Shown here piece by piece: positions 1-64,000 of a DNA stretch of 64,000 nt (position 1 is its first letter; every line of letters starts with the position of its first letter). Position numbers and translations under genes: made by a program. This stretch comes from Neoconidiobolus thromboides FSU 785 (lineage: Eukaryota; Fungi; Entomophthoromycota): assembly GCA_025603075.1 (NCBI GenBank), contig MU626374.1:2371-66370 (forward strand), read 5' to 3'. The notes under the pieces were generated by a model. That model worked only from the letters and a program-made list of their open reading frames with translations. It was not told the origin of the DNA and did no database searches.

Positions 1-169
1 TCAAGCATCCTTTTTATCATATATAATTAGTATCTCTTGAGGAATTCCATCGTTTAATTCAGTACAAGTACAATATCACCAAGTACCAATCCTTCATAGG
101 ATTTGGATACACCGATACATGATTAACCATTATAATTAAGAGTAGTGAAATTCTTATTTCTCTTGTCAA

Positions 170-257
170 TTTTTTTGTTTAAAAATTTTATTAACAATCT
201 TTCTGGTCAAATACCGCTTAAAGGTGGAAAAGTAATGAAACCAAAAAAAACATCACC
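170..257 (+). mobile_element. Degenerate copy of the ~98-bp MITE family (left end eroded)
   Basis: caaataccgcttaaaggtggaaaagtaatgaaaccaaaaaaaacatcacc|atat matches the right two-thirds of the family consensus. Confidence 0.7.
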
Positions 258-1301
258 ATATAGTTAATACAAGTGCTAACCAAAAAACTTGAAAAATAGT
301 CTGCTACGGTAAAGGTTAAAGTTGAGGAAGGTTAGAGCAGGGTTTAATTTTATTAGTTAAAACGAGTTAATTAGCTTCTGCTCACATATTACTTACTACT
401 TGAAAACCAACACCTTATCAAAACGAATAGAAATTTGCAAAAAGACCCTTACTGTTCTTAATTGTGACCCAGTTACCTTTAAAATTATAAATGATTTTAA
501 TTTGCATTAATCTTGATTAAGTAATGAGTATTTTTGATATTGGAATACGAACTCAAACGAAAGAAGCAAGTTTAGAATTTGCTAAAGGATTAGGGTTATT
601 ACAACCACGTACATTAAACGCGTTCATTATCAATCTTCAGTTTATTTAAAAACTTAACTTACACATGGAATAAAATCCATATTAAGATGTAATAATCGAA
701 AATGTCAAAAAAAAACTCCATTTTACGTGGTAGTATTTTTCAAAAATCAAAACTAACAATAAGTAAAACAATAAGTTAATCAGTTGCCATTTACTTAAAA
801 TGACTATTGAAGAGGCCTCCTTACATACCCAGTTTTCAAAAAGTACAGTTATGTAATGGAATAAAAAGTTTAAAAATAGGTCAATTAGACAAATCAATTT
901 TACTATAAAAAAATAGGTAGTAAAAACTTCATGATCAAAGCTATCAATTTTATTTATACAAAATAGGAATAGAAAAAGAAAGCCTAGAAAGTGATGCTTA
1001 ATAATTTAAATTAAAAAAATAAAGTTTATTTATGTTCCAGATATAATTCTAATAGTATTGGTTGTTTTCCCCCTAAAGGTTACAATTTTGAAATGTATTG
1101 TAAACATATCAGACTTATAAATTGGAGCTTATCAATCATTAGCAATTAGCGTTGAAAAATATGAATAGTTGAAATACTAAAAAACACATCAACTTTTTAA
1201 TGCTTTATTGACTATAATAAGCAAATAAATAAATAAGAATACAAGATTCTTATTATAATTAATTCAGTGATAAGAGTTGCACCTTGTCAATTATTTTTAA
1301 G

Positions 1302-3139
1302 TTATTTTCTATGCCGTTTAGATTCCTTTTCTGCCTTAGTTTTGATTTCAGAATCATGTTTGATTATTGCGATTTCTCTTTCCATCATCTTTTTTTTAGA
1401 TGAATTTAATATTCGATGAATATAAGCATTGATAGCATAATGCTGGGGAGATTGAACTATTTGATCATATAAAGGTTGAAATTTAATTAACTCCTTTAAT
1501 TCTAAATCACTCAAACCTCCCTTATCAACTTTTTTAAGTTTTTTCTTTTCTGCCGCTTCGGCTAAGTATTCCTAAATAGTAATTATTAATTGTTTCCAAA
1601 AAAAATTCCATAGTTTGATCCTTATCTTTATTTTACTTACCGTGATGCACTCAACACATTTTGTAACTTTATCAGAGTCTTTTTTAGATGTAAAACTAGA
1701 TAGCCTAACGCTGATTTCAGATATATAAGGTGTAATCATATCATCAAAGTATAAAAGCCCTAATGCTTTAATTCCGATGATACCACCGTAGACAAATGAT
1801 AGTGGATTTTTGGGATCCATAATAGCTTTAGCTAATGTAGTGAGTAATCGTTTTTTTAAATTAGGTAATCTATACTCTATCTTTACAAATATCTTTTTTA
1901 TAAGTTCACATGCTTGTTTTCGAATATCCCAATGTAATAGTCCATTAACTTCATTTTTTCCTATCTTTTTTTTGAACAAACAAAGCATACACGTCATTGA
2001 AATTGGATCTAACTTTAACATAATTCAATATTGATAATATAAATAACCATCATGCTTACGTATGGAGTACAAGTAAAGAAAGGATTAGATATTATTTTAT
2101 CTAAAGCATTTAGTAAAGAATTCAAAATAGTTATAGCGCCCATGTGCTTTGAAATCTAAAAACAAATAAGTACTAAAAATAAAAATAACTTTAAATTACC
2201 GTTAAATTGATGTATTTTATTATGTAAGGTAGTAATGGCAACGCCCTTGGGTCCCTGTTTAATGCATTATATGCGGTGTTCAAGCATTCCAAGTTGCCAC
2301 TAATCAAAACATCTGCAATCTCTTTAAATCTATCTTTTTGTTCTTGAGTAAGAATATACACTATTTCTGGCCTTTGTTCCAAATCTTTATCTATTATTTT
2401 TCGATTGTTTACATCCTTTTCTTTGTCATTATTGGTAGCATTTTCATCTGTGTTATTTACAACATCTGAATTTTATTAGTATTTACTTTTTATCTTTAAG
2501 ATAATCTTACATTGGTTCAAATGATTTTTTATTTTAATAGGTACACCTTCAACTGACAGCCAATCCGCTAGTTTAAGTTATTTGAAAAAGTAATAAAGAT
2601 AATTTGAAATAGAATTACCAGCCAAATAACTATCTTCAGGTAGATCCGGAAGCGGAGAAGCTATAAATTTTTCCAAATCAATCGCTTGCTCATTTAAATA
2701 AAATATTTCATTTTTGCCATATTTCAGTTTGCCAAACTCAGCTCTATATTCAGTATTGAATCCATATATTGGCTTGATAAAAATTTTAGTTAGATATTAT
2801 TAAAACACAGCAGTTTTACCTCTTCATTTTTTAATCTCAAAGCATGATTGATATCTTCGATAGTAATTGTTGTCCTTCTACCATGTTTCATAAACTTCGT
2901 AGCTTCCTTTTTATATTATATAAAGTTTATTTTATATCAATGTAAAATTTTACCTGTATTGTTTGTTTGATTCGGAACTCAACATCATTTGCTAATGTAG
3001 ATATGCTGCTTTCAGATAATGAATTAATACCTATTGAACTTGCAGTCTCCTTTTATAATATTTTAAATGGTTTTGAAATTGAATTATTTAAGGTACATAC
3101 TTCGATTGCTTCTACAGGATAGATTGAATCAGTGTCCAT
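1302..3139 (-). CDS. TAF6: Transcription initiation factor TFIID subunit 6 (multi-exon)
   Basis: Spliced histone-fold N-terminus MDTDSIYPVEAIE/ETASSIGINSLSESSISTLANDVEFRIKQTIQ/EATKFMKHGRRTTITIEDINHALRLK; HWLSVEGVP; C-terminal HEAT region LHWDIRKQACELIKKI...YGGIIGIKALG; ATG at 3139, stop at 1302. Confidence 0.92.
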
Positions 3140-3363
3140 TTAATAAAAGTTTAGCATTAATCAAACAATATGGCTTAAATAAGTTTAAATTTATTAATCT
3201 CAATTTAGTGATAAAATTTTATGAAATTTTGGACAAACCAAAATGAACAAATCCAATCCTTAGTAGTCATAGAACTAGTTTTAGACCAAGTAAAATTCAA
3301 AGTGTATAAATTCATTAGTTAAAATCTTAATCTTTCTTTTGAATTTCTTGAAATTTTCAAACT

Positions 3364-4507
3364 ATGGGAGGACAAGATAAGCTATTAGATGATGCAAAAA
3401 AATTCCGACGGGCAATAGCTAGTCAAGAGGTTTTTAGTAAGCCAGTAATTCGGCCTATGGCTGATAAATATGGCCTTAACAGAGGGAAAGGGAATAAAAT
3501 TCAGAGTTTAGCTGAAGAAGAAGAAAAGAAGCAAAAAGCAGAAGAGAGGAAGCGTATGATTAAAGAAAGTAAACATGATTGAAAATTGATCTTCTTTTCT
3601 AATATCTTCAACTTAGGCCAATCAAAGGGTATTGCCCCAAAAGCTTCTATGAGTTCGGCATATGAAGCTATTGAATTATTAAAAGTAATAACTCCATTGT
3701 TTTGAATTGGTTAATATTAAATTGAACTTAGAGAACACGTGAACCCAAAACAATTAAACAAATAATCAAGGAGCTTAATCTCGATGAATGGGAAGAAGCT
3801 GGGTTATATAGTTTTTTAACAGGTACTGATAAAGCCACACATAATCTTACGAATGATACATTTGAGTTTAAAGTAAATTTTAACCAAAAAGTCATGGAAC
3901 TACTAATTATATAAGCCCGATCATGATGTCAAAAACTGTGAAGATTTATTAAGAATTGTTCACTCACAATATAGAGATAATTTAAATGGGGAAGATGATT
4001 CACCAATTGCTTTTGAAATGAAAAAACTCATTGAATGTGCACAAGATCCAATTCCTTTTGCTGAAGAACTTTTAGCTAAAAATCAAGTGTACGCTTTTAG
4101 AGGAAAAGAACAGGTGATTAAAAATTTGTATTATAATACATATACTGCACCATGTGAACTTGCTTCTGGTATAAATCCATCAACCTAAATTTCAATAGCA
4201 TTGATTGTTTTTTATTTAGAATTTAAAAATATGTGGAAGAAACTTAAGATCCCAGATGAAGCGGATCTTATCTCACAAATGGAGAAAAGTAAGTAAAATG
4301 AAATTTAGTCGTTTTCTTTTATTGATCTTATTATAGAGGGTCTAAGGACTATGGAGACCTTTGTTAAAAAGGAACTTCCAGAGGTAATTAGAATTAGTTA
4401 TTTAATGTCATAAACTATAAAAAAATTTGAAGGATACTAAACCAATTATTAAAAAACCTCGTCAATCGAATCGTAAGCAAAAGGTTACCAATACTCATTT
4501 GCTTTAA
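3364..4507 (+). CDS. TFA2: Transcription initiation factor TFIIE beta subunit (multi-exon)
   Basis: Spliced exons give FEFK/PDHDVKNCEDLLRIVHSQ, EFKNMWKKLKIPDEADLISQMEK.GLRTM and C-terminal KKPRQSNRKQKVTNTHLL*, matching the yeast Tfa2 pattern (YLSTYDV..LL.LL.SQ; FVKMW..V.LP; RKGKITNTH). Confidence 0.85.
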
Positions 4508-5983
4508 ATGACAGATTCTATTTAAAAAAGAGTATACCCTCTTAGCCTTACTGCACTTTAATTTTCAAATGGAGTACCTTAACGCTATACAACCTTACCA
4601 CTTATAACGAACCGAGTTTTATTCTTATTATGAACTATAATAATAAATATATATGCTACATGAAAGCTCTGTACAAAGTAGCTTACTAAATTACATTATT
4701 TCTATCTGTTAGTTCTCATAGCTTTAACCTGAATTCTTTGAATTCTATAAATTATTGAAAATAGATATTTTTAAAAATTAACATTAAGTATACATGTTGT
4801 TTAGTCTTACATGCTAGCCACTTAATTTTTGCATAATATTAGTGTATAATACTCAGTTATAAACGTTTACAATTTTAAGTTAAAGATTTAACTTAAAATA
4901 AGGTTCAAATAGATATAAAACAAAACTTAAATCCTCCTCTTCAATAGTTAAAAGGAATAAAGTTTAAACTCGTTTTCAATTGAATATTTTTACTTCTTCC
5001 ACTGTCTAAAAGACTTACAATCTTTTTTTTCTTTTTGTCATTTTGTTTGCTTTTTAAGAATAAAAGATGGAAAATCATTAGATAATTTTTTGAAAAAAAT
5101 ATCCCCCAAAAAATTGTCAATTGTAAAATATAAACTATAAAAATTATAAAGTCCAATTTAAATTGTTAATGTATTTATATCATATATTATATATTGTATA
5201 TTATATTATATATTATATATTATATCATCATAAAAATGGATACTTTTTTATTATTGATTGTTTGAGCGAGTAGCTCGTGAGTCTTGTGTTTGAGTAAAAG
5301 CTGGACATTTTCATGTTTTTATTAAAATAGCTTCGAAGAAATATATAGAAATTGCTTTTGAAACTTCCTTAAGTGGCGAAGGGGGCTCATTCCACTATAA
5401 TAAGTTTTTTGTGATATCAAAAAAATTCACACTGTTTTTGATTATTTAGAATCAATCCAAAAATTCCACTATTTTATAAATAATAAAATGGAAAAATTAA
5501 AAATTACTATCATAAGAATGATAAAGTTTAATATATAATGCCGCATAAGAACATGGAGGGATTAATATGTGTTCTCTTAATAAGTTTACTGTAATGAAAA
5601 TAAGAATAGATTATGGAACTTTGATGGAGAAATAATAATTTGGCCATGAATTAAGTTGATAGATAATAGTATAGTATTTTGATAAGTAATATATGTACTA
5701 TATGCCATTGATTATAATAAATAATAACTAATAAAGAACAGGTTAAAAAGGATATCCATTATTGAAAAGGAAGCTTAATTTCAAGATTTTTTGAGCATAG
5801 AATTTATTCTTTATTTTTGTTATAATTTAAGAAGCCAATTTCTAGTTAAATAATATGACGGACAAATTTTAACACGGAGGATTGAATTGAATGGGAAAAT
5901 TATATAAATCAAACAAAAGCTCTTGAAAGTCATTGATTTTTATTTTCAACTGAATTATTAAATAAATAAGAAAAAAAGAAAGC

Positions 5984-6727
5984 ATGAGTACTACTGATAC
6001 TACACCTCAAATATCGGATGAAGCGATGGATCAAGGGATGAGTTTATTAGAAGAACTAATGACTAAACTTTCTGGTGTTGCATTTGGTACCTTACTTGCT
6101 ATGGGTATTATTATGTTTATAATTGGTACTATATTACTTGTAAAAAATCGACGAGCTATCAAAATTTTATATTTTTATTCAGGCTTAAAATTTTTTACAA
6201 TGTTATCTTTTATGATTGGTTTATTTATATTATCTAAAAAGGAAGTGGAAACTTCTACTCCATTTTTTATATTAGGCGGTTCAAGTTTAGCAGTGGGTTT
6301 AGTTGGTGCTGTTATTTCAGCTTGTTTCGGTCGATTTGGTATAATTGTGTTGGGTTTACAAGCTGGTTGGTCTATTTGGTCTATATTTTCTGTATTTATA
6401 AAAAATCAAATAGTTAATTTATCTGTGGGATTAGTTGTTGCTGTTATATTTGCTATTATCTGTGGTGTATTTAAACGACCAATGGAAATTTTGATTGCTT
6501 CTTTTACAGGTGCTAATAACTTTTCTTTTGGTTTATTATATATTATTGTTTCGATCCTTGGTTTTGCTGGTTCCCCCGCATTAGCTTTTGAAAAAGCTTT
6601 CCCTTATGGTTCGATTGCTGCTTTAGTTTTAACTCTAATCCTCTTTATTGTTTCTATGTGGTATCATTATTCTGCTTTTGTAGATGCAAGAAGAGCAGAA
6701 CATCAACCACTTATGGCTGAAGTTTAA
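5984..6727 (+). CDS. Multipass membrane protein, DUF4203/TMEM198-like, paralog 1
   Basis: Intronless 247-aa ORF with ~7 hydrophobic helices; clear paralog of 49076..49909; family name is by resemblance only. Confidence 0.75.
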   Translation: MSTTDTTPQISDEAMDQGMSLLEELMTKLSGVAFGTLLAMGIIMFIIGTILLVKNRRAIKILYFYSGLKFFTMLSFMIGLFILSKKEVETSTPFFILGGSSLAVGLVGAVISACFGRFGIIVLGLQAGWSIWSIFSVFIKNQIVNLSVGLVVAVIFAIICGVFKRPMEILIASFTGANNFSFGLLYIIVSILGFAGSPALAFEKAFPYGSIAALVLTLILFIVSMWYHYSAFVDARRAEHQPLMAEV

Positions 6728-7594
6728 ATATTCTTATATTTGTCTATAATTTATATATGAAATTTCAATATAAAAAAATTGTAAATTTATAATTATCTAA
6801 TTTGTCTTAATTATTATTATTTTAAAAATACAGTAAATTGAATTCATATTATTTAATATTGTAAAACTTGATTTTATTGAAATTATAATGAAAAAATGCT
6901 ATTATTTTTTTAAACATACCAGCTCAATAAAGACAAGGTAGTGGTTTATTTCAGGAATATCAAAATTAGAAATAGCTCATTCAATGTGTGACCCAATCAA
7001 TAGGTATTAGGAGGGAGAGAGACAAGGACTATGCAACCATTTATAACCTTTTTTAGATCTAGAGGCACCATGAAAATATGTTTACATCTCCTGAAGAATA
7101 ATGCTATTACTTTTAAAGTTGGCTCTCTTAGAATTAGGTATTTTATTCCTTTTTATTTCTTTTTCCACAATTTAAGTAAAGCATTGAATGGAAACCTTAG
7201 CAACATTTGATAAAGATAAAAAAAATCCAAAAAGACGACAAACGAAATAAATAAAAAGCCAAGAATATTCTTTGATTTTATAGACAATTTTTTGCAACCT
7301 GTAGTAAAAATAATTCTAACAATGGGACTTGCACCTAGTTCAATAACTAACCTGGGATCTTCTAGAGTAGTTTGGTCATCCTTCTATAAGAAAGACTCAA
7401 CCATTAAAACACCTGGGGATGTCCGGATTGGTTTCATTCTTTATTCACTTTTTAAATATCGCCTATATACTTATTATAATTATCTGATGTTTAAGTTTAA
7501 TTTTATACTTTATTATAAAAAATTAAATAGCATTTTAAAGCAATCCTGATATAAGGGTAAAACTGATTTTTTTAATTACTTTTAATTATCATAT

Positions 7595-7692
7595 GGGGAT
7601 GTTTTTTTAGTTTAGTTACTTTTTCCATCTTTTAAGCACTATTTGAGTGGAAAGACTGTTGGTAAAATTCTTAAATACAAAAATATATCCTC
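7595..7692 (-). mobile_element. ~98-bp MITE copy
   Basis: atat|GGGGATGTTTTTTT...AAAAATATATCCTC|atat; 4-bp TSD ATAT. Confidence 0.85.
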
Positions 7693-8169
7693 ATATTTTA
7701 TTTATTATAGTTTAATATTTTTGATAAATAAGCTAAATATATAAAAATGTATTTTTTATTTAAAAATTTTATTGATAGCTTTTTTATTCAAATACATTTA
7801 AGAAATAGAAAAAGAACAAAATTAGAAAAGCATTCTTATATAGTTGATTTAGAAACTAAACTTCTTAATATACCCAGTTATTTTAAATTTAGAAAGTAAA
7901 TAAACATTAAAAAAAGTTTTTTAGTTGTTTTTTAAATTAATTAAAGTTAGGCAAGAAACTAATAGCACTTTTATTTTTATTTTTATTTAAAAAAAGCTTT
8001 AATTGGTTTTTAGATTTTTAACAGTTTTTTTGTTTTCTTATTACGCCAGATTCTGCTATAATAAATAATACCTTTTTTTAAACCCAGTTTGATATTTTTT
8101 AATTATTTTCCCTGATTTAAGCTAACTGTTTAATCCCTTGTTTTAATAAAAATGCTTTAAGCTTCAATA

Positions 8170-8797
8170 TGTGGAATCTGATACTCAGTGTTTAGAGTCA
8201 AGAACAGCTATTGCTGGGTTGATTACATTATAAGTCGAAAGGTCTTAGTTTATGTAACTAAGATAGACTTGACTTATGAAGAATAGCATGTAATAGGCTA
8301 CAGATTATTTAAAACAAATAGAATAGATGATACTGTGAAATATCCCTTTGTCAGTCCCATGGTTAGTTATAGCATAACAATCGCCTAAGCTGTTGTGTTC
8401 TCGAGTTCAGAGAAAATCAATCCCACGTTCTTAGTTTGATTTGCTATGAGAATTTCTAGCTCCATCTCAAAGAACATCATCTTCTCATTTTGATATTTAT
8501 ACTTTTCAGAGTATAAAAGAGTTTACAAAGTATAGTAATTCGAGGCTTTTTAACTGTATTATTTCCTGATATCTCGTACATTTAATAAAACCACTAAGTT
8601 TTCTTAATAGTGTTTTACGTAGATTTTACATTAGTGTTGTCTATTCTGTTTGTCTTATATAGCTTGTAACCTATTACGTCCTATTCCTCATAACCCGAGT
8701 CTATCTTAGTTACATAAACTAAGACTTTTCGACTTATAGTGTAATCAACCCATCAATGGCTGTTCTTGACTCTAAACACTGAGTACCAGATTTCACA
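8170..8797. mobile_element. ~630-bp non-autonomous foldback element with ~158-bp terminal inverted repeats
   Basis: 8170-8327 is the reverse complement of 8640-8797 with scattered mismatches (e.g. ctcagtgtttagagtcaagaacagc / gctgttcttgactctaaacactgag); ~310-bp non-coding spacer. Confidence 0.8.
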
Positions 8798-9083
8798 AAT
8801 TATATCATTATATGGTATATATTTTTAATTAGTACCTAACTTTAGCTTTATTTTTATTTATAAATTTTTATAAGCTGTATAGTTAATCAATAATGATCAA
8901 TAATATAATAACAGTTTATCGTTATTGAATAATCTAAAATTAGATTTAATAAAAAGTATTGACTAAATAAGCAGTATTTTTTTAAATAAAATATTAGTTT
9001 TTATTAAACAGATTGCTAACTAAATTTAATCAGATATAAGCACTAATTTTAATCCCCCTAACCTAGCTTTATTAAGAATATAT

Positions 9084-9181
9084 GGGGCTGTTTTTTTTAG
9101 TTTCATTATTTTTCCATTTTTTAAGCACTATTTGAGCAGAAAGTTTGTTAGTAAAATTCTTAAACACAAAAGTATATCCCC
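9084..9181 (-). mobile_element. ~98-bp MITE copy
   Basis: atat|GGGGCTGTTTTTTTT...GTATATCCCC|agat. Confidence 0.85.
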
Positions 9182-9433
9182 AGATATTACTTGGTTTGAT
9201 GTCAAAAGCGTATAGCCATTTAAAAAATAAATTAAAGGAAGTGAATTTTTTTGATGTCAACCCGTATTATATACTGAAGGGTTTAATACTAAATCGATGT
9301 CTTTATATGTATGTGAAATTATAAGAGAAATTAATACATATGAAAATAATAATAGCTTAAATGAATAAAAAAAATATCATACTCTTTTAAATTGTATCCA
9401 ATTCACAAGATCGTCCCTTTAGGAATAAAATAT

Positions 9434-9529
9434 GGGGCTGTTTTTTTGGCTTCATTACTTTTTCTCTTTCAAGCGCTATTTGAGCTCAAAATTTGTTAGT
9501 AAAAGTCTTAAATATAAAAATACGTCCCC
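9434..9529 (-). mobile_element. ~98-bp MITE copy
   Basis: atat|GGGGCTGTTTTTTT...AATACGTCCCC|atat; TSD ATAT. Confidence 0.85.
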
Positions 9530-10340
9530 ATATTCTAATAATAGTAGGTTTGTTTTTTATCAGTCGTCACGAGTTTGATATATATACTATTTATTATGTC
9601 CTGGTTAATATGAAAAATTAAAAAAATAGCAATCTAATATTATATGTTATCAATTAAAACCATTTAACGATATAACAGAAGGTAATAACTATCCAGAGTT
9701 AAAGAAATGAATTTACTCTTATACTCCTAATGCATAGATTGTTTTAATTGTTAGTGGTCGTTTTAAATATTTATAGTTTAGATCAAGTTTTGAGAAAAAA
9801 ATATTCACACGGAATTAAACAAAAAAAACTATTATTTATTATAAAATCATAAATTACTATTATTTAGAACATTTTAGGATTAATTAACTTTTACTTTAGT
9901 TCATATCTTTTAAAGAATAGATGAAATCTTAATGGTGATCGTTACTAGATATTTATTATTATCCTTTAAGAAGATTCTTAATTTTTTATAAACATAAATC
10001 AAAATAAGTTCAATTATTTTATTTATATCACTTTTCAGCAGTACTTGATTATTTTTGTAAATGTTTTGATATGATCTATTTTTACGCAAATTGGAATGTA
10101 TAATTGACGAAAAAATATATAATATTTTCTGATTAGAGGCATTAATATTATAATTATTTAACAATTATCTTTGCACTATCGCTTTGAACTTTTAGATAGT
10201 TATATTTTTCTTAGCCTCATTTCTATCCCCTATTAGTTCCATTTAACTATTTCATATATCCCATAATTTTTTTAGACTGATCAAAGCTTAATAAGCGTAA
10301 TCAGACTAAGTGGCACTTTTTAGCTCACTAAAGAATACTT

Positions 10341-11181
10341 ATGCTAAGATTAATCACCAAAACTAAAAGAGGAATGCAAAGGCTAGGACATGAGCTATTA
10401 AAAGCAAATAGTTATTGCAATAAAATAAACTCTTCAGCTATGAATAACAATGAGATTGATACTTTATTAAATCATAATCAAGTATGGAGTAAAGCCCAAC
10501 AAAAAGAAAAAGATGCTTTGTTTAAAAAACTAGCGGTAGGTCAAAGTCCTAAATTTTTATGGCTGGGTTGTAGTGATTCTAGGGTACCTGAAAGCACTAT
10601 CTTTAACCAAGGTAAATCAAATAAGCTCTCTTTTTTAAACCAAAAGCTCATTTCATTCAGATCCTGGTACTTTTTTCGTGCATCGAAATGTTGCCAACGT
10701 AATAAAAAAAGATGATCCAAGTTTATTAGCTGCTTTGGATTTTTCTATTAGAGTATTGAAAGTTGAACATATTATTTTATGTGGCCATTCTGATTGTGGT
10801 GGTGTCAAAGCTTCATTTACAGGTTCTAATATTCCTAATGTAGACCAATGGCTTTCTCCTGTTATGAAGTTATGCAAAGGTAATTGTTTTATGTACGTTC
10901 GATTTATTATTAATATGTTTTTATTTTACTTTAGAACACCAAAAAGAATTTGATGGTAATATTGTTATATACTTTATGAAATAATTTTTATTTAGTTTTG
11001 TTTAGAAAATTTTAATAATCAAGAAGATAAAGAGGAAGCATTGTGTCATCTTAATATTTTCAATGGTATTAAAACGTTGAAGGAAATTCCAGTAGTCAAA
11101 GAAGCTTTAAGTAACCTCTATATACACTCATGGATTTATGATGTAGGTACGGGTAAAATAAAAGTTTTAAATAAAGAGTAA
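10341..11181 (+). CDS. NCE103: Beta-class carbonic anhydrase (multi-exon)
   Basis: GQSPKFLWLGCSDSRVPE, spliced NQ/DPGTFFVHRNVANV, CGHSDCGGVKA, last exon HSWIYDVGTGKIKVL; Zn ligands C-x-D-x-R and H-x-x-C intact. Confidence 0.95.
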
Positions 11182-11218
11182 AAAAACATTATTTCATTAT
11201 TACCGTTATTAATTTTTA

Positions 11219-12673
11219 TTACATTAAAATTTCATTGTGGAAATTTTCCTTTAACTCCTTATTGGGTAATACAAGACAATTACGTATAATTAACTCATCT
11301 TTGACTTTAACTTCTTTACCAAGAATAGTCGTTGATTGGATTTTAATTCCATTCTTAGTAATGGTAGAATGCCCATCACTGAAACTTCCTTGGATACGTA
11401 CCCATCTTCCAATAGACGATCCCCATCCAATAATAGAATGTACGATGCAAGCGTCAGACTATAATAAAATGCAATAAATAAAAATGGCTTATAATGAAAA
11501 ATGTGTTTACTTTGACTTGGACATTATCTAATATAATTGATTCTCTGATACGTACACCATCCTCGAGTACAACATTTGGTCCAATAGAAACATTTGGTCC
11601 AAGCTGAATAAAGCTGTTAAATACAAATATAATAATAAACAATATTTAATTACTTTGACATTAGCACCGATAGTGGCACTTGGGTGAATGGAAACATTAC
11701 CAACAATTTCTGCTTTTTCTCCATTTTTAGCAATTAAACTTGAGTTTGCTTTGGCCATTTCTTCAAGGTATAAAGCATTTGATGGGATGGCAGAACTAAA
11801 TAGATTAATATATAATAAACCAATAGGATTTAAAATTACCTTGCAGTACTAAGTTGACGCCATGGTGTATTAATAGAATATACATAAATCTTCTTAGAAC
11901 CAGCTAACGGTTGAAGTAAATCTTGTTCTAAACGTAAAACATCACTAGCTACATGTGTATCACTACTCAAGTTATATTAAACTATAAATATATTAATTTT
12001 AATATTATTTACCGAGTATCTACTTTCTCTTTAGCTAATTTGATTTCATCAAAGACTGAAGTATCAAAAAGATAAACACCACATGAAATCAAATCAGAAA
12101 TAAAGGTTTCTGGCTTTTCAACATAGTGTAAAACTTCATTGGTATTAGAATCCGCTACTAAACAACCGTAATTTTTGGCTTCTTCACGCGATACCTAATA
12201 ATTGTTTAGTAATATCCTTTATTATTTTTGATCTCAATTACTTTAGTGCCGACAATGGTACAAAGTCTATCAGAGGTATTATGGTCCTCAATGATGCTTT
12301 CAAATGGTAAAGATGCACAAACATCAGCATGGATAACAAAGATCTGTTTAGGGTTTCCACGACGGAATTCATCTCTGAAGTGATAAATACCACCAGCAGT
12401 ACCCATAGCTTGATATTCACGAAGGTACTTAACATTTAAATTTGGGAAATCAGCTTTGACTTTGTTTAAAAACGGAGCAAATACAGAGTCTTCAAAGAAA
12501 CCAATTAAATATACTTCGTTAAGCTCTTTGACTTTGCTTAATTGAACTAAATGATGATAAATTACTGGCTCTCCACCAATTGGAAATAAGGGCTTTGGTA
12601 AATCTAAACTTAATGGTCTAAATCTAGTTCCTCGACTTGGTCCTCCTACTAAAATTGCTGCTTTGACACTCAT
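11219..12673 (-). CDS. GMPPA: Mannose-1-phosphate guanyltransferase alpha (GMPPA/Psa2-like), multi-exon
   Basis: KAAILVGGPSRGTRFRPLSLDLPKPLFP, EYQAMGTAGGIYHFRD, hexapeptide repeats IHPSATIGANV/LGPNVSIGPNV, C-terminus VLPNKELKENFHNEILM*. Confidence 0.93.
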
Positions 12674-14835
12674 TGTTGTTTTTATAAAGATAAAATAAGA
12701 TTTAAATTGGATATTTTTAATTACATTGCATTTACAATTCCTATTTTAATTGCCCGTATAAACCAATCACATCATACCATATTTTGTCATTAGCCACGCC
12801 TCTGTTTTATTGGTTAACTATTTAAATCTATTTTAAAAAATGAGCTAAAAATGAGTTGAAGTGATTAAAATTGATTTTTTTTTAGAATTCTGATTTTTGT
12901 TGAAATTGTTCAAAAATAAAGTAACCTCAACCTCATTTATTTTTTTGTTGGATACTGCTGAGAATTGAACTTTAATTATTAAAATCGAAATACAAAACCT
13001 TTAAAACATATTTAAATAGCCTTATGTTTTTAAATTTTGATGCTAAATTCATATGTCTATATTACTAAGCATACTTAAATTCAATGGTACTAAAAGTTTA
13101 TGCTTAATTTATACTCATACAACTAGTAATATGATAGAGCCTAGAGTGTTAATATTGACACAAAATAACTAAGCGTGGGAATATATGAAATGTTTATTGA
13201 AATTGGCAGTTTTACTATAGAAAAAAACAAAAATTAGTGTCTAAAAACTCAAATCATCCAGATTCTCAATTTAAGTCAGTAAAGAAAGTTTTTTTGCTCA
13301 TTAATACCCAGTTAGACGTAAATAATATAGGAAATAAAGTTATATATAGAAATAGTAGTTTCTTAAAGAAAGCGTATGTTTATACTATATGACCTTGTCT
13401 ATTTATTCTTTTGAGCTTTACAGTAAGACATACGATTATCGGATGTAGCCTATTTCAGCTGAAGTCACAGTTGTTACCCCACAGCTAAAAATAAACCAAA
13501 AGATGCTGATATTATAAAGTCTTTAATAAATTTATGATATCACTCTTAGTGACTTTGTATATTATTTTAATATATATCGACCTGGGGTATTTATTATTTA
13601 ATTTGATAAAAATTATGTAAGGTTATTTTTATAATACAGTCAATCATTTTAATTATTGCAGAAAAAGTAAAATTGGTCTTGTTTTATTTTGCAAACTTCA
13701 TTTGGTCTATCATGCAATACTATTTAATTACAACTCGAACCAATGAAATCCCTCTTGCAGTTTTAAACTAAATTCAGTATTATTATTTTAATTTTTTACT
13801 TTTAGGTTTTTATTTAAATAAATTATTGATTTTAGTAATTATTTTTCAATATATTATGAATTTTAGAGGTTATTATTATTAACCTGAAGGTTTCTTTTTT
13901 TGAAATAAGAATAAAGCTTATAAAAATGTTTAATTTTTCTTAGAAAAACTTAAGTGATACCCTCTTATCCTCAACTTTCATAAAGATGGGTATCGCCATT
14001 ATAGATTTTCTGAAGAGTCTCTTTTAAATAACTGCAATGTAATCAAATAAAATACTGCAGCAGAAACAAATCTATAGTGCATGATTTTTGTAAAAATGGA
14101 AGTAATTAACACAATTAACTGTAAAGCTTTTTCTGATTAATACTAATATGATACAAATTATAATAACTACCATTTTTTAAAACAATTTAAAAGAATTATA
14201 TAATATTAAAAAAATTATAATTAAAGAGGAGATTCACTGTAAAAATAAGCATTCTGAAGTAACTATAGTAAAACAAAAATAAAGTTATTTAAGCACTTTT
14301 AACACAATGCTATTAAACTTTCAATGTTTTATAAAAACAAGTTATAACTATCCCCTTTTCAAATCCAGCTAATATACATAACTTATAGATGTTATACTTT
14401 ATCTCAAACTAGTTAAACTTGGACTCAAGCCAATATCCCAGCTAATAGTGTTTAACAATTTTAATTTTGTATGGGTTTTGTACCAAGCTTTAGTGATTTT
14501 AATTAATTTTTAACCCTCTCAATTTTGTTACGACATCAAACTCTAAGCAAACGAAAAGTGATTGGATACTAATATTAAAAAGGGTAAAAGTAGATAAAAA
14601 GATGAATTAACTTGGGGGCCTAAAAATTTATTAAAAGATGGAGATTAGGATAAATAGATAAGTTTAATAAGGTAAAAAACCATAGGTATGCTTCTATTTA
14701 AGAATAAGTTAATAGATAGATACATTAGTACCCAGGAAGCATGAGAGTAAAAGCTATATAAAGAGTACAACACTGATATGTACTAAAATTAAGAGTTCGG
14801 TTTGATATCAGCTTTAAAAGACATATTTAATACTT

Positions 14836-15789
14836 ATGAATTTCCATATTACTTCTATCTTACTATTCGCCTTGACTGGTGTAAGCCAAGCCTATTCCCC
14901 GTGGGAAAGCTTTTTTCCACAAAGTGGAATGAATAACAATATGGATTTTGGTTCTATGTTTAATCAATTTGGTAATGATAAAAATGGTGGCGATGCTCAA
15001 AGCGGTAGTAATTATTTCCCACAGCAAAATAACCAAAATTCTCAAAATAACAATATGAATTTCTGGCCCATTCAAGGAGGTAATAATAATAATTATCGTC
15101 CTCAACAGCAACAAAATAACAACTATCGTCCTCAACAGCAACAAAATAACAACTATCGTCCTCAACAGCAACAAAACAATAATATGTTTCGTCCTCAACA
15201 ACAACAGCAACAGCAGCAGGGTGATGATGACATGAGTGGTAATTATCGTCCTCAGCAACAACAGCAACAACAGCAACAACAGCAACAGCAACAAGGTAAT
15301 GATAACATGAGTAATAATTATCCTCCTCAGCAACAACAACAGCCACAACAACAACAACAGTCACAGCAACAAAGTAACGGTCAATGTAGCAAGCTTGGTG
15401 ACATGCCAAACAAGTACCCATTCACTGTAGAAATGAACAAGAACGCCCCCGGTATACCAAAAGGCCAATGTACTGAATGGGCTGATGGTAGATATTATCA
15501 ATTAACTGGTCAACACGCTATATTCAATGGAGATGCCCATCGTTGGAATGAATTAGCTCAAGGTAAGGCTGGTTGGACAGTTTCTAATACACCATCGGTA
15601 CCTTCAATCGTAGTTATTGAACAATACCAAGCTGGTTCTGGTGTATATGGCCATGTAGCTGTGGTTGAATCTATGAGTGGAGACACTTTCTGTACATCGA
15701 ATTGGAATTCGCCAACCTTAGGTGGATTAACCTTTAAATCTATGAAAACTGGGCCTGGTATCTCCTTCATTAAATATACTGGAAATTAA
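14836..15789 (+). CDS. Secreted CHAP-domain (Cys/His amidohydrolase-peptidase) protein with Gln/Asn-rich repeat region (CHAP-1)
   Basis: Signal peptide MNFHITSILLFALTGVSQA; low-complexity Q/N region; C-terminal GQCTEWA..RY..LTG..GDA..W...G.TVS.TPSVPSIVV...YGHVAVVES..SNWN with catalytic Cys and His; intronless. Confidence 0.9.
   Translation: MNFHITSILLFALTGVSQAYSPWESFFPQSGMNNNMDFGSMFNQFGNDKNGGDAQSGSNYFPQQNNQNSQNNNMNFWPIQGGNNNNYRPQQQQNNNYRPQQQQNNNYRPQQQQNNNMFRPQQQQQQQQGDDDMSGNYRPQQQQQQQQQQQQQQGNDNMSNNYPPQQQQQPQQQQQSQQQSNGQCSKLGDMPNKYPFTVEMNKNAPGIPKGQCTEWADGRYYQLTGQHAIFNGDAHRWNELAQGKAGWTVSNTPSVPSIVVIEQYQAGSGVYGHVAVVESMSGDTFCTSNWNSPTLGGLTFKSMKTGPGISFIKYTGN
15088..15360 (+). repeat. Coding tandem repeats: 30-bp unit (NNNYRPQQQQ) about 3.5 times, then two polyQ-G(D/N)D.MS.NY.PQ units
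   Basis: aataacaactatcgtcctcaacagcaacaa repeated exactly; caa/cag runs. Confidence 0.9.
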
Positions 15790-15891
15790 ATAAAGTTTAG
15801 ATATTTAAATATAAACCAAAATTTTTACAAAATATAAATTTTTATTTTTTTTACAATAGTGATTGAATAAAGATTAAGGACTTAAAAAAGC

Positions 15892-18177
15892 TTATAATTT
15901 TATAGCTCTATAAAAAGAGGCATACATGTTCACTCTGTCTAAGGCAATATTGGACCCTTGCTCACGGATACCCATTGGAGAAACTGAAAAGTTAAATTCT
16001 TCAAAGAGTTTGTTATACCATGGGAATCTAGCAGAGGATCTCCAGAATACATAACCTCCCTTTTTAACTTGAACTGACAATTGTTGGATTTCTTCACGAG
16101 CATCCTTTTCATTAAACCAATCCATGTGGTCCATAAGGATCACTTTAGTTAAAGAACTTGGTTCTAAAGATCTTAATACCTCTAAAATGGAAGAAGTATG
16201 TAATCTCATGGTATCTAATATATTAGTAGACTTTAAACGTTGGAAGTATTTTTGATTGACATAAGATGGGCATGAATCTTGAGTGTATTGTAACTTGAGG
16301 CACAAATGATAGAAATATTGATCGTTTGAGAATAATGAACGGGAAATAATAGGGTCTAAGGTATCGCACATGTATTGGTAAGAAGAACCTTCATTTAACA
16401 ACATGTTCCATTGATTGATAGGTACACCTAATGCTTTCCATAAGAACACTGGGTTGTCTAGCAATTTAATAAACCAAGAATTCAAGATGATGGGACGAAT
16501 AGATTGATTATAAATGCGCTTTTGCTCTTCGATTGTTTTAGCCGAACATAAAGCATCTACTTGTTTCTTAATACCTAAACATTTAATTAAAAATTGGACA
16601 ATGTTAAGAGCATAGCCAGAGCATCCAGTTTTAAAAAAATTATTTTTAGTAAAGCGATCAGTATTTAGTTTCCAGTATTGATAAGCTGGTGAAGACATAT
16701 GAGCAGATAACTTTAAATCCAATAAATTTTCAAAGTTTTCATTAGTACCTTCACCAAACATTTTCCAGAATTCATTATAGCCAAGGGCTTTAATACCAGC
16801 AATCTTAAGCTCCAATAAATGATTTTGGTGAGGATTCATATCAATACAGTGGATTCGTTTAATATCGGCGTGACAAAGGTAATCCAAAGCATTGTCTCCG
16901 GCACTAGTAATAACAAACATTTCATCTTCTGGGTTAAGATCTAACACCTTAATATCTTCTCTTGGGTCTTCCCAAGTAAAGGCGTAAATGTAGGTATCAA
17001 ATTGAGTGTGACATGGTCTAGTAGGATTATATGGCATACGATTTTTAGTGAAAGATAAAGCAGAAGATTGCTTGCTTTCAGTTTCAATTAATTGAGCTGG
17101 CTTAGAAGCTTCAACTTTAGTACTGTTATCAGCGGATTCTAAAACGGGAATGGGTGTTACACTAGAATCTGAGTAAAAATTAGAGGATTTTGGGGAACCT
17201 AACCAAATATAGTATGGGATTTGGACAAGATAAGGAACAATGAAATGGTTACGTCCAGAGAAGGATTTGATGGTACTAAATTTATATTCCAAATAATCAC
17301 GGCGGCATGGATGTAAGTTAATATGATCAAAATCAAACCAGATTTGCCAGAACCAGCGAGTAAACCAATTACATTGACGATTGACTAAACCACCATCATT
17401 TGCAGTAGTTGGTAACACTCTACCAGAGGTATAAAAATCACACACACCAATAAAACCATTGGGAGATAGTAATTGATTTACATTATCAATCACAGGGTAG
17501 AAAGAATCAATCATCGAAAGGCTATAAGACATAGTAATCAAATCAATCTTTTGTTTAGGGTTATTAAGTTGAGGTAAGATAAAGTTGGAAGCATCAGCAC
17601 AGACAACATGTACGTTATCCCATCCATTACGCTTAAATCTTTCACTTGCTACCTTACATAAAGAGGGGGTTAAATCTACTAAATATACCTTATCAAAATT
17701 TTTGATTGGGAAAAAAGAGTTCATTTTTTCAATATTCCAGCCGGTACCACCACCTAAATCAATCCAAACTAAACCTTCTTGTTTCATTTCACTTAATTTT
17801 GAAGCACATAATTTCAACATAGTTGTACGACCTCTCAATAATTGACTACGGGTATCATCATAGATGGTAGCTTGGTCTTTATAGAAAGATTCCAACCTTG
17901 ATTGTTGGTCGCTATTTTTACCTAAAGGTTTAATGAAACAGGAGTAAATGAATTTGAACTGGGATTGAAATTTAGTGTAAGCTAAAAAGATGGTTAATGA
18001 TAGAGCAACCAAGAATAAGCCTAAAGCGCCATAGCTCTTGTCCATCACTTTATTACTAAGGAATTCTCCTAATAGACTAGGATTAAAGGATAAATAGATC
18101 ATTCCACCAGCTACAGCGACTAACAGTATGTTGTAGATGGTAGAGTTGTTTTTTTTTTCTTCTTTTAATGAAGACAT
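15892..18177 (-). CDS. BTA1: Betaine lipid (DGTS) synthase, BtaB methyltransferase + BtaA (DUF3419) fusion
   Basis: 761 aa, intronless; RLESFYKDQATIYDDTRSQLLRGR, WIDLGGGTGWNIE, YIYAFTWEDPREDIKVL, ITSAGDNAL, ILMDHMDWF, DRVNMYASF. Confidence 0.95.
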   Translation of the reverse strand: MSSLKEEKKNNSTIYNILLVAVAGGMIYLSFNPSLLGEFLSNKVMDKSYGALGLFLVALSLTIFLAYTKFQSQFKFIYSCFIKPLGKNSDQQSRLESFYKDQATIYDDTRSQLLRGRTTMLKLCASKLSEMKQEGLVWIDLGGGTGWNIEKMNSFFPIKNFDKVYLVDLTPSLCKVASERFKRNGWDNVHVVCADASNFILPQLNNPKQKIDLITMSYSLSMIDSFYPVIDNVNQLLSPNGFIGVCDFYTSGRVLPTTANDGGLVNRQCNWFTRWFWQIWFDFDHINLHPCRRDYLEYKFSTIKSFSGRNHFIVPYLVQIPYYIWLGSPKSSNFYSDSSVTPIPVLESADNSTKVEASKPAQLIETESKQSSALSFTKNRMPYNPTRPCHTQFDTYIYAFTWEDPREDIKVLDLNPEDEMFVITSAGDNALDYLCHADIKRIHCIDMNPHQNHLLELKIAGIKALGYNEFWKMFGEGTNENFENLLDLKLSAHMSSPAYQYWKLNTDRFTKNNFFKTGCSGYALNIVQFLIKCLGIKKQVDALCSAKTIEEQKRIYNQSIRPIILNSWFIKLLDNPVFLWKALGVPINQWNMLLNEGSSYQYMCDTLDPIISRSLFSNDQYFYHLCLKLQYTQDSCPSYVNQKYFQRLKSTNILDTMRLHTSSILEVLRSLEPSSLTKVILMDHMDWFNEKDAREEIQQLSVQVKKGGYVFWRSSARFPWYNKLFEEFNFSVSPMGIREQGSNIALDRVNMYASFYRAIKL

Positions 18178-20923
18178 ACGATTAATAATAATTACGAATA
18201 AAAGGGCTTAATATATTATAAGGATGTTGAATCACTAATAACGAAATATTAACCTGTTGAAAGATTTAAAGGTATCTAAAAAGATAAAAAAATAAAGCAT
18301 TAGTAATTGGTATTTATAGTTTTCAAAACAATTAATTGATAAGAATAACTCCAAGTATTATTACTAATAATATATATTGTCAATTGTGTCAAACTTTATA
18401 GTGAAGGTGTCAAATTCTAAATTTTGACATATTTCGCCTTCAATTTATTCTTTAATAAATTAATGAGAAAATCAAATTGACAAATTGCTAATCTATTCTA
18501 TAAAATAAAAGGAACTTACAGTATAAACAAAAGGAATAAAAATAGGTTCAAAAAATCTAGAAATTTTTTTATAGTTTTAATATTGTGAATCGAGATATTG
18601 ACTCAACTATTTATACTCTAATTTTTTGAGTTTTAGTAAGTTAAACTACATATACACTAATTTTAATAAAACATTAGAATATCCAAGTGGCCAATAATCT
18701 AACCTATCATTTGGACATGCGCAACTCATAGTTAAATAACTTATTCCCCTAGATACAAATTATTTAATCCAGATGATTAATTTAATTCTTTCACTTCTTA
18801 TCTATGAAACTTTTAAATAATGATAGATTGAACAAAGCTCGAGTTTTAATAATACATCAAAAAGGGGAACTATAAAAAGGCATAATAAAGTGTTTAAAAA
18901 GGGTGTAATAATTCAAAGATTCTTCCTTACCTTATTACACTTTTAATCTAAACTTCGTTTATACCCTCGTTTTTACTCTTCTTTTCTTTCTCTGTTCCTA
19001 ATTTGTAAGTAAAACCTTAGATTTATTTATCCATCTTTTCTCGAGTTAGAAATAGCACTTATTATTGGTGCAAAAATATTTAATATTGTCAACCTTTTTT
19101 TTATTAAGGGTGACATCACCTTTCTTTATTCTTTTTTTGGTTACTTAATAGGCCATGCTTTCTTAATGACTCAAGTTCATTGGTTGAAGCGCCATTTAAC
19201 TAAAAAGATTATAATTTTTTTAAGTATTTTAATCAAGGGTAAGAACTTTTAAAAATTAAAACCCGTTTTAGCTATTTGTAAGGTTATATCTCAATAAACT
19301 TTAACAAAATGGAAATTGCTAATTGGTCCTTGACTTATCCCATGTCATCCTCCTTTTTATAGTTTTTGTTATACTATGGTTAAATAAGTGCTATTAAAAC
19401 TTGCTTGCGTTTAATGCTATAAAAATTTATATTGATAACAAAATGTATGCTAGTCTTTATTTTGTTTTACATTTTAAATACACTTTTGTATTGATTTAAA
19501 ATTCGAAATGGAGTTTAAGAAACTATACAATTTTGGATATTGAGAGTTTTTTAGTATTTATTTTATAAATTATTATATATTGTAATATAGTAACCTGTTT
19601 TTAACTAAAACTAAATGATAGTCATTATATTTACTTGCATTTATAAAATATCATAAAAGTTAAATTAATTTTATAAATGTACTTTTATAGATATCAAAGA
19701 AGTTGTATTTTAATCTAAAATATGAATTCTTGCCTTTCTATTATAAATATTGATATATAGTTTATTTTTATTTGTAAAAAAATATAATGAAAGTTATTCT
19801 ATTTAAAAAAATTCAAATAAAGTCAAAGACTATATTATACAATATTTTAAACTTTTTAGCCTTACATTACATTCAAATTTAGCAACAATTTACTTTAAAA
19901 CATTCATTTATTTTTATAAATTATGTGAAAATGGTAGTGTTTACTAATAGTTTTAACTAATCTAGCAAACATTTACAAAGTCTTTTAACTACTAGCGTGG
20001 GGAACATTAATGATTGAACTATAGATTATATAAACAAATGACCTATGTATCACAAAACAAATGTTGAAAGATCAAAATTTATTATCTAATACTACAGGTT
20101 AGGAAGGCTGCCTTATGTACTTATTGAGGGATCAACTCCCCAACAGGACAGGCCATAACTGAGCACCATAACCATCAGATTAGCCGACCCCAAAAACATG
20201 AATTATTGAATGTAAATTTTGGCCTAGTATTTCATCAATTTCAAATAATATTTATTTTATATCGTTGTAATAAACATTGTTTTGTTTTATATCATTAAAA
20301 TGTCAACAAAAGTTTGATTTAATAACATGGTTTTTAATAATTACTTTTATTGCATAAAAAGTATGTGTAAAAAGGTAAAAAGGTAAACTATTAGAACTAT
20401 TTTGTAATTAACTTACTATAGCTTTTGAAACAAAATTTGTATAATGAAAATAGTTCAGGTTAGACTAAATTATTTGCACAAATAAATCACTGTAGATCTT
20501 TATGTTTGTAAGTTTTTTACATCAATATTTTAAATCGTGCTTTTTGAGGTAGTTAAAAAAGGTGCTTATAATAACGGTTTAAATCCTGGTCATGCATCAG
20601 CTAAAAGTTTAATTGACTATCACCTTTGCTTAATTTATGAAATGTAAAATTAATCCAAGTAAAGCTAATAGGAGTTCGAAGATTGTAAAAATTGGAACTC
20701 GAGAATAAGTTGACCAATTAAATAAGCAAATAAGGAAATTGATTTGATTTGATGATTTGCATATTTTTTTAATTTATTAAATGGGGAGATGTTTTTTTGA
20801 TCAGCAAAGAGGAGTACAAAAAACAGCTAAGTTTAAAGCAATAACTATAAGCCATAAATAATACTATTAATAATAATATAAAAATATTATAAAATAGTGT
20901 TGATTATAGTTTTTAAAACTCAA

Positions 20924-21937
20924 ATGTTATTTTATTATATTTATTTCTTATTTTACTTTAATTCTTATTATTGTTCATACTATTATAATCCTAACTTCTA
21001 TTCCAATAGCTATAACTTAATCGCTTATAACAATAACGATAATAGTAATGTAAATAATCAAAACAGTGTAAATGATAGCAATGATAATAATAGTGATAAT
21101 GGCAACATAAACAATAACAGTAATAGCAATGAGAGCAACAGTACTAATATAAATAATAATATAAATACCAATAATATTCCTATAAATAATAACAACAATT
21201 TAAATGAAAAGAAAGTGAAATTAACGTATTATTGGATAGCCATGGAAAAGGATTACCCTTTAAAACCGAACGAAGAAGGAATTAATATTAAAAGTTGTAA
21301 AGATAATAAACAAATAATTAAAAAAGTAAGTAGTCAATACTTTAAGAAGATTCAAATGGAAGGTAGTGGTCTATTGTCAAATAATCAATTTATTAATTGT
21401 GGTGATAAGTATTGTAATTGTTTTGATTTTACAGAGGGTGCTAAAGGCAATAAAAACAATCTATTGATGCCTTATACATCGATTGCAGCCAATGACTTGA
21501 CTTTCAACATAAACATATTTAGTAAAGAAATCAATGGTACATTATTACCAAATAATCAAGTACATAATGGTTGTTTTAGAGTGGATGATACAAGTTGGTC
21601 TTTTAATAATAATCATATTGATTGGTTTGTTTATGATATCAATAACTATAACTATTTGGACAAAAAATTAAACTATAATGAAGTAACTATACAACTAAAC
21701 AGCAACTGTAACATCTTGAGCTATAATAGTACATCAAATAATAGCAGTAGTAATGTCACAACTACCAACGGTACTACAAATAACAGTAATACAAAATATA
21801 ATTATAATTTAAACAATATAACTAATACTATTCCTATTAGTTATATTAATCCTAAGTATAAACCTAATTTTAAACCTATTTCTACTTCTTTAATATCTAA
21901 GTTTAATAATTTTTTTACAAATTATTTTTATAATTAA
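20924..21937 (+). CDS. Secreted 3D (Asp-Asp-Asp)/MltA-like double-psi beta-barrel protein
   Basis: Hydrophobic N-terminus from ATG 20924, Asn-rich linker, then KLTYYWIAME..C..MEGSG..NC..CNCF..LMPYTSIAAND..HNGCFRVDDTSWSF..HIDWFV with three conserved Asp; Asn/Ser/Thr tail. Confidence 0.78.
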   Translation: MLFYYIYFLFYFNSYYCSYYYNPNFYSNSYNLIAYNNNDNSNVNNQNSVNDSNDNNSDNGNINNNSNSNESNSTNINNNINTNNIPINNNNNLNEKKVKLTYYWIAMEKDYPLKPNEEGINIKSCKDNKQIIKKVSSQYFKKIQMEGSGLLSNNQFINCGDKYCNCFDFTEGAKGNKNNLLMPYTSIAANDLTFNINIFSKEINGTLLPNNQVHNGCFRVDDTSWSFNNNHIDWFVYDINNYNYLDKKLNYNEVTIQLNSNCNILSYNSTSNNSSSNVTTTNGTTNNSNTKYNYNLNNITNTIPISYINPKYKPNFKPISTSLISKFNNFFTNYFYN

Positions 21938-22204
21938 TAAACTTTATACACTTACTTTTTATCATTCTCAAATGAATTTAGTTGTCTGAAACTGGATTAC
22001 ATTAGATAACTTTGATTTTTTTAATTTGATATCAAGTCCTTTTATATGAAATTAATGGTTTTAATATTTAATAATTATGAAATTCATATAAAAATTATCA
22101 CTAACAAATTAAAAAACCAAGAGGCATCTAAATGCAACTATTAACTTCAAAATCAAATTTGACCATAAAAACAACTTAGCTTTTTTTACTAATTTTATAA
22201 AAGA

Positions 22205-23375
22205 ATGGGAAGAAAAAATAGTGAATATAATAATGAATATAAAGCAAGCAAAGTAAAAGCTAAATCCAACAGTAAAACTAATAAAAAGAAAGATCAATCA
22301 AAATTTGGGCACTCAAAGAAGCATGATGTTTATTATGATCGATATTTACCTAGCGAGGCTCAAGAATCAGAAGAAAATTCGAACAAATTAAAAATACCGG
22401 TTGCTATGTGGGTAGGTATTTTACTTTAATATAAATCATTTAAATTCATAAGTTAGGACTTTGAACATTGTGATCCAAAACGCTGTTCTGGAAAAAAACT
22501 ACTACGTCAAGGTATGATTGAGCAATTGAAAGTAGGTCAAGTATTTAAAGGTATTGTATTAAGCCCAAATGGTGAACAAATTGTTTGTCCAGATGATAGA
22601 GATCTGGTGGAAAAAGAAGGTATTGCTGTAGTTGAAGCTTCATGGGCTAGAATTGAAGAAGTACCATTTAAAAAAATGAAAATTAGAAATAATCGATTAT
22701 GTAAAGACAATAGTTAGGATTATTTAAGTTCTGTTGATCTTTATTATTATTATAGTGCCTTATCTGGTCGCAACTAATCCAGTTAATTATGGAAAACCTT
22801 ATAAATTAAATTGTGTTGAAGCTATTGCAGCTTGCTTCTATATTACCGGTAAATAAATTAGCAATGATATATAAACTAAGTAACACTTTAGTTTAGGATT
22901 TAAAAAATTTGGCCATAAAATGATGGAAAAATTTTCATGGGGACATGCATTTTATAACTTAAATAGGTAAAAATCGAATTTATTTTTTTATTTAATATAA
23001 TTTTTATTTTCATTTTATTTAGACCTTTATTTCGAATTTATCGACAATGTACTGATACAGAATCTATATTGAATGCACAAGCTGAATATTTAAATCAATT
23101 AGAAATGGAAACAATGATAAAGAATACAAAAAAATTAAGTAAATCTAGTATAAATAAATTGGATCTTTAAACTTACTGTTTTAGCTGTAAATGACGATGA
23201 TGATGAGTTTATTAATCCTAATCATAACTTAAATCAAAATGATGAAGATGAGTCTTCAGGTGTGTCAGAAACGGAAGATGAAGACAATGAAGACAATGAA
23301 GACAATGAAGACAATGAAGAAGAAGGAGAGGAAGAGAGCGAAGAAGAAGAAAAAGATGGTAGTGAAAAAAAATAA
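22205..23375 (+). CDS. TSR3: 18S rRNA aminocarboxypropyltransferase (multi-exon)
   Basis: [66 protein letters not shown], acidic (EDN)n tail. Confidence 0.95.
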
Positions 23376-24046
23376 GATAAAACTAAAAGTAAATTTAAAC
23401 TATAGAAAAGAGATATAAATTAATAAATTTTTATATTTATTTCAAAGTATTTGAATTATTTTAGAAGTTACCTTTTGTGAATAGTTTTAATAATCGCTTA
23501 TTATGGATAGCTGTTTGTTTTAAATTGCTGGAAGGATTAAAAATAGCTTTGATAGGCAATAAAAGATAATATAGCCAATTCACATAAGCCATATTTTAAT
23601 AAAAGTGACATAAATTGTATATTGAATATGAATAAATTAAAAGTTAGTTATCATAGTATTAATATATATCTATTTGTAAGAGTATTAGATTAATCAACTC
23701 CAGTTAAAAAACCTTTGAAAAGATCAAATAAACCAATAAGGCATATTTGTAAAATTTTATAGAATAGTTATAATATCAAACTTTTATGAGTTATATAAAA
23801 CAAATTACTATCATGTATTTGGATGTATATTTATGAAATAATGGGTATGGACAAAAACATAATAGCAATAGATGTATACAAAACTGTTTCCTGAATTAAC
23901 ATATAATTTCGTAAGGATATTGAAAAGATTGTCATTGAAAAGGATAAAATTGAATGTTCTTTATTAAAATCAACTAAAAGTAAGAAAATATTAAATAGTT
24001 TATTTAGAATTCCCTTTCTAAATGTTAGTCATAAATATAATAATAG

Positions 24047-25636
24047 TTAAACAGTAGCACTATGGCAACTATATGAAGTAATAATATCAGTTAAGGACTT
24101 GGGTTCATTGTTTAATAAACTTTTATCATTTGTATTACTGATATATGAACTTTGCGGCATATCAATACTATCATCATCAATCTCAGAAGATTCATCAAAA
24201 AGAATAGAATAATTCGTATTTTTTATAAAGCTAATATATGGTTTTTCTGGTATAATAATACTACCATCTTTAATTTCACGAAATTTGTTATAAAGGATTG
24301 AGTAATTCTTTGCTTTTATAGTACCAAATAAATCTCTATTATCAATAAGTATAGGCTCACTAATTATATTCCTATTTTGATCTTTTCCAAAATTGTATTT
24401 GTATTTGTATTTTATAAAAAGAAAAAATAACAGTAATAATAATAGTAGTCCTATTATTCCTCCTATTATACTACCAATTGGCACTTCATTGTTATTCTTA
24501 CTTATATCTCTTCTTATATCATCATTAGTTTTATCATTAGTTTTACCATTTTTGTCACTGTTATAGTTAGATATATTATTAGTATTAATTAAAGAAGGTA
24601 AATAATTGATTTGAGTCCAGTTGTTTATATTGTATATTCCCACCATATTTGAAGATTCAGCATCTAACAAACCATCATTTTTAGAATTAAGGAGTTGGAT
24701 ACCAAACGAATTAATTAAATAATCCTTATAGATAATAAAACAACCAAAGTTCTTCATTTGAATCACTTTCATTTTCCGAAATGAAAATGGGTTTTGTTGA
24801 AATTCATAAATAGTAATATTGTTGATTTTAGAAGCATTATAGACTATAAAATAAACTGATTGATTGTTTTTAACAATTTTCAACTCATCATATTGTTCAA
24901 ATTTAATATTGTATACATTTATTTTATTTGATATCAAATCTAACTGATGTAATGTATCATAATTTATATTTTTATTTGAGTTATACTTGACTTTCGTTTT
25001 AAAATAGTATATCTTATTGTTTAATATGAATAATTGTTGAAGGTAAGTATCAGATAGTGCATTTGCTATTGTTTCGAATCTTTTAGTTGTAATATCAAAC
25101 AGCTTTAATCCAACTGATGAATGGTTATTTTTACCACGACCTAATATAAACCCAGAAATATAAAACTGTTTTATGTTCTTTTCATTTTGTAAAATAGAGT
25201 AGTTGGGCGTTGTTTCTTTTGAACTTGTATTGAACCTATCGAACAAGTCTTTAATAATATACTCATTATACCACTCGTTTTTTTCAATATTGAAATATTT
25301 TAAAGATATCCCAGCTTTTAGCTTATCCCAGGAAAAATCGACTATCCTTTTATCACCAATATAAAAAATATTCGAGTCCATTTTTTTATCTGAAATGATT
25401 TTGATATTGCTCCTTCTCCATGGCGCTACATTGTTGTCTAGTTTGAACCCTTCTTTTAAATCTAATTTGAATACTTCATTATTGCTTTGGTGTATACTTG
25501 CTTTCGGTAGTTCGACTTTTCCTCCTAAATAATACAATTCATCCCTAATAACAAAGCATTTCCCATTACTTACTGTTGGTAATAGCGTATTTGCTTTATA
25601 TAACACAACATTAAATAATAAAAATAATAAAAACAT
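24047..25636 (-). CDS. Single-pass type I membrane protein with Kelch/beta-propeller-like ectodomain, paralog 1
   Basis: Signal peptide; CFVIRDELYYLGG first blade; TM helix IGSIIGGIIGLLLLLLLFFLFI followed by KYKYK; ~115-aa tail; intronless. Confidence 0.8.
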   Translation of the reverse strand: MFLLFLLFNVVLYKANTLLPTVSNGKCFVIRDELYYLGGKVELPKASIHQSNNEVFKLDLKEGFKLDNNVAPWRRSNIKIISDKKMDSNIFYIGDKRIVDFSWDKLKAGISLKYFNIEKNEWYNEYIIKDLFDRFNTSSKETTPNYSILQNEKNIKQFYISGFILGRGKNNHSSVGLKLFDITTKRFETIANALSDTYLQQLFILNNKIYYFKTKVKYNSNKNINYDTLHQLDLISNKINVYNIKFEQYDELKIVKNNQSVYFIVYNASKINNITIYEFQQNPFSFRKMKVIQMKNFGCFIIYKDYLINSFGIQLLNSKNDGLLDAESSNMVGIYNINNWTQINYLPSLINTNNISNYNSDKNGKTNDKTNDDIRRDISKNNNEVPIGSIIGGIIGLLLLLLLFFLFIKYKYKYNFGKDQNRNIISEPILIDNRDLFGTIKAKNYSILYNKFREIKDGSIIIPEKPYISFIKNTNYSILFDESSEIDDDSIDMPQSSYISNTNDKSLLNNEPKSLTDIITSYSCHSATV

Positions 25637-26657
25637 TTAAGAATATAGATAAAGGTTTTTTTGTTTTATATATTAATTAGATTACTCTTTATTAATTAAT
25701 AATAAGAACTGTTTTATTTAAGAACATTATTTATTATTTAATTTATCAACACGAACAATTGTTTGAGTCAATTTTTAATCTTTTGATACCGAAAAAACCC
25801 TTCCAACTTAATGAAGGACTAGAATAGTTTTTCTCTTCATACCATATAGTTGACACTTAGTTTTATATATTTTAGAGTTCTGGAAAGTATGCTATTTATT
25901 GTGATTCGATATTCTTGTGAAAGATATGCTTTAAATATTTTGACTATAATAAAGTTAATTTATAATTCAGGAGAAGAACATAAAGTTATACTCAGCAAAA
26001 AAGTTACCATCTTTAATATGAATACTTATATTCTCTGTATATTTACAATTGTTAGATAACTATATAACATTTAATAATATGAGCTGATATTACAATAGCA
26101 GTTGAATAAACTAAATTTCTGCTAAACTCCGTTCGTAATAGTAAAAAGTATTGCTAGATATTTAGCTTTAGATATTTAATGAAATAACTAAAATGCTTAT
26201 AGCTATACTGTCAATATGCTACTACAATAAGAGGAACTATAAGCTAGGTACATACCTTATTTAATAAGGAAAAAAAAAGAATCAAATGGAACTAAAGTAT
26301 AATAGGCTTTTGACAAAAAAAAACGTATATAGTTCTTAATAATATGCAAAATTATTTATTATAATTTATATATGATAGATTTATTCTCATAAAATAATAT
26401 CAACACTAATAATACTGATAATTGGATAATAGCTTAACACAATAAATTTATTGGCTAAAACAGCCCAGAGTTTAACATCGAAATAGTATTGGGTTTGTTG
26501 TAATTACTTCCAGTACCCAGACTATACTATTGATTGATATAGTAAATTTCAATTGGTTTATATAAAATTCAGTATAATACCAGGAATACAAATGTATATT
26601 AAAAGAATATATGAGCAATTATGAGTTTCAAATAGCATTTGCCTTTCTTTTTTTAAA

Positions 26658-28103
26658 ATGAAAGCTATACTTTTATTTCAATTACTTATTTATCTTACTC
26701 TTTCATTCTCACCAAGAGCTAATAATGGTGGCTGTATCATACTTGAGGATCGATTATATTATTTGGGCGGACTTACTCGATTTATAAATTTAGACCTCTT
26801 ATTTGATAATAAGGAAGTGTTTGAATTGAACTTAAAGAAAGGCGTTAACTTGATTGGTAACGTAGCTGAAGGATGGGAAAGAAGTAATGTAACCAATTCG
26901 CCAGATCGTATGTATGATCCAAGGCTATTTTATATCAATAAATATAATAATGCTAATGGCATAATAATGAGTTCTTATGTTGATGGAGAAACCATGATCC
27001 CAATGCTTAATTTTTATAATATTAAAGAAAAAGCATGGTTTAATAAAAATGTTTTTAACGAAATATTTGACGCATCAAACACAAAGTGCAATGTTTTTAA
27101 AAAATGTATTGTAACTTATTATATATTACAAAAGGAAACTAGATCAAGTCAATTTTATATCTCTGGCTCAGTTTATAATAAAGATTTAAAGAAGCGATAT
27201 TCACTTGATTTAAAGTTATTTGACGTTCAGGCTAAAAGTATAATTACTGTTTACCAATTAAAAAATAATTCATATATACGCCAGGTAGATATTAAACATA
27301 ACAAGCTATATTATTTCAACGAATATTCAAATAATGAATATTTAGATGCTGATTTTAGTATACTATATGAGTTAGATTTAGCTACAACTAAAATCAAAGA
27401 ACATCGTATCAATTTTGAGCGCTATTTTTCAATGCAATTTATAACATCAAACTCTTCCATTTATTTTGCTGGCACTAATTTTGATAACAGTGAGGAGGGG
27501 TTGGTTCATATTTATGAATTGAAAATTAGCCCATTTTCATTCAAAAGGATCAAATTAAGATTACCTTTTAACAATTTTGGGTGCTTTAATTACTATAACG
27601 ATTACTTAATTAATACTTTTGGCATTTTAAATGTATTTACCAAAGACGGTATTAGTTCTGAAACTACTGATAAATCCCAGTTCATTAATGTAAAAAACTG
27701 GGAGCAAGTTGGTGGTTTACCTTCATCTATAATTAATAATGAAAATTCAGCTAATCAAGATAGTAACAAAGAAACAAATAAAGTAAAAAACAACAGCAAT
27801 AATGACTATAATAATGGGTTATTAATAGGTAGTATTGTCGGTGGAATTATTGGGTTTGTTTTGATAGCATCAATAGTAATATTTATAATGTATAAATACA
27901 AACTAAAGAAGCAAAGACCTCCAAGCATGATTATGGATCCCATTATTATTAAACCAATCAATCCATTAGATGCAAATAACAACTATTATAATACAGAAGT
28001 ATTCAGTCATTCCCATGAACTTGAAGATGACATAAGTCATATAATACCTGAAAAGTTGCATATTAAAGACGTAAGAGGGATGAATATGCTTTTTGAAGAA
28101 TAA
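26658..28103 (+). CDS. Single-pass type I membrane protein with Kelch/beta-propeller-like ectodomain, paralog 2
   Basis: Signal peptide; CIILEDRLYYLGG; shares VF.L.LK.G, QFYISG, LKLFD, FGCF..Y.DYLIN.FGI with paralog 1; TM IGSIVGGIIGFVLIASIVIFIM. Confidence 0.8.
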   Translation: MKAILLFQLLIYLTLSFSPRANNGGCIILEDRLYYLGGLTRFINLDLLFDNKEVFELNLKKGVNLIGNVAEGWERSNVTNSPDRMYDPRLFYINKYNNANGIIMSSYVDGETMIPMLNFYNIKEKAWFNKNVFNEIFDASNTKCNVFKKCIVTYYILQKETRSSQFYISGSVYNKDLKKRYSLDLKLFDVQAKSIITVYQLKNNSYIRQVDIKHNKLYYFNEYSNNEYLDADFSILYELDLATTKIKEHRINFERYFSMQFITSNSSIYFAGTNFDNSEEGLVHIYELKISPFSFKRIKLRLPFNNFGCFNYYNDYLINTFGILNVFTKDGISSETTDKSQFINVKNWEQVGGLPSSIINNENSANQDSNKETNKVKNNSNNDYNNGLLIGSIVGGIIGFVLIASIVIFIMYKYKLKKQRPPSMIMDPIIIKPINPLDANNNYYNTEVFSHSHELEDDISHIIPEKLHIKDVRGMNMLFEE

Positions 28104-28789
28104 AATTAAATGAGCTACTTTAATATTTTTTTTAAGTCATACATTTGTATTTAAAGTAAATTATTTTATAAGTTGACACTAAAATTGAAATTACTAAATT
28201 TTAATTAAAAGCATTGGACTATATGAGTTTCATGAATTTATTTACAAAGCTCATAGTAAATGAAGGTTGTCAAAATTGGACTTAGAATAAACTAGCTTAT
28301 ATCCATCCTTACAATAAATAAAAACTTAGATATCAAACTATTTTGAATTGTATTAAAAGCATGTAATAAACATTAATGCAAAAATGAAGGTCAAATTAAA
28401 AACTGTGCTACTTTCAACATCAGTTGAGTTGTTTTAAAATATCCGATACAATGTACTTAAACCCATTGTATAATTTTAACTAAATTGAAAGTTTATTTTA
28501 CTTTAGAGTAGGTTAAATGTTTTGACAACCACCATTAAAAAACTAATATTAGGTCTTCTAGAATTAATGTCTAATAATTAATTAGATCTATTATAACCTT
28601 AAAACTGAGACTAAAATTAAGGTGTTAGCTTGAAAGTTATGATTGGGTTAGTATTAAAAAATGGAAATCTAGTATCATGTAAAATCAACTGCTTCGTATT
28701 AAGGGTTAATTACTATAAACTATATTATAAATTATTTGGGCAGTTCCATTGCTTCTTTTAAGGATAGAAAAACAACCTTCTTATTCATA

Positions 28790-29360
28790 AAGCTAATAAT
28801 AGGGAAATAAGTGAAAGGCTGTTACAACCAATCTAGATTCTTAAGATCGCGAAAACCTTAAGCTGCTTCAATAGTTAATAAGATTAAATCAAATAATGAA
28901 TAAATGGGGCAGATTACAAAGCAAGCATCTTTCGCTTGTTTTGGTTAGGAAAGTGAGACACTTGCGACTGACTTTTATCGTGTTGTACTAAATTAAGGAC
29001 TAAAAATTGATACCAAAATAATAGATTAAGAATACCATTACTTTTTGGATAATAATTCAACTTCTAACATATTATATAGTTTCAATTGTATTTAATTTTG
29101 GACCTTTATATAGTAAATTTAAACACTGTAATTGGTTTTTAAGTAAATTACACTTTTCTAGCAATTTCTATTTAACTATCTAAATAGTTCTTGAGATCAA
29201 ATATTTATTAAACTATGAAAATAAAACACAGTTGAGCCAATCAAATCTTTCATTAAGGCCCCGTAATTCCCTTTCGTTCTTCCTACTTTTTCTCTTTTTG
29301 TTAAGCTCTCATTGATTTCTCTTCATAAATGAGCCATACCGTTGTCTTCTAGTCTGTAAT
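28790..29360 (-). mobile_element. Heavily decayed Tc1/IS630-like DDE transposase relic
   Basis: Minus-strand frames give VQHD, then about 25 codons later LPHLFII*FNLINY*SSL (cf. QQDN...PSQSPDLNPIE.LW); KTTVWLIY upstream resembles the HTH; many stops and frameshifts. Confidence 0.4.
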
Positions 29361-30492
29361 AGAAAAAATATGTATTTATAAAGAATTATAATATAATATA
29401 ATATAATATAATATAATATAGTACGCTCGAATTTAGCTAATTCTACAATGGATTTGTTTAAATATTACAAGCGAACACTTTGTTCTATGTCTCAATTCTA
29501 TTTTTAATATAGAAACATTTAAAACTAAAGCTTAATCGCTTATAAGTAAAAATAACATAGATACTTATACCATATATACTTATATCATATATAATTTTTT
29601 GATATGGACAGTAATTAAAGAAATAGTACTTTATGCTGGGACTATATAAATGGAACATTGAAGTGATAACACAATCTATTCCAAAATACTTTGATTTTAT
29701 ATCACTTTATCCAAGCAATTTCATAACATTTTTTAATTTACAAAAACATTATTCTAGAAAAACTAAGTACAGACCGTTTTGAATTGGGGTTATGGAAAGA
29801 TATTTTTATAGTGGTAACATAGCTTATTCTACTATAATGTCACTTTTTTACCACTTAAACTAAGCAATTGCATAGCTTTTTCTAATTAAGACCAATCTGA
29901 CTATTATATATCCGATAAATTAGTGTGACATTTTAAAAACTGCTATATTTTTAATTAAAGTCATCATATCATTGGCTTGATATTTTATTGCTTTTTTCTT
30001 TAATATAGAAGTTGCTTATTTCAATTGAACATTTATAGCTAAATATTCAAGTATATTAATCTAACTTTAGTTTTTCTTAAATATTAATATTAAGAATACA
30101 AAAAAGAATGTAAATTCACTTAGTCTGGACTATCATAACCTAAAACAGGAGATGATGAACCCGGATGTTTTCTTATAATCTACAAGCCTCTTCATCGTAC
30201 ATACACCTTCTCTTTTTACATTTCTAGTCACGTTCATTTTTTGTTGCTATTTACTTATATCAACAAAGTACTTGTTAATCATTGGTTCTTTCAAAATAAT
30301 AAAAAATAGAATACTGATAATCTAGAAAAATAATTCTAATTTAAACCAAAAATAAAAATAAAATTGCCAAACATAAGGAAGTCCCAACTAAATTACTAAA
30401 TATGGTATTCTAAGAAACCAAGGTAACTTAGAAGCTTATAAATAATAGCACAATTCTAGAAATTATGTTTTTATAAATGAATAAATGAATAA

Positions 30493-31758
30493 ATGAATAA
30501 AAGTATAAAATATAAAAACATAAAATGGAGAGTAAAGGTATTGGATATAGCTACAATCCCTCTAAATAAAACAGATCGACCTAAAGATGACCTACCAACT
30601 GATTCCCCGGTTAAAGTTAACTGTGTAAATAGAAAATTGACCAAAAATGAAATAATAGAAATGAGAATATTAAGTCTGAGAGACGGCAACTTTATCAACT
30701 TTAATTCCGATAATATCCATATATTATTAGATCCTGATATTTCTGGCATTTCCTCTGACAACCCATTTCCTGAATATCATCAAAACAATGACTACTTAAA
30801 GGAGGATTTTAGAAATAAAGTCAAAGATGATAGTGAATCAACTTTTAAAGAATATAGGCTAGTTTCAAAAGACCATAATCAATTTGGTAGCAATGGTTAT
30901 GGTCACAACGACCGAGGCAATAATTCAATAAGGAAAAGCAGTTATATTGAAGCTAGTGATGACGATAGCATTAGTTTATGTGATTCTTTTGATCAATTAG
31001 CTAAACAAATGCTAAAGCGAGAGACACTACTATATCAAAGTTATTTTGAATCAAAAGAAGCAGACTTTAATCAGAATTTAGTTCTAGAGTTAAATATGAG
31101 TGATCCATATAGTCAAGATTTAGCTCTAGAATCTAGTTTAAATGATTCATGTAACCAAATTATATGTGATGATCATAGATCTTATTCTATCCCTTTGAGT
31201 AACTCAATAAGTAATAATATAGCGACCGACGGTGGTAACCCCATTTTAGGGAATGAAAATGATAAGCTACAAGTATTGAAGCCTTTATACTACGATGATC
31301 AAGGATCTATAGAGGAATCAAAGCATCGGGGCGAACGATTAGATTTAGATGCTGAATTCTCATTTGAAAATTTAAGCCAAGAGGAAGAACAAAATATCAT
31401 TCCAACCATTCATTCTAGATACAATGACTTTTATCAAAATTATCAACTACCAAACAGCGAGCTGATATTTGATTTTTTTTATATAAATCATTTACCACTA
31501 TCAACAATTATTACTTTAAAGGAAGTAAACTATTTATTATGTATTAATGCAGATATAATTCAACGACTATTGTTAAATTGTATGGCTTATGCAACGTTGT
31601 ATTATTTAAAAAGGGACTTAAATCTTATTATATATTATAAACAACAAATCAAAGTTCTTTTAATCTATATAGCGCAAAATTATCTTTATAATATCAACTT
31701 AAGGTACTATAACATCTCTGTCAGTATTCTAACAATGTCCAATTTCTTTAATGAATAA
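30493..31758 (+). CDS. Hypothetical 421-aa acidic protein, no recognisable domain
   Basis: Long intronless ORF in AT-rich DNA with a protein-like composition. Confidence 0.65.
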   Translation: MNKSIKYKNIKWRVKVLDIATIPLNKTDRPKDDLPTDSPVKVNCVNRKLTKNEIIEMRILSLRDGNFINFNSDNIHILLDPDISGISSDNPFPEYHQNNDYLKEDFRNKVKDDSESTFKEYRLVSKDHNQFGSNGYGHNDRGNNSIRKSSYIEASDDDSISLCDSFDQLAKQMLKRETLLYQSYFESKEADFNQNLVLELNMSDPYSQDLALESSLNDSCNQIICDDHRSYSIPLSNSISNNIATDGGNPILGNENDKLQVLKPLYYDDQGSIEESKHRGERLDLDAEFSFENLSQEEEQNIIPTIHSRYNDFYQNYQLPNSELIFDFFYINHLPLSTIITLKEVNYLLCINADIIQRLLLNCMAYATLYYLKRDLNLIIYYKQQIKVLLIYIAQNYLYNINLRYYNISVSILTMSNFFNE

Positions 31759-32938
31759 ATAACACTCTCTTTATCTTCAATTATTAATATAGTGTATTTC
31801 AACTAAGATTTGCTTTTTTCTAATTTTGAGACAAGTTACAAGTACCAATTCATTCAATTAAAGTAATATAAATACTTAAGTTACAGTAATATATTGTTTA
31901 ATAGCCTAAATCTATTATTTATTTATACAAATATTCTGCATAAATTAATTTCAAATGAGAGTTAAAATTACATGTTTTTAAACTATTAGAATAACCCTTT
32001 TTACATGTTATTATTTAGTAGAGATGTACAATAAGCATATTATTTAATTGAAGCACCTTAAATATGTTTGACTCATAAGTAATACTGTTTAAACAGTTGA
32101 CGTAAATCGAGTCTATAAAAAATGCAATTAAGAATCAATAATAATAGATGATTATAATCTATAGATAGAGTTAAAAATCGCTTTTATTTACAAAATTAAC
32201 AGTCCTTTCAAAATCTTGGACCCTCTCGGTCATACTTTTACTAGTTTAAGCACTATAGTAAATAAAACTAAGCATTTAAGAAAAGATTATGACCATAATA
32301 TTGATTATGATCTTTGATAATCTTTGTAAAAAAAAAATTCCAATCGAAAAGACTACAACTAAATTAAAAAAGCAGTTATCATAAACTTTGAAAAGACTAG
32401 TGATTACTAACCAGCATCTAAATCAAAATATCATAGTACATTGTTTAAAAATGTAATTTATGCATTAATATTAGTATGTTATTAGCATCAATATCGATAT
32501 TGGACTAGCGTTAATACTATTCTGAGTGTTAAGTTATCGTTAGTATTGATATTAGTATCAATATTGTATTGAATTAGTGTCTAGTTAGGAGTTTTATCAC
32601 TAAAGTTTATTTTTTTGCCAAAAATTTTGAAGGGTAATAAACACCATTCAACTGTGTCTTCCTATTAAAAAAAACCTTACAATAGTGCTAGTGTTAAAGC
32701 ATTTGATAAATCAAAAGGTTTTCTATCTAAATATAACCATCAAAAGTACAGATCAGGAAACAAATCAGCTCCTACTTTTACAATGGTATTAATAAAGTTT
32801 AAATCCCTTTTTACTTTCTTTTTTTTGCTTTCTTTTTTGCTTCAATTACAAATTAAGGCTGACTTTACTAACATTCTATGGCTTAATAAGATTTATCATC
32901 TCTTAAAAAGTCACCCTATTTTCATTATTATTTTATTT

Positions 32939-33029
32939 GGGGATATATTTTTAAGGATTTTACTAACAATCTTTCCTCTCAAATAGTACTTAAAAGATAG
33001 AAAAAGTAATGAAACTAAAAAGTATCCTC
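32939..33029 (+). mobile_element. ~98-bp MITE copy (91 bp)
   Basis: attt|GGGGATATATTTTT...AAAAAGTATCCTC|attt; TSD ATTT. Confidence 0.85.
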
Positions 33030-33420
33030 ATTTATCAGTAGATAATCAGTATGTTGAATTAAATCACTAAAAAATAATATGGAAATGTCTTTTTCGGTTT
33101 CATTTACTTATTCATAAAAATTGAAAAAATATTAGTAAACACTAAATCAAAAAAGATGTTAATATATGTAACTTTATAAGAAATAACTAAAAGCCACATT
33201 ATAAGAAAAATACTTGGAAAAACTTAATTATTATACAAAGAAGGACTAAATAGTATAGATAAGTCAAGGGGATGTAAAAGTAGGTAGATAGAAAAGGCAG
33301 GTAAACAACTAATAATAAGTTATGTTTAATGTATTTTGGTATAATTAGCTGAGGAAAGTTCTTAATAATCTCTTAAATAATGCAAATAATTAGTATCGGT
33401 TAATTAAAACCTTAATGAAT

Positions 33421-34239
33421 TCATAAATCAAACTCAGTATCTAAATCCAATAATGGCTGGGATACTTCTGTGTTCATCAATGGGGATAGACTACCATTGT
33501 AGTCTCCATCATTTACTTCAACATTTGTATAATTCTCATAATTACTCATGCTTGGTAAAATTAACGAATCTGCAAATAATAATTTTTTTTCATATATATT
33601 GGCACTAGCTGAATTTTCCTCTTTAATTAAATGATTTATACTATCAAATGTACTAACATGTTCATTTTTCATTGATTCAAAGTAATTACGGTACCGCCTA
33701 TTTTCCATTTCCAATAATTTTTTAAACTCTAAATTTGAATAATCTAAAATTGAATTGTTATAGCTATCCTCCCTAGTCATCATATCATAGCCTTCATTTG
33801 CTGCATGTTTACTGTTTATTATATTTTGAGTAGCTCCCGCTTTATCAATAGAGTCAAAACAAATATTTTCATTCAAAGTGCCTTGATTTTTATTGTTAAT
33901 CTTTTGATTACTCATGACATTACTATCCATAGCCTCTGTCCTTTCATATTGGCTTGAAGAGTAACATGCATCATTTTCTATGCTATTATTTGTATACGAA
34001 TAAGCATGGTTGAACTGAACATGGATAAAATTCCCACTCCTTGATCTTTCTACATTCTTTTTAGTCTTTGCTTCTAATTTTGATTTCTTTGCTATTTTGT
34101 TGAAAGCTTTAGACATTTGAATACATTCCTTTATACCCTTGTCTTTAATGAAATGAAGTTTACAGGGTCCATTAACTCTTCTCATTTGAATCATATTTAT
34201 ACTACTATTTATTTCAATAATTCTTACTTTAAACTCCAT
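33421..34239 (-). CDS. Hypothetical ~272-aa protein, possible distant paralog of 30493..31758
   Basis: Intronless ORF; shares K.LL..E..RY..YFES-like segment with the neighbour. Confidence 0.6.
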   Translation of the reverse strand: MEFKVRIIEINSSINMIQMRRVNGPCKLHFIKDKGIKECIQMSKAFNKIAKKSKLEAKTKKNVERSRSGNFIHVQFNHAYSYTNNSIENDACYSSSQYERTEAMDSNVMSNQKINNKNQGTLNENICFDSIDKAGATQNIINSKHAANEGYDMMTREDSYNNSILDYSNLEFKKLLEMENRRYRNYFESMKNEHVSTFDSINHLIKEENSASANIYEKKLLFADSLILPSMSNYENYTNVEVNDGDYNGSLSPLMNTEVSQPLLDLDTEFDL

Positions 34240-35015
34240 CAATTTATTTCCTTTTTATACAAATTCAAATTTCCTTGCCATAAAACTCATCTTCTCTAAT
34301 TACCAAAAATAGATTTGAAAATTCATTGATCTGAAAGTTCTTTTAGACTTTAAGCACATTTGGCTGCTGAGCTACGGCGAAACTTAGATAGACATATATA
34401 GCTATATTTTATTCTCGAGATGAGATTCTTTGCTTAAGTACTCTAAAGCTATGATCTGCTGGTTTATTACCGCATTGATTGATGCCATAATGTACACGGG
34501 ACCCCTATACTGTGCTGACCTGTATGTAGTAGTTTACTTGTATATGCCTGTCTGTTTCTTTATTTAGGAACTAGTTTATTAACCTAATTTATCCACCAAG
34601 CTTGGTTAACCTTGGATTAAAATTTAATATTAGTAGCATTAACGGGTATTTAATTTAAAATGAGTTAAATTACTTATTTAATAGTACCAATAAAAACAAA
34701 TTAGCTTTATAATGATGAACAAATTATAAGGAGTAGCTATTTTATGTAGAGTTGATAAACTTTATTTAAGATGTAAAACTATTTAACTATTAGCAATTAA
34801 GTAATAAATTTTATTCATACACAATTGATTATTTTTAGTTATTATGCCTAAAAGAGCGCAATTAATCATTGTAGCAACTACACTTTGCTTTATAAACCAT
34901 AATAAATTATTTTGAAACACCTAAAATGTATAACTTTGATTAAATACATGAATTATTCTATAGAGTAAACCTTCAAAGTATAATACTTGTTTATAGTTTT
35001 ATAATTTTAAAATAT

Positions 35016-35112
35016 GGGGATGTATTTTTGCGTTCAAGAATTTTACTAATAATTTTTCCACTCAAATAGCGCTTAAAAAGTGGAAAAAGTAATGAAGCCA
35101 AAAAACATCCCC
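35016..35112 (+). mobile_element. ~98-bp MITE, best-preserved copy
   Basis: atat|GGGGATGTATTTTT...AAAAAACATCCCC|atat; internal perfect stem TTTTTCCACT/AGTGGAAAAA. Confidence 0.9.
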
Positions 35113-36569
35113 ATATGGCTCGTTCAGAATTTACAGTAGTTATTTAAGTTATAACTCTTATTATAAAACTTTCTTTAAATAGAGAAACTGTTCTTCATTC
35201 ATTTATTAGCTCTTAAAACAACTTAGTATTATACTGTTTTAAAAAATATTATTTAATTTATTATACATTTCCTTATATAATTTGATTATAGTAATGAATT
35301 ACAGAGGTATCTACAAAAATAACCACATAGTCAATTAAAAAGTTTTTAATATATATATATACATTCTCAATTAAGCTTATTAAAACAAATTTGTTTTAAA
35401 AGTGGAAGTTTTACATCAAAAAAATCGTAAAAAAATAGTTTGAAACAGATTAAATATTTTTTAAAATCAAATAAATTATAGCTTATTTTATAATATTCAC
35501 TTCTTCAAAATTGCTAAACAAAGTTTATTTAGTTTTTGTTTATTTGTACCAAATGTCTGTTTAGCTCTTATAAGTTTTTAAATTTACTTTGACTTATACT
35601 TAATCATTCCTTTATTACATTTGTAAAATTAAAATTAAGATTAAAATTAAAAATTAAAAATTAAAAATTAAAAACAAATAAGCTAAATACTATTTTCCAC
35701 TCAAACATAAAATATATATTTTAATAAATGTATTGATATTATGAAATTTTCAATTGTATTTAAAAAAAGGTATTTATAATCTGCACTTAATTCAACGAAG
35801 GTAAATCAATAAACAATTTAATATATCATTTACATTTTAGTGCATATTTAAGCAATTTATTTATTTGTTTAGCATTATTATTAAATCCTATAGTGTTAGA
35901 AAATTAAGGTAAAAAAATTAAAGTTACAACTTCTTTATTGTTTTTATACATTATGTAGCTAGTGCAGATAAAGCCTTAACTAAAAGGGTTAAAAAATATG
36001 ATGTTAAAATGGTGAAACTAAAATAAGACAGCTCTTTACCTAGTTTTAAAATAGTGTACCATCTATAATATGAACTTCCATACTATGTTTATCTCTTATC
36101 TATCTGGGTATATATAACGTTAGTGATTTAGTTCATCTCTTATAAACTCTTAATAGGAAGTTATTTAAGCAAAAAATAAACCTAGTCTGTTAAGTATCTT
36201 ATTTTTGACGGTAAAGTTTTAAACCCCTTTCTAAATAACTTACTTTTATTTGCTCATCTATTATTATAATAATTTATTAAATTAACAGGGCCTAAGAACT
36301 TCTTAACGATTACTATTTATAAAGCACTGTAAGGTTTAATAAACTCTTGTAAAGTGTATTAATTAGCATAAACATTAACAGTCTTGAACTACAAATAAAA
36401 TATATATATAACATTAAACTCATCTTGTGTGTTTTCGATAATATAATTAAAAAAATGAAATATTTAATGATAAATTAAATCTAGTAACAATGTATTATAT
36501 AATCTCATCAAAATAAGGCATAAATCAACATGATAAGATAATAATTTAGTACTTTTATAAATAATCAAT

Positions 36570-37330
36570 GAATATTTCTAACTGCCTTCGAGGCCAATAG
36601 ATTTTCGATGTAATGGTTCAAAACACTTAGTTCCTTTTCTTTGTTTGTAAAACTCTCTTTAACCTGCCTTAAATCATTTAGCTTCCCTATTTAATTTTAA
36701 TTTAATTTCTACTGTATTTTACTATTATTAAATTACTTCTTAATACTTCTTGATTAGCTGTTATCTTCCTACATTATTGTCAACAATTTAATTTAAGCTT
36801 ATATTATTCTCTTACTTTATAAGTACTTCTTTTTCCTCAGATAAATTAGGTGGTATTGGAGAACCGTTTAATGGTGAAAAAAAGCTTGAGTTAAAACCAT
36901 CCATTAATTTGCCTTGCTCCCTACAGGAATCACAAATAAACTGTAAATATGTTCACTTTAATTAAATGAAGCTAATTTACCTCCAAAACGGCTGGTATAA
37001 ACTTGAAGTGCTCTGTAACTCCTCTTGCATAAAGTTAAGCTCACTATTAGTACTATTTCTTTTTGAGCTTCTACTTGTAAATACATCTATGTCTTCTGTA
37101 TCATCGCCAAAATTTATTAATAGTTCTTCTATGGGTTCCATGATTCTAATAATAATATAAAGTGGTTTTTGTTTAATTTTAGTCTCTTTTTTAAAAATGA
37201 AGATTTTGCATATTTTTCTAATCTGTTGAATGTGTTGTGCAAGTTAATTTAATTTTAGTCTTTGTAGATTTAGTTTACAACTTGTCATATAAGATTTCTT
37301 CTAATATTGTTTTCAATTTTCTTTTTGAAA
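36570..37330 (-). pseudogene. Degenerate reading frame of unknown origin
   Basis: One frame continues through in-frame stops: MEPIEELLINFGDDTEDIDVF...QPFWR*..FICDSCREQGKLMDG...SEEKEVLIK*; could instead be a spliced gene I cannot assemble. Confidence 0.3.
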
Positions 37331-37936
37331 TGGCATTTTAAATTTAAATGTTAAAAGTTATATGATATTAACCTGTATTAGTTTATAACTATTTATTAAA
37401 ACTACTACCTCCTTTTATCTATAACCTAACTATAATAAACCCTTTTTTCTTTTTCTATAACCCCCTAAAGCTTGACTTTTAATATACAAAATTGATATTG
37501 TTGTACAGTAGTTTTAATAAATCAATTTGTTTATTTGGGTCTTAAGGAAATACAAATTCAACTTACTATAATACATGCTTACATATTCATGTTATGTCGC
37601 TATTAAACAAAGCTTTATATTAATTGTATATTATAATGTTGAAATTACCTACGTCATTTGTGAGATAAGCTTAATTTTGATTTAAGTTATGTATAAAATA
37701 TACAAATATATAAAGTAGAATAAATTTAAATAAAATTTATTAAAATAAAAAATATGGAACAGAATAAGATCATAAAACTCCGATTATAAATCTGTAGTAA
37801 CTATAGTTTAAAAAACAAGATGATCCATCTTACTAAACACTCAATTTAACTACTAATTTATATAATAAAGGAAGACAATTTATTAATATTATTTTTAAAA
37901 AAGATTTGTTAAATTAGTTCATTTTTGACTTGTAAA

Positions 37937-39040
37937 TTATTTTGATGGTGGTAATGGCAATGGCTTAACCTTTGGAGATGGTGATAAACCAGATGAGAGG
38001 CGAGTAGGTGGTGTTGGTAAATGCCTATGTGGAATTGGTGAGGCCCTGACATCTCTTGATGCCAATGGTGGTGTACTAAGTTGAGAATGTGTGTTTGAGC
38101 TGGATGGCATATCATCTATTTTGATTTCTGGAGCTTGATTATTTGGTGAACCGCCTAAAGTTACATCATTACTTGAAGGCGACTTAACAGATCCCTTTGG
38201 GGTAGTTATTAATTTATGATCTAATTCTATTTGCTCTCTTTCTAAATAATAATTTTTATAATGCAAATATCCAACAATAAATAACAGAACAATAGATAAT
38301 CCAAATAAAGTATACGAAGTTATATTAGCTGCTCTTGCTTTAACACTTCTTTCAACCTTTAAAAGCGCCAATGTCCCATCTAAAACTGCCATAATACCAA
38401 TTTGTAATAAATTAAACGCTGTACAAGGTATCACAATAATTTGAAAAGACTCGTTAAAAACAAAGCTCATACAGCCAATAATAATTCCTAAAGCAATAGC
38501 GCATAACAATAATACTATCTCAGAAGGCACTATTTTATAAAATAAATTCATTGCTGAAAACCCACCTGCGAATCCTATCATTACTGGGCTATACTTTTTA
38601 AGACTTTTTACTGTTGTTAAAGATATGCCTGATATCAATGATATTAGTCCAGTGGTTCCTACTATACTCCAAAAAAAACTTGTCGCAAATGGTCCGGTTG
38701 ATTTAACTAAAATATAGTATCCTTGAGACCCTATAGCAAACGTTATAGCACCTAAATGGAATTAATTTACTTAGTTTGATTTTAGGTTGGTTGAATTACC
38801 AAAGAAATAAGAAGTGGAAACAAACGTAACTAAACTCCTTGCTCTTATATTAGTTATTGCAATAGTTAGTCCAAATATAGCTCCTAAACCTCCAAATACT
38901 ATATAAATGATACATGCCCAAACTAGAGTAAAAAATGATTAGAAATTGAATTGCGTATAAAGTATATCAAGCTTTTGAACTATCTTTGCTCATTTTTACT
39001 TACATCCGATATTGGTATAATAAATATCAAAGTTTGCCAT
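37937..39040 (-). CDS. Multipass membrane protein, DUF4203/TMEM198-like, with Pro/Ser-rich cytoplasmic tail (3 exons)
   Basis: ATG 39040 with two introns; hydrophobic helices incl. PVMIGFAGGFSAMNLF; tail containing RHLPTPP and KPLPLPP. Confidence 0.7.
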
Positions 39041-41346
39041 TGCTATTTTTACTTTGAAATAAACGAAAGGGTATAATAAGTATGGAATGAAGTGATAAAA
39101 AATTGATGTTGAAATTGTAATTTTAACTTGTAAAATTGATGCTATTGAATTTTATCTATTATTCCTAATTTTTTCAAATAAACATAAATTAATAGAAAAA
39201 ATAAAAAGATAAAGGTATGAATGAATTATAAATTATTAAAAAAATTAAGTATTTTTTTTCTCGTTAAAAATTACCCTCAATTGGCTAATCTTTATTTGCT
39301 CAAAATAAACGAAGTTTTTATTTAACTGTTCGAGAAACCTTGCCAATAAGTTAAATTAATTAAGGTTTTCGAAGTTACGCAAGTACTTTATGCAACCAAA
39401 TAGAGCTTTTATTAAAAACAAATAGTAATACCAACATTAAAACTCTATTAAAGTGTTTTATTATTATCAGTAAATGGGAATATAGTTATTTATTCTAGCC
39501 TGCCACCTTTGATTTCTATTTTTAAATCAAAAATTGTATATAATTCTATTTTTAGATTCAAATGAAGCACAATAAGATAACTTTCTCATTGAAATTGAAT
39601 ATTATTGAAAACTTCCTACTTTTTTGAGATGGTTAAAATTACTAAAACATAAAAATGGGTTAGTACTTTGTTATGATATTAAATTTCATTGCCTTTTCTT
39701 TCAAAAATGACATAATAAATTCCAAATTAATGAGGTATTCGACTTTTATATTAAAATAGCAAAAACATAATTTAAAAAATGAGGATTTAACGTAAAACTT
39801 TAAAATATTAAAATAAAGCCACCTTTTGTTATATAATAAGTCATTGTTAAAATAATAAAATGAAGTTAATAACCAGTAAATAATATGATTTTTTAAATAT
39901 CATCAACAAATAATTTATTTTTTTGCTTTAATTTTACTTTAACTGTTTTTTAACTGTAACTTGGGATAATTCCAAGTCATTAAATCATATGGGAAGATCT
40001 ATCCAATGAGAGTGGATCATTAGATTTTAAAAAGTCATCCTTTTATAGTGTTCGTTTTGGAAGGAATTGAATTATATATTTTTTTTATCATACAGCATTT
40101 TCTATAAGCACAACTGTTGCAGCTCTTTTATGAACTAGCTAGAGGTAGTTTGTATAATAAAACTGTTTTTTAAAGATTTAATCGATGGCTAATGCGAATA
40201 TCGATGAATTTTGGTATATATTTTAAAGTAAAATGAACAGTCGACTATTTACAGAAGAACTGCAATAACCAAAAACAACGCTTATAAAAAATAACATGTG
40301 TGTATGATATAAGTTAAGTTTATACCAAAAGATCTTGTCAAACAAAAATGCATCTTAACAAATAAAAAGATCTGCAGTTAAATATTGAGCAAAGATTCAT
40401 CTAATCCTATTTTGCAACTGCATTGCGACTTAATTACTGACTTATTTGAGAGTAAAACTTTTATAAATCACGTTGAATTGTACATTAAACTTTTGGAAAC
40501 TAAATCGACAAATATTTGACCTTGAAATTATTGCAATTTTGATCGCACTTTGTTGCAAAACTGTAATAAAAATGATACCTCTCTTTGATATTTAGCTATA
40601 AATCTTTTTATTTACTAAAGATGTATTTTTACTTGACAAGGCCTTTTGGCATAAACTTGACTCAAAAATGAAAACAATTTTTTCAGAATTTAAATCAATT
40701 AAAAATGATCAAAATATTGGAACAAGAAAGGTATTTATATTGTAAATATATTTAGTAGTTATTTTTTGTTTAGTTTATAATAACAAAACCAATTCATTTT
40801 TAAACATAGGTTATCTTTATATCTTGTTTTACTTATATATAAAACTTTGGAGTTTGTATCTTCATATACTAATAATTAAATATAGACATGGTAACTTTAT
40901 ATTGTACTATTAATCTAACTTAAACTTAGATTAAAGCTTAGAACTTTGTATTTTCTGTGTATAAAATTAGAAAGGGCTGTCATAATTATATTCAGCTAAT
41001 TCAAAAATAAAGATACTTAATCCTTATTTAACCCCTTGGATACTAGATGTTCATTTTTTATTGTTTGGGTGGACCGTGATGTCAAATTTATTTTATTGGT
41101 TATATTAGCATATTTTTGAAATTTAGTACCTAAAGGGTTAGTTTAATTTGAATCTGTAAGCAATATTTCATCATTTTATTTTGATTTAAAACCATATGCG
41201 ACCAATGTTCATAATTGAATTTTGAGTAGTAAAAATTTAACGAGCAATATTCGTCCACGGTACTCAAGTGGTTAAAGGATTTAAATAGAGATACGAAACT
41301 GATAGTAATAACTAAAATAGACAATAATAAAGCTGTAAATATTTTT

Positions 41347-43245
41347 TATTAATGATAAGAATTTATTAGTTGTTTTGAATCTTTAGCAACTTCTTCCTAA
41401 ACCTTGTATAGATTGGAAGCAGTTTCTGTATTGTAAGTTTTATGATTTTTAGCTGGATTCCAGGCAAATTCTAAAGGACGAAGCTCCCTAAATCTAGAAG
41501 AGTAAAATTTTCTAACAGTGAAATGAAGATTGCCCCTGGTTGGAAGTGGTTGTAGAGCAGCAGGGTCTTTATTTAATCCGGGATATTCTAAGTTATCTAA
41601 AAGACTGTTAAGATAATAAATGGTACCATCAACAAGGGAACCAATAATAGCATCTTTGTTTTAGAAATCACCAAAAGCATAGCTCTTAACATTGCAGAAT
41701 CCCTGCATATCGTCATTTAATAAAGTACAGGTAGAATAGCAGATAGAGTTGGAAAATAAAGTAATGTTTTCTGTTTTAAGTGGTTATTTGTTATTAACTA
41801 ATAATGGTTTTAGTGGCTTGACGCCACATTTTTTTTTGGAATTGAGGTGTATTTGACTTTTTCTGTTAGTATCACGATAATAGATCTTAATTTTAGCAAA
41901 GGCATTTTGTGAAGCAAATGGTTTTCCGTCAAGTTGATTATAGTCAATTGGATTTAGAAAAATACATTAGTATCATCTAGGGTAAGCTTAACAAGTAAAG
42001 GAGACCAGCGGATGTCAGTATTAAAAAACTAATAGAAGGATTTGGAAAGAAATAATATAGCACATTATAACACCAAAAAATGGTGCCACCACCATTATTA
42101 CTTACATCTAGTATTAGTTCTTCGGCTTATTGGCTTTTAAGTGCCTTTAAATTATTAATAATTTCATTATACTAATCAGATCCTTGTTCAACTGAAAAGG
42201 TAGAAATGTGAACAACATCTACATTATCGGTCAAAATGTAAGTTTTTACATAAGTACCATAGAGAATTACAATTAAAAGCAGGTCAATCGATCTAGAGTC
42301 TTTAAATTCAACTAAAGTTTTAATTGAGATTTCCTTAACTTCTGGTACTTTTAATGGTTGAAACTTATTGTTACCTCCTCCAAGATTTATTCCTATGAGA
42401 TCATCAAGATCAGTTGTTTCACAATTATTGTCATAAAAAGATTTGAAATTAGCAAAGGTTTTTTTTAATTTGGAGTAGCAATATAAGTTATAACTACTTC
42501 TTTCTCATTATTACCAACATGAGTCCTAAATTTTAGAGTTTCTTTAACTAGCAGAATAGGAGTGAATTCAAAGCTACCATAGGTAACACCATGTTGATTA
42601 TTACTTTGAATAGAATGTGGAGGAGTATGTTTCATATAAGAGTTAACATCTCTTGAACTACCAACATAATGCTTAGTATATTTTTTGGCAAATTCAAGTG
42701 GTTATTTGTCATCTGTAAATAATATTTCAGCAGCTTCCCAAGTATCAAGGAGCGTTTGTTCATATTTTAAATCTCGAGAGATCTTGACTTTCATTTGTGC
42801 CAATTTACCCTCTTCTGTGTATAATGTAAAGAGTTATCTGAAAGTAAAACTAGAGAAACAATCAGAAGTAGATATAATATGATCATCCTTTAAATTGTTA
42901 AAGAATTTAATAATAGCAACTTTGAAATCATATTTAGCATCGTGTTTTTTATACAATATCTTTTTCAATACAGAATTGATATCAGTATTACTAAGCACTT
43001 TGGGATCAGGGGATATTTTAGCTATATTAATAGAAGTATATAGGGGAAAGATCTCTTTTAAAATATTTGAAATATAATTACGCACTTTATCAGTTAGTTC
43101 AAAGTTACTATAACAGAGAAGGACATCTTTATAACCAGTTATTGACTTGTTAACTACTTTGCCACAGTGATTAGCAATTTTAGTATTGCTTTGACCAATT
43201 GCTAAAGTAAAGAAGAAAGCTGTCAGTAGGGTAAAACTAAATCAT
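41347..43245 (-). pseudogene. Pseudogene of a secreted S41-family (tail-specific/CPAF-like) serine peptidase
   Basis: Signal peptide FTLLTAFFFTLAIG, YKDVLLCYSNF, FFNNLKDDH..SDCFSSFTFR*, LILDVSNNGGG, SNSICYSTC (catalytic Ser motif), LPTRGNLHFTVRKFYS..LEF; multiple stops and frameshifts. Confidence 0.75.
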
Positions 43246-43522
43246 GTAGTATTAGATGAAGGGTTATTTTCTATCTGGATTGGTGACTTTTTGACTGTGT
43301 TTTAGCTTCTTTATATACTTATTTTACAAAAAGTTTGCCTACATCATTAATACATGATGGTTATTTTTATTTTTATTGTTTTCAAAGAAATAACTTTTAG
43401 TAATAATTTCTACTATGGCTATATTGATCTTCGTTCTACTATTCAATTTTTTTAGTATGCTTTTCATAAAGCATATATGTTTATCTTTGGCTCTGCAAAA
43501 CCTTTACTATAAAACACTATTT

Positions 43523-43621
43523 GACTATATTTTTTTGATTTCACCTCTTTTTCCATTTCTTAAAGGCTGTTTGAGTGGAAGAGTTGTTGATAAAATTCTT
43601 AGACACAAAAAATACATTCCC
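43523..43621 (-). mobile_element. ~98-bp MITE copy (left end degenerate)
   Basis: attt|GACTATATTTTTTTG...AAAAAATACATTCCC|attt; TSD ATTT. Confidence 0.75.
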
Positions 43622-44477
43622 ATTTATTACAATTTTGTTCATGTATTTGGTGTTTATTTTATATATCATTATGTTGATGTTTGATAATATAATTAGTGAT
43701 GTAAAGGCATTAGTAAATATTTGGAAAAAAGGTAATGTACAGTAAATTTCTTGTAATAATATACTAGTGACTAGCAATATTAGATTAAATTTAAAATCAT
43801 AAAGTTTGTATAATATCTGGGAAAATTATATTTATTTTGAGATTGCTATTTCTTTTAATTTAAATTCATTCATTCAAATTTTAGTATGATTGATTTTTAG
43901 TTCGCATGAAAAATTAGGTGACTATGCTACTTAAATTGATTTATGAACTATTCCTAGGTTAGTATGAATATCCATTTGATATAAATTATTAAAGAAAACA
44001 GACAATAGTTTTGTGTTAATGCTAAAAATCAAGCTTTAAGCAGATTGCTATTTTTTTACTATTGAAATTTATATGAAAGAAATAGTTGAATCCCTGATTA
44101 TAAATTTTGGAGCAAACATCAATCCTTACTTTAGTTTTGGTTGATTTAAGAATCAATAAAGGACAGAAAAAGCTATTATGTATTCAAAAGTCAGTCCAAT
44201 TAAATACTAATAGTACTTATTCAATAAATGTATCATAATAATATAATATAGTTTTATATTCTTAAAGGATCTAGAGTATAATCCATATTTTTATAATGAA
44301 ATAGAAACAAGGTTAAATTTTAAATCATTTTAATATAAAGTTTTTAGTTTCTAGCTTTTAGTTTTTTTAATCAACATTAGTTTTAAAGATTTATAATTTT
44401 ATTTAATTTAAGTATTAAAATCGACTTAGTCTCAGAGTATGAAAATATTATATAGGATGGTTTTTATGACATAATAT

Positions 44478-44576
44478 GGAGATGTGTTTTTGTGTTCAAG
44501 AATCTTACTAATAATTTTTCCAATCAAATAGCGCTTAAAAAGTGGAAAAAGTAATGAAGTAAAAAAAAACGCCCCC
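44478..44576 (+). mobile_element. ~98-bp MITE copy
   Basis: atat|GGAGATGTGTTTTT...AAAACGCCCCC|atat; TSD ATAT. Confidence 0.88.
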
Positions 44577-44647
44577 ATATACTAACTAATCTATTACCTT
44601 ATAATAGTACTATTGGACAATTTTCTTACCATATTTATTATAAATTT

Positions 44648-44745
44648 GGGAGTGTTTTTTCGACTTCATTATTTTTTCCATTTTTTAAGCGCTATTTGAG
44701 CGGAAAGTTTGTTAATAAAATTCTCAAATACAAAGATACATCCCC
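44648..44745 (-). mobile_element. ~98-bp MITE copy
   Basis: attt|GGGAGTGTTTTTT...GATACATCCCC|attt; TSD ATTT. Confidence 0.88.
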
Positions 44746-45116
44746 ATTTATTAGTTAGTTTTTATAATTAACTTGTTAGGCCACAAATACATATAGATAT
44801 CTTAAATAAAAAGCTACATTTAATTAGCAGTATTAAATATTTCCAGCTAATTAAATTATGTTGCTAAAATTCCTAAATTCCACTAATTAAATACTAATAG
44901 CTATGATAAATACATTCAGCTTTTTTGTTTTGATAAGTTGATCACAATCATGCTTTTCAAAAACTAATGTCACTTTAAAAGTTAATTATAATTTTCTTTT
45001 TGATATGTGCTGTTGAGTTTTATTATAGATTTTTCAAATTTAAATAAATTACTCTTGATTTTTGAACTGTTTTTGGTTTAAATGAGTAATTATATATATT
45101 ATTAAAAGTATGATAT

Positions 45117-45214
45117 GGGGGTGTTTTTTTGGTTTCATTACTTTCTCTATCTTTCAAGCACCATTTGAGGGGGGAAATTGTTAATAAGATTTTTAAACAC
45201 AAAAATACATCCCC
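45117..45214 (-). mobile_element. ~98-bp MITE copy
   Basis: atat|GGGGGTGTTTTTTT...AAAAATACATCCCC|aaat. Confidence 0.85.
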
Positions 45215-47019
45215 AAATCTTGAATTTAGACAAATAAAATGCAAATATAGATTTTTAATTGTAAACTGTTTAAAAAGGCAAGAAGCGTATTTTGATGTAA
45301 CCAATATAAAAAAACCGAAACAGTACTAAATTTAATGACTATTGTAAAATTACGGATTTTTTGAACTTACATAGATCTGGTATAATAGTAAAAATAAAAC
45401 TTATAGATGAGTGGATATTACAAATAAACATTGGCTAGGTTTACCTAGAGATTGAGATTTTTATATTTATTAATTCATATTACTTTTAAATATCACTTTT
45501 ATAACTTGAAATATCGGATTTATCTTCTCCCAACCTTCATTCAAGAAGTTTATATTCAAGTTTTATTATTATTGCAATTTAATACCTGGATTAATGATTA
45601 ATAGTTCCGTTACTATTTTCAAGTCGACCACTCTATAATAAGGAATTTCACTATAGCAAAGATAAATTATTGAAAACGGGTACTGAAGGGTCATGAAATC
45701 AAATTGTGCGATATTAATTCGAAAATTGTTATAAGCTTATTGATATGTTTAGTGACATTCTTCTTTATTTGTTAATTTCATTGAATAAAATTAGAAATTA
45801 ACTTTAGATAAACAATTTAGTCTCTAATTATTTGACACATAAAACATGCTATAATAGTTATAAATATAACATAAAAAGGAGGCTGGATATATTTTTCTGA
45901 AACTGAAAGTATAAAAGTATATTAAAATGCAAAACCACATGATTTAAGTGAGTCGTCTAATTAATAATTGAGATTCCCTATGATATTAGTATCCAACTAA
46001 GCCTAGAACTTAGTTAAATAAGTACTATATTTTTATTTTTATAGATTTAGATTAATTTCGTACTTTAATATTTGTGATAACAATTATTCTGAGAATGAGG
46101 TAATTTTAGTAGGACATTGTTAATTTTTTAGAGGGCTTAATACAAAACTTTAGTGATTTGTTAGCCAAAGTAAAAGCTGTTTAAACAAAAACAGTAATAA
46201 TGTTAATATAGCTTAGAAGATTAAAATAAACCACTATAGTCTATATAGTTTAAGAACTGTTTTATTTCTAAGTTGTGTTTTATTATAAGAATTCCACCTA
46301 TAGCTTACATCAGGACTTTTCTACTTAGCAATAACAGAAAATCTACTGTTTTTAGCCTCGCCGCTATCTTAATTTTATTTCTACATTAGTATATTACTAA
46401 AATAATGACTGGTATTCCTTTTTTACACTATACTATCCGTCTTATAATAAAATAAAGATTTAAAGGAACAATAGGATTTATTATAAGAAAATAATAAAGA
46501 GTGATGAATTTAAACTGGGATGCTTTATACCAATATAGTAAAATGTATTTTTGAGAATTGATTTCTACTTATAGAGGTAATTATCATTGTATAGAAAAAA
46601 GATTGAGTATCCTATTAATCATATCCTTTCTAGCATATAGTTTTTATTTTAGACAAAATATTTAACATTTCAATACATTACTTTATAATAAGAAGACTAA
46701 TGGTGCGAATATTAATAAAAACATATTGGCGTTATCTAAATTGTATTACTGTGTATATTAAATAATATAAAAAAGCTAAATAAATATTACTTATTTTTAA
46801 ATTTGTTATTGTAAAAATAAACCATGCAATTTAAAAAATCTGGTTTAAAATTAGTGAGTTGGATAAAAGTTATTTTGGATTTTCGGAATTCAGTGAATTG
46901 AAAAATTCTTGGATTTTTTCTTTAAGAATAAATTCGCTAATTCTTAGAAATACAGGACTATATATACTTTCAATAAGAAACAACTTATCGTGTTATATTA
47001 TCAAAAATAATTCAAATTG

Positions 47020-47775
47020 ATGAGTACTTCAACTAAGCTAAAGTCTAAGAAAAACTGTGTTCAAGCTTGTGATGGATGTAAAGTGAAAAAGAGAAAATGC
47101 GTAAAGGGACAGGATGCAATATGTGAAAACTGCAAAAGGCTAGGCAGCGTATGCACTTATTTAATAAAAAACAATAAACGGGGAAATTCAGAAAATTATA
47201 AAAAGAAGTCAGCTTCTACCCCAATAATAGAAGGATCTATGGCAAACTATCCAATGAGCTCTGGCGACCGCTTTTCTGCCAATACAAGCCCTGGAACTCA
47301 ATTTACTTATGCTTCTACTTCTTATACAAATGTACCATCATCTTATCGCAATCGAAGCCCATTATGTTTGGAGGTAAATTCACTGGATTCAAACCTATCG
47401 AACGGTACTTTCTTTGACTATGATATGGAGTTAAATGAGTATGTAATTAAAGGATGTGAGCTAGAAGATTTATTCAACTTAAGCGAAAATTTCCATAAAA
47501 TACCAAATATCAATTTGATTTCAGTGATATCTGAGCAGCAAATTAGAGATCTAAGGTTTATACCTTTAACTAATTCGATCTTGTTATTATTGTACTCTTT
47601 AGCTTCAATCACACAGTATTACAGTGATCCTTTAGATATGAAGAAAGTTTCAATTTTGTATAATAAGGGTCTTAAGCTATTGCCAGATTGCTCCAATATT
47701 CCTGAAATTGAAACGCCAGTAGTAAACACAGCTGTCTTCATTTTAAATTGCTTATACTGTAACCTAAATATGTAA
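47020..47775 (+). CDS. Zn(II)2Cys6 binuclear cluster transcription factor
   Basis: ACDGCKVKKRKCVKGQDAICENCKRLGSVCTY; a further 3-prime exon cannot be excluded. Confidence 0.88.
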   Translation: MSTSTKLKSKKNCVQACDGCKVKKRKCVKGQDAICENCKRLGSVCTYLIKNNKRGNSENYKKKSASTPIIEGSMANYPMSSGDRFSANTSPGTQFTYASTSYTNVPSSYRNRSPLCLEVNSLDSNLSNGTFFDYDMELNEYVIKGCELEDLFNLSENFHKIPNINLISVISEQQIRDLRFIPLTNSILLLLYSLASITQYYSDPLDMKKVSILYNKGLKLLPDCSNIPEIETPVVNTAVFILNCLYCNLNM

Positions 47776-49075
47776 TTACTTTATTCTTTTGTGCCTTATC
47801 TTTTTATTATAAATTAAATAATTTTTTACCTCTTATAGTTCTTATATTATTTTAGAACATAAAATGACATTGGAATTTATAGTTTAGAATTGTTATTCAT
47901 ACTAGTTTAGTATATCATAAAATCCGAGTTTTATTTAAAATATTATTAATATAAATTTTGACATAAATTCTGCTATTAAAACATAATCTTTTTCATTTCA
48001 TATGATGAATTTAAAATAAAATAAGACGATGATAGTCATTAGTATACAAAAGAAACGTAAATAAAAAATATTGACTAAAATTAAAGACAATCAATTATTT
48101 GGACTTAAACTAGAGTTTTATTCTAACAAAATATGAATATAAACTTTTATCCTGTTGAAGGCCACTCTCTGATAGTACAGAAAATAATCATGATTATTTT
48201 GTAGTTCTTAAATTTGGATTTATGACAACAATTTGAAATCCATGCTTTTACGGTAATAGATAACTTATCCTTTTCCCTTTACATAAAAAATGTAAAGACT
48301 CATTGTTAACATTCTAGGTTAAAATATAGTTCGAAAAATAATACAAATGGCCCTGGATAGCATTATGGGCTTATTTAAATGTGCAAAAATCTCTAAAAGG
48401 TAAAGCTATTTCCTAAAATTACAATAAGCTATGAAAGTATTGAACTCCTTTACTCCTTTTGTTTTATATCGCCCCTTTTGCTATACCTTTCATTTTTTGG
48501 TTTAACTGTTTACGTTAATAAAGCGCCAATGGACTTATATACATGAGTTTTTTAATTATGCAAAATAGCAGTAGTCCATATTTATAGTAAAATTACAATT
48601 TCGAGTTGAATCTTTAATAAACGAGCTGTTGGTACTTTCTTACACTCAAATAAAGTGTGTCCTAGTTTCAAAGTTATTTCGTGCCGATTTAATTAATTAC
48701 AATTAATAATACTTAAATAACTTATATTAAATAATAAGAATATACAAAGATAAACATGGATATTATAGGTTATTAAGCTAATAAAGTAAATTTTTACAGT
48801 AATAACAAATTAATTACAAGTGCAATTTAAGTAATCACAATAGCAGAAGACAAACCTATAGATCTCATTTAATTGGTGGAAACGTAAAAGTAATATAATG
48901 CTTACTAAAATTAGACAATGAGAGCTTGAAAAAGTTCTTGAAATTATACATTTAATAAATTATATATTAAATTGAAAGTCATTATAGAGAAAATAAGAAT
49001 TTTTAAAACTTTTACTTTTTTTAACTTTGATAGTTCACTATTTAATTTAATAATACAATAATATAATATACTACA

Positions 49076-49909
49076 ATGTTATCTGTGGACCAACTTTTAA
49101 ATCATGTATCTAGTAATAGTTTTTATAAGAAGCTTAGTTAATAATCAACTAACTGAAGTTTAGGTTATATAAATTACGTCCTTATAGGATTTGGCATAAT
49201 CTTAGTAGCCTTTGGTATTGCGTTTTTAGTAGTCAATCGTCGTCTCATTAAGTTCCTTTACTTTGTATCTGGTGTTCAAATCTTTGGTAATTACTATAAG
49301 TTAATACTATAAACATCGAATTAATATCTTTCATTAACAATAGCAAGTTTGTCCTTTTTAATTGGTTCAACTATAATATACTCCAGCAACATCAAAGACC
49401 CCAATAATTATACTCCACTTTATATACTATTTGGTACATCTGCAGGTTTAGGATTAGTTGGTGGTATTTTGGGTGCTTACTTTACAAGGTTTGGCTCAGT
49501 TTTAGTAGGTTTAGCAGGTGGTTTAAATCTATGGCAACTAGTAGCCGGATTTATTAAGAACCCTACGCTTAACTTAGTATTTTCAATTTTATTAGCTATT
49601 GTAGGTGGTATCTTATGTGGCTTCTTCAAAAACCCAATTGAAGTTGTACTTGCTGCATTTACAGGATCTCATTTGTTTACTAAAGGGCTCTTTCTTATCA
49701 CCCAAGGTGCTATGGTATTATCCGCTTTACCTAACCCTAAATTAGTCAAGTATTTGTATTTTGCTATGATCGGAGAGGTTTGCTTAAAAGCTTTGGTATT
49801 TATTATCAATGCTGCTATCCATCTTATGAGATACTTTAGTGAAAATGGAGAAGCTGTAGATCAAGAAACACCCGAAAGTCAACCAATGTTAGAGCGTGAT
49901 CAGGAGTGA
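49076..49909 (+). CDS. Multipass membrane protein, DUF4203/TMEM198-like, paralog 2 (3 exons)
   Basis: Spliced MLSVDQLLNHVSS/YINYVLIGFGIILVAFGIAFLVVNRRLIKFLYFVSG; collinear with 5984..6727 (F.RFG..+.GL..G...W; F+KN...NL; CG.FK.P+E+++A.FTG). Confidence 0.8.
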
Positions 49910-50841
49910 TTGCACATTTAGTAGCTAGCAATTTAACGGGGTTTGTTTTCATTTTTATGTATTTTTGAAAATAAAATATTTTAAACTACCAAAATCAGTA
50001 ATCTAATGTGACAAAATGCTTTAAAGAAATATTTTGAAATCCACTCTTGTTTCAGTATCTTTTGCATATTCCAAACAGCCTAAGATATAAAAAATATTGG
50101 GTTTTCTCGTATATCCTACCACGAAAAACAAAAGATTGCGTAGAATCTATTCTTGAAGGTACCAATACTACAACAATAAGGTCATTTTTTGCAATGTTGT
50201 CACTGTTTCCCAAAAAAAATCCCAATCGAAAAAGTTACTAATAAGATTGATTTTATACTACAAAAAATTGGGATTAGCTAAAAACTATCTCCTTATCAAA
50301 AAGCTTAGAAGTTTGAATTACAGTTTTAGCCAAAACTACTACTTTTTTAGAGTTAGATTTTTGCAGCAAATATATGGGAAAATCTAATATAGACAAATTC
50401 TTAAAACATGAGTATTTGGAATTTAGATTATTAAGAAATTGAAATACTCATTTATTTAATATCGACAATGTTGTAAAAGATATATAAAGAAATAAACACT
50501 CAACATTAAATTAAAATACCCAACTTTATTATCAACTAAAAAGTATTGATTAGATCCTTTAATAAAATTAATACTTTAGCAGTAAAGAGTAGTTAGAAAT
50601 CATTTGTTTAAAAAACGAGGTAAAAAAGATGTAATTTTTTAACCAACTTTAAAAAAATACAAGTATGAAGTCTAATAAAATTGTAATTCTACTTTAAATA
50701 GATTAGGTAAAACTCTATGATGAAATAAAATAACGTTTCTGTTTTGCCTCATGGGCAACTAATGTAATTGATTGATTATGATATGTAAATATATATATAG
50801 TCTGGAAAATAAAACAATACTAAAATCAAATTCACTATTTA

Positions 50842-51459
50842 ATGCTTTTCAATTTTATCATCATCTTATTCTTATATAATCATCTATCAATATTATGCCT
50901 CAATATTCAAGGTCCACTGTTAAATAGTCAAAAAGGTAAAGTACATAGTAAATTAAAGTTAAAGCATAATACTAATTAAAGCATAGATATATTATCTTCT
51001 AATGCACCAAATAGCTATAGTTTTGATTCAACAAATGATAGCTATGATAGTGATCTTGAATGTGAACTAGCACACTTACCTACTAAGTATCCATTTTCCA
51101 TTGAAATGAACAAATACGCTTCACATATACCAAAAGGTCAATGTACCGAATGGGCGGATGGTAGATACTATCAACTTACCGGCAACCATGCTTTGTTTAA
51201 TGGTGATGCCTATAAGTGGAATGAATTGGCAAGCAATAATCAAGATTGGAAAGTGAGCAAAATTCCTAAGGTACCATCCATAATGGTAACTGAAAAATAT
51301 ACGAACGGAGCAGGGGAATTCGGCCATGTCTCTATAGTGGAATCTATTATTGATCAAAATACAGTGTGTACCTCAAACTGGAATTTTCCTCAAAGAGGCA
51401 AACTTACGCTTAAAAAAGTTAGGATTATTCCTTCTACTTCGTTCATTTATCATAGATAG
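50842..51459 (+). CDS. Secreted CHAP-domain protein, paralog 2 (CHAP-2), 2 exons, 188 aa
   Basis: Signal peptide MLFNFIIILFLYNHLSILC from ATG 50842; phase-1 intron 50936-50986 (gtaaag..ctaat..catag) restores the frame; KYPFSIEMNK..IPKGQCTEWADGRYYQLTG..FGHVSIVES..CTSNWN. Confidence 0.88.
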
Positions 51460-51952
51460 ATTGTGTTTTATATTAGTTGAATGTTTATTTTTAATTAAAG
51501 TTGTTTTAGATAACAAAATGTTAAATCTTGATTTTAATTTAATTGTATTAAAAAATGAATATTTCGGTTAGTATTATTAATAAGTATTAGTCTATTCTTA
51601 GTTTAAATCTATTACTACTGAATTTATAAAAGGGTTGGTCTAAAATCTCCCTCCCTATATAATCTTAATTATTTCTGCTTTAATAGCCTACTCTGGTTAT
51701 ATTATTAACTCGGTTAAATAATTATCCTTACTAAAATCAAACAGATCATAATTGAACAAATAAAAAAATTGCCACAAAATATATCATCCCCATAGAGTCA
51801 TACCTCTCTTTGATACTCGAATAAAACTTTACGCAGCCTTTAACTGCGTATAACATTGCTTGATTTAGATCAAAATATTAATGGTTTACATAGCTTTAAT
51901 AGGAATAGATATCAAGTATGCACTTCATGTAGAAGTGATCAAACTAATAGAA

Positions 51953-52540
51953 TTAGTTTTCTTTTGTTTCAGTAGAAGGCTTAGTAAAGAATGAGTCTAA
52001 CTCTTGATCAAGCTCTTCTTTGGTTTTTTTAGGACGAGATTCATTGTTACGGCGACCTTTGGTGCGGCGTTGGTTACCACCCCTTCTATTACCGTTACCT
52101 CTCTTATCATTGAATTCACGAGTTGGCCCAACACGAGATGAAATTGGAGCCTTTGCATCTGATGGGGTGTATGGGAGAGCCAATTTCATTGAACGGCCAT
52201 CAAGAGTGACACCATGGTATTTTTTAACAGCAGTGACGGCGTCAATAGAGCGAACAAATATAACCTCACCGGTACCTTGAGACTTTCCATTGGAGTCAAA
52301 GTTGATGTTGGCAGAACGAATACGACCAATTTGACCAAATAATTCTTTGATATCTTCTACGGTTACATTGTAATGAAGATTAGATATCAAAATCTTGTGG
52401 ACATCTTTAAGATCGTTAAGCTCCTTATTTTGTGGAGCTCTACCCCTTCTGTCATTGCCATTCTTGCGTCTAGCGCCACCATTAAAGGTTTTTGAGCTCT
52501 TAATAACATCATCTAATGAAAGATCTAATTGAGACGTCAT
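51953..52540 (-). CDS. YRA1: mRNA export adaptor Yra1/ALYREF (RRM with N and C boxes)
   Basis: LDLSLDDVIK N-box; RRM ILISNLHYNVT..IKELF...GTGEVIF; KKTKEELDQELDSFF C-box. Confidence 0.92.
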   Translation of the reverse strand: MTSQLDLSLDDVIKSSKTFNGGARRKNGNDRRGRAPQNKELNDLKDVHKILISNLHYNVTVEDIKELFGQIGRIRSANINFDSNGKSQGTGEVIFVRSIDAVTAVKKYHGVTLDGRSMKLALPYTPSDAKAPISSRVGPTREFNDKRGNGNRRGGNQRRTKGRRNNESRPKKTKEELDQELDSFFTKPSTETKEN

Positions 52541-52763
52541 GGTAAAGGCTATTAAAGAAAATTAAGAGAGAATTAAAAGTTAATAATGCTTAGTATGGGG
52601 TTTTTATCCTCTTTATACTTTCTTAAGTTTGAAAGAGCCAATCAAAATCGCTTATTTTTAACGATTTTTATGACTGCTTGATCTAATTGGATTGATTTAG
52701 CTTTCAGGAATAAAATTAGTCTTAGCATTGCTTGGTCAATAACAATCTATCCTTATGTTTTAT

Positions 52764-52857
52764 GTGGGATGTTTTTTCAACTTAATAATTTGTTTATTAC
52801 CTATCCAGCTTTAAATCTGAAAAATTATATTAGGATTCTTATGCAAAAAAACATTTT
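52764..52857 (-). mobile_element. Old, degenerate MITE copy
   Basis: gtgggatgttttttcaacttaataattt...gattcttatgcaaaaaaacattt loosely follows the consensus. Confidence 0.45.
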
Positions 52858-52883
52858 AATTTATTCTAAAATGCCTATTAATT

Positions 52884-52978
52884 GAGGGTATTTTTTTGAC
52901 TTCATTTTTTCCATCTTTTAAGCACTATTTGAGTGGAAAGATTGTTAGTAAAATCCTTAAATACAAAAATACATTCCC
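52884..52978 (-). mobile_element. ~98-bp MITE copy
   Basis: aatt|GAGGGTATTTTTTTG...AAAAATACATTCCC|aatt; TSD AATT. Confidence 0.85.
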
Positions 52979-53680
52979 AATTTTTAAAGTTTATAAAGCG
53001 TTATTTTAAGAACAACATAAAGATAACAAGAGATTCAACGTAATGTAGAATGAACTTTATAATAGTATACACTGAAAGCATCTATGTCTTTATCCTTTTA
53101 AGTACACGCTTTTTTTGACTATTAAGTTGCTTTTATGAAAGCATTTGATTAATTGAAACTATCCACTCCTTGCAAATGAATTCTATCCAGCAGCAGTATA
53201 TTTAATTATAGAAGAGCATGAGTAACAATTTTATACAAATTATATACTTTGTGGTATTTCCAAAATAGCCTCGGATACAAAACACCAAGGACTTAAAAAT
53301 TTGTAATGATTTCTTTACTAGCTGTCAATTGTCAAATCCACTGTTAGATTGAACTTAGCTTAAAGATATTTATGTACTGAAAATAAAAAGAGGATGATCA
53401 AATGTTAAGATAGCTGATAGAGCTATCATCTTTAAATTTGAATAGTTCTAATATAAAAGGCTTTTGTTTAATACTTTTTCGCTTCAAGATTAAATGAATT
53501 ACATTAAGATTAAGTGAATTTACATTATTGGCTTGACAGATGCAAATATTTAAATTTATCTGTAGAACCTATAGAATCAGCAAATAAGATAACTTCACAT
53601 AAAAAAAATTGCAAAAAGCTTCAACCTATTAAATTTAGGTATAACAACGAATCAAATCAAACTAAAAATTCAAAAAAAAA

Positions 53681-53712
53681 ACGCGTTTTGGCAATTCAAA
53701 TTGAAATTTCAA
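53681..53712 (+). promoter_or_regulatory. Putative histone H3 promoter module: MCB-like ACGCGT plus palindrome TTGAAATTTCAA
   Basis: The same two motifs, in the same order and at similar spacing, occur upstream of the second H3. Confidence 0.5.
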
Positions 53713-53849
53713 TTTTACAAAAAACTAAAATTTCCAAATTAGGCAAAAGCTCAAGTTTAGCTTTAAGTTCAAATTCAAATTTTAAATTTTAAAAAAAGTA
53801 TAAAAGGCTAAAAGATTTAACTTAAATCAAAAAATTATTAACTATTTAA

Positions 53850-54263
<414 letters not shown>

Positions 54264-54768
54264 ACACTGAGCTATTTATAAGTCCTATAACATGTATCTT
54301 AATTTTATTAAATAGGTATTGGTGTATCACCAATAAAAATATTAATCCTTTAATTGTCATTTAAATTTGATATGCTCATAAAACGTTTTTGTAAAGTTTA
54401 AATAAAACATTTTATAAACTATATCTTAGTTTAGAGCTCTGATTTTTTTAGTATTTAAGGATTATATGTAATTTTAGAAAATAAGACAAACAAAACAGGC
54501 AGTTTACCTCAATATTAAAGTATAAATGTTAAAATTTTTCATTTTAAGTATTGCTCTTATTTTCCAGGTTTATGCTTTTTTATACACAATAATAACCTCT
54601 AAAATACTTGACTGAAAACCTAGTTTCTCCATAGTGCAAACTTTATGGCGTTTTTATCATTTGCTATGAATTAATGCAAGGGAATTAGGAATTTGAAAAA
54701 TCCATCCTATTTATAGTTTAGTATTAGCACAGCCCCATTAATTATCTTCAAACTCCCACTGCCTTTAA

Positions 54769-54847
54769 AGAGCAGTATACCTCTATATCCTTCCTGTTTG
54801 TCTTTTTTCTATATTTTACTAAAGTTCCGATTGAAGATTACTGCTCT
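54769..54847. mobile_element. 79-bp miniature inverted-repeat element with TTAA duplication (Kolobok-like ends)
   Basis: ttaa|AGAGCAGTA...TACTGCTCT|ttaa; only one copy seen. Confidence 0.4.
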
Positions 54848-55317
54848 TTAAATAATAAATATTACCAGCACATACAACATGTATCTTAAAGCATAAGTTT
54901 GAGAAAATGTTAAACCACTTTTTTATTTCTTATTTATGATAGCTGATATTGAACTAAACAAAAAAAGTTTTATCCTTTAGCTGATGCTTTACTGTGTCAT
55001 TTATATTTTGATAAAATTTTATTTTATTTTATTTATCTTTGGCAAATTTGAACTAAAATCATTTTAAAAATCACTTTCGCTTTTATTCACTTTCAAACTA
55101 CATCAACAATATAGTAAATCCTTTGTTGTAACTGAATTCAAATGACTTAAAACATAATATAGAAACATAAAACAGAAAGTAGCCTCATCATAAACAATTT
55201 TTCAAAAAAAGAAATAATATTTTTAATCAGCCAAAACAAATAATAATGAAAAAAAGCCATGTTAACATTTCTACTTGCAGTGTGCAAAAATGTCTTCAAG
55301 TGTAAAAAAGATGAATT

Positions 55318-58300
55318 TTAACTCGACTTAGGCACTCCCTTATTGAATGTAACGCAACGCTCCATAAACTCAATGAGTTCTGCCTGATCTTTAATAAATG
55401 GTTGTTCTACGAGTGCATACACTGGATCTTCATAAAGATCTGTAAGTAAGCACCAGATGCCCCATGGTACTGGGTTCTTTAATACTACACGGTCAATTAA
55501 GACTCTATAAAATAATAAGCAACTTGCTTACAGCATAATAGTTAATGTAATTACCTTATAATCTGTTCCTTAGCAAAGATGTTGGTAGCGGTGGAATATA
55601 GACCAAGGATCACCTGAGAAAAGTAACAGGTATGCAAGTTAGGATATCTTAGTTGACAGATCAAAGCATTCAAAAAGATAAAGCGACCTAAAAATAAACT
55701 CAATATCAAATAAGTTTAAAACATCAAACTTCTAGTATTACCTTGTGGATCAAAGTCAATTAATAATTTCTGATAAATATCCATAGCAGACTGGCGTGGA
55801 GTAGAAGCATTTTTATCTGGGTTAGTTTGTAAGTCAGTAATACCGACAAAGAGAGCAAGGCAATAGATAAGGGATTGATCATACTCTTGCATCTCTTCTG
55901 TTTTATATAATTTGGCTTTCAGATCGACTAAAAACTCAATCTGATCTCTATCCGTTATATGGTTGCGAATGAAATCGGCGATTCCCTTCTTTTCCAAGGG
56001 TGTGGTATAATCGGAAAATACAGGTGGTGCAACCAAATACTCGGGTTTAGGATTACTGCTATAGTATTTAAAGGAAGGTCTGGGATACTCAAAGTTAGCA
56101 GGGGTAGCAGCCGAAATCAAGGATGAAATCTGAGCACAAGAGATGGGAAGTTCAGATACCAATCCAAAATGATGTGAAACCATAAACTGTGGGTAATCAT
56201 GCATGACAGAAATAGTTAAGCGAATAGCTCCAAGGTAGAAATCCCATCCAGTTTTTGAATGGGTTGGCACCATGATCGTAGATAAAAATCGGAAAAGATA
56301 ACTGAATTGCACCTGAGCATGCTCCCAGCCTCGTTTGTTGTCTAGAGCCATAAGCTTGGGGAAGAATAGCTTGTGTGAGATTAGGCTTACCCAAGCATAA
56401 GCAAAGCCAGGCAATATTTCAGGTTGTAAGGGTGATAATGATTTATTAAATGCTAATATTAAATTAGGTTGGATAGCAATAAGCTTGTCTTCTTGAGAAT
56501 TGAGATGGTAAAGTATGCTTGAATAAAGTCTATAAAATGGTTTAGGATTGAAGCTTTTTTCTTTTTTATGATGAGCATGGACTAACATAAGAGCCAACAC
56601 AGTCAAAGTATTGGTAAACAATCCAGTACGTGAAGCATGAGTTTCATTGTGTTGATCTTGAGCATAGATAATGATAGTGATAATCATTTTAGCCATCGAA
56701 TCAATATGGTGGTAAATTGGTTTACTCATATCGATTTCATCTTTAGAATTCTCAGCATATAGATCAAATGAAATTTGTACTGAAGTTCTGATAAACATTG
56801 CCATCATCTGCTCATCTTGAAGGATACCATGTTGAGATAACTTAGAAACAAACTCATAATAATCCTTTTCATTAGGATTTGACAACATATAAACCCTTGT
56901 CCACTCATTATAATAAAAGTGGCAAGTGTTTTGTAATTCTTGTTCTCTCTTTTTACTGTCATATTGATTCTTAATATCATCAAGGATGGCCATGATTTGT
57001 TCTGAAGTATGGTTCATTCGAGACAATTTAAGCAAGCCTTCTCTGGTATGAGCGAAGCTATCCAAGTTGCCAACGCATGGTTCATCTAAAATACATCTAC
57101 TAATCAATTTAAGACTGTAATCAACGATATCCCCTCTTCCTTGTTGTATTAATTTGCCCAAATACTCATCAAGTTCGTCAAATTCAAGCAAGTCATTGAT
57201 GATTAAAGACTTAGTAATCACAGGATTATATTTGTAAACATCTTCTGAGTAGATAAAGAAATGATTAACTCTTCTGGTAACAATGTTTGAAAGAGGACAT
57301 AAACGGGTTAAAAGATGGATATACACTTGTTGGGCTCCATTTGACTTGGCAGAATAAATACGCGTAATATATTTCTTAGCGATTTCATAAAGAAGCACAT
57401 CCCTTCTGGCAATATGATTTAAAATCTCATCAATCGCATTGAATATCTTAAACATCATCGTTTGGTCAAGTGCATCTTTATCTTCTTGTAAGATATCTAA
57501 TCGACGATCTAAACCATTGATAATATTTAATAAATTATCTAAGGCTCTTTCATCTGAAGCTTGTAGTCTAAGTTGGTCCTCACCATTACGTATGTATTCC
57601 AAAGTTTCAGGTTGCAAATGATTGATAAATTCCTCTTTACTGACTTCATCAGGTATTTCAAACTTTAAGAGATTAAATCGTTGATATAACCTTAATTGAG
57701 CAGGTGTAACGCCAGTTGGTTTTAACTTCAAAATTTCTGGTGCCATTGGTGGTAATTGGTTACTAGCGTTGTAGTTGCCTACATCATAATATGACTGTCC
57801 TCTGGCTTCTCTCGTTTTCTTACGGTTACCGATGGCATCTTGTAAGTATTGGTCAATAAAACGTGGAGCATCTTTAAGAGCCATTGTTTGGATGGCATAC
57901 AAACCAACTCTTACATTATTCGTAACAACATCTTCAAGCTCTTTTGGAGCTTGAATTAATGGAAAGAGATTATTCTTTACTAATTGTTCTCTTAAGGCAT
58001 CCATAAAACATTTGATAAATGACTCTTTATAATTGGCATGGATATATGCAACCACAGTGGAGCCACTCATTTGATGAGCAGCTTGACGAAGTTTTTCTTC
58101 ATCAGGCTCCATGGCGAAGTCTTTGGTAATAAGCACTTTAGTAAATTGAAATACAATGGGCAAGGCATGTTCTTTGACTTCAAGGTAGGTTTTTGTGATG
58201 GCGACTTCAAGTGCAATAAATGCAGCCATGGTAAGGTTTTTATCCTGAGCGAACGAAGAATTGGGATCGATATAAACATGTTTATTTAAGTTTTTGATAT

Positions 58301-60990
58301 CGAATAGTTCGCCATTGATCTTCATACCAACCGTTCTTGAAATTTCTTGATCTGCATAAAGCTCGATATTCATGAGGAGATTGGAGGGTTCAATGTCATT
58401 AGTCTTTAAATTAAATTTATTAAATAACATCTCAATCTCAAAATTTAAATTATTTTTGCTGCCTGGTATTTTTGACAATTCAAGTAAAAACTTTAAAATA
58501 CCCATCAACCAAGGATTTGGTGGTAAGAATACATCTCCTTTGATTCCCTGTGCTAATACTTTACATGTAAATGGAATAGCAACAATTAATCTCTTATCTA
58601 AATAGCCTTCAATTAAGGTGCCCTAAATATTATTAGTAACTGTATTAAAATGACACTATAATTTAACTTACCTTTAAATAAAGTTTATCGTGCAAAATAG
58701 GCTTATTTTTAGCTAAAGTGATGGCACCTAACCAACTACCCAATGTTTTTAACAAGGCTCTTTCATCTGCAGAATTGGCTGTGCCCTCAGATTTTAAAAG
58801 AATGTGAATGTTCTTATAGGTATCATCCAAAATCATGTTACTCAATTCCTGCTCAGCCACCATATCCAAAAATTGGAGGTAAACAGGATGATTATTGATC
58901 TCAGTACTGATTCTTCTTACAACGATATAATCACTGAAAAAGGAATAAGCAGAATTATTGATGATCGATTTGAATTCTTTGACCTTGTCTGCGATATTTG
59001 TACTCGATAAATTATTAATTAAGAATACCAATTTCTCTTGCAGTTCTTTGTTCAATTCAATATCTCCTTGCTTTTGTTTGGAACTTAGTAAAGTATCAAC
59101 CGAAGCGGCACTAAAGGAAGGTGCGCCCTTTTCTTGTGGACTATTGAAGCTGTTTTGGTTAAAAGTCAAATCGTTTAAGTGTTCATTATCTTCAGAATCA
59201 TCATAATTTTGTGGTGGATTTACTCTACTTACATCTTCGGCTTGTGAACCAATGTTCTCCTGATAAAACGTAGGAATAGTCTCAAGGAGATGAGGCTGCT
59301 TCTTGAAGAATTCATCTAATAAAGGTATCTTGTTAATACACCCTTTGATTTGTGACATAGCAATCAACGAAAAGTTATTTAACTTTGATTTTTTAGGCTT
59401 GTTAAGACCATTAGCAATACACAACACAAGCATCTTATTATAACTATAAATTATAGCTTTTTGGGCTACTAATTGTCCTAATAAAAGTGCAGTAAGCCCA
59501 AGTTCCATATCAGGGTAAGCTGTTAATTGATAGTACTCTTCAATTAAAAGAGCAATTGAAGAGGCATAAAGAGCTAACTTTCTGGGCTCAGTAGAACTGC
59601 GATAATTAATCAAAATTTCTGCCAAATCAGAAGGACGAAATTGGCTTCTGTATAAGCGCTCATATAAGCTATTGACTTCTTTTTCAACATCACTAGGAAA
59701 CTTAAGAAAGATATTATCTTGCTGAATAAAATCCAATAATAGTTGTTGGAAAGGGGAGTAATGATCAGTTAAAACCTTAAGGCAGGCTTTGATATGGACC
59801 TCTTGTGTACGGGTGATCTTATTTTTTAAAAAAATCTGAAAAAAGACTGCGATTGTTTCATATGTTAAATTATCTAAGTCGCCTAATTCTGCTTCAGGCA
59901 CGAGTTTCTTGTGCACACGACGAATAAAATCCAATACTTTAACTAAAAAGACGTCATCAAACGCATCAAATTTATCCTCAATCCAGTGCTGGAAATTAAT
60001 GTATCGCTTTTGATAAGCCAAAGCAATCAGAGGAAGTGTAAAATCGAAATCATTAGAGAAGTAAAGTGCACTTATTAAATCCAATTCTTTAAATATTCGT
60101 ATGGTAGGAACAAGGTACTTATCATCTGAAATAGTACAATGATACATACCTTCAAAAAGAGCTGTACTATCTAAGATCCAATTCATGTACAAAGAAAAGG
60201 AACCATCAAGCGTGCCATCCAAAAACTGAGCATATAATTTGCTAAGAGTGTTTCTATGCCAAATATTTTTAAATGGTAAAAAGATAATCAAGCCTAAAAA
60301 AATCAAATCAGGATCGGTTTTTAAACCTTCTTCAAAGAGAACAAAGGCAGGTGACTTATCAGACTTATTAATGTTCATCAAACAAGTTTCAATGAGATGG
60401 ACATTGATCCATGGACTAGAACTGAGTTGATTGGCCCTCTCCCTAATTCTTGGATCACTTAAGGAGGCTGGGTTAGGCAAAACACTATGTACAGACAAGG
60501 TAGCAATATTAATTAACTCTGTAGGTGCAGCTATGGCTTGAGACAAAAAGGAAAACTGAACTTCTTTGCACTTCCAAATCTCCCAAAACACCGTAATAGG
60601 ATGAAACTCATTGGAGCGAGTAATATATTTATACGACATGATAGCTACTGTGATGGAATCAAGCGTTTCAAATACGATACCAGGCTTATCTAAGCTAAAA
60701 AAAGCTTTACGCCAGTCTAAAGGTTTAGCTAAGCGTGCAAAAAAGGTAGATAAGCTTTCAATGAACATGGGGATCATGGTTTTGGATATAAAGAATCCAG
60801 AATCTTGATCATTTTTACTATTGGTCCAGTTCACCAGAACTGAAAGAATCGCACCATACACTTCTTCAAGCGCCGTTTGCTCACTAAGCTGGATTTCATC
60901 TAAAAGACTTTGGATAGCACCAACAGATTCTAAGCAAGGTGGTCCTTTTTGAATAATGGCTTTTCGGATAACGTCAAAAGTGGTTGGCAT
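55318..60990 (-). CDS. NOT1: CCR4-NOT complex scaffold subunit 1 (multi-exon)
   Basis: FLINNLSSTNIADKVKE, RRISTEINNHPVYLQF, LKTLGSWLGAITLAKNKPI, DFAMEPDEEKLRQAAHQM, LPGFAYAWVSLISHKLFFPKLM, QLRYPNLHTCYFS, PVPWG; last stop at 55318. Confidence 0.96.
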
Positions 60991-61399
60991 GATAAAAATA
61001 GATTGCTGTTAGTTTTTCAGGGTTAAAGTGTTAGGTCTAGAAATAGATTGGAACTTTTTTGTTTTAGAAATATTAAATTAAATAGCACTTCTTTTAAAAA
61101 AGATATCTTAGTTTATACACAACGTCAGTAATAAATCTACAAACTTTTTTAGTAACGACGATTGAAAAAGTGAGTTTATCTAAAATTTAAGTGTTAGTTA
61201 GTAGTTAATGTTGGCACATTATATTGTGATAATTCAATTTATAAAAATATAATTTGAATAATGAATAAACTCACCTGATTTTGTATTTCAAAAGAAAAAA
61301 ATAATAAAATAGAACAATCCCAAAGTAATTTATACAATTTTAAGCCTTCTAGAATTAATCTATTAGTTTAACATTCCTTAATTGAATTCTCTTACTTAC

Positions 61400-61850
61400 G
61401 GATAGTGGCTAACAAGGTGGGATAATAATTTTAGATACAAAAGCTGGAGTTGAAAATCTTGGTACTTCAACATAAGTTAAAATTGTGCAATGAATTGTAG
61501 CCAATTAAAATAGGCGAACTCAAAGCTCATGCAAAATAGCAAAAATAAAGTCCAACTTTAAGTTTTGATTACGTGGGGAGGGGATAGTGCCATAAAGCTG
61601 GCTTTTAACATTGTTCGAATGTAAATAGTGAATTTCTTATGCTATTTTATTACAAAGCCAAATTCTAAATGGCTGTACTTTAACTATAAATCATTAGAAT
61701 TTTTGTTATCTGAAATTGTCACAAAATTTCTTATAATTGCTTAGCAAAGTAAGGAGAATTTTAAATTGGTCTATTTCAAGCCAATCTAAAGCTATTTAAA
61801 TAGTCAATTTTTTGATGGGCTATTTTGTACTAAATAAAATTAGATAAAAT
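61400..61850 (+). mobile_element. Possible decayed Tc1-like transposase relic
   Basis: ITWGGDSA (cf. MVWG.IS), NVNSEF, and SSQSKAI*IVNF*WAIL (cf. PSQSPDLNPIENFWAIL) in broken frames. Confidence 0.3.
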
Positions 61851-62244
61851 TAGTAGAATTAGGATATGATAATTTTAGCCCAAATTTGATTTAAATTGTT
61901 TCAAGTTAGCTAGTGTGACTTGGGGAATTTAGCCATTGAAATAATGAGTTTATCGTTAACTATATTATTAAGTTTATATATTAAATATGTTTACATTATA
62001 GTTTTACAATATAAATATTAACTATTACAGTTGTTGACCCTATGGTTGAAACAAGATAGAAAACCATTATTTATATACTAATTTTTAATTTTATTACGTA
62101 ATTTATAAATCCTTATAATTCACGTTATATATAGTTATTGAGATTTTGTCTCCATTAATTATATAAAATATTAACTTAAAGCCTCTATAATTATTCATCA
62201 GATAAATAAAATTTATTAAATCTCAAAAATAAATATAACTCTAT

Positions 62245-63026
62245 TCACGTCTTTACCAAAGCGACTAATGAAAACTCCAAGGTATTAGACTTATCTTCCA
62301 TAATCTTTTTCAAAGCTTGAGAGGCCTTGCTTAGAAGCTCATCCTTTTTACAAGAGCCGTGTGAGTATGGCCCATCTTTATTGCCATCAAACTCAACCAA
62401 TACACCGTTACGTTCAACAAAAGTAACAAAGTGTAAGTTAACTTCAGCATCTTTACCAAGAGCTTGGGTTTGTCCTAATTCTGAAAATTCTTCATGAATA
62501 GCAGCCATTTCACTACTGGTTTCTAATACTTCAGATCTTTCTTTTGACTTTAACCCCTTAGTTGCATTGTAAAAAGAATTTAAAGGTCCAGGAGCTAGAT
62601 TTTTGATTAAAATATGTATAATGATCGAAGACATAATAATTGGTTACCTAGTTTAATTATATCCAAGTTATTTAAAATTGCATGTAAAATTGCCATAGTA
62701 CCACAAGCGTTACCAATTGTCTGGTTAACAAAGTAAATATCATCAGTTATAGAGTTTTTACTACCTTTCAGTGGCGAGGTCTAAACATTCAAAATTTAAT
62801 TTAAAAAATAAGTAATAAATTCACTTACACTATCCTCATTCAAGGGAAATAGAGCAATTAATGCAAGCATTGGCTTAGGGTAAAAATCGAACGTTTCTGG
62901 GTCCAAGGAATAGATATCGATGAACTCATACTCCTTTGGGACACCTAAATTTTGAACATATTCCGTAAGTGACTCTGGGTTACTTTCTAAAGGTTGCCAT
63001 TTGATTTTCTTTGCACTTGCACTCAT
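62245..63026 (-). CDS. YUH1: Ubiquitin C-terminal hydrolase, UCH-L3/Yuh1 family (multi-exon)
   Basis: KWQPLESNPE, QTIGNACGTMAILHAILNN, LHFVTFV..EFDG..GPYSHG. Confidence 0.95.
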
Positions 63027-63344
63027 TTTTTGCTAAAAGTGATTATCGCTTTTTAATAAAAAATAGATCATCATTTGTTTATGTCAACATTTTATAAAGA
63101 AATCAATGACCAATCAAAACGAAAGTTTAGATTATTAAGAATTCTATGGAAAGTAGTAATACTATTATGTTGAGCTGAATGGCATATTATAAAAACACAA
63201 TCAATATAATAGAATATGACTTGTTCAATTAAATAAGGGTATAACTTTAAATTCCGTACAATACTTAGAGAAGCTTGACTATACTTTATTAAAATTAATA
63301 AAAAATAATCAGCAGCACTAAATTTATTTTAAAATAAATAAAAT

Positions 63345-63854
<510 letters not shown>

Positions 63855-63865
63855 TTATTAAAAAC

Positions 63866-63900
63866 TTGAAATTTCAAGCACTGAATTTTGAAAAGCGCGT
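63866..63900 (-). promoter_or_regulatory. Putative histone H3 promoter module: ACGCG core plus TTGAAATTTCAA palindrome
   Basis: Minus strand reads aaACGCGcttttcaaaattcagtgcTTGAAATTTCAA, mirroring 53681-53712. Confidence 0.5.
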
Positions 63901-64000
63901 TTCCCGTTTGGAGAAGTTTAATTGGCTCTTGAAATTTTATTGCTTGATGTGAGAGGTTTTGGCTCTTGGATAAATTTCCTCTTGAAAATTTGATTTATAT

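Follow-up and report, generated by a model that had tools for sequence, protein, structure and literature searches.

Two predicted secreted CHAP peptidoglycan hydrolase genes of probable ancient bacterial origin in the fungus Neoconidiobolus thromboides

Introduction

Fungi produce no peptidoglycan, and a fungal gene that appears to encode a secreted peptidoglycan hydrolase raises the question of where the gene came from and what purpose it serves. Such a gene was proposed at positions 14836-15789 of a 64,000-nucleotide stretch of Neoconidiobolus thromboides FSU 785 DNA (assembly GCA_025603075.1, contig MU626374.1, positions 2,371 to 66,370, forward strand), hereafter the window. We followed up that proposal computationally. 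We consider it probable that the window carries two paralogous nuclear genes for secreted CHAP peptidoglycan hydrolases, which were anciently acquired from a Ktedonobacteria-like bacterium and are likely antibacterial.

Gene structure and genomic setting

Gene 1 is an ATG-to-stop open reading frame on the plus strand (14836-15789, 317 aa), in which a signal peptide, as judged by hydropathy, is followed by a Q/N-rich repeat linker and a CHAP domain. Its features, in window coordinates, are listed below.

14836-14892, plus strand: signal peptide-like N-terminus, residues 1-19, MNFHITSILLFALTGVSQA (hydropathy)
14893-15384, plus strand: Q/N-rich low-complexity linker, residues 20-183, 54% Q+N (translation, composition)
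15385-15786, plus strand: CHAP module, residues 184-317 (Pfam PF05257, family HMM, AF2, Foldseek)
15385-15387, plus strand: Cys184, clade-specific
15469-15471, plus strand: catalytic Cys212, in GQC (motif, alignment)
15652-15654, plus strand: catalytic His273, in GHV (motif, alignment)
15691-15693, plus strand: Cys286, clade-specific
15700-15702, plus strand: Asn289, predicted third catalytic residue (alignment)
15787-15789, plus strand: stop codon

The best 10-aa Kyte-Doolittle mean of the N-terminus is 2.28, and translation places small residues at −3 (Ser) and −1 (Ala) of the predicted cleavage site, which precedes YS. Within the linker, tandem repeats at 15085-15377 comprise NNNYRPQQQQ units and polyQ (TRF arrays, period 30 and 75). 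The original prediction had described a signal peptide and a CHAP domain with GQC and GHV motifs, and had named the Pfam CHAP profile (PF05257) as the check. The reading frame and both catalytic residues were found, with the signal peptide resting on hydropathy, and both genes scored 50.2 bits against a gathering score of 26 (E 3.6e-13), the match in gene 1 covering residues 206-289. The family HMM envelope on gene 1 spans residues 201-317. Gene 1 is transcribed: RNA contigs from three runs cover 14800-15749, while the upstream interval 14500-14753 is silent. Relative to a related strain, its SNPs comprise five synonymous and three conservative changes.

A second copy had been proposed at 50842-51459. 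A CHAP gene does lie there, but it is split by a predicted intron instead of forming a single open reading frame. Gene 2 encodes 188 aa in two exons, and its CHAP domain is 60% identical to that of gene 1.

50842-50935, plus strand: exon 1, signal-peptide-like start MLFNFIIILFLYNHLSILCLNIQG... (10-aa Kyte-Doolittle mean 2.98)
50936-50986, plus strand: predicted intron, 51 nt, GTAAAG...ATAG, phase 1 (frame restored exactly across it)
50987-51459, plus strand: exon 2, short acidic linker and CHAP module (Pfam CHAP E 3.6e-13)
51061-51063, plus strand: Cys57, clade-specific
51142-51144, plus strand: catalytic Cys84
51325-51327, plus strand: catalytic His145
51367-51369, plus strand: Cys159
51376-51378, plus strand: Asn162
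51457-51459, plus strand: stop codon

RNA data complicate the reading of gene 2. Of four runs, the RNA contigs of X4, X5, and X7 all read through 50936-50986 with no splice joint, X10 has no coverage of gene 2, and in two runs the depth upstream of ~51056 is about three times lower than that downstream. A contig break at 51056-51085 is non-canonical as an acceptor. If the intron were never removed, only a 117-aa product lacking the signal peptide could be made, and gene 2 would be decaying or non-secreted, its signal-peptide exon unjoined and its product a cytosolic fragment of at most 117 aa. We regard this as quite improbable. Conservation with gene 1 at the protein level extends upstream of the sole in-frame ATG (51106) and includes the clade-specific Cys57; the intron resembles local ones, matching in size and donor type the five introns of the gene at 11.3-12.7 kb; and exon 2 differs from the related strain's RNA contigs by six synonymous versus two conservative changes. 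In addition, minor isoforms are lost from contigs, which may themselves stem from pre-mRNA. We therefore retain the two-exon, secreted form of gene 2 as the preferred model.

The CHAP genes were predicted to sit among intron-rich fungal genes, and fungal neighbors indeed flank them on both sides. These include a GDP-mannose pyrophosphorylase gene with five introns of 45-60 nt, a betaine-lipid synthase gene (BTA1) whose best matches are all fungal and point to an early-diverging fungus, and genes for a Zn2Cys6 factor and an RRM/FoP protein. The GC3 of genes 1 and 2 is 0.28-0.30, as in native genes, compared with 0.57 for Ktedonobacteria homologues. Native neighbors, the predicted intron of gene 2, and host composition together indicate, at the sequence level, physical integration in the fungal genome. 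Bacterial contamination of the assembly was ruled out by the fungal neighbors, the intron of gene 2, and the host-like GC3. Elsewhere in the window, an open reading frame at 20924-21937 labeled "3D/MltA-like" gave no Pfam match at E 1e-3, and its Atlas lead was sub-threshold.

Fold and catalytic residues

The AlphaFold (AF2) model of the gene 1 CHAP module (pLDDT 86.6, pTM 0.83) predicts a papain-like α+β fold, with the Cys at the start of helix H27-40 and the His within strand E89-97. Its best Foldseek match in the PDB is the Staphylococcus aureus CHAP domain 5t1q (TM 0.72, rmsd 2.1 Å); the top 22 matches are CHAP domains without exception, and all those with E ≤ 1e-3 are CHAP-type wall hydrolases or staphylococcal CHAP-domain proteins. 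Searched against solved structures, the family profile retrieved the CHAP peptidoglycan hydrolases 5t1q (1e-22), 2k3a, and PcsB. The catalytic Cys and His align with the same residues in 5t1q and 2k3a; the His is invariant across 97 family members and the Cys is at least 90% conserved. In the alignment, the position of the catalytic Glu in the staphylococcal SESN motif is taken by Asn289, and the subfamily conserves this Asn as TSNWN. Based on the sequence score and the placement of Cys and His, we assign both genes to CHAP (PF05257 / MEROPS C51).

Distribution and closest relatives

An exhaustive HMMER scan of 1.84 billion representative proteins yielded 166 matches below 1e-10. Every named protein among the best 150 belongs to Entomophthorales, Basidiobolus, or Ktedonobacteria, with Entomophthorales and Basidiobolus the only eukaryotes. 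No other fungal phylum appeared among the best matches, and the databases include many proteomes of Mucoromycota, Kickxellomycotina, Glomeromycota, and Dikarya. A word-index search likewise returned only Entomophthora, Massospora, and Basidiobolus, followed by Ktedonobacteria and unnamed metagenome proteins. The fungal proteins form two clades, each named member of which is from Entomophthoromycotina. Entomophthora muscae has no fewer than 15 family members, Basidiobolus species have 5 to 8 or more, and the genus Conidiobolus has also retained and expanded the family. On this distribution, vertical descent was rejected.

Outside the fungi, the nearest relatives are CHAP proteins of Ktedonobacteria (41-50% identity), in agreement with the original prediction, which had pointed to a resemblance to CHAP proteins of Ktedonobacteria and Chloroflexi. 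We also scanned 185,579 prokaryote genomes (GTDB) for the motif [YKN]GQCT[YED][WF]A[DN]. The 65 loci found are labeled Ktedonobacteria, Chloroflexia, or Chloroflexota, save for one MAG labeled as a proteobacterium, a taxonomic restriction that is partly by construction because the motif was drawn from the same subfamily. In several Ktedonobacteria families the paralogues are numerous and often arranged in tandem, a 6-kb locus holding as many as five. A phage or plasmid donor was considered and rejected: when 50,697 phage and 72,556 plasmid records were searched by tblastn, the CHAPs retrieved were all distant (33-44% identity). Nearly all were staphylococcal, and the few others came from Lactococcus, Macrococcus, Bifidobacterium, and Calothrix. 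Seven CHAPs from these records were taken as tree outgroups.

Origin of the family

A maximum-likelihood tree was built from 119 columns and rooted on the seven Firmicute, Actinobacterial, and phage CHAPs. It unites fungi with Ktedonobacteria (support 99/98) and recovers Basidiobolus (99/95) and Entomophthorales (94/81), above a backbone that is a polytomy. The predicted acquisition from bacteria is well supported, and the deep, broadly eukaryotic clade that would have refuted it was not found. For the fungal sequences, the tree fits both nesting within Ktedonobacteria and a position beside that group, whose monophyly is not rejected (AU p 0.37); we accordingly make no claim of nesting inside that group, and the tree alone leaves the direction between sister groups unfixed.

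Direction is informed by other evidence. That the family is an old vertical eukaryotic or fungal one lost elsewhere, that it passed from a fungus to Ktedonobacteria, or that the assembly is contaminated is, even taken together, barely credible. The unrejected monophyly of Ktedonobacteria would allow the first two, but the outgroups and the entire CHAP superfamily are bacterial or phage, the many paralogues are spread over several Ktedonobacteria families, and other fungal phyla are missing from the best matches; contamination is countered by the neighbors, intron, and GC3 described above. A bacterial, Ktedonobacteria-like origin of the fungal CHAP family is thus well supported by sequence comparison.

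A further question is whether the fungi acquired the gene once or twice. The free tree leaves the two fungal clades unjoined, and Basidiobolus proteins are more similar to bacterial rows (48.5% identity) than to Entomophthorales rows (40.9%), so that the gene could also have been transferred twice from Ktedonobacteria-like donors, independently into Basidiobolus and into Entomophthorales. A Cys pair and a shorter loop after TSNWN, both confined to Entomophthorales, are in line with separate histories. Constraining the fungi to a single clade, however, gave a log-likelihood 9.9 above that of the free tree (AU p 0.65), and the two clades share two derived states that support one fungal origin. 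An acidic residue (Glu/Asp) follows GQCT in 22/22 and 14/14 fungal rows versus 5/223 bacterial rows, and at position 27 of the gene 1 domain both clades carry His in place of the bacterial Trp or Tyr. The identity pattern can be attributed to faster evolution in Entomophthorales, where within-clade identity is 46% versus 64% in Basidiobolus. We therefore view two transfers as unlikely, albeit a serious contender, and a single ancient transfer before the Basidiobolus/Entomophthorales split as the most likely history suggested by the sequences.

Remodeling in the fungal lineage

Under a single transfer, the donor would have been a Ktedonobacteria-like soil bacterium (Chloroflexota) whose cell-wall CHAP gene, encoding a membrane-anchored enzyme, passed into the fungal lineage in the distant past. 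The bacterial N-terminal tail and transmembrane anchor would then have given way to a signal peptide and a variable low-complexity linker: an upstream transmembrane segment is present in 96/109 bacterial homologues, and 13/23 and 11/15 fungal gene models have signal-peptide-like N-termini by hydropathy. The linkers of homologues are unrelated and of low complexity; those of E. muscae are rich in P, and those of Basidiobolus in S, N, and G. Codon usage would have shifted to that of the host, and gene 2 would have gained its intron.

The Cys pair (Cys184/Cys286 in gene 1) is present in all 23 Entomophthorales-clade rows and in no Basidiobolus row, and a Cys before TSNWN is absent from all of ~173 bacterial rows. 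We infer that these clade-specific residues form a disulfide, probably tying the N-terminal extension to the strand of the putative catalytic Asn. Expansion to at least 15 members in E. muscae and to 5 to 8 or more in Basidiobolus would have come later.

Function

The CHAP proteins are predicted to be secreted, and relatives at ~34% identity suggest that the substrate is bacterial peptidoglycan. The mature enzyme would exit the hypha, and the Cys212-His273-Asn289 triad would cut a peptidoglycan amide bond in the stem peptide, in the cross-bridge, or at MurNAc-L-Ala. Bacteria competing for soil litter, gut contents, and insect cadavers may thereby be lysed or weakened and their nutrients released. 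Entomophthorales and Basidiobolus inhabit insect bodies, guts, and litter. Given that fungi have no peptidoglycan of their own, a family of predicted secreted peptidoglycan-type hydrolases that is conserved, expressed, and expanded points to direct enzymatic antagonism of bacteria or feeding on them. The CHAP genes are under purifying selection, which together with the predicted signal peptides, intact catalytic residues, and transcription makes a secreted antibacterial or bacterivory role plausible.

The acquired protein may instead have been repurposed, acting other than by killing bacteria. Its target would then be an amide or peptide bond elsewhere, whether in proteins of the fungal wall itself, in proteins of the insect's cuticle or haemolymph, or in a small gamma-glutamyl amide; in a variant, peptidoglycan fragments would be trimmed only to blunt insect immune sensing. 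CHAP also includes glutathionylspermidine/trypanothione amidases, which appear as weaker fold matches (ranks 25-47), and the greatest expansion of the family is in the obligate insect pathogen E. muscae. A wall-binding module is present in many exolytic CHAP lysins, and a Pfam search found none (SH3b, LysM) in the two genes. The predicted third triad residue, Asn, is Glu in staphylococcal enzymes, but this Asn is common to the Ktedonobacteria proteins, by their architecture membrane-anchored extracytoplasmic wall enzymes. Also against repurposing, every one of the closest relatives with a solved structure is a peptidoglycan hydrolase, and Basidiobolus and the genus Conidiobolus, neither of which is known as an obligate insect pathogen, keep and expand the family as well. 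On balance, we judge repurposing improbable and favor action on bacteria.

A fuller scenario, which we offer tentatively and rate somewhat below an even chance, is that one very old transfer of a Ktedonobacteria wall-remodeling CHAP into the ancestor of Basidiobolus and Entomophthorales founded a secreted bacteriolytic family. Stabilized by disulfides and with fast-evolving linkers, it would have expanded in tandem in the insect destroyers, keeping gut or cadaver free of bacteria until sporulation.

Significance

Uptake of a bacterial wall hydrolase by a eukaryote is a known phenomenon, of which this is a new case. No account of the fungal family emerged from the searchable literature when CHAP was combined with Zoopagomycota, Entomophthora, Conidiobolus, or Basidiobolus, and no CHAP transfer appears in the accessible portions of a 44-genome survey of transfers into early-diverging fungi and its supplement. 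Database names for family members are automatic only (e.g., "Peptidase C51 domain-containing protein"). The case has a clearly identified donor group, Ktedonobacteria, and suggests a stepwise path from anchored to secreted enzyme through signal peptide swap, intron gain, codon amelioration, and a new Cys pair. It may also supply a rare genomic character bearing on the common ancestry of Basidiobolus and Entomophthorales; a single old transfer, if true, would offer a useful marker shared across Entomophthoromycotina, whose monophyly is disputed, and would parallel among fungi the dae genes of ticks. The enzymes are small candidate lysins that may be pre-adapted to eukaryotic secretion.

Comparison with known systems

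The Ktedonobacteria CHAPs (e.g., from Ktedonosporobacter rubrisoli, Dictyobacter, and Thermogemmatispora) belong to the same subfamily as the fungal proteins, with 41-50% domain identity and the shared signatures GQCT.WA..RY.(Q)LTG, TP.VPSI.V, GHVA.VE, and TSNWN, including Asn as the predicted third residue. They differ in having a Pro/Gln-rich N-terminal tail and transmembrane anchor instead of a signal-peptide-like start, Tyr/Trp after GQCT where fungi have Glu/Asp, no Entomophthorales Cys pair, and a GC3 of 0.57. Staphylococcal CHAP wall hydrolases and phage tail lysins (5t1q, 2k3a, 2lrj, 9eum; SsaA-like) share the fold and the placement of Cys and His at ~34% identity, but the staphylococcal enzymes use a catalytic Glu (SESN) where the fungal ones have Asn (TSNWN), and they are joined to wall-targeting or glucosaminidase modules. 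In the tree, this group supplies the outgroup.

Among eukaryotes, the oomycete Saprolegnia parasitica has an expanded family of secreted CHAPs for which bacterial acquisition has been proposed (PMC3681718). Like the fungal family, it is an expanded eukaryotic set of secreted proteins attributed to horizontal transfer, but in a host of another kingdom. Since no oomycete is found among the named eukaryotic proteins of the 150 closest relatives, the two families are probably separate acquisitions. The dae genes (domesticated amidase effectors) of ticks and other eukaryotes, which include tick Dae2 (bioRxiv 10.1101/2020.04.10.036376), derive from type VI secretion Tae effectors, a family distinct from CHAP PF05257, and their antibacterial role has been shown experimentally, whereas that of the fungal CHAPs is predicted from sequence. 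The concept is nevertheless the same: a bacterial peptidoglycan amidase housed in a eukaryote, equipped with a secretion signal, and directed against bacteria.

Gene structure and genomic setting

The original prediction placed a secreted CHAP (PF05257) ORF at 14836-15789 (gene 1) and a second copy at 50842-51459 (gene 2) among fungal genes. The features listed here lie in or around those two loci.

Features of the window (coordinates, strand, description)
11300-12673, minus: GDP-mannose pyrophosphorylase gene, five or more introns, each 45-60 nt
14836-15789, plus: gene 1, uninterrupted from ATG to stop, 317 aa
N-terminus of gene 1, plus: signal-peptide-like start MNFHITSILLFALTGVSQA/YS by hydropathy, small residues at -3 and -1
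15085-15377, plus: tandem repeat units making up the Q/N stretch of the gene 1 linker
15892-18177, minus: betaine-lipid synthase (methyltransferase plus DUF3419), intronless, tail to tail with gene 1
47017-47775, strand not given: Zn2Cys6 factor, native fungal neighbor
50842-50935, plus: gene 2 exon 1, encoding MLFNFIIILFLYNHLSILCLNIQG...
50936-50986, plus: gene 2 predicted intron, 51 nt, GTAAAG...ATAG, phase 1
50987-51459, plus: gene 2 exon 2, short acidic linker, then CHAP domain
51953-52540, strand not given: RRM/FoP protein, native fungal neighbor

The ORF of gene 1 held up, with its product putatively secreted. Its signal-peptide-like start (top 10-aa hydropathy mean, 2.28) is followed by a 164-aa linker that is 54% Gln plus Asn by composition count and a C-terminal CHAP domain, matched by Pfam PF05257 at residues 206-289 (E 3.6e-13; 50.2 bits, where the curated threshold is 26), with both GQC and GHV present. 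Gene 2 is likewise a real CHAP copy with an equal Pfam score and 60% domain identity to gene 1, but the predicted intron divides it into two exons (188 aa) rather than one ORF. This intron matches, in size and donor type, five introns read in the pyrophosphorylase gene (11.3-12.7 kb), whose GTAA(T/A) donors, AT-rich bodies, and YAG ends provide a handy local yardstick for calling introns in this genome.

The intron-rich pyrophosphorylase gene and other native fungal neighbors confirm the fungal surroundings. The best 120 listed source-named matches of the betaine-lipid synthase are fungi only (Glomeromycota, Mucoromycota, Mortierellomycota, Kickxellomycotina, Basidiomycota); one 2.3-kb RNA contig spans this gene, at high depth in RNA run X4. 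GC3 of the CHAP genes (0.28-0.30) equals that of native genes (0.30-0.31), compared with a mean of 0.57 for Ktedonobacterial homologues, and the window copies group with Massospora, Entomophthora, and Conidiobolus in the CHAP tree. Native neighbors and host-like GC3 rule out bacterial contamination. Separately, an ORF 5 kb from gene 1 (20924-21937, plus strand) is a candidate secreted 3D/MltA-like lysin. It matched no Pfam family at E 1e-3, and its nearest neighbors in the Atlas feature search were "3d domain protein" clusters (Zoopagomycota, Mucoromycota) and a bacterial PF06725 cluster, with a score of only 0.89; we treat the assignment as a lead, not a finding.

Expression and selection

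In three runs, gene 1 is covered by RNA-derived contigs extending between 14800 and ~15750, one of which begins at 14800 straight after adapter sequence. Because the 250 bases 5' of these contigs have zero depth in all runs, they represent transcript rather than contaminating DNA. RNA coverage of gene 2 extends from ~50716 to 51521 at lower depth; its contigs pass through 50936-50986 with no splice joint reported, as might be expected if gene 2 were non-secreted or decaying. Against that reading, conservation with gene 1 extends across the region from the intron to 51106, where the sole in-frame ATG lies, and Cys57 falls within this region; translation must therefore begin further upstream, which requires splicing. 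Compared with contigs of a related strain, gene 2 also shows six synonymous and two conservative changes (I>V, K>R), while gene 1 shows five synonymous and three nonsynonymous changes (Q>H in the repeat, A>S, I>L), a pattern typical of purifying selection. We retain the predicted spliced model of gene 2, in conflict with the intron-retaining RNA contigs. At 51056-51085, contigs of two runs break and depth rises threefold downstream (31 to 94, 17 to 50). A canonical splice acceptor was rejected for lack of an AG there; possible causes of the break are allelic variation or initiation at an internal start.

Fold and catalytic residues

A family profile built from 97 relatives and searched against solved structures matched CHAP wall hydrolases, including S. 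aureus 5t1q (1.4e-22), S. saprophyticus 2k3a, SsaA-like 2lrj, the phage phi812 hub CHAP, and pneumococcal PcsB. The AlphaFold model of gene 1 residues 185-317 (pLDDT 86.6, pTM 0.83) returned 22 Foldseek matches at E ≤1e-3, each of them either a CHAP-type wall hydrolase or a CHAP-domain protein from staphylococci, led by 5t1q (TM 0.72, rmsd 2.1 Å, 111 residues); glutathionylspermidine amidases appeared lower in the list. The predicted catalytic residues are Cys212 and His273 in gene 1 and Cys84 and His145 in gene 2, located in GQC and GHV, respectively; across the family the His is invariant and the Cys at least 90% conserved. Staphylococcal CHAPs share this fold and Cys/His pair, but in the HMMER alignment their third residue is Glu (SESN), whereas it is Asn in TSNWN here (Asn289 in gene 1, Asn162 in gene 2) and throughout the fungal-plus-Ktedonobacteria subfamily. 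On every sequence and predicted-fold criterion testable here, both genes are CHAP family members. In one Entomophthorales-clade homologue from a Logan assembly (P0050, 593 aa), Ser replaces the catalytic Cys (GQSIEW) and the N-terminal region is very long and rich in Pro; this paralogue may lack activity or serve only in binding.

Distribution of the subfamily

A word-index search with the CHAP domain retrieved 36 proteins. The fungal matches (Entomophthora muscae, seven; Massospora cicadina, one; Basidiobolus meristosporus, three) were followed by CHAP proteins of Ktedonobacteraceae and Ktedonosporobacter rubrisoli and by unnamed metagenome proteins ("surface antigen"). Run exhaustively over 1.84 billion representative proteins, HMMER gave 583 matches at ≤1e-3 and 166 at ≤1e-10. 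Source names were looked up for 20 unnamed eukaryote-like representatives, adding Conidiobolus coronatus (KXN70074), a second Massospora protein, eight from Basidiobolus ranarum, and two further from B. meristosporus. E. muscae has at least 15 distinct CHAP proteins overall, several side by side on one contig. Among named proteins in the best 150 of the HMMER scan, none came from other fungal phyla or other eukaryotes; as the betaine-lipid synthase matches show, other early-diverging fungi are well represented by proteomes in the searched collections.

Scanning 185,579 prokaryote species (one genome each) for [YKN]GQCT[YED][WF]A[DN] yielded 65 confirmed loci; as the motif was derived from this subfamily, they show its distribution and not that of CHAP domains generally. 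Their labels were Dictyobacter, Ktedonobacter, Ktedonosporobacter, Tengunoibacter, Thermogemmatispora, Ktedonobacteraceae/Ktedonobacterales MAGs, "uncultured Chloroflexia", Chloroflexota, and one proteobacterium MAG. Together with the word-index matches, these labels confirm the originally suggested likeness to Ktedonobacteria/Chloroflexi CHAP proteins, and by sequence the window genes belong to a CHAP subfamily otherwise confined to Ktedonobacteria. The exception, an "uncultured proteobacterium" MAG (L065, contig CAWGIP010000024.1), is the sole motif locus not labelled Chloroflexota; its CHAP groups with Ktedonobacteraceae in the tree, which makes a mistake in binning or labelling likely. Two to five CHAP ORFs lie inside ~6 kb at 24 of the 65 loci, such tandem arrays being frequent in Ktedonobacteria (L001, L008, and 22 further loci). 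On a 9-kb metagenome contig (L073, JGI 3300042649), two tandem Entomophthorales-clade CHAP genes with the Cys pair described below occupy 1730-5466. The adjoining F-box/LRR gene marks the contig as eukaryotic; it probably comes from a relative of these fungi that has yet to be sequenced.

Phylogeny and remodelling

FastTree separated 278 domains into three blocks: Entomophthorales, Basidiobolus, and bacteria (239 rows; support 95). Seven CHAPs of more distant kinship, which tblastn had located in plasmids and phages, served to root the tree (S. saprophyticus, S. epidermidis, S. aureus, Lactococcus garvieae, Bifidobacterium breve, and two Staphylococcus phage tail lysins). IQ-TREE (LG+C20+F+G4 PMSF; 110 rows, 119 columns) supported fungi plus Ktedonobacteria (99/98), Basidiobolus (99/95), and Entomophthorales with the metagenome pair (94/81); outside these clades the 119-column backbone has no resolution. 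Acquisition from bacteria, as originally proposed, is supported by the 99/98 clade, the bacterial/phage outgroups, and the patchy eukaryote distribution, as is Ktedonobacterial affinity. The outgroups, with the wide spread and copy number in Ktedonobacteria, argue for transfer from bacteria to fungus, and vertical descent, reverse transfer, or contamination is close to excluded. The expected nesting within bacteria was borne out only as far as the joining of fungi to Ktedonobacteria: forcing the bacterial rows into one group lowered the log-likelihood by 11.3 units and was not rejected (p 0.37). Given this and the 119 columns, the fungi may sit within or beside the sampled Ktedonobacteria.

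Two transfers rather than one would fit the mean identity of Basidiobolus domains, which is 48.5% to bacterial and 40.9% to Entomophthorales domains, although quicker evolution of Entomophthorales (46% identity within the clade versus 64% within Basidiobolus) also explains this difference. Both fungal clades, however, share Glu/Asp after GQCT (22/22 and 14/14 rows versus 5/223 bacterial rows; Trp in outgroups) and a His where bacteria carry Trp or Tyr. Constraining all 37 fungal rows together also gave a log-likelihood 9.9 above that of the free-search tree (AU p 0.65). The data thus fit a single fungal origin and lean slightly toward it.

The bacterial proteins run from a Pro/Gln-rich N-terminal tail through one transmembrane segment to CHAP, with an upstream hydrophobic segment in 96 of 109. 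A second Ktedonobacterial architecture has CHAP N-terminal, with a transmembrane segment downstream in 26 of 32 such proteins. Fungal gene models have a signal-peptide-like start by hydropathy (13/23 and 11/15 in the two clades), the remainder being mostly visibly partial, and unrelated low-complexity linkers: Q/N repeats in gene 1, Pro-rich repeats in E. muscae, and Ser/Asn/Gly-rich sequence in Basidiobolus. A Cys pair is present in each of the 23 Entomophthorales-clade sequences, one immediately before TSNWN and the other 22-27 residues before GQC (Cys286 and Cys184 in gene 1, Cys159 and Cys57 in gene 2). The pair is absent from all Basidiobolus rows, and Cys precedes TSNWN in 0 of ~173 bacterial rows; the simplest interpretation of the pair is a lineage-specific disulfide.

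Proposed function and comparison with known systems

The evidence best fits a secreted Cys-His-Asn enzyme, an amidase or endopeptidase that would act on bacterial peptidoglycan, in competition with bacteria or in feeding on them; sequence reveals the enzyme class rather than the bond cut, and antibacterial use is plausible. A rival is that the CHAP enzyme was repurposed, either for another amide substrate or for trimming peptidoglycan fragments to evade insect immunity.

The literature searched did not connect CHAP with Zoopagomycota, and neither a Basidiobolus transfer study (PMC7466969) nor the E. muscae genome paper (PMC11105155) mentions the family. The text of a transfer survey of 44 early-diverging fungi and the searched part of its supplement (PMC11291939) mention neither CHAP nor peptidoglycan; in that supplement, Ktedonobacter racemifer is the donor of a different secreted family in chytrids. 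Events of this kind are already known: Saprolegnia parasitica has a secreted CHAP family attributed to bacterial transfer (PMC3681718), a like event in another eukaryote, and the domesticated amidase effectors of ticks represent a similar phenomenon.
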